A stretch of DNA of 63,927 nucleotides, counting the filler, from Syncephalis fuscata S228 (Eukaryota; Fungi; Zoopagomycota), in assembly GCA_025786725.1 (NCBI GenBank). It is 6 parts of 6 records of this genome, joined end to end, with 100 filler letters (N's around TTAATTAATTAA, not from the genome) between each part and the next. Parts side by side here need not be neighbours in the genome. Positions count along the whole stretch, not along the records: positions 34,504 to 56,028 come from JAHLTZ010000153.1; 5 more parts are not named here. The stretch is one strand, 5' to 3'. The number at the start of each line of letters is the position of its first letter. Within the stretch, counting starts at the first letter, position 1. Of this stretch, positions 1-63,927 are shown in pieces. The position numbers and the translations under genes were made by a program. Under the pieces are notes generated by a model. The model had not been told where the DNA came from. It was given only the letters and a program-made list of their open reading frames with translations, and ran no database searches.

Positions 1-1331
1 GCTTTTTGTGATGGTTTCAAGAGCGCACTTGCTTTTTGTGATGGTTTCAAGAGCGCACTTGCTTTTTGTGATGGTTTCAAGAGCGCACTTGCTTTTTGTG
101 GTGGTTTCAAGAGCGCACTTGCTTTTTGTGGTGGTTTCAAGAGCGCACTTGCTTTTTGTGGTGGTTTCAAGAGCGCACTTGCTTGCTGTGGTGATCTTGT
201 GTGCGCCTCATGTTCACCATAACCATTCAGTTTTATTTGCTTTCACCCAGTTGGCCAGCAAAACAACTTATCACGTTTATTTACAACATTCCACGTACAT
301 AATTGTGGTTAACAAAAAACATAATAAATAGCCATTCACAAATAAATATAGCACAATTTTGCTGGCCAACTAGGTGGAAGCAAATAAAGCTGAATGGTTA
401 TGGTGAACATGAGGCGCACACAAGATCACCACAGCAAGCAAGTGCGCTCTTGAAACCACCACAAAAAGCAAGTGCGCTCTTGAAACCACCACAAAAAGCA
501 AGTGCGCTCTTGAAACCATCACAAAAAGCAAGTGCGCTCTTGAAACCATCACAAAAAGCAAGTGCGCACACAGACCATCACAGATAAAATGAACAGCGCA
601 GGTGTGTCTAAATGAAAATAGGTGGATTGACCAAATACAAATAAATCTTAATTGTTTACATGTTAAATAAACTAGACTACAGCTAATCATCAACATTTAT
701 ACACAGCAAATGGTCAAATATAGCACGACCAAGTTATTTTGCTTCAGATAGCATTTGTTTTTATGTTTCTATCGATTTTACAAACACCAAATTGTGCTAT
801 ATTTATTTGTGAATGGCTATTTATTATGTTTTTTGTTAACCACAATTATGTACGTGGAATGTTGTAAATAAACGTGATAAGTTGTTTTGCTGGCCAACTG
901 GGTGAAAGCAAATAAAACTGAATGGTTATGGTGAACATGAGGCGCACACAAGATCACCACAGCAAGCAAGTGCGCTCTTGAAACCACCACAAAAAGCAAG
1001 TGCGCTCTTGAAACCACCACAAAAAGCAAGTGCGCTCTTGAAACCACCACAAAAAGCAAGTGCGCTCTTGAAACCACCACAAAAAGCAAGTGCGCTCTTG
1101 AAACCATCACAAAAAGCAAGTGCGCTCTTGAAACCATCACAAAAAGCAAGTGCGCACACAGACCATCACAGATAAAATGAACAGCGCAGGTGTGTCTAAA
1201 TGAAAATAGGTGGATTGACCAAATACAAATAAATCTTAATTGTTTACATGTTAAATAAACTAGACTACAGCTAATCATCAACATTTATACACAGCAAATG
1301 GTCAAATATAGCACGACCAAGTTATTTTGCT
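1..1331. repeat. Three copies of a unit containing a 30-bp tandem repeat (GCTTTTTGTG[A/G]TGGTTTCAAGAGCGCACTT); copy 1 (1-359) is inverted relative to copies 2 (361-742) and 3 (790-1331)
   Basis: 1-359 is the reverse complement of ~790-1147. 361-742 is a near-identical direct copy of 889-1331 with 4 rather than 6 full repeat units and a few substitutions. The overlapping repetitive ORFs are by-products of the 30-bp period. Confidence 0.9.
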
Positions 1332-2000
1332 TTAAACAATATGATTTGATGACAATGTATTACGTCAAGTCTGGACAGTCATTGGCAGATTTGCATTTAT
1401 TTGGTGCACAATAAGTTTTTATTTTTTAAAATCGCTTAACGCGTATGATAACAGCAGCAAGTAGCTAGAAGTGAATTTATCGAATGCATATTTATTTTAT
1501 TTTTCAAAACGTACGGCTATAAATAAATATAAACAAATAACTAGTAAATACACACACACACATATATATATATAACTACCAAATGTATACCGTCTATTTG
1601 ATCTACAGTGATAATGTTGTTTTACTTATATTTATATCATTAACAAGATAATGAAGTTTGTTTATGACATTGAAAGCTTTTATTATAAAATCACCATATC
1701 TGGCCGGCAATTGCAACTATAAAGCACTACTGCCATACAACGTATTGACGATTTTTTGCTTGTAACGACTGGTCTATTCGTAGTATCTTTATGCGCAACG
1801 CGTCATTTAGTTACTTGAACCATATTAAAATGTCATTATCTTACCTAAAATACTAAAGCAAGTTACACTCAATACAATTACGTCCACGTTACCATTTTAA
1901 TGATAACATCAGTGGTTTATTTGACCAGCTATCCCATCTAGTTCTGCCATTGTTTTTAAATTGATATTAAACATTTTATTAATCAAACATTTTTGTATTT

Positions 2001-3400
2001 AGAATCAAATGAATACATTAGTAACATTCGCGCAGTTGAGCTAAACTTTTTTTTTGGTGAATATAAAGACAGGCGATGAGTAGCACCAATCATCAAACCA
2101 TCAAGTTATAAGTTTATTATCCTGTATACATAGATGTATTCATTCATATTACTATCATTGTACATTTATACAAACATATAGTATTTCATCATATATTAGC
2201 CAACTTTATTCAAAATTATTGTCCGTTTGGAAATAACTCCATTATTTGTGAATTCCACTCATTTCATTCATTAAGCTAAAATGCATTATTGTTTCAACAA
2301 CGTCATTTATGTCTTATCTAAAACATAAAGAGTGAGCAAATAGAAGCAAGATTTACAACGAATAAAGCTAGTGGCAAACGAACAACAGTGTTGAATAGAA
2401 TGTGATTATTAGAACATGCAACGATATAGAATAAAACAAATAGACAATAAGAGTGTATAGATAATGATGTTGAGACTGTGGTGTATATAACCTAATGAGC
2501 AAATGACTCGAAATTCATAATGAATATAGTTAGCAATAAATAGACAGCTTTTATTAGCAACTTTTGGCTATTAGATGACATAATAATCCATGATACTGAA
2601 CACAATGGCAAAATACAAACAGCGATGTTAAAGCTGTAGCGCATATTGCCCATTGAACAAATGAGTAAACAATCACAGTTAGTAGAGCTAGAATTAAACA
2701 GACAACATGTTTGAACAAAGTGTAGCAGTTATATGGTAGAGCGATACACAATATACTTAGTATACAGTGGAAACTGTACGATTAGTAGTGTTGAAGTTAC
2801 TGAGCATATATGCATGAGCCAATGAGCGATTGAGCTGAAATTTACAAAAAAATAAAGCTAGCAGTAAAAGAACAACTGCAAGAGCTATCACACAGTTACA
2901 ATATAGTATAATAACATACAATATACTGAATATGCAATATTGAGTGACGATTAGTCGTGTTAAAGTTACTGAGCATGTATGCATGATCAATGAGCAGAAT
3001 TAGTCGGCATTTATAAATAATAAAGCTAGAACAAAAATAAAAATAGTTTTGGATAGAGCAAGGCTAGGCAAGTATAGAATAGTATATAAAATGATAAATG
3101 TACGGTGAGGAAACATATAAAATGCTGTTGACGTTATAGCGCATATAGTGCAATGAGGGGAATGAGTAGAGTGTGTTGAAACATATAAACAATAGAATGT
3201 GTCTAGTATATCATAAAAGGATATATAGTAGCGTGGAATGGAATAGAAATGATATATATGAATATTGGATATATGTGTATTGGATATGTGCATACTGAAT
3301 AATGAATCTACAACGATGAGTATTTGATGATTGATGTCATTCACCATCAACTAGCATGTTCAATAGATTAGATGCTATTAAATGTAGCCATTTGACCACC
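2001..3400. mobile_element. Non-autonomous foldback/MITE-like element, family A (copy 1)
   Basis: The left end (..TCAAATGAATACATTAGTAACATTCGCGCAGTTGA) and right end (..TTAAATGTAGCCATTTGACCACC) match the inverted ends of the copies at 17.6-18.6 kb and 61.0-62.2 kb. Internal subrepeats contain AATAAAGCTAG. No coding capacity. Confidence 0.6.
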
Positions 3401-6046
3401 GGATCATGTTAAATGGCAATAAATAAGACAGCAATAAATAAATCATTGGCACTATTATTAAAATAGTTGGTGTAGATGCAGTATTAAATGTAGCTACTTG
3501 TAATCTAGCCATTCAAGTATCAGTGACTTTAATTGAATACATGTACCAGTATTATAGTTTTATTAAACATAATAAGACCATTAGACAAACTAGTAATGGA
3601 GTCACAGTGTTATGTTGATTCAGCAAACACCTCATGCGCTTCTTTATTAAATCTACCATTTCAATGTAATATATGTGTAATGCCCACCACCTCCCTCTTT
3701 ATTACCACCACTTCAATCAAACCAAAGCATTTAGCAGATGCGCAATAGCAATGCCACTTAGTGTTGGGTAATATAAACCAGATAAGTATATGTCCCATTT
3801 AGAATCCAGTCCAAACAATAGTACCAACGACAGTATACAGTATTGTTGTCGATGCTTGTGCCAACGAATTCTATAGTTGGTATTGTAAGTTGCATGCAAA
3901 ATATTTGTGCCCGATAACAAATGCAGTCAGATATACTTGTCGATCCGGCACCAATGCTCGAATAGCTATAATAAAAGTGCGTTAGTATTGTTTAGTAGTA
4001 ATAAGCACCTACATCTAGTTGATTGTTCCTTGCGTATAGTTTATAGCGTACATGAGTGCAGTTGTTTGTATATTGTTGTTAGTTGTTATACAAATAAACT
4101 AGAAATGTTGTTAAAGTTGTTAAACAAGATAGCAGCTAATATAGCAACTATACGTCCACCTGGAGTACCGACAATACTACGACTTGGGCGTAAGTAACAT
4201 TTGTCGGATGCGTACGGCTCTATATTAGCTGCTATCTTGATGGCGATGCTGTTCAATAAATGTTACAAGATGCCATGGCAATTCAAGCGTAGCAATAAGC
4301 TGCACCAAGCTATGGATTCACCCATTTGTAGTTGGTGTTTAGAGCTAAACACATGAACACCACAGCATATTACAACTAAACAACACATCGCCATATACTG
4401 ATATGTCATTAAATGATTGTAATATAGTAACCAGTCTACGCTAAGACATTATCAGTAGTAGAGATGCCATTTGTTTTCGGTCGTTAGTCCTTGTTTATGT
4501 CAGTGTTGTATAGAGTATCTAGCACGGCAGTTGAAAACTAAAATGGTATGGCGACTAGTGTTCTATTACAATCGTTTAACAACACCCACAGGTAAACAGT
4601 GTAATGCATGGTATTCAGTACGAATAAGCCACATATCACACCAGTCTAGTGTGCAATGATAGTATTCAGCAAGTTGAAGGCTATCAAACACACCTCCAGT
4701 GCACGTTCAATACAAGTGAGCACTAACATATGACCACCCATGCAGGTCGCCGCATCAACATGAGGGGAGTGCACAGCAATACTGACTTGCTAAACACAGT
4801 ACTGCACACCCTGTTATCCCACATATCTCCGCACTATGCCAGTATACAGCCGCCTAATACAGGCAGCCATATAGTTGCTGAGCTAGTATAACACAATAGT
4901 CTGCACTATTGTACTCTACATTCAACACAGCTCAAATGCATAACGTAGTATGTCGTGATCAACCAACAAGGAGACCACTCACCACTGGATATAGCTACTA
5001 GAACAGATGCTTCCATTAACAAGCGGTTTATAGCATATTAACAACTAGAAACAAGAGAAAGTGAAGTAATGAGCAAAAGTACTCTCGGCGCAACCTTATA
5101 AACTTGGTCCAAAATATATCCACCAATTAGAATGGGCAATATTGGTAAAGAGTACATGGCGACTGTTCATTGGCATATTGCACCTGACTGGACCATTTTA
5201 GTGAGCAGCCACTATCTATAATACGCTATTTATGTTACTTGAATTGTATCACTACTTTATCAGTATCATGTAGATATTATCTTATCAACATATCACTCTA
5301 CATCCCTTCCTTTGTTCCACATTTGCTCGCTTTCGCCTTTTATATTTGTTAATTTTTTCTTACAAACTGTCATTTTTTAACTGGTGTCTATCACCATATT
5401 TTATTAAATAAAATCATTAGAAATGACAAAATACAATTGATGTTCAAAGGTACCAAATTGCAAAATGTAAATAATTTTGGTGTGAGCTGATGTTAACTAT
5501 GAGTGCTATGATTCTTCAATGTAGAATGAACCGAATAGTTTTCAATTACTAAATATGATAATGATAATTAAAATAAATCAATGTAATCATAAATCATAGT
5601 AATGTGTTACATTACCATGCTTCTGCCACCTGAACATTTTACTCATTACTAATTTCCTTTGATCTTTAGCCATTGACAATTGTACATGGCTAAACTAGCC
5701 TTCTCGTCTTTGCATTACTCGTCATGTACCGGTAAGTTAATTGTGTCAAACAGTTATCTATCATTGATTGAGCATTTGCCAACTATATGTTGTATCACTC
5801 TACAGTTAAACGCGCATTTTTTTCAGAATATGTAGCTAAATATTACTAAACCTTAGTGAATACTTTGTGTTCTCTACAAACACAAGTGATACATGTTGCC
5901 ATATTTTGATTCCGAATAAAAGTGAATAACTTTGTATTTATCATATAAAAAACCATGTTTTATTTATATACTAACAAAACAACAACGATGGTTAGATTAG
6001 GACGCAGAAATAGGATAATAATAAAGCACCATTATGTTTATCTGCG

Positions 6047-7360
6047 TTAATAAAGTAAAAGATTATTTAATCCTACTCGATACTCAGGATTGACTACCAA
6101 AAGCTCGTCTACATTACTACCAAGAGAGTGCATAGCTTGTACAACCGCTGGTTTCATGTTGATTGGAATGGTCGATTGCCAGTTATCAATACAGTATATA
6201 TTTAAAAAACTTAAATATTCATAAATAGGCATTACCGACCATTGGCCCTGCCGATAATGGTAGCCAAATAGTGGTACTTTTGCAAAAACATGATACAACA
6301 CAGAGCCTACTGCCCATGCGTCACGTTTAATAAGATTAACATATTTTTTAACCGTTGTCTCCGGTGCTTCAAAACCAATAGTACGAGTCAAAGGTTCATT
6401 GTCAATTAAATGCTCATCGCTAGAATCGTAACGTAATCCCACAGCATTGTCTAAATCAATAAGCATGATATGAACGTTATTGGGGTCTTCATCGTTTACC
6501 ATAATATCTAAAAGTATCAAGATAAAGTAAGATAATTGCTACAGACAATTTGGTATGAATAAGCGTAAACCTACTGGATGTGCTAATATCACCGTGAGAT
6601 ACACTGATGTCATGTAAGAAATTAACAGCTAATATGATAACATATAATAATTAGATGTGTTATGTTATAATTATATCTATTACCATGAACTATCTGCTTA
6701 AATAAGCGCTTCATAACAGCTACGGCTGCTTGCAAATCGAGTCCCCTAGTAAACACATCTAACTTTTTGGTGCCACCATAGCTAAGCACCATACAATAAT
6801 GGCTATTGACCCAGAAGCTATGCAGTCGTCTTACAATCCACTGGCTACCTTGATGGTTTGCATAGCTTGGATCTTTTTGTCGTTCATTTATATACTGTAG
6901 AAAGATATAGCAGTTGATTAATGCTTTTGTATAATTCATCAAATGGCATAGCAAAGCTTTTACTTACTTTAAGATATTCATTTTCTCTTATAAACCTTGT
7001 CTTCATGGACGAACATTTTAGAAACGCCTTTTTTTTCTGATAAAGCACATCAGCTGTGACTACAAACTCGCTTTGTGAGCCCCACTTGGTAATCACTAAA
7101 TCATCCTCAGAATACGGGCTTGGCGTGTTCACCTTTTCCTTAAACATAATTTCGTGTATGCTATCGACAGTATATATGCTAGAAAAACTTGAAGAAAGGC
7201 TTGGTACTGAAGATATAGATATACTTTTTTCTAATGCTACATCTTGTCTATTATCATTAGATGGCAATGTTGGTGATGGTAGAGCAGCAACAGGAGATTC
7301 ACATATCTTTATAAGCAACAAAGTGCTCCATAAAATAAGTAAAAAACGTAAATATTTCAT
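6047..7360 (-). CDS. Protein kinase-like protein with N-terminal signal peptide (4 exons), candidate secreted kinase
   Basis: ATG at 7360 begins MKYLRFLLILWSTLLLIKICESPVAALP. Spliced exons (~7360-6968, 6894-6684, 6628-6575, ~6507-6047) give AFLK, HGDISTSN (catalytic loop), LIDLD (DFG equivalent), GFEAPE and DAWAVG. Confidence 0.8.
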
Positions 7361-8367
7361 TGGGTAGAAATTTTTAACTTGATGTAGCATAAAAATAAAG
7401 TATAAATATAATCTATTTGATGCTTTATATAATTTGACTAACAACGACTTGCACACATGCCATTGTATACTAAATAGCATAATAACATGTGGCGGTTTAC
7501 ATTTATATACATCGCTAATCAAACTGGAATTTAAATTTATAAGAGTTGCTCAACTAGTGCTAATGCCAAAACGATAGCTATAATTAGAAATGCTCTATTA
7601 CCATATGCGTATTTTTTTTTCGGATCTTATTCAAACAATACATATATTTGGCAATTTGTGTAGACTAGATAGTAATGGGGTATAACGCGTGCCATTTCAG
7701 CACTAAAAGAGTATATAATTATACGCGGATTTCCATTTTGTATATTGATCGCTTGATTGAGATTTAAATTTATTAGTACCACTCACTTAGTGCTAATGAT
7801 AAAATAGCAATTATACAGCGTAATGCATACTCGACTCGTTTTATACATCTAAATTGGTATATAATCATCTACTATTTATATTTACAACATGTCAAATACT
7901 ATATTCCTACTTGATATTTAACGTACTTAACACGCATATGCTACACTCATAAATCAAGTTCAGCTTAGCTATTATGTATATTATATAGTTATAATTAACT
8001 AATATAATAAGCAAATATTACCCATATTAGTAGTATTTATTATTATCATATTGTATATATATCTAATAAAAATGTATATAACTATTATTAAATAAATAAT
8101 AGTAGCAATAAGATAAAGGTATAATATAGTGTAAAATGTGATATATTTTAATCAATTTTAATAATTAATATTGATATATACTAATTTATTTAATTAAATA
8201 CAAATAAAATGACTTTTTAAAATTAAAATACAAATATTATATAAACAACTGTATTAAATTAATAGTAAACGCCCAAAGCTTAAGCTAAAATATAATAATA
8301 GCCAAATTACGGAGTTTTAATTTGAGTTTTGAAATAAGTATGTAATTTTACGTTAAAAAATATCCGA

Positions 8368-8440
8368 GGGCGCATGGCCAAATGGATAAGGCGCCTGACT
8401 ACGGATCAGGAGATTCCAGGTTCGAGTCCTGGTGTGCTCG
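8368..8440 (+). tRNA. tRNA-Arg (anticodon ACG)
   Basis: 73-nt cloverleaf: acceptor GGGCGCA/TGTGCTC, D-arm, anticodon arm CCTGA-CTACGGA-TCAGG, T-arm CCAGG-TTCGAGT-CCTGG. A T-run follows shortly downstream. Confidence 0.97.
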
Positions 8441-9005
8441 GATATTTTGCTTCAGCAAACTTTTTACATTTTGCTATTTATTTTTACTCAGCCATTCAGC
8501 AAATACTTTTTTATTTAAAAAATCAACAATAGCGGCCTTACAAGAGCCAAATTTTAGCTGTACAAACACAATTGAATAATAAAACATTTATTTATGTATA
8601 TATTACTGTATTAAATATACTAAATACATATTTAAATGATTAATAGACAGTCAGGTTATATACAACACAAACCACCATAGCCTTTATTAAATAAACAATT
8701 GCATAATAGCTTATTAATACTACTGTACTTTTAGATATAAAATAACAAATATAAACACTATACAGTATTATAAATAAGACTGTTTATTAATTAATTGTGT
8801 AACCATTGTACAACAATCTATTATATACTTAATAAATCAATATATATTACATTACAACCAATATATAATAGCAATACTAATTTATTAGCTAACTTTATAT
8901 TATACCATTGACTGATAAACCATTCTTTATTTTCTTAATAGTTATTGATAATGGAATGTTGTAATGCACAAGTCTTGACTACTGTTGTTAATCCTACGAC
9001 CGCCA

Positions 9006-12000
9006 CTACATGTCGTCATCGTCATCTACATCCATGGCTGCCACATTAGCACCATTGACGGCATTCTTCATACGGGCTAGTCGTTCACGTAGATCGGCCA
9101 TAGTTTGAGCACGTTCCGTATCTGCAGCAGCAGCAGTCGATGATGACTGTGATTGACCTGCATCCTTAATTTGCTAACCAATCAATCAATCGACTATCAA
9201 TAATTACTAATAGCTACTTACTTGGTAATCAAATCCGATGGGCACTGATGCTCGTTTAGTAGCATCTAATGCAGCATGGGAAGGTGTTCTACTAGGAAAG
9301 ATCATCGATCCAGGACGAGAGGAGGCCGGTGAAGACTATTAACACAAATATCAATTAGTTTAGTGGCTATTAGACGTATTAGATACGTACATCTTGGCTT
9401 TGATAACCAAACATTTGTTGCAATCGCTGTAATCGCTGTCTATAAGCATCACTCTCTCCTATTATAATAAATAATAAATAAATAAATAAATAAAATCTAT
9501 TATTAATTACTTACCACCCATAGTAGAACTGCTCATATCTGATGATGTATCAGAAATGGTCGATATACGTCTAGTTACACTATTTGATCTGGATGGCGAT
9601 ATAGGCGGTGTACTGCCACTTGGGCTGGTGAGCGATTCGCCTCGGTCGGCAGCAATATTGGCCAAGGTGCGACGAATATAGCTCTGGAATGTACCGGCCT
9701 TCTTTAAAAACGTTTCAATAGCTTCACCTTCATTAGGATGGTCCCTCTGGAACTCATACAACTCCATAATTCCCTAACCAACATTATCGTTATAAATACA
9801 CACGTATGTATACCTACACACAGTACTATATAACTTACTTGTTTGGTACGTTCACTTGTACTGATCTTCATAAATATTTGTGAAAGAGTGGCGTGGATCG
9901 GATCTGTTGGTGATTTGAGTGATGGTGATTCCCTATTCGCAGTAGAGCTGTATCCATTACTGCCGCCATATCGATCGGAACGGTCGCCAGACGGTGAGCT
10001 AGACGAACCAGCAGTGCTAGGTGGCCGGTCATCGCTTCTATCCTCTGCTGCCATCGCTCGTCGTGTACCGGTGGTTGATCCGTCATCACTACCATTCTCC
10101 GGTATCGATGCCACTCTTGAACCGGGTCGTGAACCGCCATCTTCAATGACAGGTGCCCGTTTACGCGTTGGATCAATGATGTGACTCAAATAGCTATACA
10201 AATAGCTTTTCTCCACATCCGGAATAAGTGTGAGTTGTGACAATACTTGATCGCCCCAGGCTGCCTTCACTTCATGTAGAATGGTTTTAATCGTCTTTTG
10301 CGGCATATCACCCAATGGTACACGTTCAGCCACTCGACGTTTCCATTCAGCTGGTGGTAATGCTACGTAGAATTTATGCACATTAAATAGCAGTACTGGT
10401 GTATCCAGTTCCTGCTGTTTAATACTATCTTGAAGTGTTTTGGTCAGTTTCCAAATACACTTCATAACTAATTCGGCAAACTTTGTTTGGAATTCTATTT
10501 GTGCCTTATCTGTGGTACGTAGCATGACCGAACTCGATTGCAGCACCGATAACAACGCACTACAAATCAATCCAGTCAACCACTATTATATAATTAAATA
10601 TCTATTTCTTACCTAAATGCTACATCACGTCGTGTATTATCAAGTATACGAATCATAAGAATGTTAAGGGCCCGCGTTAGCTGTGCACCCGTCTCCCATT
10701 GTTGTAAGCTTTGGTCAAGTAGTCGACGTAGTAACTCTTTAAGTAACTGATGCAAGTAGTCTTCAGTCACTTCCGTGGCAATTTCCCGTTTGGAAAATAG
10801 CTGCACTAAACAATTCATTAAATGTTTGCACAGTTTAACAAATGTTTGTGACTCCGTGTCGAGTGATGTAAATGAAATATCTATTTGAAGTGTAATCGCC
10901 TTTACCAGTTCATTAACAAACGGTATGATCTTTGATATATCTTCAGCCAGGTATACTTCAAGCTGTTTAAGACCATGAATACTACGATGTGAATCGCCAC
11001 TGTTAATCTCATCCTTTAATAGACGTGGTTCAATCGCACGTCGTTCAGGACGGACTGGTTTCTGAACCGGCATTTGAGGTGTAGGTGGCATATCAGCCGG
11101 TATTTGATGATCTGTTTCCATAGGGACATCGTTATCCGCGTCATCCGATGCTTGTGGCAAATTTAGCTTATTAAGCTGTAGACCAAATTGCCGTGGTGGC
11201 GTCATAGCACTATTGTTGCCACCCGCACTTGCACCAAATTGTGGACGGCGCAGTGACGAACCACCCAGTTCACGTGGCTGTAATCGTGATGGTATTTGAC
11301 GTGGTCGTTGTAATTGCTGTGACTGTTGTTGTGCCGGTGGTTCAGTATCAATATCCATATCCATTTCATGATCTGGTTCTGGCGTAACGGCGGTGGGTGG
11401 TCGTGGTCGATTTCGGTATAATAATGACCCACCACCGGGTGCCGGTATACCCGATCCACCACCACCACCGGGCACAGGAATGCTTGATCCACCACCACTA
11501 CCGGGTGCCGGTATACCCGATGTGGGTGCTTTCAAACGAGCCTTTTGGAATGAAAATATAGGTGCAGGTTCTTCTTCTTCCGGTCCAGCATCTGGTTCTT
11601 CATCAAAACCCGGTGGTTTATTACGACGGAATCGCTCCTCCAACATATCTTTGTCCTTTTCAGATATACGGCCTAGATATTTATGCACTGCACTGCCCAC
11701 CAATAAATAGGCTTGGAGAATAGCATTCATAGCACCATTTCGCACTGCTGGATCACGATCGCCTATATGCGCAGCAATGGTCGGCAATGCCTTTTGCGGT
11801 GTGCATACAGTTAAATTGTTACGCTGTATTAACAGGCCTAATTCCTCCAGCGACTCGGCACGGGTACGGGCATTTTTTGACTTTAATCCATGATCCATTA
11901 TAGTGGCAAATATACGACTGGCTGGACATATGCGGGTCATTTGCTTTAAACTAGCCCGAACACGTACACGAATTGTATCATTCTTTTCACCCAGCTATAG

Positions 12001-12249
12001 CACAACTAACATGAATACTAGTACCAACATAAATATACAATCTACCTACCTTGTTGACAAAATGCGGCAAGAAGGCATTGGCTTCATATTCGGTCATTCT
12101 ATAGCCGGCTTCATCAAGCATAGTGAATAAATGCTCAATAAGATCCATACAGCGTAGTTGCATTGTAGTACCGTTATCATAGAGTCGAATCGATAAGTAC
12201 TTTAGAATTAGATCCGCATTAGCCATAAATACGTTGATTCATCTCTTCA
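9006..12249 (-). CDS. STU2: XMAP215/Dis1/Stu2/Alp14 family microtubule polymerase, 3' part (5' end cut by contig linker), multi-exon
   Basis: TOG/HEAT motifs (DLILKYLSIRLYD, GLKSKNARTRAESLEELG, IGDRDPAVRNGA, FAELVMKCIWKLTK) and the C-terminal DLRERLARMK coil. Stop TAG at 9008-9006. Confidence 0.88.
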
Positions 12250-12349
12250 NNNNNNNNNNNNNNNNNNNNNNNNNNNNNNNNNNNNNNNNNNNNTTAATTA
12301 ATTAANNNNNNNNNNNNNNNNNNNNNNNNNNNNNNNNNNNNNNNNNNNN
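12250..12349. other. Artificial contig linker (N44-TTAATTAATTAA-N44)
   Basis: An identical 100-nt linker with six-frame stops occurs five times in the window. Confidence 0.97.
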
Positions 12350-12784
12350 TAAACACGTATTTGAACTATTACAAACAATTACTTTGTAAAATGGCTATTA
12401 TTTGTAAAATATTATTTTATTAGCTAGTACTGCATAATTGTATTTAAATGAATATGCACAATCATTGTAGTGTTGTTATATATAATAAAATAATTACTAT
12501 AACTTTTAAAGCTTTGTGTGTATAGTGTCGTTCTTGTAACATAGGTAATGGAGGCATATCCATCCATGCACACTTTTTCATTTTAAATAAGTTATGACTT
12601 GGATTGCTTATACAATATTAAATAATCTTTGCTAGTGTTTACTATGTTATAATGCACTTTCATATATAAATAATAAAGACTGTTTGACATTGTTTACGCT
12701 TATAAACAGTTGATATTGCTGTATTGATATTTTAATTTAGCACTAGCAAATTCATAATAATATATTATAATTACAATTGATTAT

Positions 12785-13209
12785 TTAAAGACGCGATATA
12801 AGAATTAACATAGCAGTATAAGTCGATAGAACGATTATCATGGTGGCCACGACGTAGCGACCACTTGTACGAAATGGCATCCATACATCACGATGATCAT
12901 AAAGTAGTTTGTGTCGTCGTATCAGTCCTATTACTAGCATGGCCAGTCCAAGTACAACAAAAACAATGCCCATGGCAAAAAACTCGTTGGCAAACAGACG
13001 CAACACAACAACACCGCTGCCGAGTGCATTCAACGCGGTTCGTGTGTAAGCACCTTCAAATGTACGCTCAAGTGCTGGCTAGTGTAAGTTTAACGTTTGA
13101 TAGTAGCGCAGAGCGGTAACCTACCACGAATCTCTAGTAAATCATCCGAGTTTAATTCTCGCGGCGTAGTTACGCCCGACGTTTGAGAAGATCTACCAAT
13201 GAAATGCAT
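12785..13209 (-). CDS. DUF202 (YidH-like) small membrane protein, 2 exons
   Basis: MHFIGRSS...DLLEIR|ALERTFEGAYTRTALNALG followed by three hydrophobic segments. The intron runs GTAGGT...CCAG. Confidence 0.75.
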
Positions 13210-13303
13210 ACTTGACAAAATATTCAACTGTAAAATGGTGTAGTGTAAAAGAAAAATAATTATTTACGTAGATGCTCGTTGCCTTTTATTTATTCTTTTT
13301 ACT

Positions 13304-14672
13304 ATGCAGGACCCACCTAAGGATATTTTAGCGGTACTGGATGAAGCGTGCAAAATTGCTTCTGTGTAAGTAAATAGAAACGCTGTAGCAGTAGAATAAC
13401 AATCACTGCAGGTTACTAAATGGACAGAAACAAACCTGGACAGAAAGACAAAATGTTGAAAAGCTGGAACAGGAATGTAAGTAAAAACGTTAAACAGCTG
13501 CTAAACCAACCAACTAATATGTTTAAAGTACATGAAGCAATATGTAAGCGCAATCAATTAGCAGAAGACTTAAAGTTTGAAAAGAAAATGAAGCGGATAA
13601 ATGTGTGTTTGCCATGATATAAATAACATCAAAGCTTACTGGCGATATTTAATTATATTCTGAATAGAAAAGAAGAATCAAAAGAACAAAGATTTCATAC
13701 GGGCGAATAGTTTACAACAAAGGGTAAATATAAATAGCTATATTATAAATAAATACCTAATAATTCTTATACCAATCTATAATTAGGTTATTGATCAAAT
13801 ATCTGAAGAAAGCCGAATACGAATGCAGCCGAAATCTCCTCGGCATTCCGTATGACAGGCCGTTCTCTATTTCATTTTAGTGAAAATGAGATTGGTATAC
13901 GGCTTGAAACATTTTATAAAGGTAAATATTACCACTATTTTCACTACTGTTGCTACAATATTATTATTATTAATAATAATAACAATATGATATAGGTTCA
14001 TTTTATGAAACTTATTATATTAGATTCGACTAAAACTAGATAGTAATATCAGTGTTCATAACGATGATTTAAATCATCATTTATAGTTATGCATACTTTA
14101 CCTGCCTTTATTCCAGTAGATAATATTGGACGTTGTTATTTGACGCAAGATGTTTTAGTAAGTAGCAAACTAAATATTTTATAGGCTATTTATTAGTACA
14201 CTATCTGTTCTATTTAGGATAAAGATGAGCTTGACCTGTTTTTACGCGAGATAGATTTATATCTCTCATCGTATGTTTTTCGTCGAGAGCAAGTGAAAGA
14301 GCTGTATAAGCAATCATACTGTTGCGATATTAAGGTGGACCTTGAGCTTTGTGACTCGGTTCAATTTACTATACGATACAGTGAAAGGTAGATTATTTAA
14401 TGATAGTATAACTACTAAAATCATTGCAATATTCTAACGCCTATTAATGATAGAGAGATTTATGTCAAGCTGACCTACGACAATTTAAAGATATTTTATC
14501 CAAGTAAATTGGATGCACGCGAGAAAAGTAAATAGAAATTACATATGTTTATTAATAGTTAGATACTGATTTTAGTATAGCACCAGAATGGGAATACAGA
14601 CTGAAGCAGTTTGAACATAATCTTCAACAGTATTCAATGATCGATGCAATACAAAAAGAACTGTTTTGTTAA
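13304..14672 (+). CDS. MCM21: Kinetochore protein CENP-O/Mcm21, multi-exon (missed by the ORF track)
   Basis: N-terminal coiled-coil exons, then RMTGRSLF..IGIRLETFYKG..ETYY..HTLPAFIPV..LFLREIDLYLSSYVFRREQVKEL, which matches the CENP-O motif pattern. Exon boundaries are approximate. Confidence 0.7.
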
Positions 14673-14755
14673 TATGATGGAGCTGCGAAGTAGTATATAC
14701 TATACATATAGTCTTTATTACCTATTGTCGCAACAATAACCAATAGTAAATTGTA

Positions 14756-16181
14756 CTAATTAAACAATTTGGCATCGATTGCATTAAATAGTGTGTATGT
14801 TCCAGCTAACACACTAATAATGCCGGTAAATAAAGCAAATGTTGTAAAAATGGCTCTAGAGTCAACTGTGCTGGCTGATTGAGCTTTTGACTGATTGTCA
14901 TTTGATGCAGCATCCTTGTTATTTGGTTTATCTTTCTTATTCAATTCTACCGACAGTTGTTTATGCTTGTCTGTAATTGGATAATGAGCGTGTGTCAATT
15001 CAGCGCTTTGCATTCCACCAAAGAAATCCATTACAGATACCTAAATATAGTATGATAAATAAAAGTAACAAATACAAAACTGATAGCTTACTTTATCCAA
15101 TGATTTTGAGTACAAGTCTAATCGAACGCCATGATTAGACCGCATTAAATCAAAATTAAATGTATCAAACTAGTTTTATTTGTTAGTATTAAACAATAAT
15201 GCTTATTTATGGTGGCTACATACCAATTGTTGGAAAGTCGTACTATTATCCTTATTATTGACATTCTCCATAAATTTTAATGTATAATAGGTATATCTAT
15301 CAATGACAGCCACGCCAAGGTCACCATCGGCCTGGTATGAATAGGAGTTTTCACCACGCTCACTACTACCAGTAGCCAATACATTAGGCGAGTCGATTCG
15401 TTCGTATAGCGTATTAGCTTGACAAGTATCTATCATAAATAGAATTTCGTGGTATCTAATAGACAATAAGCGTTAATATACAATAATTGATCAGTAAATT
15501 GCTCGTTTTACCGTCGTTTCTCGTGCATCTGTGCTATTGCATCAGCAATATCCTGTCCACCAATCTCTTCTGCATCTTGAAACTTAAGAAAATCGTCGCC
15601 ACCATGTCCGGCCATAAAAATAAGAATATTAGATCGATCGTCGGTCAATAATCGCTTTGAACGAGGCACCTCTGGCGTGTGGCGACCCGTTAAAAGACGA
15701 ATAAAGTTTTCAACTGTAACATCGTAGCCGCGATAGTCGACTTCGATGTTCTGTCCAACTAGTTCAAGCTGTTTGCTCGCACTATTGTACACGGTGCCTG
15801 GATAGGCGTTACGTCCGTTACAGGCAACATCGTCGGCAAGCATTAATATAATATTAGTATCAGGAATTCCAAGTCGTTTAACTGTGCGATAGATGGAAAG
15901 TGTATCGGCAATATGGCGATAGTTGAACCAGTACCGAGAAGTACACACCTAGATTGCAACTTTGTTATGACTCTTGCGAATAAACAACAGCTCTACATGC
16001 TTACTAGAACAGCCCAATTATTTGTATGACCAGTGTTGCCAAAGAATTCACGTAATCGCGGCTCAGTCGTGGCTGCAGCAGGCACCACTGTTTCTACAAT
16101 AGTATCGCCCTGTACTAGTCCCAACAGTAGCTGTTGGTATAGTGCCAGCAGTGACACTAGCCACCAGTATATAGTACGCAT
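14756..16181 (-). CDS. GPI8: GPI-anchor transamidase catalytic subunit Gpi8/PIG-K (peptidase C13), copy A, 5 exons
   Basis: Signal peptide [21 protein letters not shown]|[11 protein letters not shown], catalytic GHGG and DTCQA, and a C-terminal TM helix. Confidence 0.93.
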
Positions 16182-16480
16182 CTCTGTACTGTATATACTA
16201 CAGTAAACAATAGAATATATCAAATAGACCAACAGTAGTCACAGCAGCAACACCAACAATAACAGCAGCAATAGTGGCAAATAGTAATAAGCAAGATGAA
16301 AATAAGTAAGAGAAAGGAGAAGACCAAGAAGGAGACAATATATTTGTGAGGTGTAAATACGAGAAAGCGTCACCACTTTATTTCTTTACTCTAGTCGAAA
16401 GATTTACGCCAACTTAGACAATTCACTGCACCTTACTGCCTTCGACTGCATTGGAATAAGTCCTAGTGTATCTGTTTGGT

Positions 16481-17418
16481 ATGAGTCAAATAGGCTTTTC
16501 TCTTGTGGGATCAGACTACGGCTCGGACAGTGATAGCGAGACCAGTAGTCCAAAACCAACACCTCAACCAATTGCTAGTCGGGTGGATAACATTGATGCT
16601 AGCGCGACAAAAACCGCTTCACCACAAGCTAGCACTAAGCTTGATACTGCAGATATTCCACAAAATGATAGTCAATCTGATAATACAGAACAACTGCCTG
16701 TCGCTATAGAAGTTGATCAACAAGAGACGGTTCAGCCCGAATCATTAAGCTATCCCTGGCCACCTCCTATACCTGGTGCCACAACTGAGTGGGGTCTAGC
16801 ATCACCAACGACGGCTATTTGTGACGAAGATTTTCAAGTAAGTTTTTTAAATTGATTGACGCGTTTAAAACAAGTATGTTTATAGCAACAAATTAGGCCA
16901 AAATTGCCAATTGGCACGAGTTAATGAAAAACGATCAACTTTACTTTAATGATCGTCTACTTGGCAGTCAAGCCTTTCGAAACCCACAGCTTTACGCAAA
17001 GCTAGTCGAGTTTTTTGAATTAGATGAGTTTGGTTCCAATTTACCTAAGGAAATATATGATCCTCACGGCTTTCCGGCATCAGGCTATGCGGAAACAATT
17101 GGTTAGTTACTGGCATATACATTCATATATATATATATATACCAAGTAGTTAAAAATGTTTACACGCCTAATTATTAATTTTAGTCAAAGAACAACAACG
17201 GAAGGCCGAAGAGCGAGCATTAGCGCATCATGCTCGTTCACAAATACAGTTTGTTAGCACTACGCCGGCTGTGGCCACCACTACAAATACTACCGAGTCA
17301 CCAAGCGGTAAACTAAAAGCTTAATTTAACTATTCAGTATGAATGCATCTAACACAAATGAGCAGTAGGGAAAACAAGCACTAAACGACGCGGACGATGG
17401 GACGTAGTCGGCGAATAA
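16481..17418 (+). CDS. SAP30-binding protein / HCNGP-like protein, multi-exon
   Basis: N-terminal LVGSDYGSDSD, core FNDRLLGSQAFRNPQLYAKLVEFFELDEFGSNLPKEIYDPHGFP, IQFVS, and C-terminal KRRGRWD. Confidence 0.85.
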
Positions 17419-17633
17419 ATTGCAGCGGATGCATAATAATATACTGTTTATTCTGACCTATTAAGCTAATTATAGCTGACTTTTATTAATTGTATTGATT
17501 TTGTAAATAATTTGTTAAATAAGCAGAAAACAAAATAATATATTTAGTATTATATGAATATTTATTGCTATAAATGATAATAAACTTTATACAATTTGTT
17601 TATGAACCATTTATTAGCATTTTCGTGTCATTT

Positions 17634-18570
17634 GAAGGTCAAATGGCTACAAGTGATAACATTCGCGTAGTTGAACTACATTTTTGTTCTATTGAACATG
17701 GGGGCGAGTGGTGAGTTTTATTTAATCGTCACATCATCACACTTATTGTTTTGTTTGGTGGTCAAATGACTATTTTTAATAACATCCAATTTATTGAACA
17801 TGATGGTGGGTGGTGAGTGACATCAGTCATCAAATACTCATTATTGTAGTTTTATTGTCCAATATGCATATATCCTCCATTTACTTACATTATTCACATT
17901 CTGTCCCACACTACTATGTATCATTATATGTTATACTGAATACATCGTATTGTTATAAGTTTCAATTACATATAGCCTGCCGAATGAATGAGGTGAATGA
18001 GTTGAGATTTATTAATGATAGTACCAAGGTAAAAAAAACAGTTGCAATAGTTGATGCGTATTTATTAGACAATAAATTGATATAAAAATATAATGAATAT
18101 GCAGTATTGAACGCGATTAGCAATGCTCAAGCTAATGAGCATTTATACATGATCAATGACCGACATTAGTCGACATTTATTAATAATAAAGCTAGAGCGA
18201 AAATAAAAGTAGCTTTGGATAGAGAAAAATAGGTGATTATGAAATAGTATATAAAATGATAAATGTACAATAAGAAGGCATATAAAACGGTATTGATGTT
18301 ATAGTGCATATAATGCAATGAAAGGAATGAGTAAAGTGTAATGCAACATATAAACAATAGAATGTATCTAGATATTATAGCGTGCTATATGGTAGTATGG
18401 AATAGAAGGGGAATGATATTTGTAATATAGTATATATGCATACTGAATATCAAATCTATGGTGATGAGTATTTTAACCTTTGATGTCACTCACCATCCAC
18501 CATCATGTTCGATAGAAAGATGTGTAGTTCAATTACGCGAGTATAATTAATTGTAGTCATTTGACTACCA
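17634..18570. mobile_element. Foldback/MITE-like element, family A (copy 2), inside the spacer between the GPI8 arms
   Basis: The left arm 17634-17850 is the reverse complement of 61920-62152. The right arm 18460-18570 resembles 3316-3400. The interior matches 2970-3300. Confidence 0.65.
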
Positions 18571-18932
18571 AATCATTCTAAGCGGTTTAATAAATTATTT
18601 ATAAACAAATTGTGTAAAAACTAATTAACCCATACCAAACAGATACACTAGGACTTATTCCAATGCAGTCGAAGGCAGTAAGGTGCAGTGAATTGTCTAA
18701 GTTGGCGTAAATCTTTCGACTAGAGTAAAGAAATAAAGTGGTGACGCTTTCTCGTATTTACACCTCACAAATATATTGTCTCCTTCTTGGTCTTCTCCTT
18801 TCTCTTACTTATTTTCATCTTGCTTATTACTATTTGCCACTATTGCTGCTGTTATTGTTGGTGTTGCTGCTGTGACTACTGTTGGTCTATTTGATATATT
18901 CTATTGTTTACTGTAGTATATACAGTACAGAG

Positions 18933-20352
18933 ATGCGTACTATATACTGGTGGCTAGTGTCACTGCTGGCACTATACCAACAGCTACTGTTGGGACTAGT
19001 ACAGGGCGATACTATTGTAGAAACAGTGGTGCCTGCTGCAGCCACGACTGAGCCGCGATTACGTGAATTCTTTGGCAACACTGGTCATACAAATAATTGG
19101 GCTGTTCTAGTAAGCATGTAGAGCTGTTGTTTATTCGCAAGAGTCATAACAAAGTTGCAATCTAGGTGTGTACTTCTCGGTACTGGTTCAACTATCGCCA
19201 TATTGCCGATACACTTTCCATCTATCGCACAGTTAAACGACTTGGAATTCCTGATACTAATATTATATTAATGCTTGCCGACGATGTTGCCTGTAACGGA
19301 CGTAACGCCTATCCAGGCACCGTGTACAATAGTGCGAGCAAACAGCTTGAACTAGTTGGACAGAACATCGAAGTCGACTATCGCGGCTACGATGTTACAG
19401 TTGAAAACTTTATTCGTCTTTTAACGGGTCGCCACACGCCAGAGGTGCCTCGTTCAAAGCGATTATTGACCGACGATCGATCTAATATTCTTATTTTTAT
19501 GGCCGGACATGGTGGCGACGATTTTCTTAAGTTTCAAGATGCAGAAGAGATTGGTGGACAGGATATTGCTGATGCAATAGCACAGATGCACGAGAAACGA
19601 CGGTAAAACGAGCAATTTACTGATCAATTATTGTATATTAACGCTTATTGTCTATTAGATACCACGAAATTCTATTTATGATAGATACTTGTCAAGCTAA
19701 TACGCTATACGAACGAATCGACTCGCCTAATGTATTGGCTACTGGTAGTAGTGAGCGTGGTGAAAGTTCTTATTCACATGATGTGGACAAAGATCTTGGC
19801 GTGGCTGTTATCGATAGATATACCTATTACGCATTAAAGTTTATGGAAAATGTCAATAACCATGATAACAACACTACTTTTCAACAATTGGTATGTTAAA
19901 TAAGTAATATTGTGTTTAATACTAACAAATAAAACTAGTTTGATACATTTAATTTTGATTTAATGGAATCTAATCATGGCGTTCGATTAGACTTGTACTC
20001 AAAATCATTGGATAAAGTAAGCTATCAGTTTTGTATTTGTTACTTTTATTTATCATACTATATTTAGGTATCTGTAATGGATTTCTTTGGTGGAATGCAA
20101 AGCGCTGAATTGACACACGCTCATTATCCAATTACAGACAAGCATAAACAACTGTCGGTAGAATTGAATAAGAAAGATAAACCAAATAACAAGGATGCTG
20201 CATCAAATGACAATCAGTCAAAAGCTCAATCAGCCAGCACAGTTGACTCTAGAGCCATTTTTACAACATTTGCTTTATTTACCGGCATTATTAGTGTGTT
20301 AGCTGGAACATACACACTATTTAATGCAATCGATGCCAAATTGTTTAATTAA
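18933..20352 (+). CDS. GPI8: GPI-anchor transamidase catalytic subunit Gpi8/PIG-K, copy B, 5 exons
   Basis: Inverted copy of 14756-16181. It appears identical except for the 3' part of exon 3, intron 3 and one codon of exon 4. Confidence 0.93.
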
Positions 20353-20822
20353 TATAATGTACTATTGATTCTTGTCGTGATAATAGGTAATAAACGCTAT
20401 ACATTAATATTTATAATACAAATGTAGTTTAACTATGTAACTACACTTTAATTATAATGTTTCACTAAATTAAACATTATAATTGCTAAATGTTTCACTA
20501 AATTAAACATTATAATTGCTAAATGTTTATTTGTTAATGCTATACTTGCTATTCCTATTTACAGTAACAATATTATAACTATTATATACACGTAGATTCA
20601 ATACAAATCCAGCATATTTATTTCAATCCATTACGTTTATTACAAAAAAATAGAATTCGTTTCACTTTAACAATATAAATTATACTTTTATAGGTATGCA
20701 TATGCGCAATAAGAATGAGATAAAGTTAGGAACTAAAATACCATCATCGATAATATTACGACGTCTTTTTATGCACACTCTAGAGTCAATTCTACGAATA
20801 TTTGCATTAGTCACTATTTCTT

Positions 20823-21819
20823 CTAGTATCGACGTCCACCGCCTTCTTCGTTAGGAGGTGGGCCACGATGATAATCACCGCCAGGTGGTGGTCTGCGATA
20901 ATCGCCACCGTTGCTCATGTGTGGCGGAGGACCGCGAAAATCACCACCATGAGGTGGTGGTCCACGAAATTCACCACCAGGTGGCGGCCCACGGAATCCA
21001 CCTCCCGGTCCACCTCTAAAATCTTCTCTAGGTGGACCGCGAAAGTCTCCTCTTCCTCCATGGTGATAAGGCCCATTATGGTGTGATGGCGGACCACCAC
21101 CGCCGTAGCCACCACGACCCGGTGGCCCATCATTAAACTGGCCTGGTGGTCCACCGTGAGACATAAAAGGCCGTGGCGGATACGGACCAGGCCGTCCACG
21201 CCATCCACCTGGTGGTCCTCCGCCACGTCCACCTCTGTAGCCGCCACGACTTGGTGGGCCAGGATCTACCATTGGCGGCATAGGTGGGAATGCACTAGCT
21301 GGTGCAAGTAACTCTAGAATAAAATAAAAATTAATTATTAATTAGTTAGTTAATTAATTAAAAATACACGTTATCTGGCATAGCAATCATTTTACCTGGA
21401 GGTGGCTCCATATTAACATCACGGAACGCTTTAACCAGTCTTTCAATAACCGCTTGAGTTTTTTCAGGACTCAATTCTATATTTATTAATTATATCGCGT
21501 TAGTCTATTGTATATATTTACATAAATGTTTATTTATTCTTGATGCATTGTAATCGCCAATTTATTTTACTTTGCTTACTTAAATACAACAATCTTTATC
21601 TAGCAATCGTACTTACCTGCATAGTAGTTGCGTACATGCATAGCATGCTTCCAACCGGTATTGTGCGCTCTTCGCACCGATGCCGAGTCATGCGTCAAAA
21701 AGATGTCGCAATAATCTAAATAAATTATAAGTAGTATCATATTATTAGTGTTATTAGCCGATCTAGATCTTAGATGGATCGTATTGTTAGCCATACTTAC
21801 CACAGTAGTATTTAGGCAT
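20823..21819 (-). CDS. YHC1: U1 snRNP protein C (U1-C), multi-exon
   Basis: MPKYYC|[24 protein letters not shown] zinc finger followed by a Pro/Gly/Arg-rich tail. Confidence 0.92.
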
Positions 21820-22787
21820 GGTGATTGCTTGCAACACCTACCATGAATCAAAAAGGTCGACGAGTAATCCCCACGCGAATATATTTAAGGAAAAGAAGAG
21901 GGAGAAGCGTAGCGTATCAATAGTGAAAAAAGACCGATTATAATGTGAATACCCTTTGGCTCACACACACACGCATAAAGTATGCTCACCTACACTTCTA
22001 TACACTGACAATAAAGTGTATTGGATCGAATTGAAATAGAACAATTCAACTTGGTCGTTTATCTATAAAACCATACCTTTCCCCCCATCTTTTCTCGGCA
22101 ACTTCTCTTCCTTTTCAACTTTTATTGGAATCATAGTCGTTTACAAGGCTCACATACGTGTTTACACACACGCCTTTTGATCAATCCATCTCGTTTACTA
22201 CTAGTTTATCTGTTTGCGTAGACTAATTGATCGTTGATCGTTTATCTACTGCCTACTGTATTCACTACTACTACCACCGCTCTTACAAGCATACACTGCT
22301 CCAAGCACACTACTTTTCTTCGTAAATAGTGTTGCGGGAATACCCCTGGTGAGTTTTATGATGCATCGTGTGTCTACAGGCATATACTTGGCTATACAAG
22401 CTGTGTTACCGCAGTACACTGATAGGCCTATTTGTATATGGTGTACTAATCGGCTGTTTTCTTGACGTATATTCTATAGGGTCGTCCCGCAGTTAGTTAC
22501 CAGCACACTGGCACAAGCTCTGGTTATTCTTTTATTCTCATCCTCTTCCTGCTGTAGTAAAGACAACAATTGTGTCTTAACTATCGAACTGTAAAGCGAG
22601 CAACTATCACTCGTCTTTGTCTTTATTACTGTGCTTTTATCCTTCTGACCTTTTATTTTAAACCACTTTCTGCTATTTGCTGTGCCGTTTGATCAACAAC
22701 ACGATCATCTGCCCAGCTACTGTCTTGACTATACGTCCTTTTTCTTTTACCATTTCTCGCGCTACCGCCGCCACCACCACCGCTAAA

Positions 22788-23502
22788 ATGTTTGCCACAC
22801 CAACTGTATCTGCCGAGGCGAGCAATAATAATCATCCATTAAATAGTAGTATACCAATGCAGCAGCTCCCTGCCGGGCAATTTGGAGCTGCTGCACCTTT
22901 GATCGCCAGCCCGGTAGAGGCAGCTGAATTCTGCCTTGCTACTTGCTGCTTGCGTCGTGCTTCTAACAGCCGCAAGGAAAATTACGTTTATACGATCGGT
23001 AAAAAAGCCGGGTGGTATGTTTGACACCCCTTCGGCTAAAAATGACACAGGAGGACGAATAGGCGGCGTATGTACTGTTGGCGAGGACGAACGTAACTGC
23101 AGCGATTCTGCAGTATTGACGTCATCTCTGGCCAGCCATGTGTTCCCTGGCCGCTCGATTACTATTGACGCTATGTTGCAAATCAGTTCTACTGCACATA
23201 CACAGCAGTCTACTGACAGCAATAACCATTGTAATTGGGAGGCATTCGTTGCCAATGAAGTGATGTTTGTATGCCCACCAGCATATGATATTTGGGCTGC
23301 CAACGAGTTCAGAGAAAGCGTTATTGCTCTTCTTGAACTGGCCGAAGGCATTAACTGTGGCCAAGTAGTTATCTGTCTTAAGAAGGAACGTACCGACTCA
23401 TCCGACATGATGCGCGCCTTTATGTATGCCGGTTTTGAGCTTGTCTATCCCAACGTGTTCCAGCATGACTCGTCCTTCGTTCTACTTGGTTCTGAAGTGT
23501 AA
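22788..23502 (+). CDS. OAZ1: Ornithine decarboxylase antizyme, expressed via a +1 ribosomal frameshift at GUU-UGA (23019-23024)
   Basis: ORF1 (22788-23024) ends ...GGG TGG TAT GTT TGA C. The +1 frame continues GAC ACC CCT (DTP) into the antizyme domain (RESVIALLELAE..C.QVVICLKKER...MRAFMYAGFELV). Confidence 0.93.
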
Positions 23503-24155
23503 CGTGACTATTCACCAGTAATACACTCGTCCCGTCTATTCTTATCCCTTTAGTCGTTTACCATTCGCTACTATTACTACTACTGAATTTGGATGTTATA
23601 CAACATTATCTATTGATATCATTAATCGATATTAATATCGAATTAATGGTTGTTATGGATAACATGCGCGCGTGTGTGTATGTGTGTGGCTGCGATGATT
23701 TATCATTGTATCCATAGTGTTGTGCATCTGTTTTCTTTTACTATCGCTATTAGTCCGTATTTCAATAAAATCGCCGTAAATAAAATAATGATGTGTTTAT
23801 TAATTACTGATTACAATATGCAGACTCAATACTAACAACAATTAACCAATGAAATAAAGATCTGAGTGTAATAAGCAGCCAATCGATTCTTTCCAGCACA
23901 CACACACACAATGTACAGATAGCACAGTAGCTGTATTGATACGTCTTACGCCTCTTCTCGTTTGTTATTGACACGTCTATTATTTTGTGGCTTAAAGCTG
24001 ACGGTGTATCCGCTCATCCTGCATCGTTTCATTTGATTGTTGCTATTTTTATTGTCATTTATAAGCAGCGGTGCAGCTAGAGCGAGTATTCAACAGAGTA
24101 TTTGGCGTTATCGTGGAATTCACTCTAGATTCTTGTTTGCTACTAATCGCCAACT

Positions 24156-27100
24156 ATGATGCAGCCTAGTCATTCAAATAATAACGGTGGTCCACCACCA
24201 TTGCAGCCACCTCAACAACAGCAGCAGCAGCAGCAACAACAACAACAGCCACCACCACCTAATAATCCATATCAACAGCCTTACAGTCAGCCATATGGTG
24301 GCCAATCTGGACCTCATGGACAAGGTCCACCACCACCACAACAGCCTATCTATGGACAGCCACCACCACCACCACCGCATATGCAACAACCTTACGGTGG
24401 ACCTGGTGGACCTCCAGCGCATCCTCATCCGCCACCGCATGCAGGCCCACCTAATAGCGGTCCGCGTAACTATCCAATGCCACCACCACAGCATCCAGCA
24501 GGCCCGCCTGGTCCACCACAAATGCCTCTAAGTAATGGCCAGCCATACCAAAGTCCACCACAAAACCATGCTCCACCACAGCAGCCGATACAAGGATTGG
24601 CACAACAGATGGCAGGTATGCATATAGGTCAAGCAGCAACACCACCACCACCGGGACCACCAGGAGTAGCACCAGTATACAACAATCATAGTCCTATGAA
24701 TAGTCAGCCAGGACAGCCTATTAGTCCAGTTTCTGCTAGCATACCAGCTACATCGCCGGTAGATGCAGCAGCACAACAACAAGCTGGTAAACGTCGACCT
24801 CAACGTGTATATAACTTTGGCTCCGATGGGCGACCAGCGGCGCCAAATGCACAGCAGCCATCTACAAGTGGCATACAGCCACCACAACCAGGACAAATGC
24901 CCATGGGTATACCGCCTACTGCACCAATGGGTCAGCCACCACAGCCTGGTATGGCAAATCCACAGCGTTTTCAATCGCAGCCTGGATGGCCAGCTCCTAT
25001 GGCCGGTATACCAACTGGGCCACCGGGTAGTAATCCAAATGCTGCACGACCACGCATAGATCCAAATCAAATACCATCGCCAATTAAGGCACAAATTGAT
25101 GACCAGGTCGCGTATGCAACTACACCATACGGTACAAGTGGTCGCAATGGCAATCCTCCATTGCCCAGCACGGATTTTGTCGCTATCGATGAAGGCAACT
25201 GTAATCCTAAGTTTATGCGAGTTACCGTGGCCAGTATACCGGCCACAGAGGAACTGGCCAATAACTCTCATTTGCCATTGGCACTAGTTCTGCAGCCATT
25301 GGCAAAATTACGTGCTGAAGAGGTAATAGTAACACTAAATTTATTTATTTATTATTAATAGTCAAGTCTATTTATCTAGGCACCCATTCCTTTGGTTGAT
25401 TTGGGAGAAGAAGGTCCAATACGCTGTACACGCTGTAAAGGCTATATTAATCCATTCTGTACATTTACCGATGGTGGACGTCGTTTTATATGCAGCCTGT
25501 GTCAATTTGCCTCGGACGTGCCCAATTCTTATTTCTGTAATCTTGACATGGCCGGTCGTCGTATGGACCTGGAAATGCGTCCTGAATTGATGTATGGCAC
25601 GTGCGAGTATATTCCTACTCAGGTAATTAAGCCAAATATCTATTATTAGTCGCAATATTTACATTTATGGCAGGAATACTATAATCGCCCCGCTCAACCA
25701 GCCTCATTTCTTTTTGCAATCGATGTGTCGTGGAATGCTGTGCAAAGCGGTATGCTTACCCAATGCGTGCTTGCCATTAAAGAAGCGCTATATGGCCCGG
25801 GTGCATCTAGCTGGTTAACATCGGGTGTACGTGTTGGTATTATGACATTTGATCGCAATGTCAACTTCTACAATCTATCAGTAAGTGTATAACTTATTAA
25901 CTTATATTTTGCTAATAAGCAATACTAGGCCGAGTTGGAACAGGCTCAAATGCTTGTTGTGTCAGATATCGATGATGTATTCACTCCGATTAAAGATGGT
26001 CTACTAGTAGATCCTATAGCATCAAAGATGGTGATTGAATCATTATTGGATGCACTGCCAACTATGTTCCAATCAAACAGGACTGCTGATCCTGTATTGG
26101 GCGCAGCACTTCAAGCAGCACACCAAGCAATGCAATCAAATGGCGGTCGCCTTATTGTATTTCAAACAATGCTGCCCATTCGAGGACCGGGTACAATTCA
26201 TAGCCGTGATGAAAACAAGCTAATTAATACCGATAAAGAGTCGCAGCTATTTGCACCACAAGATGCATTCTACAAAACCGTAGCTGAACAATTGGTCGAT
26301 GCTGGTGTCTGTGCCGATCTTTTCCTTTTCCCGAATGCACCAGTCGATCTTGCTACAATTGGTAAGTAATGAACTAGTAGTAGCTATGGTACTTGTCTAA
26401 TACACTAGACATATAGGTGTTATATCGGGTATTACAGGCGGTGACACGCTTTTCTATCCTAATTTCTCGGCACCCAAAGATGGCCATCGGTTTCAGGAGG
26501 ATTTGAAGCGTTTGTTGCAGCGTGAATTTGGATTTGAAGGTGTTATGCGCATTCGTTGCTCTGACGGTAAGTTATTATATACACTATTAATCATTAAACT
26601 GATTATATGCCTTTTTATTTTATTAAATGATAATAGGCCTACGTGTAGCCGAACACTTTGGTAATTTCCACATGAGAAATGCTACCGATGTTGAATTGGC
26701 TGGTATTGATTCGGAAAAGACCTTTGCCGTACAGCTTGGTCATAATGCAGCCTTGGACGAGAAATTAAATGTTGTCTTCCAGTGTGCATTGCTTTATACT
26801 CGAGCAGATGGTCAGCGTCGTATTCGTGTTCATAGTATGAGTGTGCCATGTACATCAGTTATGGGCAATATGTTCCGCCATGCTGACATGGACACTTGTG
26901 TTAACTATCTATTAAAGGCCGGTAAGTAATAGAGATATTAAATTAATAGAACTAATTATATTAATTAATTTACGATAACGCTACTATTGTTGAATGTTAT
27001 TTTATTAGCTATGGCAGAAGCACTTACAGTGCCACTAAAGAATGTACGCGACCAATTGACTGAAAAATGTGTTTATGTATTGGCCGCCTATCGCAAACAC

Positions 27101-28122
27101 TGTGCTACACCATCGTCACCGGGTCAGGTAATTATTTCGACTCTGATTACAATAATTACAATAATAACTAACTAATGGTTTGTTCGTATAGTTAATTCTA
27201 CCTGAATCATTCAAACTATTTCCATTGATTACAGTAGCCATGCTAAAAACAATGGCCTTACGTACTTGTCAAGCGTTTACAACTGATGCACGTATTTATA
27301 CAATGCGTCTACTACGATCCATGTCAGTATCAACTTCTGTTGTTTATCTTTATCCAGCAATTTATGTACTCCACGATATACGTTCTGAAGTTGGTGTACC
27401 AGATGTACACGGACGTGTTCAATTGCCAGATATGATACGCGCCTCCTATGAACGTCTTGAACCGAATGGCATCTATCTACTAGGTCAGTAGTATAAACAT
27501 GGCATAAAGAGGACAAGCTTATACAAAAATTAACAATAGAAAACTCTCAAGTTATGGTATTATGGATTGGTCGACAAGTACCGGCTGATTTATTAAAACA
27601 ATACTTTGGCGTCGATTCTATTGAAGCCATCGATTCTTCCTCAGTAAGTTAATTAAGATATGATTAAATTATAGCTAACACACACACACATATATATATA
27701 TTATCATTTATAGGCAACTCTACCCCAAGTTGACTCGCCACTTTCACACAAGCTACACGCCATTGCCACCTATTTACAATCACGCCGTGCACGTCATCTT
27801 GCACTACGTATCGTACGGCAACAACTTGATCAAACGGAAGCTGAGTTTGCCTCGTTACTTGTAGAGGATAAGAATAATGACAATATGTCCTATGTCGACT
27901 ACCTCTGCTATGTTCATCGTCAAATTCAGACCGAGGTGAGCGGTACCTAATGTGTGTATTCCTCTTGTTTCTTTTCCATCTCTTCTTCGTTCCTTCTACT
28001 ACAACATGCGCACACCTTACCATCCATTGGCTGACCATACCAATTGCGGTATTGATTAGGCTAAACCACAAGCGGATGTAGCTCCCTCAACACATATCAC
28101 ACCTCGGTGGCATTATTATTAA
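24156..28122 (+). CDS. SEC24: COPII coat subunit Sec24 (Sec24C/D, Sfb3-like), multi-exon
   Basis: P/Q-rich N-terminus, RIDPNQIPSP, GNCNPKFMR, Zn finger RCTRCKGYINPF..CSLC, trunk FAIDVS, LLYTRADGQRRIRVH, LILPESFKLFPL, SYVDYLCYVHRQI. It ends at 27950, or at 28122 if the last intron is spliced. Confidence 0.93.
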
Positions 28123-28293
28123 TCTGTGGGTCAATTAGGAATGAAAGAAATATTAATAAAATAAATTGAATTGGCTTTTAACACTGCATTTATTCGTATG
28201 GTTGGTTAATGACACGACATAAGTGAGAGAGATATATATATGCTTGCATCTATAAATATCGATAGATCCAATGACATAATTGTTCAAATGGTT

Positions 28294-30971
28294 CTAGGCC
28301 ACTTTCAGCTTTTTGCCAACAAATCGTCGACCAAGGAAAGTGACACCAATGGCGACAAGTGTGCATATAATGCCAACGACCAATTCGACAATCTGTGAGG
28401 TGTTTGATGTTCTTTTGAAAATACGAAGACTTGTAGGATCCCAACTATTAAATACAGCGATTAGTATTATGTATTGAAGAATAGAACAAATAAAAAAGCT
28501 ACTACGAATGATACCTACCTACTCTCAACCCAAGTGGGCTTTGAAGCATCGACTACTTTAAATTTGCCAACATGGCTGTCGAATTCAAGGCCGGTACCAT
28601 AAGCCTCGTGAAGATTTGTATAGCTTGTGACACATTGATTATGTATGCATAGTTGCGTATCCTAGTAAAGTATTCACCAAGTTTCAGTTATTAGACCAAA
28701 CACTGCTTTTTAGAGTGCTATTCCTTTTATTTACCTTACAATCCTTACTAGCTTTACAGTCGCCGCCTCGCAGGGTGGACGTCAAGTTAGCCATATAAAG
28801 GCGTAAGAACTGGGTAGTAAGATCGGCTTTGCCCATTTGTAGCACGGTATGGCGATTAATAGCAAAGACCGGCGCGGTGACTAATCAATATTATTGTCAT
28901 ACTAATGAGTAAGCACCTATTATAGTCGATACTGTTAACTTACATTGGAAAAAGTCTGAAATAAGCGGGCAAGAGAATTTGTTTATGAAACAATCAAATA
29001 GACTATTTATCTAATAATAATAGCAATAATATTAATATTATATATTATATATATATCATATAATGCAACTACTTACCAAATCACAGTTGATTGATAGTTC
29101 TTTGGGCACAGCAATATTATTATTACCGTTTGCCAGTTGATATAAGCCGTTGGCAGTGACACGAGCAATATCACAAACCGAACGACCTACGTTTTCATTA
29201 AAGCTGTTATCAAAATCACTATTATAGAAGCTATTAAGAAATACATTAATTAATAAAGACCGAGTGAAGCTTATTAGTAAACTTAAGACTTACGGACTAA
29301 ATTCAGTATCAAAATCAGAAATTACGATAGCTGGTATTTTGCGCGATTGAAGAAATGATTGGGCACTTGTAGGCGGTAGTCGACCATTGGGATTAGTCGT
29401 CTTAACAACTGTAGGTGGCTGCTGTGCTGTCGTAAATAGTTTAACCAGATCTGCATTACCGCTTGACTGGTCATCAGTATGTACGAAAAATCGGCTTTTC
29501 TCCTTTGTATTACTATGACCGATTTGATTTAGTTCTACTACGGCTTGAATACGATCAATAGAAATCTCTGTAAAGGCGGTGCTTTGTCGGCAAGGACTGG
29601 CACAATCTGCTTTAATAAGAGGACAATGGCCAACATCGCTTAAAGATGTGGAAGAGCACTCGAACTTGGTGCTAATATCCTTTACAAATCGTTGCGATCC
29701 AGCAAAGCCCCAACTTTCTCCGTTAAATAAAGTAAATAAAATATTATTGGTAAAGGTTGCATTAGGTAACTAAATATTAACAAGAGTTAATTATGGTCAC
29801 TTTTCTATTCTATTTCATTAAACACTGCTACTTACTCGACTGAAGGCTTCTGCAACAGCTAATACTCCGACTAAGCCAGACAAATTGTTTTCAATATCGT
29901 CACCGCTTAGTTCGTTGAAAAACGACCGCCCATTTGTGGCGGCTGCCAATACTACCGTGTTTTTCTTAGCAAACTCATCTCGAGCTGTAAAAGACGAGTA
30001 GACAGAGTAGCCACCAATAGGTGAACACCAATCACGGCTCAAGCATTTTTCAGCAGCACCAGCCGACCACATAAACGAACTTAATTCGACCGCGTACAGT
30101 GGATAGTATTTGTACTCGCCGTCTAAATTATGTCTAATGGCCTACAAATGTCATTACCAAAATCAGTATTTGTTCTATATTATCGTCTATGCTATTTTAC
30201 CTTATTTAATTCTTTTATGGTATCTTTCTTCGATGGAGGAATAACAAATATGGGAAAGTTGTAACTTTCTCTATATAATGACGTGCCCTAATAATAAATC
30301 AATTATTATGATATAAACTAGTTGTTCAATCGGTATTACCGCTGGATTCCAGTTTGGTAGTGGATTTGTACCGTTTAAAATAGAATACTCGCAGTTGGGA
30401 CAAGTGTCATCTGCTGAGAAACTGGACGGCAGTTTACCGTCACTGATTACAAGTATGGAGGCCAATTTACCACTATTCTTCAGTTTATTTATATTATCTC
30501 TAGTCATCCATTGTATTAGAAAATACTGAATGGTGACAATTAATTAATTTACACTCACTTTGTCATCAAAATCATTGACATTACAATTGTAAATTTGTCA
30601 TCGGGCGCATCAGTTTGAAATTGATCCAATTGTTCTTGGCTATTTATGCCATAGAGAACACCAGTATCACCATAGCGTGATGCTATATTATTATTATTAT
30701 TACTGTTATTAGTTTATATTTATATCCATGCTAGCTATTCTCTTACAAGTGCATCCAATGCTACCCTGAGCTGTAAGTAGACGAGAGCAAGGTTGACTAT
30801 CCAGTGATGTGTAGATAATGCTGTCGAGAGTGCTCACTTCGCTACGTACTACAATAGTGTAAGCGAGATGACACAATACTACAAGCTAAACATTAACTAC
30901 TTACCGACTGCTAGCGGCAATCCTAGTAATAGCGACCACTTTATTATATGGCGCCAACCTAAGCCAAGCAT
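28294..30971 (-). CDS. NCSTN: Nicastrin-like protein (gamma-secretase subunit), multi-exon
   Basis: Signal peptide, PCSRLLTAQGSIGC, YPLYAVELSSFMWSAG..C..CSPIGGYSV, LFTLFNGESWGFAGSQRF, LPPTSAQSFL, TWVES.WDP..LRIF, a single TM helix and a short basic tail. Confidence 0.85.
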
Positions 30972-31296
30972 TTTGTTATATACTATTATTCTGTCGTTGC
31001 CACTGTTATTGTTAATGTTGTTGTTGTTGTTATTACTACTACAAGTATATTAAACGAATAATTCACACCTAGATGAACAAATATATAACCAAGAATAGGT
31101 TCAAAAACAACAAAGTGTGTGTGTGTGTTGTAATGACGAGTGGATAGTGGTGTGGCAAGAAAGAAAGTCAAATAGGCGGAGAAGGAAAGAAGCAAGTGGC
31201 TGTCGTGCATGATGGCATGTGGCAGCAACCAGTATCATATACACTCAGACAAGGGACATGCAATTTATTGGTTATGGTACTAACAATGGCATTGAA

Positions 31297-32090
31297 TTAA
31301 TTATTCGTCGATGTTTTTTGCACTTGTCGTTTAGCGGTAGATTTGGCAAGGATGCCCTGTAGCATTGTATGGGTCGTGTTAGGATCCTGTACAATATTCT
31401 GCGCAACTGATGTCACATCACGCAACTGCTGTATCATATGGGTTAATACGGCTGTTCGTTTCTTAACAAGTTCACCGCGCGATTGGCGTTGTTCGTTGCC
31501 ACCAGGTCGTGTCTCGACTGAGAGCGTAACTCGATAGCCTTTGCTAAGCATTTGGCGGGCCTTCTTCAGCTTGTGCTCCATGTCGTGCGGTTGCACATTA
31601 TCGCCAACAATCAATTGTTTTGAGACCCGTGTTGAAGCGAGTGCCCGTTTCCGCTCCTTCATCAAACGCTGCTTTTCGTATCGCTCTTTCTTTGATAGAT
31701 ACGGCACACAGGTGGATTGGCTGTTGAATCAACCTCCAAGATAAAGTACTGTTCGCGATCAAGCGTATGTAGCACGTCGCGCGTCTTCCAAGGCCCCCCT
31801 GGTTTTAGTTCACCATTCTCTTCAACTACTTCAATAAATGGCGCGGTAATCTCTTCGTCACGCGGTGGTCGCTCCGGTGCCGGCGCTGTTGGTGCTGTTT
31901 TTTTGGCTGTCGTCATTGTATTGGTAACAGTGGTGCGTGCAATAAAGCTTAGCGATAAATTGCCACGTTGTAAAAATTGCGCGTTATTACAACGCTGTAA
32001 ACAGCATTGTTTGCGGAATCCAGGCAAGCTACGTACGATTACACCAGTCTGTAGCTGTTTTGCAGCTGCTCTCCATAATATTGACGCCAT
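31297..32090 (-). CDS. Mitochondrial translation initiation factor IF-3 (one apparent 1-nt deletion near 31698)
   Basis: Presequence-like N-terminus, PRDEEITAPFIEVV, ANPPVCRI / [L]SKKERYEKQR, and the IF3-C motif HDMEHKLKKARQMLSKGYRV. The two ORFs join if one C is added (ATC[C]TATCA). Confidence 0.75.
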
Positions 32091-32749
32091 GATTAGCGGT
32101 AACAAATAACACGATTAAGAAGAATAGATAATAAGGAAAAAATACACCTGTTTAAAATTATATTGTATAATAATAAGTGTATCCAAGTTTAGTAATTTAT
32201 TAGCTTTTAATAAACAGTTTAATTTACTTAATTACTGCAGAAACGTATTTATTGTCACTAACGTCGAATAGCTTATTTGCTTATTATTTCTCTCCTTTTA
32301 TCAGCTATAATAAACGACGTTTATTGCTCGTATTTATTTATAAAAAATCCAATATTATATGCTTGGTAAAAGATAAAGCTTCAAATACTAATAATATACA
32401 ATTATTCTTGTAACTTTTTTATAGCTTCATATACTATGCAATTGTTTTATTTGTTACTTTATTCAAATATTGTATTAGTACTAATCTAAAACACACTTAT
32501 ACAAGGCTATTATATGTTTTTAATATAATTAAAACTAACAAGCAAATGTTTATTTGTAATTGTTTCGATCATATAACCCAACAGTGCTCTAATATTAGTT
32601 ACCTGTTATGCAGAAAACGTAAAAAATTTAATAAAATGTAACCATGTTCAATGACTTAAAAAAATGCCGCTTGCTTTAGATGTACAATAGTTGAGCATAC
32701 TGTAAAAGCTGTCTAAATATTAGTCAGTCATGTACTACTATGATAATAA

Positions 32750-33280
32750 AGTGTTAATACCAATGATCGGAGTGAAGAAAGTGAATAGCAAAAAAGAGTA
32801 ATGCAAGAGAGTAATGCAAATAGTGTTATACTTGACTAGTAGTCAGTCAACTACTGGTACTATCTAAATAGCATATATGAAGTGCACAAGTATATGTAGT
32901 GAATATATGCTATCAAGTGTAAAGAAAGAGAAAGAAAATGTGATGACGTAGATTGTGAGATGTGGGCCTGTCAGTCAATATTTATAAACAGCCGAGTTTG
33001 ACTTATTAATAAATGGTGTAAATAATAAAAGTCAATCTACCCAACATGTTGGTACATCATAGAACAGATTAATAGTAAAGGAATAAATGCATCAAGAATA
33101 AAAGTCATTTGACACCAAAACTACTCATTATTATAGAACATATATTCAGTATAATGGCGAATGTATTAAAAGAATAAAAATCATTTACACCCAAAAAACA
33201 CTCATCATCATAGAACATGTTGTCAGTATAATAGCGAATGTATTAAAAGAATAAAAGCCATTTGACACCAAAACCATTAA
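32750..33280 (+). repeat. Dispersed repeat family B with terminal subrepeats
   Basis: 32750-33080 is highly similar to the reverse complement of 62669-63010. It is followed by repeats of AGAATAAAAGTCATTTGACACCAAAA. Confidence 0.75.
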
Positions 33281-33425
33281 AATAAAACGATGATTTATAT
33301 ACTAAATAAAATATTTACAATATTTATTGGTAACATAAGCAATGAATAGATGATGTAAAGCAACTAAGTATATTAGATAGTTAGCATTATGATTTGATTG
33401 ATTGCTAATGAGTTCTTACCTTTAA

Positions 33426-34403
33426 CTAATATGCACCTTTATTGAGGCGGCATTTTCGGAGGGGAATCGACCGTTTGGCAGCACCTTGTGATTTGTATTT
33501 TGAGTAGCATCGGCGTTTTAGGCGGCGTCGCTGTAAAAGCTTAGGCGCTAGCCGCTGCTTCTTTGTTGTTGGCCCAGATGCTGCTTGTGTTGGTGGTGAT
33601 GGTGTTGTTATTGGTGGTGGTGATGGCATTGGTGTTGTTATTGGCGTCGTAGGTGGTGGTGGTGGTGTTGTTGATGCTTCTGGTTCTTCTTCATTTAAAG
33701 AAACAACATTAAGTGGTGCAGCCGCATCCACTTGTTCTTCCTCCTCATCAAACCAGTGACAAGCCAGCGCGTCTTTTGCTGTACAACGCGTGCTACCATC
33801 AATGGTCAGTAGCCGCGTTATTAAATCAATAGCTACGCAATGTTAGTTATTGCTAATAAATAAATATTAACTTACCTTTATCGCTAGAATGATTTCCTTG
33901 TTTAAAACCAAACGGTGTATTTAATACATCTTTCAAGTACCCAAAAACACCATGCCAATTATCATAAGGATAATGGCCTAATTGCAGCATAAAATAGTTA
34001 GTATGGTAGTTTGTTTTTGTTTGCATTTACCTGTTAACAACTCATAGAACATTACACCTAGGCTCCACATGTCAATGGGCGTGACATACCCACTGACAGT
34101 TGACGAGTTTAGCTGGTTGTGAAACTCATGATCCTCATTGCCTAGTGCAATTGACAATAGATTTTGTCGCATAGTCGATGCCAACACCACTTCGGGTGCT
34201 ATATATGGCACCGTGCCACCACAAAACATACGACATGGAAGGCTGTATAAACCGAGCCAATCCAAAGTCCGTATATACGACTTTAGGGCGCTCAGAGTCC
34301 GCAACCAATAAAATGTTATGAGGCTATTTAATCGTTATTAATGACGCGTAATATTAAATAAATAAATTACCTTGATGTTCTAATTATGTGATAATAATAG
34401 CAA
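33426..34403 (-). CDS. Ser/Thr protein kinase, C-terminal part (CAMK-like), truncated at the linker; carries a frameshift
   Basis: NIK|PHNILL, TDFGLAR, GTVPYIAPE, DMWSLGV, IDLITRLLTIDGSTRCTAKDALACHWF, then a Pro/Thr-rich and basic tail. The frame changes between DFGLAR and GTVPY. Confidence 0.65.
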
Positions 34404-34503
34404 NNNNNNNNNNNNNNNNNNNNNNNNNNNNNNNNNNNNNNNNNNNNTTAATTAATTAANNNNNNNNNNNNNNNNNNNNNNNNNNNNNNNNNNNNNNNNN
34501 NNN
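34404..34503. other. Artificial contig linker
   Basis: N44-TTAATTAATTAA-N44. Confidence 0.97.
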
Positions 34504-34516
34504 AAACTACGCCTAC

Positions 34517-34641
34517 CTTCATACTCGGTCGGATAGATCGACAAGAGTACTTCAAGTTCATTGGCTTGTTCTTCAGCGTAATCTTGTAGCAGCTAGTTAA
34601 TAAAACATACCGTTACTCGTTTGTACCTATTTACCCGTCAT
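34517..34641 (-). CDS. GIR2: RWD-domain protein Gir2/RWDD1, first two exons (rest cut by the linker)
   Basis: MT|DYAEEQANELEVLLSIYPTEYE with GT-AG introns. Confidence 0.75.
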
Positions 34642-35173
34642 CGTGGCACTGCTACAGCTAATAAAATCGACAAATAAAGTAGAATAAAAAGTCCGATTCA
34701 AGAACTTGCTAGAATGGCGGTAAAAGAGGCAGTGGCGTCATAAATAGATTGATCATATTGATCATTTAACAATTTACAGATATTCATTCAGATGAACTAG
34801 TATTTATTAATATATTGCTTATATAGCATAGCACTTTTACTATCCATTGCTATGGAGCATTGGCATACTGGCACTGTAGAAAATCGATGATGCTTTGTCA
34901 TCGGGCTATTACTATTCCCGGGCATCACTCCGCAAAGACCCGTAAGAAAACGGGTAAAGTAGGATTCATGCTGTTGTTCCGATATACACTTAAAACATTT
35001 TAGCAACTATTTATGCCTCGTGTTTGCCTGGAACAACACAAATCATCTGCATCGGTTTCCCTTTTATCTTTTCATACATATTGTAGCATCCAAGAGACAT
35101 TGAGATAGTCTCTCTTTTTCATACAGTTACTACTACTACTACTGCTGCTGCTGCCTTTTTTTCTATTACAAAT

Positions 35174-35935
35174 ATGAAGATCCTTACGCAAAAAGAAAGT
35201 GACGAAGCACAGCAGGCCGCCATCAACGGTGGTATCAAAGGAGCTGCCGTTGGCCTTGCCGCTAGTTTGGTGCTTTCACTTGCTGCACAGCGCTTTTCTC
35301 CCGGGTATCGCCGCCTTACATTACCGCTTAAGGTTTTCTTTGTGACGGCCGGCGTATCAGTAACTACGGTTATTCAGGCAGAACATGAAATGGGAGCCTA
35401 CGAAGTAGAGCGAATGCGCCGTCGTGGATCGCAAAGACCTACACTTGAGTCTATGTTGAATCCGGATCAAGTTACTGCCCAACAACATCAAGCGGAATTA
35501 GCCATGGTGCCAGCACGCCCATTGGCACAACGTACAGTCGATTTCATCAATGCGAATCGATGGTCAGTGGTTGGTAAGTAATATAGCTTCTACGCAATGT
35601 GACTATGTTTATTGATTTGCTGGTTGTTTAGGTGGTACATGGGCTACTGGTATGGTTGGTGCTGGTACCTATCTCTGGGCACAAAAGTAAGCATATACAG
35701 TTAACCATTAGTAACAATTGCTCATTCTGTATTATCATTGCATTATAGATATATGACATGGCAACAAAAGCTTGTCGAAGCACGTATGTACGCTCAAGCA
35801 ATTACCATCTTTGCCTTATTGGCTACAGCTGCTCTTTCAATGTCGCAAGAGCCAGTTAATCCACAAGCCGTGAAAGATGACACATGGCGTCGTCGACTAG
35901 CCTCGGCTCCAGAAAAGAACGCCATTTCTCAGTAA
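35174..35935 (+). CDS. RCF2: Respiratory supercomplex factor 2 (HIG1-domain protein), 3 exons
   Basis: MKILTQKESDEAQQAAINGGIKG..., NRWSVV|GGTWATGM, MTWQQKLVEARMYAQAITI. Confidence 0.88.
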
Positions 35936-36376
35936 TCATTTGCAGTATATTAACATTAGTAAACTTGTTATCAATTTATTATTGCTGTTGTTATTAATGT
36001 TTCATTTGTGACTAAGCAAATATTTTATTTCTTTTTTATTTAAACTATTACAAGACAGAACAAACAAAATATTGTTTACTAATTGAATAATGAACTACAA
36101 ATATCAATAATCAAAGTTTAATATAAGAACTATTTTACTTTGACTCGCTATTCTTAAATTGAAGAACAAAAAGATCCATAATTCGAATGATAAATCGTCC
36201 ATCAGTTTTTACTACTGAAAAGTGCTATTTGTTAAAGCAGTGCACATCAACTCCGATTGAACTAATCAGAGTCAATTAATCTGCACTATTTTCAATATTT
36301 GATATCAGTGTTAATAAATGGTAAATAGTATTTCATGCTACTTACAACAAAATGTTACATTTGATTATGATGTTTA

Positions 36377-36710
36377 TGCAACAGTAGAAGATTGGAAAAT
36401 AAAAGAGACCATTTAGACGCAATAATTCATGCTGTATATAGATGCAACAACAATCAATGCGGAATGACATGGAATCGCGATCAATGACTTCTATTAATAT
36501 TTGATTAATCTTTCTACACATGGCCAACGACAATAATAATCGGCCTCAAATGTTCCAAAGAAATCAAATATTATGCTGCAGTAGTTATTTAAATCAATTT
36601 ATTAACAATATTTTAATAGGAAGTAATATAACTATGTTTGTTGCGCATAACTGTGCGACTTCAATTGGAACAAGTTTTGCTTTGGGGGTTTCAAAATGGT
36701 GAATTTCAAA
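36377..36710 (+). mobile_element. Fanzor/TnpB 3'-end relic (copy 1)
   Basis: Translates as CNSRRLEN..IHAVYRCNNNQCGMTWNRD /frameshift/ MTSINI*LIFLHMANDNNNRPQMFQR, i.e. the second ZnF CxxC plus the RuvC-III WNRD..A..NI motif. Confidence 0.7.
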
Positions 36711-36839
36711 AATGCCACTTTTTCAGTTTTCAATTTTAAAAAAATTCATCATAATAAATTACAATTTTAAATAAGCATAAATAAAATATTAAAATATTAA
36801 TTTCTTTTATTAAGAAAATATATCTAGATGTCTACTAAA

Positions 36840-38200
36840 CTATTTGAAAAAGTTATATTTACCAGTATTGAAGAGCTGAGGATTGCCGTTGACGAGTTTA
36901 AACTTGTTAACGATTGCAATTTTAAAAAGAAATGCTTTAACAAGATTATAGTCTATTTGTTCTCATGAAGATCGTTCCGACAACAAATGTCAGCTTGTTT
37001 TGACTACCGGAAAGCAAAAGATTGGACTGGTAAAGATTGCATTAAGCAATATTAATTATTTTAATGGTTATCTATATGATTATGGTAATGCTACTATTAA
37101 ATATGTTACTAACTATATTACAAATGATATTGCTACATTCTCAAATATAAACTAAAAGATGTACAAGTAAAAGCATTAAGTACATATTTAAGTATTTAAT
37201 ATACATTAACAATTATAATAGCATAATAAATGCTAGTATTTCTTATTGCAAAGCTTGGTCTGATTTTGATTTAATAAAAGATAATGGCATTGTTACAACA
37301 ATAGCAATAGAATGATGTAACTTTAACCAAGCAACCAAAGGAGGAAAAGAAATAGCAGTAGTAGCTTAGTCAAATGTTTTAATATCAATTTAATAAAAAT
37401 ACTATTATTAATATAAAATAACTTTAACTTCGAACAATAGTTTGAATCAGCAGAATTATAACAGAAGTTACAACTGTATAAATCTTAATAATAAACTAAA
37501 AATTCCTGATAAAAAAAAGGTAATTTAGAATTTTGCTTATTTACGTAATTTACTTAATTGTAGCAATATTAACAGCAATTTCAATTGTGTTTTATTTGTT
37601 AAAAAACTTTCAACAATATACTTGTGACAAATGCAACTTAAAAAATACAATACAAAAACATTCATTGTAGGGGTTAGTATTAATAATATTAAACTGATGG
37701 TTAGTGTTGAAATAAACGTTTTTATTGAAAAGCAAATACAAACTGCTAATAAAGCAAATGTTAAAATAAATAAGTGTAATACAAAAAAATTTAATTAATA
37801 AATATTCTTTAAAATATAAAATTAACTAACAAATAAAATTCAAGTGGCTTATTTAGAACGTTTCAGATATTAGATTTAGCAATTAAATAGTTCCTAGTTA
37901 CATGAGAGTATTATTGCTCTGATCAACTCAAATTAATTAATTGGTTATCAAGCAAGAGTGAAGATATGTAAAATAAAGCCGTCAACATGGTATTTGTCAT
38001 CGATAAACTAGAACAATCTATTTGTAACATTCATTCTTAAATTCTGCAGTAATCGCTCTAATGTTCTAATTTAGAAAAGCCGTGGGACATGGCAAAAGAA
38101 GCTTAAGAGAATGTTGTGGCGGATCATTTAAACCACTTAATTTGTATTAAATCTTATGATATTTTTATTAACTAAATAAAAATAACTTTTTCCACAATAT
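36840..38200 (+). pseudogene. Possible highly decayed DNA-transposase (MULE-like) remnant
   Basis: The fragment FTSIEELRIAVDEFKLVNDCNFKKK resembles MuDR-type N-terminal motifs. The rest is AT-rich with many stops. Weak call. Confidence 0.25.
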
Positions 38201-38892
38201 TAAGCACGCTATTGGTTGTTTAGTGTAATTTGGCAGTTAAATAGCTATAATAGCTTCACATTTAAACTAAATATTTGTGTTATTAAAGATAAAATTGAGT
38301 GGTGAGTGTCGTTGGTTATTAAACTATTTATTTATCATTATTATTGTACTGTACATATCTATCTTGTATACACATACTATATGTTCGTCTATAGCATTAA
38401 TATTGTATGTTTTATTGCCATGTTTTATTAAAAAACGTTTTTATTCTAATTTTAGCATAACGTTACTTAGCTATATGATAATGATAGCTTTGCTACTACC
38501 CATACCAATCTATGCCTATAGCTTAAGCGATATGATCATACACATTTTATTATTAATTTAACTATTTAATTAATAGTTGCTAATTATTGGATACAAATAG
38601 AACATGCTTATAAATATAGCAATTTGATTGTATATAGTTAAGATGAAACCATAAGTTTATTATTATAAACTTGCACAGTTGAATATGGGCAACTAGATGC
38701 AAAGTTGTTGGCAAAATAATGATTTCATTGATTAAAGACTGGATAAGCCGGAGCATTGGCCAAAACTTGATATATAAATAGACTGGACGGTGTAGTTGTC
38801 AAATGGTCTTGCTTTTTACCGAATATATACCTAAAGTGTATTGGAATAGTGGTTCGATTGCACTACCAATGCTAATGTCTTGAAACCGTTGA

Positions 38893-41027
38893 TTATGCTG
38901 TATTTACAAATAAAGATATTATATGTCATATAATTAATGTATAAACCATCGATATACAATACTACTTACAACCTATTAGTATTAAGTTGTTGGTACACAT
39001 GGTGTATAACATGTAGTTAGTGAGTAATTAATTAATATATAATACAACTTACATTCCTCTAATGTTGATTTGTTGATAGATACAGTACATGATATATGAT
39101 TAGTGAATATCCAGTTAATATACAATACAACTTACTATCTATTATATTAAGTAATTGATACACACAGTACATATTATATAATTAATGTATAATCAGCTAA
39201 TACACAATACTACATACCGCCTATTAATATTAAATAATTGGCACAGTCAGTAAATAGTATAGTTAATATATAGTCAGCTAATACACAATACTACTTACAA
39301 ACTAATGATATTAAATAATTGGTGCAATCGATAAATAGCATGTGATTAGTGAGTAATCAATTAATACACAATATCACTTACAGCCTATTAATATTAAATA
39401 ATTGGTACAATAAATAAATAGTATAGTTAGTGTATAGTCAATTAATATACAATACCACTTACACCCTATGAATATTAAATAATTGGTATAATCAATAAAT
39501 AACATAGTTAATATATGGCCAGTTAATACACAATACAACTTACCAGCTATTAGTATTAAATAGTTAATAACATTAGTAAATAGCATAGTTAATTTATAGT
39601 CAGTTAATATACAATACAACTTACAATCTATTAGTATTAAATAGTTAATAACATTAATAAATAGCATAGTTAATTTATAGTCAGCTAATATACGATACAA
39701 CTTACGACCTATTAATATTAAAGAATTAATACAGCCAGTAAATAACATAATTAATGTATAGTCAGTTAATGTACAATATCACTTACCCACTATTAATATT
39801 AAATAATTGGCACAATTAGTAAATAGCATAGTTAATAGATAGAAAATTAATATACAATACAACTTACTGCCTATTAATAGTAAGTTATTGATACACACAA
39901 TACACGATGTATAATTAGCCAGTAGTCGGTTGATATATAATGCTACTTACATCCTATTAATATTAAATTAATACACACAGTATATGGATATAATCAGTGA
40001 GTAATTAGTTAATATAAAATGCCACTTACTTTCTATTATATTAAGTTATCGATGCACGTAATTCATGATATATAATTAGTTAATACTCAATTAATATGCA
40101 ATATAGCTTACTAACTATAGCATTAAGTTGTTGATATACATAATACATGGTATATAATTAATTTACAAGTCAGCAACATACAATACAACTTACGGCCTAT
40201 TAACATTAAGTTATTGATAGATATAGTGTATAATATATAATTAGCCAATGCTCAAGCAATATACAACATAACTTACATGCTATTAATATTGAGTTATTGA
40301 TACACGTATCACATGGTATAAATTAGCACATAATCAGTTAATATACAATACAACTTACCCCCTATGTCATTAAGTTGTTGATACACACAATACATGGAAT
40401 ATGATTAATTTATAAGTCACCAGTATACAATATTACTTACTGCCTATTCGTATTAAGTCATTAATCCACATAGTACATCATATGCAATCAGTAAGTAATC
40501 AATTGATATACAATACAACTTACATCCCGCTAATATTAATTAGTTGATGGATGTAGTACATGGTATATAATTAGTGTATGTCCTATTGATATACAACGCA
40601 ACCTACCAGCTATAAATATTTATTTGTTGAAGCACACAGTACATAGTATATAATTAGTGCGTAGTTAGTTAATATATAATACAACTTACAATCTATTAAT
40701 AATAAATAGTTGATACAATTAGTAAATAGCATGTGATTAGTAAGTAAGTAATTAATATACAATACAACTTACCTTCTATTAATAATAAATGATTGGTACG
40801 ATCAACAAATAGCATGTGATTAGTGCAGTCAATTAGTACACAACGCAACTTACTGGCTATTATAATCATTATTTAGAAATACTGTTAGTAAGCATAATAA
40901 TATGATATATCTATTGTTATTGCAGCATACCAGCACGACGAACTAAGGCTGGATTGGCATCCACCATGACTGTAGCGGCCACAAGCGCAACGACAATGGT
41001 GCAAACGACGGCAATGGAAAGCTTCAT
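38893..41027 (-). CDS. Micro-exon gene encoding a secreted Cys-rich prepro-peptide (26 exons; 59 aa: MKLSIAVVCTIVVALVAATVMVDANPALVRRAAKDSAGCRACLKRCMGHSGCFCDKECS*)
   Basis: Exon 1 is 41027-40931 (97 nt, phase 1). Micro-exons, minus-strand sequence: 40856-54 CCA; 40775-73 AAG; 40692-90 ATT; 40609-07 CTG; 40529-24 CGGGAT; 40443-41 GCA; 40361-59 GGG; 40279-77 CAT; 40196-94 GCC; 40114-12 TTA; 40032-30 AAA; 39953-51 GAT; 39870-68 GCA; 39789-87 TGG; 39708-06 GTC; 39627-25 ATT; 39546-44 CTG; 39465-63 GGT; 39384-82 GCT; 39301-299 TTT; 39220-18 GCG; 39138-36 ATA; 39058-53 AGGAAT; 38972-70 GTT. The last exon starts at 38897 (CA TAA). All 25 introns are GT(A)...YAG and ~72-80 nt long. Confidence 0.9.
38898..40930 (-). 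repeat. Degenerate ~81-83-bp tandem array formed by the paralogous introns of the micro-exon gene
   Basis: Recurrent + strand motif ATACAATACAACTTAC-NNN-CTATTAATATTAA, 24 times. This is the reverse complement of ..TTAATATTAATAG-NNN-GTAAGTTGTATTGTAT. Confidence 0.92.
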
Positions 41028-41316
41028 GGTGATATTGATTTGTTAAGACAAACAAATAAAAGAGATAGTAGAGTGTGGTTGGTATAGGGTAGAGAGTAGT
41101 GTGTGTTTAGTAAGAAGTAGAGTGTGATGATGATATCGCAGTTGGTTGTGTATATTTTGTGGGCTATTTAAATCTATGGTTATGCTGAAGTACTGGTATA
41201 CTGTAGTATACGATATATACAATTGCTGTGTAATATGAACCAATAAACCAATCCAAACAGTGGTTTGAGGTGCACATGTACCAATAGATTCATGATGTGA
41301 TAACATGCTTCCTAGG

Positions 41317-41399
41317 CTTGATTTTAATCTGCTCGGCCCTGATGCAACCTGCTCAGTCTTAATTTTAACTTGTCCGGTCTTGATTTTAATCTTCTCGGC
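41317..41399. repeat. Four degenerate ~21-bp tandem repeats (CTTGATTTTAATCT[G/T]CTCGGC) upstream of the micro-exon gene
   Basis: The units are directly visible; units 1 and 4 differ by one base. Confidence 0.6.
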
Positions 41400-43159
41400 A
41401 TTTACGCAGCTGACGCGGCAATTTCAATGAGCAGTACATATACGATAGACATGTACATCATTCTGTATCTTCTGTTGCACGATTTAACTATTTGGTGAAA
41501 GCAAGATATTGTTTGGTTTTGTGAAAACGATAATGATGTCTTTGCTGCCATTTCTACCAATTCAGTCCTCAATATCTGTTGCATACAGAATAGCACACAA
41601 AACTGATGCAAAAACAAGCTTAATGTATCAAACTGGTATTTTATACAGGTTTTACTACCATACATAGGTCGGCCATAATTTTTAAATTATAAAGTGTGTT
41701 GATTGGTACATGTATGCATTTTATTCGACATTATGCCTATTGTTACAGGGGTAATCATTGTTTTGAATCCACAAATGCATCACATTCAGGCATATCATGC
41801 TACATGTCGTGCAACTGCCACCATTCAAATAAAGGCTAATTCTAATCACCTGAAACTGCCTATACAATAAGTACTATTTGTAGCATGATGCATCACAGCA
41901 TTTTGAGCAATGAAACAGTCCAACAAGTCATTTTTGTCATCAGTCTTCTGCTGTAAACTAGATTGCATCGGATAAACTACACGCAATACAATATGCAGAC
42001 ACTGAACTAGACACAATAGGAAGCCCTAACCAGTTACCAGCAATTTCGAGTGCACAATGGCTGTGAACTGCATATCAACCGGTAATCATACAAGGCCTAA
42101 CTGCTGCTTACATTTCTGAAACTACTTTTGACAAGTTAAGCAAGATAAAATGTAGAAGAACAAACCAAAGCAGAAACCAATGGAAAACAATTGGCAGCTC
42201 AAAGGTTTACTGGTTTAACCTGTGGCAAATTATTGTAGCTATGCTAAGCTGGACTGTGTTTATCAAAAGTTGGCTGTTGCTGATGCAACTAGAACAGCAG
42301 CAATGTTAAACCAAGATAATACACAGAAAACAGAGAGTTGTAAATATAATTGAATTAACAAGTTTAGTAGTTAAATAATGTTAAAATTCTATTCTTAGAT
42401 TTACAACTCAGCATTTATGATATCTGGGAATATTACATCACCCTGTTTCTCCCGATCATAATTACTAAATACAGTAAGCGAAAAGTAAAATCTAGATCTT
42501 CCCAATGTTTCTGATGTCCAATGACATCAACAAACATTCGATTACATTCCATTCCCATAAAACAAGTATTATCTACATATACTTACGTTGTTATAAATAC
42601 AGCAACAATCAAACACATAAAATAAAACATTATCCATTTAATCATATCCAATTGTTTCCCATTGAACTAACTGTTTACCACAACAAATAACTTATTATTG
42701 GCACTATAATTTATAATTCTGGCTGTTTGTATGGATAAATATTTACAATCACATTGTAACTTCTTATATATTTACATTTATACAACCATCAACTAAGCCA
42801 ACTACTATAAGACTTAATCTAATCATTTATTAGAGTAAGTAACTAACATTATACATTATTGTAATAATAAAAAGACATATTAACTTATTTATTGACCATT
42901 AATAAAAGTTGTATAGCTGTATATTAAAATAAAATAACAAATTGAGCGCGTAATACTTATATAATCAGATCATTTTTACTTTGACTTCACATATTTTATT
43001 TACTCATTTCACCATCTTTTTCTTATTACTATCTTATTACTTTATTCAGTAATATATTATCTGATAATGCCAAATATAACAATATAAATAGCATGCGTAT
43101 TTGAACATTAATAAAAACATTATTCAATCCCTAGTCTTTGTTTCTCTTATTTTACATCA

Positions 43160-43740
43160 ACACCTGTTCAAGTAACCTCAACGGCATGCCGTATATTCTG
43201 GTTACAACTGCCGCCACAAGATCTTCCTGGTGAAGACAGTCAGCCTATCATTATTGCATATGGTAGAGGCCATTTGCTTCATCAATGATTGGCAAATAAT
43301 CTGCGCCTACCAAGTTGATACCAAGAATGCTTAAGACAATGGTGAACATCAGAAACGCTAGTCGTCCTACCTTTTTGTCACCATAGACGAGTATCTTACA
43401 TTGCAAATATGCCCAAAATGCAACAGTAGAAGATTGGAGAATAGAATAGACTATTTAGATGCAAAGAAACCACACTGTACGTAGTAACAGCAACAACAAC
43501 TGCGGAACGATATGGAATCGCAATCAATGGCTTTTATTAATATTCTATCAATCTTTCTATGCATAGCCAACAACAACGATCGGCCTCATGAATTTCAAGT
43601 AATCAAATAAAGACACTATACTTGTGGTTTGTTATGCATAACAGCAGTAACAGTGGCTATCCTACGGCCACTTTGTTACAATTGACTTCAATTGGAACGA
43701 ATTTTGCTTTGAGGGCTTTAAATGTGGGAGTCAAAGTACA
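43160..43740 (+). mobile_element. Fanzor1/TnpB-like nuclease pseudogene (C-terminal RuvC/ZnF region) plus 3' non-coding end (copy 2)
   Basis: Allowing for frameshifts and stops it reads PIIIAYGRG/FASSMIGK*SAPTKLIPRMLK../FVTIDEYLTLQICPKCNSRRLEN../NCGTIWNR[N]/MAFINILSIFLCIANNNDRPHEFQ. This follows the Fanzor1 motif order (G..F...G..AP, DE..TS..C..C, C..WNRD..A..NI, RP..F). Confidence 0.78.
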
Positions 43741-44090
43741 ATAAAACCAATCAAATCATTGGCATTATTTTAAAACAGATAGTATAGCTGGAATTGTATT
43801 AAATATAACTAATTGTAATAGGTTAGGTTGCTATCCTGATAACATGGCCATATTGCCATGATAGTGTGCCTAAGAGATATATTGTATGGCTGGAAAACAT
43901 ATTACATTGAGCGGCACAATAATATATATATTGGATATCAGCGCTAATTACTAACAAACAACAAACAATTATGAAAATATGGCCTGTAGATGTTCGTTAA
44001 ATGTAATAACACTAATGATAACATTAAAATAATAGCAATATATAGGTAATCAATGTCATTTAATTAAAAAACATTAATTGATGTTTAAAT

Positions 44091-44537
44091 CTACTCATAG
44101 ATGAGCGATTCGATGACACGCTTGTGGGACTGGACACCATCCTTGAACCAGAGGGAGATTTCATGTTCGGCGCTCTCGACGCTGTCGGAACCATGGCACA
44201 AGTTGCGACCCATATCAATGCAGAAGTCGCCGCGGATGGTACCTGGAGCTGAAGCCAATGGGTTGGTGGCACCGAGCATGACACGGCCAGTCTTGACGAC
44301 TTCCTTACCGCCCCAGACCATACCGACAACAGGGCCGGAGGTCATGTAGGTCATAAGGCTTGGGAAGAAGGGCTTGCTCTTAAGATCGGCGTAGTGCTCT
44401 TCCAAAAGATCGCGTGTTGGGTGGATAAGACGCAGGGCAAGGAGCTGGTATCCCTTGCGTTCGAAACGGCTGATGATATCGCCGACCAAACCGCGCTCGA
44501 CGCCGTCAGGCTTGACCATGATGTAAGTGCGCTCCAT
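44091..44537 (-). CDS. NDK1: Nucleoside diphosphate kinase (intronless)
   Basis: [34 protein letters not shown], active-site RNLCHGSDS. Confidence 0.97.
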
Positions 44538-45432
44538 AATGACGTTTAGGATGTAAAAGTTACAGTTGTCGCCTTAAAAGAGTGATCGAAATCCTATAAG
44601 CAAGAAGAGAAGAAAAAGAGTGGCAAGGTGCAAGTGATAGTGTGGCGCCGGAATTGTCCGCCTTTTTGAAACTTTTTTTTTCTTTCTTACATGGGCGAAA
44701 TTGTAGTACGTCGTACCACTTTAGAACTGCCACTTGTTCGGGTTGGGGCCCTTCTATCTACAAATGGGCAATTACTTCACGTGTGTTCAGTAGTGCTTAC
44801 GCATACGCTACACTGTAGAGCATTCATTAGAATATTGTAAAAATGTGCTACGTAATTAATAGCCATCATGTATGATGTACGATATATCAATAGGTCAATG
44901 GCACACGATAATAGCAAACCATTTATAGACAAATCTCAAAGAATGACATTTATTGCCAAACAGCAATATCAATGTAATACAAAATCGTCATTATTAATTG
45001 CAAGATTGGTAATTTGTAAAATATCAAACAGTAGTTTTCTATCGTGCCGCAATGTTATACCGTATCGGTACTAATATTATAAATGAAATGTATCACTGAT
45101 ACAGTTTACATTAAATGTTAAATCTACTAAATAAATATATAAATGATCTATTTTATTTGTTAATTAGTTAGTTATTGCTATTATGGAGTAGTAAAGTGCT
45201 GCTAGTATTAGTGAGTTAATTCAATAATAGACCGGTCGATTCACTGAAACCAAACTACTATTCTATTTATTTATTTTATAGTTTGCGGTTAAAACTGATA
45301 ATAATCACTGAGGGCGTAAAGGCCTAGCACGTCCTGATCATTATAATCGACAATAAGCAATTGAAATGATGATCATTAACGTTAATCGTCATGATGATAG
45401 CCGCAATAGTATTGCTAGCTATAGAGGGTGCT

Positions 45433-48400
45433 TTAAGGTGCACGAGAAGCACTTAGAGGTGGAAAGTTCTTATCGCGTTGATCGGCATCGAGTGGTACGG
45501 GTGGCACTTGAGCGGGCATCGGCTGATGCTGTGCTTGACGGAAGTCTCTAATGGTCTAGAAAGTGTAATGTTATAAGTATATTAATTCATTAGTTAATTA
45601 ACAACTATTTAACTTACCTTGAATTTCTCCAACTGTTCATTTAATTTTGGCATTACTTGAAGAGAATGCGTCGCTTTATCTTTACGATAGTGTAGATAGG
45701 CCCAGAACTTTTCTAGACCGTATAATTCACCGCGTCCAACGTCATTTAAGGTAATTTGCTGGAAATCATCAAATAAGTCTTGACGGAATCGACGTTCCAA
45801 ACCATAGGAAAAGAATCGGAATAAGCATTCTAATCCATAACTAAATAGCAGATACACTATTAATATAAGTATAAATATAAAAGTGTTTTACTTACCGGTA
45901 ATTGGCATTGGCATCTTCTTCGGCCAATTTGCGGAATTCATTGTACATACGGCGATTAAAGTTATGTCGCAAAAAGTGGGACCAGAATCTGAAAAGTGTA
46001 TTCATTTCCTGAGAGTTGCCAACACCCAATCGCTTACGTTCTATCATTATTATTGTTATCATTAGTTGATATAGATATATAGATATATAACTAATTAACT
46101 AACCTTTAAGAGCCTTGGCATGATATTTATAGTATTTATGTTGAATAAAACCATTTTCACGCAATAAAGCATGACTTGGATGTTCAAATACGGGAAAGTT
46201 GGCCATACTATCCATAGAACTTGATAGTAGTCCCGTTCCAGGTGATTTAGGCGATGCCGCTACTTGATATTGTTCACCTAGCAATGCATCTTGATGATCT
46301 GGCTCGCCACTAGTAAATCAAATCAATTAATAAATATTATTCATTGGTCAATTAATCGTGTCATTTGTACTTACCCAATGACCCAACCAACGGCTGTTTG
46401 TGCAAAGTATCGACGAGAATCCGAGGCAACTTGTGTATCTTTAAGTGGAAAGAATCGCTGTTTAGGCACACGTTTATTACTACCTTGTAGCAATTTCTCT
46501 TTATGTTGCTTTTGTTGTTGGTCACGCATTTCCTTCTTCTTAATTTTTTGACTCTTTGTTTTATCGCTGTAATAACGTAATTAATACATTAACCATATAA
46601 ACACAACACCATAAACTCACATTGCATCAGCCAAATGTATAATCTTACTCGATATATGACTGCCACCACCACTGGCCATATATGAGGTGTGAGCACGAGC
46701 ATTACTTTGCATCTCTGCAAATTGTTCTTCGCTACTACTCTCAATACACACACACACACATATATATATATATATTAATACACATTATATTAGATATATA
46801 ATACGCTTCTTACCTAATGGTTTCCACTTTATGATTGGATGCAAAAGGTTGCTCATATTTCCTGTTCCATCTTATTAGTTACTAATGCGTATTAATCAAT
46901 AAATTGCTTACTTTTTCTTTCGCATATCCAATTCATAGTAATGAAGACCTTGATTAATCATATCGTTGACGTCATCTAACACCATAGTTTGTATTAGTTA
47001 TTATACTTCATTTGTCATACTTATAACTACCATTAAACGCTTTACGTTCAAATGACACATGAGTACGATCATGTCGTTTCTGCGTAACCAGCACTAGAGC
47101 GGCCACTGTATCGTCATCCAACTCTTCGTCATCGCCCCAGTCGCCTTCCAAGTAATAATCATTCTGTGTATCATACTTGTAGCGACCATAATCCTCATCG
47201 TCGTAACCATCTTCGTAGTCACTGTCACCAGCAACTAGCATATCCATATCTATATCATCGTCATCGTCGCTATCATTGACGATAGCTCGACTAGATGATG
47301 ATTTAATAGTTGCTGCTGGGCGTATCGAGTCATCTCCGTCATCGGAGGGAGCTTCATATCGTTGAGATCGACCTGAAGCGCCTTCTGGCCACGTCTCATC
47401 GTCGTCAAAGGTAAAAACATCAGTTTCTGTAGTCTCTGTTGTTTTAACACTAGTTGTTGTAGTTGCAGACACATGCGACCCATTCAATGGATATTGAGCA
47501 TCTTTACCATTCGTTAGTGAATCGCGAGTACCACGACGTTGACGTCTATTCGTCTTCACCGTCCAACCGGCGTCCATTTCGGTCTTGCTTGATGGCTATA
47601 ATAATTCCACATGTAAATTAAATATCCCACCAATCCCACCAACACCAATGCCCTCTATTAATCCGTAGAATAACGATTATAATCACCAACGTCAATGTAA
47701 TAACAATATTAATGGTAATAATCGTAATAATAATAACAACAATAACTGTGTATTAAAATAAGTATGCAAATCGCTTATTGAATAGTAAACGGATAATAAG
47801 AAATAGAAAGATATATAAAATAACTAATGTCTGTCACGCAATCGCCTATGAAAGAAGCTCTTTCAGTCTATAATCCAGTTTAGTCCACTTGCTGGCCTTT
47901 CTTTCTTTCTTTCTTTTCTCTCTTTCTCTTTCTCTCTTTTCTGTCTCCACTTGTTCACATATGCAACCCACCGCCACTACCACCACCGCCACCGCCGTCC
48001 CAAATCCACATATTAATGCGACTGATTGGTTACTACCTCGGCAGTAGAATGACTATTCTCCGATGACTTATGGGCCGTCGTTGTATTGTTACTATCATTG
48101 TCAGGGGCGGTGGTGGTCGTCTATATTACAGTTAGTCAGTATTAATTACAATAACAATAGGCTAGTATGGCTAATTACTTGAGCGGTGACTGCAGTAGTG
48201 GCATTTGTTCCTGTTGAAGGGCCTGTCGTCGTCGTTGTTGTCTTCATTGATTCGGGTAGTAGCCAAGTCTTCCAATCGGCCTTTTTACGAACCATTGTAT
48301 CTTTAACTTCAAGTACTTCGCTTGAGGCTACAGCCTATTACATTAATATAAACGTATTGTTATGTTAATAGTCTACTCATACAATAATAGTAATAGTCTT

Positions 48401-49915
48401 ACCTCTAGTATAAATGAAGTAGACTGTGACAAGTTTTTAATACGATTAAATGCCGCTAGAATATCAATAGGCACGTAGCCTTCGTCATTCATCTAGTAAC
48501 AACAACAAGTATTATTGACCTATTATATACATCGCTTGTTTATTACTTACATGAGAGCGGAGATAAATGTCACGACAAAGGTTCTCAATACTGAAATAAT
48601 ATTCACTATAATGCTGGATTAATACAAGTGTATAAGTGTCATTATTGTGCAATTTACATTTGTGCCCGTAAATAGTGCTTAAGCGTATCTTGATCGGCTG
48701 ATGTAGGATCGGCCGCTACTGCAGGATAACCAGGAACACATGGATAAGCTGTGCCATAAACAGTTGCTGTATCAACATTTACATCTGGTGTACCTGATGG
48801 ATAATAACGAGCATTATGACGTTGTCCATTGCCATGTCCACGACCTATATATTCAATCAGCCATTATTACTAGTATTACTATTACTAGCTACTTACGATT
48901 ACCGCCATGACGACTGCCGCCGCGATGGCTTTTGCCACGCGTTGTATGACCGCGCGCATTGGTTACGGTATCGTCTTCACCACTTTTCTTGGCATTACCG
49001 CCCGCAGTCTGTTTATTAGTATTACTGTTATCATTAGCCGTAGTAGCTGCTGTAGATTTGGCACGATCTCCTCCTTCGCCATGTGCTTGTCGTGCTGCTG
49101 CTGTCGATGATGCTGATGGTTGCTGTTGTTGCGATGACTGTCCGCGTTTATCACGATTGCCGCCACTTCGACGAGCTGATCGGCCACCACGACCGCTACG
49201 AGAACGGCCTGTCGTTGATGATTCGTCTTTATCGTTTGATCCATTGGCACGATAGCCAGATTGACTCGTTGGCTGCTTATGCTTGATATCCACAGACATT
49301 CGAACCCATTTACCTTTGCCTATAACAACAACATTACCAAGTAAGTTAATATCTACTTTTACTATTATTATTATTATCATCTTGGTAATACCTTTCTTAT
49401 CCTTCTTTGCTTTATCTTTAGCTGCACTAGGGGCAGTGCCGGCCTGCTCATTAACGCCATTAGATGTACCGTTTGCATTACTGGCATCCGATGATGCGGC
49501 CACGCCACTGGATGCACCCGTTGACATGATTATCGCAGCAGCTTCCTGAGGCACTGGCCACGCCACTGGATCCTCAATTTGCGGTGGTACAGCTGTTTTT
49601 GACGGTGTAGATCCGCTGCTACCGCCGCGTCCCTTTTTCTCAGTCTTTTGTTGACGTTTGCCTTCTCCTATATGCATAATCAATCAGTCACTTTCTCTTC
49701 TAGCCTATTACGACATTACCTTCAGCGCTAGTCGTAGCAGTAGCCGCAGCAGTCGAGTTGCTTCCTGCATCGCCCGTGACTGCTGGCTTGCCTGCTTTCC
49801 AAGGATTAGCGGCAGCTGCTTTAGCTGTGTCTGTGGTAGGAGCAGTGGCATGAGCGGCGCTCTGTCCAGCAACCTGATCCACAGACGACGGCGTAGGCAA
49901 GCGAGAATCAACCAT
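45433..49915 (-). CDS. LARP1: La-related protein 1 (La motif + DM15 repeats), multi-exon
   Basis: GKGKWV, La motif (QI|[18 protein letters not shown]|[19 protein letters not shown]), and DM15 repeats ([61 protein letters not shown]). Confidence 0.92.
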
Positions 49916-50957
49916 GCTGCAAAGAGAACGAGAAGAAAGTAAAGATCCGTCTCTGATCCAAAAACAGTGTTAACTTTTAAATAATGGCAACACACACACA
50001 CACCCGATAGGAGAATATATGCAAATACACAAGATCACAAGCCCCTTCTCGGCATCGCATACACTCAAGAAATACAAGTGTTTAATCGACTTACTTGACA
50101 GCAGCAGTACCACTCAACCAATAAAAAATCGAATCCACTGGTTGTAAACAGTGTAGACAAGAATGACAAAAATGTAATAAATTGTATGCAGCGTGCTTCA
50201 ACAACAACAATTTTGGGCAACAAATAAAAAGCCAATAAGAAGATAAAAAGAAAATGTATTGGCTGGACACAAATGTCAATGACACACAAATGCACCTGGA
50301 CCAATACAGAGTGAGAGTGGAAGTGAGAGTGAGAAAGTAAGAGTGAGTGAGAGCGAGAGAGTGAGAAATTGATAGAGCGACAATATTTGCACACTAATCG
50401 TTGTTTGCAGTCACTCGTAATAATAGTAGCGATGATATCACACCTGCAGTAATTGTCATCAATGTAGTAATAGCTGTATGTGTTAGTGTCTTAAGAAAAT
50501 AACACAAGTAAATGAACAAAGAGTGCATCAAAGAAGCAAGGATAATTGAAGGGGAACATCAAACTACATCCTATTCACGTTGTAACATCGCTATTACAAA
50601 TGGATCAATTTGATTTATAGATACTCATAGCTGAAACAGAATATTCAATTGACAGAGATGTAATATGATTGATTAAGGAGATTATAGTTTATTATAATAG
50701 GAACAGTATAGCTATTTTTATCTTTATCGCTTGCTATTAATCCATGTATTACTATTGGTTATACTACTGGAATGGCATATGGATGACTTTGAATAAACCC
50801 GTTGATTGAAGTTTATGCCCCCTATTTTGAGTTTCTTAAAGTAGAACTCATTATTAAAATGTTGTTGATAAATTGAGTTAAATAAAATATATTATTGTAT
50901 AAAACATTGCATTCAATTAACATTATTATACACTTTAATCATCACATTATTACATTT

Positions 50958-51055
50958 AATGAGTATTTGATGACTGATGTCACTCGCCGCCCATCATCAT
51001 GTTCAATAGATTCAATATTATTAAATGTTAGTCATTTAACCACCAAACAAACAAT
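50958..51055 (+). repeat. Solo arm of foldback family A
   Basis: AATGAGTATTTGATGACTGATGTCACTCGCC...AGTCATTTAACCACCAAAC matches 61943-62040. Confidence 0.7.
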
Positions 51056-52636
51056 AAATGACTAGTAAATTATTTAATATTTACAAAAAAACTTATTTAT
51101 TTATTTAATTAATAAATAATATAATATATACAAGCCATAAATCAAATGACAAAAATGATTATAAGTTAATTGAAACACAAATGAAAGAGTTGTTCAAGTG
51201 GTGGAATAAAACAAAGAATAAAAGCCAATTATAATTATAGAATATGTCATCAGTAGAACAATGAATGTAATAAGAATGACACACACACACACAACAAACA
51301 ATAAAGAAAATATATTTATAAAACAATATTATCAATAAAGCAATGATAGCATTGTCAAAAGAGTATTCTAAATAGATTATCATCTAAAAACTACTATTAC
51401 ATAGTGCTTCTAAGTTAATGTACGTAAATATGATACTTAATACATTCAGAAAGGTAAAGTGATAATTGCTAATTATATAAATAAATAAAATGCATTAACA
51501 ACTTTAAATTCATTATAATTGTGTGCACATACTATTTGCTCTTTTAAAAACAATATACAATATACAATATACAATATATTTTACATTCAAATTAATTTGT
51601 TTATCCTATTTTTATTGCCAAAAGTAGGGGGGCTCAAAGTAGAATAGCTCCTAACAAATAGGATTGGCCTTTGAGTCATCATTAACCGGATGAATGATGA
51701 AATAACCTATCAATGACGGGGGTTCAAATAGCCAGCTACTCTTTTAGGCCATATCGACTAATTAAGCAATGCCGAACAATCAATAGATGCTGTACAAATA
51801 GAATCGGTTCCTTAACAACCAACCATACACGGAAATCCCAAGGAGGACAAAAAGGAAGACGAAGCAGAAGAAGAAGCACTAAGAAGCATGGAGAGGAAGA
51901 GGAAGAGAAGAATCCAAATAGAATTGGCACTACAAGAAGCAGGAGAAACAGTAGCAGCAACAGCAGCAGTAATAGAAGGACCAGTCAGTATACTATACAC
52001 ATGCACCTATTTACTTTTTTGACTATTTGTTAATTGTATTAAGAGTGACTGGCATTACATTAATAGATTTAGTCTTTATTTCTCTTTCTATCTAATTCTA
52101 ATTCTATTTATTGTCTCTATCTGTCCATCTATCTTTATACTCTCATACTATCTCTCTGTCTCTCTCTCTTTCTCCGTCTGTATCTATTGGTTAATTGATC
52201 GCTCTTTATTCTCTAAATACAAAACAGTGTCATAAAATATCTTTCTTTCAATTGTTGTTTTACACTTGCCAAACTCACCTGTTTTCTTGTCTTACTTGTT
52301 TCTTTCTTAGCTTTGATATCTCCGTGGTGTCTCAGACCTTGACACGCACAACACGCACTCACTCTTGCTCACGCACTCCTCATACTTGCTCATACTCATC
52401 TGGCGTGTGTTTTATTGTTATCGCGGTAATTACTATTACAGTAGTTACACGTGTATTCATGTGCCCTCGTCCCACCTTGTCTATCGTTTCCTTGGTCATA
52501 TATATTCCTTCAACGCCTGCATTACTTTGTTACTAGCATATACCATAATACATCCACCTATTCCACCACCTCTTCATCACTTATACTGCAGTAGCAACGA
52601 TATTTCTGTATTCGAGCAATTCACTCTTAATTTATC

Positions 52637-55600
52637 ATGTGGGTCTATCCAGCAATGACTGGGTCGCTTGTACGATCGGTCTGGAAGACTATGCAGTCAT
52701 TAAATGGGCCGTTTATACTACAACGCAATGATACGGCATCAATAGCTATGGAAGAAGCGATGGCCTCAGAGAGTGGTGGTAACAACAACAGTAACAGTAA
52801 CAGTCGTGGTCATACTAAACGACGTTCCACAGTAACAGCAACTAGTCACAATAGTAACGGTCATAGTAGAAGTATGACACCAACAATGGCCACAGCAACT
52901 GTAGGAACAGCAGGTCGACGTTCATTACAGAATCCCATTTATCGTATTATTACTCGTAACTTTCCTCATTATCGTGGTATGTAATAACAGTGCACAATTA
53001 AATAATAACAATGAACTCATCTATCAATATAGTGGCAGAAGCAGTGGAATGGACAGATATTATAGAAGATTTGGATCAATTACAACAAACAGTTGTACCC
53101 AGAATTGAAGGGAAATTAACATCAAAAAAAGTGGTAAAATGGTTAAGAAATTGGCATTTACATGGTGAATCAGTAAGTGTATAAATATTGTAAATTACCT
53201 AAATACTTATTCTATTACAGATGTTACCAACTGCACTATTAAAAGATACAGATAGTAATCAAGGTATTGGTGTCCATACAAATCAACATCGAAATGATTC
53301 AAATCAAGAGGTAGAAGTGGATGAGACTGGATATGCTTCATCTTCAGAAGGGGATTCAGAAGAGGAAGAGGAGGAAGAGGAAGAAGTTGAACTATTGTAT
53401 TCTACTACTGCACCTATACGTGTACCTTCTAATCGTAGTAATAACAGTAATCATAGTAATAATCCATTATTATTAATACGTTCATCTACATTATCTACTA
53501 AAACAGTAGATACACTTGGTCTACCTGTAGTAAGAACACAATCTGCATCTTCATTAACCTTGCCACAACCACACCATCATCAGCATCATCAACATCAACA
53601 TCATCAACATGATGATAGTAAGCGAGATAGTGATCAATATGATATGTTGCCACTGCCATCAAGTCCATTAAGACCATCATTAGTAAAACAACATAAGCGT
53701 AGTTGGTCTGCTGGCAGTTATGATCCATCTACTGGTCAACCAACATCTAATATGAATAATACGTTAAATGAATCAGATTCACCGGCATTAATACCGTGTC
53801 ATACTACAAATCATGGTAAGACACGTGTCTATCCTAAATATCCACCTGTACCACCACCTGCACCATACCACCACAAACAACTGTGCCCAGTATGACAACA
53901 CCATTATCTAAAAGTGTGCCATTACCGACCAATCATTCTACCAATACACCCACTTTACCAAATAATACTGGTGGAAATAGTAATGGTGGAAATAACAACG
54001 ATGTTACGTTATGGGATACTATTGAGTCATATACACGATGGGTAGCGGCTATGGATCCTGGACTAGAGGCGTGTCTATCTCCGAATAGACTATCACCTGA
54101 TCTAGATCTATATGAAGATGAATTGGGCCAATTACCAACAACAGCTACATCAACAGGTCATCATCAACAGACGGTGAATGGCAGGAAGCGAGGTCAATCA
54201 ACGACTAATAATCCTTCAATGCCATCCTCTATTGGTATTGAACAATTATGGGAGTTTTCATTACAGTTTGTAGCTCTATTATCTATGCCAGATGTTGAAG
54301 GCAGACCCTCCTATCAAAGTAAGTTATATATTAGTTAGCAGTCAATAGTATTGGGTATTAACGATATATTTGGTTATTAGCGTTACGTGAAATGGCTCAA
54401 GTACGACAAAGAAGACGTGTTTTATCTTATTTTACCTGTTTTATTCTTCTTGTTCGTTATTGTTCCTTTGATCTATTTCTACTTGTACTATTTGCATCCA
54501 ATTGTGGTATGCTATTTCTAATGAAGAATTCCCGTCGAGTAAATATGACACTGGCCAAACGGTAAGACATTAACTAATATAATATAGTATAATATAATAT
54601 AATATAATATAATAATATTTAATTTAATTAGATCTGTACGACAACGTGTTAATTGGGCCAAACAGTGGATGGGTGGACTGATTAAACCCAAGGCAAATAA
54701 TCATAGTAACAATAGCAATAATAGCGGTAATGGTAATACACCATTAGATTCTCAATTAGTACCATCTACACCTATTATGAATGCTACTATACCATCCACA
54801 CCTATACAGTCACAACAACCAACAACCCCTACTGTAACACCTAGTACAGGGAGTAGGGCAACTGCTGTAAGACGTAAATTAAGATTACGTGGTCGTAATA
54901 GTGATGCTGCCACTACTACTTCATCTGTCAATACAGTTGTTAATCGACTGGAAAGAAGAAGAGGCGGCATTGGCAGTCAATATGGGTAATGGCAGTGTAA
55001 GTGATCCATCCCCACCAGCACCACCACAGAATAAACAATCAACTCGTCATTCGTTCACTTTAACCTGTCCAGAGGATACAGTATCCATACAAGGCACGAA
55101 TGAATCGACTACTGCTACTGCTACTACTACTGCTACTGCTACTAGTACTAGTACTAGTACTACTACCATTAGCATAGTACATCTGTACAATCTAATCAAG
55201 TGAATCAAGGTACAACACCAACTGTGATGGCCCGTCAAGTAGTGGCAAGTGCTACTTCAGCAACTGCAAAACGACTATCTTTTTTTCGTACACGTAGTCC
55301 AAGTAACGCTACAGATAAGATGGCCCAACAACAGCGTTCTCATTCTTCTTCACCACCATTAAATGCAACATCAGTATCAACTGTTGTACACCCAGCTGCC
55401 ATATCAGCTGCCGGTTCCCTAGCTTATAGTCAACATCAACGTTGTGCTAATGGTCCAGTTACCACAAGTAGTAATACACCATTAAATACCGATGGATCCA
55501 CTACTGCATCTATAGCCACTGGTACTAAACGTCGCTTCTTATTTGGTAGATCCACGCCATCATCATCCATATCAAATCAATCAGAAGTGATTAATGAATC

Positions 55601-55757
55601 GATATCTTCATCCACTCATACGAATGGTATACGATCACATTCACCCATGTCAAATGAATTATCTACTAATCCGCATAATACAACAATTGATTCATCTAGT
55701 AGTAATACTGGTAATACGGGCAGTACATCAGCTGCTTTTGCTTTGATATCTACGTAA
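52637..55757 (+). CDS. Large low-complexity hypothetical protein with a central hydrophobic (probable TM) segment; several apparent 1-nt deletions
   Basis: Spliced exons with GT-AG introns. The core reads LREMAQVRQRRRVLSYFTCFILLVRYCSFDLFLLVLFASNCGMLFLMKNSRRVNMTLAKR|SVRQRVNWAKQW. Frame breaks occur near 53880, 54955 and 55170. Confidence 0.55.
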
Positions 55758-56028
55758 TTCTTTTCTTTTCTTTTTTTTTCTTTATTCTCTTTAGTTTAAA
55801 TAGCAATATTGGTGGTATAATTAGAATGATTGCTATTTCTTTTATTTTTGTATTATTAAATATAGTAATTACTTTTAATTAATTAATTAATTAATAAAAA
55901 GCCATATAATAGTAACAATTCCATCCTTGATTTATTTGTCAATAGATACAATAATGAGTATAGTAAAAATAATATGATTTGATCTTTATACGGTTTAAAA
56001 GGTTTGTGTACTACGTCCAGCTCGACGA

Positions 56029-56128
56029 NNNNNNNNNNNNNNNNNNNNNNNNNNNNNNNNNNNNNNNNNNNNTTAATTAATTAANNNNNNNNNNNNNNNN
56101 NNNNNNNNNNNNNNNNNNNNNNNNNNNN
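56029..56128. other. Artificial contig linker
   Basis: N44-TTAATTAATTAA-N44. Confidence 0.97.
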
Positions 56129-56320
56129 CGTCATCAACTTTTTTGATCCATGCATTGTATTTGTAGTAAAAATATCCATTTTGGATGTTTTCTTCGCCGT
56201 CGCTTTTACCGCTGCAATGGCTGATGCAGACGTAGACGACGACGCAGACGACGACGATGTGGTAGAGGAAAACGAACGGGTAACAAACAACGACTTTGGG
56301 CAGAACTGACGCGATGCCAT
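56129..56320 (-). CDS. 5' fragment of a probably mitochondrially targeted protein (cut by the linker)
   Basis: MASRQFCPKSLFVTRSFSSTTSS... has a presequence-like composition and the ORF runs into the gap. Confidence 0.4.
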
Positions 56321-58685
56321 GGCTTACAATTATAGTATTTTAAGACAAGCAATAAACTTAGACACAATTGTACAGACAAACTTTGTTGTTACTCTTTGGT
56401 TAACAATACACGCTTTGAAGCAAAAGATTTGATTCGACAACGAATAAACAAATAGACTGACAACCGCAATTCGCAACGTATTCAGCAACAATTCGCTGCA
56501 AATGCACACTTACGTAGTCAATAGGCGTAAGTACTGATAAAACACGGTGTGGATTTAAACAATAACGCTATAGTTTACAATGTAAAACTACAACACAGCG
56601 TATTGCTAATAAAACTTTTGCTGCACAGGCTCGTGGATACTGGCCGCGTCAGCACACAGATAAAACTTGGTATGGCTGTTTTGTATTATTCTTAAACAAT
56701 TCTTGGAAAGGGAACAAGACAACTAATAGTCGTAGTGGCTATTGATAACTGGCAAACAGAGTAGAAGTAGAAAAGAAATATCAATGCTTGGTAGATCAGG
56801 AGAACGAGAAAAAAAGGCTGATAGCAGAGAAAAGCGAAAGGCTATAAGGCTATAGAGGGAGCTTGAAAGGCGAGCGAATGGATATGCGAGTAAGAAGTGG
56901 GAAAATAGCTTAAATCGTCGAGTCGCAAATGAAAGTTCTTTTATGTACTCAGGTCTGAGTCAAAAACGACCACTTTTTGTAGATCACATGTTGTCGCCTA
57001 TGAATATTGTGTCAAGATGGCCAAGCCTCGTGTTTAATGGTTACACACATGGACAATAGTGCCGAGAAATGTCGGATCACGTGAGCTGTAAATGGTGTAG
57101 TTTACAAAGAAATGACGCTTTAATAACAGTGGTTCAATGGCATTAGTCGTTTGTCCATAATTGATTAAAATATTGTTTTCACAACGGCTGTGATCATCGT
57201 GTCACCAACAATGCAATGAATATACTTGTAGTAATTGTTAATGGACATAATGTGACACACGATGGAGTTTGTTGTTGCCATCTGTTACGGTAGCCATTTG
57301 TAGCTGATCATGCGTAATAGCGCATGCATTACTAGCTGCTGATTAGCTAGATAGCATCATGAGTCATCATGAACACACTTATGTCACACGTGGTAGTGTT
57401 GCAGTTATAACTACTAGCTGATAATAAGTAGCGGTTAACTATATACAATTGCAATATCAATATTACTAGGCAATGTATCAATGAGCATTGGTATGGTGTA
57501 ATAGTAGTATTGTGAGCTGTTACCAACTAATACCGACATATCTGATGGCTGACTATGCTACTAATACTGTCGATGATTGCTATTTATGCACAGCTACCAT
57601 TATCAGTTGTGGCCAACTCTCGTATACTACTGTGTCTTGGTGGTTAATAGTATGAATGAACAATACGGCAATCCGTATTAGCACATACGAAACTGGCTGT
57701 CATGCTATTGCAACCGGCGATATGGCAATATAGTTGTCGTCTTGTTGGTTAGAATTGATGCACGTGTTATATTGCTAGCCTGCTAATGCACTTGTTAACT
57801 GATACATATGGTATCAGATTTACCAATATGTATTACCATTTGCATTGTCCAATTATTTAATGTTCAATACTACACTATAGATGATAGTTGAGCATTGTTG
57901 TAGATGAGCCAGTATTTATTACAAAAGCACTCAAGTATTATAATGGCTGTTATTAAAGCTGCTGTTGCACATTTCTACGTATACTAGTCTATGTATTTCA
58001 TGCAAAGCAGCAATATTTAGATAGTAGTCCGTATGAATATTATATCGTAATATTGCTACTATTTACTAATAATTTATTCTCTAACATACTAAAATTTGTT
58101 GTAAATCGACTTTTGTTTTTTATTAAATTCGCTACTTTATTAGCAGATTATTATATGATTACGCTTGTTTTTAGTATAGACTAATTTTTATGCAATTAAA
58201 TATAAACAATATATTTTATTGTATTTAGTAATGTTAATTGCAATAAACACATGTTTATCTGTGTTTTATTATTTATACTAATATTTAAATTATTTCATTT
58301 TTTATTTCTATCTTGTTCTTTTGCTTATGCTACGGTTAGTTGCTTTAAAACAGTATTGTAAATTTAGTTGATAGTTGAAAGAAGCAATGCATTCTGCGAT
58401 ATATTTTTTGACTGGTACTTGTTCAAATAGTTGGATCAATTATTTTTAGAATATTGCTATATATATTGTCACCTCTCTGCCAATTGTATTACCTTTTATC
58501 TGCTCTTTTCCATTACCTAAACAATTTATCTATTAATACTATCTTCTAAATACTAGTTTTTTAATACAATGATTGATGCTAAGTTTAGCACGTTTAGTTT
58601 TATATACTGTAAAAATACTTTGATAAATGTAATTACTTGGTCCTTATTGCTTCTGAGTGTTATCGGATGTAGTCATATAACACCA

Positions 58686-58785
58686 NNNNNNNNNNNNNNN
58701 NNNNNNNNNNNNNNNNNNNNNNNNNNNNNTTAATTAATTAANNNNNNNNNNNNNNNNNNNNNNNNNNNNNNNNNNNNNNNNNNNN
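58686..58785. other. Artificial contig linker
   Basis: N44-TTAATTAATTAA-N44. Confidence 0.97.
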
Positions 58786-59511
58786 TCGGCACTACTATAT
58801 GGGATATTGGACACCTGGTGACGGATGAGCGTAAATTGCAGTTTTGGAGTAATCGTGCGGTAAGTAGGACATAGTTCAATGGCAAAAGAATGGCAAAGAA
58901 TGGCAAAGGTTAACCATTTCTATGTTCTACAGTGTATGTTCCATCATCCTACCCGGTTGGCTATCGGCGAGTAAGTACCATTTCGGTCGTGAGTATTGGA
59001 TGACGATCGAGGCAGATGAAGATGGGCCTATATTCGCGGTAAGCTAGTAGCCTGAACCATGAGGATTCAGTATAGTCTCTTTACAAACGGTCATTAGGTA
59101 TTTACCGAAGATAGACAGCACACTTGAAGGTCGCACGCCTACACACCTTGGACGCAAGCATGTTTAGCAAGTACACAAAAGGAACTCGTATTAGTGGACC
59201 GCTGGTAAGCATCAATGCAAGTCACTGTTGATCGCTCATAGTCTTGTGCATGTGTGTTTTTTGGCTTTTCCGATCCATTAACACAGCTACTAATTCAACA
59301 GCTGCACGGCTACCAAAGCTGGGAAGATCTGCATGCTGAAGCGGCAACAGCAATGGCACCTACAGCAGCAGCAACAACAACAACAACTGCTGCTGCTACT
59401 ACAGTTTCTACTGCGACGCCCACTGAGCTATTAGACAGCTTGACCTCTGTCACTACAACAAAAGGCCGGCCAATGCGAAATATTACCCAATTGGCATCGA
59501 ATGTTGCATAA
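58786..59511 (+). CDS. FYR-domain (FYRN/FYRC) protein, partial, multi-exon, with apparent 1-nt deletions
   Basis: LWDIGHLVTD, HHPYPVGY, WMTIEADEDGPIF, EGRTPT.PWTQAC, GTRISGPL|FFGFSDPLTQLLIQQL (FYRC signature). Confidence 0.65.
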
Positions 59512-59931
59512 ATTTGTTCAAGGCAATGTGGAACCGTTTTTTTCAGTACAATTATGTGGCCAGCTATAGAAATGGCACTGTGTGCTTGACCGTCCAAAAA
59601 GGACTGTTGCGTTTGACACACAAACTCCGCAAATAAATATTTTTTTCTTTTCTGCTTCCACGAGCTGTCTTCTTGTGTTGTGCAAGTGTGTTCGCGTGTT
59701 GCCGTGCTAAACTTTGCTAATTTATCGTTCTAAAACACCGATTCAAGTCAAATAAGTGCTGGATTAAGACGTAATGTAATCAATTTAAATAGAATAAATC
59801 TCAAACATTTTTACCTATTTACAACATTTGGTACAGCCAACTATTCGTTTAATCATTTCTTTTAATTATATTTGCCATTATTTTCCATTAACTATACATC
59901 TACGGCTACTAAACTCTAGCCATTCTTTACT

Positions 59932-60602
59932 ATGCCTCCAATAGCAATGTCTAGTGGCAAATCAGCCGCTTTGGATCTTACCCCTGTATTACCAGATGCC
60001 GACGTGGTTCGACTAGTTGCTCGTTTCTACGAGATTAATTTAACGGATCCAATGCTTACCCACTACTTTATTCAATCACAAATGTCATCGCTACGTGCAA
60101 ATTTGCTCGATTTGTTGTGCATGGACTTGCTGGTCTACCGGTTGATCGGCCACGTCTACGTCGTATCCATCGTCGTTTGGGTATTGGAGATATTGAATTT
60201 GCTGCGTGTGCTAAAAACCTGCTTACCGCTTTAGCCGAACAGCCAGCTCTTGAAACAAAACTAAAAGATCAGCTTTTACTATTGCTATGGGAGCTTGAAG
60301 CGGATATTACCGTTGAAGGTGGCGTACCTTTGCTTGATGGGCCTGGCGAAGGTTCGAATACGAAAGGGTCACATCATGGCACAAGCTCTCGTCGTACACG
60401 CAGCTATTCTACATATGGACTTGGTTCGGGTACGGGATCTAGTTCAGGGGCCGACAAAAGCGGCGATATAATTTACTTGGATGATTTACAAGAGATTGCC
60501 GCGCAACGTAATACCATAGCGACATCATCTACTCCCCAAAACAGTCCGTTGCTATTGTCGCCAAGAATACGACCTGGCTGGCGCAGTTTAATCCCATGGT
60601 AG
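59932..60602 (+). CDS. Truncated (2/2, group I-like) haemoglobin split by a -1 frame discontinuity near 60100
   Basis: Frame 1 reads VVRLVARFYEINLTDPMLTHYF..QMSSLRA (B/CD/E helices). The -1 frame reads ARFVVHGLAGLP..RLRRIHRRLGIGDIEF..NLLTAL (proximal His F8 region). Confidence 0.75.
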
Positions 60603-60982
60603 TGCCGCTTTATGCTTATATTTTTGATTTATACATTTATTACTAACTTTAACTTTTGTACTAAGCACATCAATATTTTGTTTATATGTTTATTATTAAA
60701 ACACATTATTATTGCATAAGTTTCACTTCAATTTTAAGTAGAATAATAACATGTTATTATTTATCTTATTTATTTTACTAATTAAATACAACAGTTTTTT
60801 ACAAACATCAATCTATTACAGTTAGCTACATTTAATACAGCTACATTGACACTGCTCATTTTAACAATAATATCAATTATTTATATTTAATAGCATTTGC
60901 AGTTAAATTACATATTTGTTTTATTGAAATGGTGACGAATGGTAAAAATATTAATGATTAAATTATCACACTGTAGTGTTTG

Positions 60983-62152
60983 TTTGGTGGTCAAATGATT
61001 ACATTTAATTATATTCACGCTTAAATTAAACTTTCTTCTATTAAACATGAAACTAGGGGCAATTCACATCAGGGTCCAAAATACTCATTATCACAGATTT
61101 ATTATACAGTATGCATATATTCAGTATACATATATATTTTATTCATTTATATCACTTCCAATATGCCCTACACTATTATATATCATTTATAATATACTAA
61201 ATGTATTTTATTTATTATATACACCAACACACTTCACGCAGTCCACTCATTACGTTATACACACTGTAACTTTAACATTATTTATATACTTTCTCACCGT
61301 ACATTTGTCATTTTATATATCATTCTATACTCGCCTAGTCTTCCTCTATCCAAAGCTGGTCTTATTTTTGTTCTAGCTTTATTATTAACAAATGTCGACT
61401 AATTCCGCTCATTGATTATGTATATATGCTCAATAACTTTAACACTGCTAATCGGCACTTCGTATTATATATTCGTTATATTACATATCATTCCATTGTC
61501 TAGTTTATACGCGCTAGTTATTGCAATTGTTCTTTTTGTTCTAGCTTTATTATTAAAAAAGTTTAACTAATGTCAATCATCTTGTTTATTAGGCTAATGC
61601 TCAATAACTTTAACATTGCTAATCTCGTTCAATATTACATATTCATTATAATGTTTATCATTTTATTATATATTGGCCATACGCTGTCTATAGCCGTTGT
61701 CGGTATAGTTCCAACTGCTTTATTAATAAAAATTAACCTATTGCACCTAGTCTGTTTACTAAGTTGTATTGGTAGAATAAATAATATGAATATGAATTGA
61801 ATTGTTTTATTAAGATTATTTATAAACAAACTATATCATGTCAATTAGTTATGATTTTAATGCTACTCAAGCAAAGTGACGGGTGTATATAGTAATAATA
61901 CATACTGTGATGATATATGCATACTGGACAGTAAATTTACAATGATGAGTATTTGATGATTGATGTCACTCACCACCCATCATCATGTTTAATAAATTGG
62001 ATGTTATTAGATATTAGTCATTTGGCCACCAAACAAATAATAAAAGTGATGATGTGGCGATTAAATAAAACTCACCACTTGTCCCCATGTTCAATAGATT
62101 GAGCGTGCAGTTCAATTGCGCGAATGTTATTAAATTTAGTCATTTGACCCCT
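60983..62152. mobile_element. Foldback/MITE-like element, family A (copy 3)
   Basis: Inverted ends TTTGGTGGTCAAATGATTACATTTAAT ... TTAAATTTAGTCATTTGACCCC. The interior is the reverse complement of ~2950-3300. Confidence 0.65.
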
Positions 62153-62568
62153 AAACATAATAATTTTTTATTTATATTACATTAGCACTTGCACCCACAC
62201 TATAAAACAGACTGCCGATTGCATAGCACACGATTTACGTTACGCCTTCCTCTTTCTCTTCCTCCATACTTGACAGCATTCATCCACTAGCCACCTTCCC
62301 CACTTGCACTTGCTTCCGTAAGTTCGGTATATGCCTTGCTTGCTATATGTCATTGTTGGTCTATTAGTATAAGCATGCCTAGTCTCGGTACTACATACCG
62401 CCCTGCTGTATGGCGCCGTACAGCATTGCTAGCGGTGTCGTTTTACCTTGTAAACAGCTGCTAGTATGCTAACTATGATGGATATATGCTACCAAACATA
62501 TACCGTTATCTTTCTCTTCCTCATCCTTTCCTCTATACCTTCTATTGCTCACCGTGCTAGCAACAGTG

Positions 62569-62668
62569 NNNNNNNNNNNNNNNNNNNNNNNNNNNNNNNN
62601 NNNNNNNNNNNNTTAATTAATTAANNNNNNNNNNNNNNNNNNNNNNNNNNNNNNNNNNNNNNNNNNNN
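62569..62668. other. Artificial contig linker
   Basis: N44-TTAATTAATTAA-N44. Confidence 0.97.
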
Positions 62669-63010
62669 ATTTACTATCAATATGTTCTATGATGTACCAA
62701 CATGTTGGGTAGATTGACTTTTATTATTTACACTTCATTTATTAATCAATTAAACTCGACTGTTTATAAATATTGACTGACAGGCTCACATCTCACAATC
62801 TACGTCATCACATTTCCTTTCTCTTTCTTTACACTTGATAGCATATATCCACTGCATGTACTTGTACACTCTATATATGCTAACTAGATAGTGTTAGTAG
62901 TCAGTCAACTACTAGTCAAGTACAAACACCTTCTATACTATGTACTTGCATTACTCTTTGTAAACTAACCTTTTTACAAATCACCATTACTCCGATCATT
63001 GGTATTGGCA
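62669..63010 (-). repeat. Dispersed repeat family B (copy 2)
   Basis: Similar to the reverse complement of 32750-33080. Confidence 0.8.
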
Positions 63011-63667
63011 GCTTATTTGACCGGTATGTACATTTCTGGCTTGTTTATATGTATGTGAGCATATGCTGTAGAATCTTGTGTATGCTTTGTTTGCTATTGA
63101 GCACAATTGCAGATCGCATTGTGTATTGGGCTGACAATCTCAGCGACTATACTTGAAATGCGCCTACCACTGTTTTAAAATTATCTCCAGTGGCAATCTA
63201 TAGCAAACCAAAGTATACAACGGATTTGGCAACATATAGTCACTACATTCATTATGTACAATTTCCAATATGATAGCTGTGGTATTTATATTTGTTATCA
63301 CTTTTTTACAAATAAAATGATATATATATTGGTGTTAGTATATAACTTGATGATATATGCATATTGGATAGTAAATTTATGACAATAAATCTATGATAAC
63401 TGACGTCATTCACCAATCAACTCTATTTTTAATAAAACAACTGTTTAGTTTAGCTACTTAAATAGTATTAAGTATAATCATTGAAATACCAATATTATTG
63501 ATATCATGTTATCATTTTAACTAAAACTGTTACATATTTAATTTCTTTTTTGTTTTATTAATAATCTTACAGCTATTCTAACATATCTCACAATCAAAAG
63601 TATCTATTTTACTCATGTTTATTCAGCTTATGCCTTTAGTTCCATCTAATCAAATGGCCAAATTGTA

Positions 63668-63927
63668 TTTGACTCCTACATTATGAGTTCTTAAAGTAAA
63701 ATTCGTTTAAATTAAAGTCATGTCGTTGTTATGCACAACAAACATAGTTATATTACTTATTAAAATACTGTGAATAAATTGATTTCAATAAACAATGTAA
63801 CATACTATTTGGTTTCTTTGGAATAGTTGAGACCGATCATTGTTGTTGTTGGTTATGTGTAGAAAGACTGATAGAATATTAATAAAAGCCATATCATTGT
63901 GATTCTATGTCATTTCGTCTTTGTTGG
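63668..63927 (-). mobile_element. Fanzor/TnpB 3'-end relic (copy 3, runs off the window)
   Basis: The minus strand reads MT*NHNDMAFINILSVFLHITNNNNDRSQLFQRNQ, followed by the same 3' non-coding tail as 36570-36700, ending ..AATGTAGGAGTCAAA like copy 2. Confidence 0.7.

Follow-up and report, generated by a model that had tools for sequence, protein, structure and literature searches.

The closest described systems are the nank genes of Tuber melanosporum and the MEGs of Schistosoma. The nank genes, which encode NACHT-ankyrin NLR proteins, are described in the cited sections of PMC4986451 and PMC13449251, with reference to Iotti 2012, as having tens of codon-sized exons and extensive alternative splicing. 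In the Schistosoma MEGs, which the cited sections of PMC4350168 and PMC10526429 describe as restricted to flatworms, most exons are about 15 nt (range 6-81), introns are 0.1-5 kb, and micro-exon skipping has been verified. Within the fungi, skipped exons made up 3% of alternative-splicing events over 23 fungi, for which intron definition was proposed (section cited from PMC3925392), and 0.5% of events in Coprinopsis long reads, where exons of 3 nt or less occur in 89 gene models (section cited from PMC12230235). A donor and an acceptor only 3 nt apart cannot be occupied simultaneously, which is the steric problem of micro-exons as set out in the cited part of PMC8831610.

The window referred to throughout is the whole stretch of Syncephalis fuscata DNA that was analysed (63,927 nt). 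On its minus strand lies a gene in which, by a model that we are confident is correct, a leader exon is followed by a string of codon-sized exons; no further micro-exon array and no copy of exon 1 was found anywhere else in the window. The parts of the gene, with positions counted along the window, are as follows.

40931..41027, minus strand: coding part of exon 1 (97 nt), with the ATG, a hydrophobic signal-peptide-like leader and a short pro-region
38898..40930, minus strand: 25 GT-AG introns of 72-80 nt, introns 2-24 having diverged from a single tandemly copied unit of about 79 nt
38970..40856, minus strand: 24 micro-exons (22 of 3 nt and 2 of 6 nt, total 78 nt), encoding the predicted mature six-cysteine peptide
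Micro-exons 1st to 8th, minus strand: 40856-54, 40775-73, 40692-90, 40609-07, 40529-24 (6 nt), 40443-41, 40361-59, 40279-77
Micro-exons 9th to 16th, minus strand: 40196-94, 40114-12, 40032-30, 39953-51, 39870-68, 39789-87, 39708-06, 39627-25
Micro-exons 17th to 24th, minus strand: 39546-44, 39465-63, 39384-82, 39301-299, 39220-18, 39138-36, 39058-53 (6 nt), 38972-70
38893..38897, minus strand: coding start of the last exon, which finishes the final codon and is followed by TAA and then the 3' UTR
38661: AATAAA, candidate polyadenylation signal in the 3' UTR

The coding part of exon 1 closes in phase 1, one base into a codon, and because it is 97 nt long all 25 introns are phase 1. Its pro-region ends with a dibasic RR, likely a Kex2-type cleavage site; the leader and the cleavage were both judged by eye. 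The micro-exons supply 78 of the 177 coding nt and nearly the whole predicted mature peptide, the remainder being mostly the leader exon. An earlier note on this DNA had claimed that every micro-exon is a multiple of three nucleotides flanked by phase-1 introns, that introns split all six Cys codons, and that any one exon can be skipped without creating a stop. These statements were all borne out: 24 of 24 such exons were found at 40856..38970 on the minus strand, the Cys codons are divided as T|GC (five times) or T|GT (once), and none of the 24 single skips introduced a stop. Both of its worked examples were reproduced, in that skipping 40443-41 converts C-R to W, and skipping 39301-299 converts C-F-C to C-C.

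Each micro-exon sits between a TAG and a GTAAGT-like donor, and the micro-exon donors read GTAAG in 22 of 24 cases. Across the whole window the acceptor-NNN-donor motif is present 18 times, always within the array, against 0.83 expected, and none of 100 shuffles contained 18 or more. GT..AG is kept in 25 of 25 introns although copies 2-24 average only 72% identity, and in every one of introns 2-24 a YTRAY branch-point-like motif precedes the acceptor by 41-45 nt. In the last 40 nt upstream of the acceptors of these same introns there is no AG at any of 897 positions, where shuffles predicted 26 (the copies being related and not independent). To repeat finders, introns 2-24 appear as an 81/83-bp satellite; a pure satellite was considered and rejected in view of the motif excess, the kept GT..AG, the AG-free acceptor tracts, and the exon/intron divergence contrast and Cys framework described below.

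Some features of the introns bear on other splicing outcomes. Intron 1 differs from the repeat unit (52% identity) and contains an AG at 40882, straight after CTAAC and 25 nt upstream of the modelled acceptor; splicing to this AG would shift the frame. Introns 2, 14 and 16-19 (40853-40776; 39867-39790; 39705-39385), six of the 25, are 78 nt long and open in frame, and retaining one of them would add 26 residues without a stop; another 8 introns stay open for at least 20 codons before a stop. Intron retention is the commonest alternative-splicing event in fungi.

Inclusion of all exons yields a 59-aa product that has the pattern C-x2-C-x3-C-x5-C-x-C-x3-C (spacing 2-3-5-1-3), with a predicted mature part of 28 aa containing 5 K/R and 3 D/E. 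When the exon order was shuffled, an open frame with at least six Cys was obtained in 0.25% of 200,000 shuffles. One shuffle in 500,000 was open and had its six Cys arranged as in the 2-3...3 framework (19 had at least five Cys), a figure that flatters the gene because the framework was defined after viewing the paralogs. The shuffle result supports the full-inclusion peptide as the presumptive product under selection.

The paralog P0121 served as a stand-in for the window peptide in searches and structure prediction. Its mature part was predicted to fold as helices (pLDDT 83.7); the full-length model had a pLDDT of 66 and a best fold-search Z of 2.6. The mature part had no match in Foldseek at E <= 0.001, and its best Z in VIA was 3.5, with no stand-out match and weak helical-hairpin matches only. 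The ESM Atlas gave no usable match, the best E of the PDB sequence search was 0.14, and no Pfam family was found at E < 0.05 across 11 aligned family sequences.

A search with the leader returned 16 public proteins, all of them hypothetical proteins of Syncephalis fuscata spread over several contigs; no public protein model of the window copy was among the matches. Residues 1-31 are 65-90% identical to all 16 paralogs, and the sequence after the RR is widely different. P0121 (spacing 2-3-11-5-3) and P0124 (2-3-13-3-3) have the outer 2-3...3 framework in common with the window peptide and differ from it in their loops. These are the only two of the 16 with that framework and the two with six Cys; one other has eight Cys and 13 have 0-5, and the remaining public models may be mis-annotated or genuinely different. 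In P0122 and P0127 the tail aligns with a translation of the intron unit (window 39062-40776; tblastn E 3e-7 and 9e-7), and therefore the same intron unit trails the same leader on other contigs. These two models likely run into intron, whether by misannotation or because they were built from intron-retaining transcripts. No family member outside S. fuscata was found by leader-based protein searches, which unannotated genes would escape; the nucleoside diphosphate kinase of the neighbouring gene shares 93% identity with its Syncephalis pseudoplumigaleata counterpart. The literature search found no paper on this gene family in Syncephalis, although the supplements of zygomycete genome papers could list such genes; the main text of PMC9391592 does not mention Syncephalis.

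Run X1, which we guess to be RNA, consists of assembled contigs only, in which rare variants are dropped; the contigs were placed at 85% likeness over 35000-44700. Among the 15 of 44 joints that were listed, at least 8 contigs connect the exon-1 end with the last exon (positions 38896/38897). Summed depth was about 1e5 on either side of the array, in exon 1 and in the last exon, versus 28-930 in the array bins, contig depth being a poor measure of expression. Contigs of the same run skip two ordinary GT..AG introns in the neighbouring gene. The inserts and loose ends, among the matches listed, differ from the micro-exon string of the window copy, and three of them, read by eye, give other short peptides with Cys; five loose ends fall at 40934, with an agreement of 0.57. 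In one contig the first intron is retained with the first micro-exon position, followed by six exon-like codons and then by the intron unit; it resembles a partly spliced paralog, and a paralog with one longer exon would look identical. In one joined contig the insert is 13 codons long, includes two Cys and meets a stop after 11 codons; it could be a skip product. The joined contigs look like paralogs, and their variety could represent paralogs or it could represent skip isoforms. From the joints and inserts it follows that the family is transcribed, with splicing that links exon 1 and the last exon via a short variable middle. At 98% likeness only 5 of 30 bins were covered, in the 5' part of exon 1, in the last exon and in one bin of the array, without a joint, and the spliced message of the window copy was not seen; at that level the contigs are uninformative either way.

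Several repeats lie elsewhere in the window. An inverted 1.8-kb duplication (14707-16493 and 20401-18621) is 97% identical and has the same ORF in each copy, which looks like a GPI transamidase (Gpi8); at 1-1155 a 30-bp tandem repeat occurs in three blocks within a duplicated segment. Dispersed repeat families, 68-86% alike, are found at 2850-3400, 17600-18570 and 60900-62150, and also at 36376-36695 and 43418-43722; both members of the last pair are covered by many diverged X1 contigs and perhaps represent a transcribed mobile element.

Within the array the intron copies are 72% alike and the 3-nt exons 26% alike, which equals the level of random triplets. When the introns were divided into three-column windows (n=68), the lowest conservation was 36% and the median 70%. 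The likeness of introns showed no relation to the likeness of the adjacent exons (Spearman 0.008, p = 0.90, over 253 non-independent pairs): for the 13 intron pairs that are at least 80% identical the next exons are 26% alike, and introns 16 and 17 are 96% identical with the exons after them agreeing at 1 of 3 bases. The introns of the two 6-nt exons rank among each other's best matches, and both of these exons look like the result of an acceptor moved 3 nt upstream. Periodic duplication of multi-exon blocks was not evident, in that intron identity drops slowly with distance and has no clear period. The locus has changed fast at the DNA level. The divergent codons may represent selection, or conversion that homogenises the introns with the codons held by the peptide, or both; divergence that is greater in exons than in introns does not alone prove shuffling, since positive selection and/or intron-only gene conversion also fit.

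The main proposal of the earlier note was that the gene yields a combinatorial peptide library at the RNA level by exon skipping. What stands of this is the gene model and a layout that permits in-frame skips, whereas symmetry and freedom from stops do not call for skipping as their explanation. Equal phase and 3n length are found because a unit of intron plus 3 nt was copied tandemly inside a reading frame, copies that were not 3n being lost. The idea that stop-free skips represent design was rejected, as 12.8% of 100,000 exon-order shuffles likewise had no stop after any single skip. Contiguous multi-exon skips gave a stop in 14 of 300 cases versus 17.6 in shuffles conditioned on an open reading frame (P = 0.33). 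Single skips lost a Cys in 11 of 24 cases, kept the outer framework in 9 and kept the exact spacing in 4; six Cys without a stop were kept by 29% of double skips. When all 2^24 exon subsets (16.8 million) were enumerated, 79% were stop-free and 0.095% were stop-free with at least six Cys. By arithmetic, 2% skipping at each exon would leave 62% of messages whole, and some skip isoforms almost surely exist.

A metagenome collection was scanned for three consecutive 3-nt exons, which gave 125 stretches in 27 of 64 parts; 124 loci were stored. These included 37 distinct loci with at least 8 strict units, 27 of them with at least 4 different triplets; the other 10 were left out for low triplet variety, and include CRISPR arrays and microsatellite-like matches. 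In the 27 loci the introns are 81% alike and the exons 38%, and phase 0 is open in all 27 versus 15 expected for random triplets (related loci not being independent). The ORFs flanking 7 scanned loci encode NACHT at two (one with ankyrin repeats around the array), HET at two and Cas1 at one, with nothing found at the other two. Four phase-0-open arrays (L031:2361-4006, L013, L014 and L030) lie within or beside NACHT-ankyrin or HET-domain genes on what are probably fungal contigs, and that of L031 lies inside the ankyrin region, as in Tuber nank. The layout is therefore not unique to the Syncephalis gene and fits the Tuber precedent in other fungi; the scan suggests that codon-sized exon arrays are common in fungi. 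Among the 124 loci there was no clear homolog of the window gene, only 8 weak blastn matches to its AT-rich parts. CRISPR repeats can imitate the acceptor-triplet-donor motif and are a source of false matches in such scans: L002, L036 and L080, among the longest apparent arrays, have an invariant triplet and were rejected, L036 as a CRISPR array, in which Cas1 was found, and the other two as likely CRISPR arrays from their like pattern.

We think it fairly probable that the locus is intact and belongs to a large family of Syncephalis genes for predicted secreted peptides, that its exons are mostly all included, and that the family is diversified in DNA by copying, loss and exchange of units. 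The short introns would be recognised singly, by intron definition, and a 3-nt exon would therefore need no recognition of its own; the product would be a helical hairpin of about 28 aa with three disulfides, freed at the RR. Unequal crossover or conversion between look-alike introns, in one gene or between paralogs, would keep the frame, gain or lose whole codons and form one hybrid codon. Such in-frame intron exchange would account for paralogs with a common framework but different loop lengths, and it would give single-residue combinatorics in heritable form, exposed to selection. Syncephalis fuscata is a parasite of other fungi, and this lifestyle, together with the plan of conserved leader and variable peptide, points to a possible role toward the fungal host or competing microbes. 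Against mostly full inclusion stands the report, in the cited sections on Tuber nank, that genes of like layout are extensively alternatively spliced.

An RNA-level library, in which micro-exon skipping would give many in-frame isoforms per gene and the variant peptides would be made and useful, is compatible with change at the DNA level; we regard it as possible but doubtful. The symmetry of all exons, the absence of a stop from 24 of 24 single skips and from 79% of subsets, and the diversity of the joined contigs in X1 are all in keeping with it, as are the precedents by analogy, one in a fungus (Tuber nank, second-hand) and one in the schistosome MEGs. Also in its favour, a donor and acceptor 3 nt apart are sterically exclusive in the cited part of PMC8831610, exon 2 has an internal AG immediately 5' of its donor whose use would reduce this exon to zero length, and GT stands at the start of exons 15 and 24. 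Yet symmetry and stop-freedom arise without need of selection (P = 0.13 and 0.33 in the shuffles), the Cys count becomes odd in 11 of 24 single skips and stays at six in just 29% of double skips, the splice signals are uniformly strong (GTAAG in 22 of 24) with upstream AG competitors absent, and skipping amounts to 0.5-3% of fungal alternative splicing. Functional skipping keeps the standing that we give it because it is reported for the codon-sized exons of Tuber nank. A two-level device, in which a highly expressed family would have its residue-level exon cassettes reshuffled between paralogs in DNA and also varied by skipping in RNA, appears to us rather unlikely; if true, it would be a single-residue library of secreted peptides against changing fungal hosts, and arrays of codon cassettes would be a general fungal diversification device for immune receptors and secreted effectors alike.

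It is improbable, in our judgement, that the array is a tolerated by-product of intron-unit slippage in a real family, with diversification by ordinary point mutation and skipping as noise. Tandem duplication of a 3n unit would explain the whole layout without any benefit, and isolated exons of 1-3 nt are ordinary in fungi (89 Coprinopsis gene models in the cited section of PMC12230235); but the exons are randomised relative to the introns, loop lengths vary among the paralogs, and such arrays turn up again in other fungi next to NACHT-ANK and HET genes (4 of the 7 loci scanned). Genes of the NACHT-ANK and HET classes are known to be under diversifying selection. A window copy that is silent, or a satellite-like relic in decay, with its 59-aa product not being made, would fit the lack of a public protein model among the leader-search matches; we hold this to be very improbable given GT..AG in 25 of 25 introns despite 28% drift, the open frame and the intact six-Cys framework.

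The gene is an extreme of architecture: 25 splicing events assemble 78 coding bases, and each mature codon is split between two exons. Such genes resemble satellites and are therefore missed or misread, as seen in 2 of 16 public paralog models that enter the intron unit and in the lack of any for the window copy. Through such misread models a family that is seemingly very abundant in the probable RNA run X1 of a mycoparasite stays largely hidden, and its members are candidate host-interaction or antimicrobial peptides. The locus offers a way to test the fidelity of an intron-defining spliceosome on serial 3-nt exons, and to test whether it is in DNA, in RNA or in both that arrays of codon-sized exons diversify proteins.

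Some known peptide systems resemble the predicted product. Plant alpha-hairpinins, nigellin-1.1 and the CS-alpha/alpha scorpion peptides are helical hairpins with C-x3-C motifs; the window peptide likewise has C-x3-C motifs near both ends, and the mature part of P0121 is predicted to be helical. Among the weak fold matches of that part are nigellin-1.1, at Z 2.7 and rmsd 2.5 over 34 aligned positions, and a fragment of walnut Jug r 2, at Z 3.3 and rmsd 1.8 over 33; all Z values obtained are typical of a common arrangement, unrelated helical pairs reaching them too, and there is no Pfam or PDB sequence match. Conotoxin-type precursors have a conserved signal and pro-region, a hypervariable cysteine-framed mature peptide, and introns that are more conserved than the mature coding sequence. 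The Syncephalis gene is like them in its conserved leader, its variable Cys-framed peptide and its introns, which are better conserved than the mature exons; no homology is claimed. Conotoxin mature regions are not known to be split into one-codon exons, as the Syncephalis mature part is, and toxicity is not implied.

The comparison with nank, as far as the cited sections describe it, is that of two fungal gene families with tens of codon-sized exons (here 22 of 24 are 3 nt) for which diversification is proposed. In Syncephalis, a zoopagomycete, the array, which is in phase 1 with each codon split over two exons, codes for all of the mature portion of a small Cys peptide predicted to be secreted; in nank it codes for part of an intracellular receptor. 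NACHT and ankyrin domains are absent from the 59-aa product (family Pfam scan, none at E < 0.05), and alternative splicing is reported for nank in those sections, whereas in the Syncephalis array it would be a possibility that the layout permits. Like the MEGs, the gene has numerous small symmetric exons that form most of the mature coding region, here downstream of a signal-peptide-like exon, and it belongs to a multigene family of a parasite that is difficult to annotate. It differs from them in its 3-nt exons, its introns that are tandem copies of 72-80 nt, and its fungal organism, and no sequence relationship to the Schistosoma MEGs was found. The Syncephalis gene works MEG-like in layout, yet belongs to neither the MEG nor the nank family.
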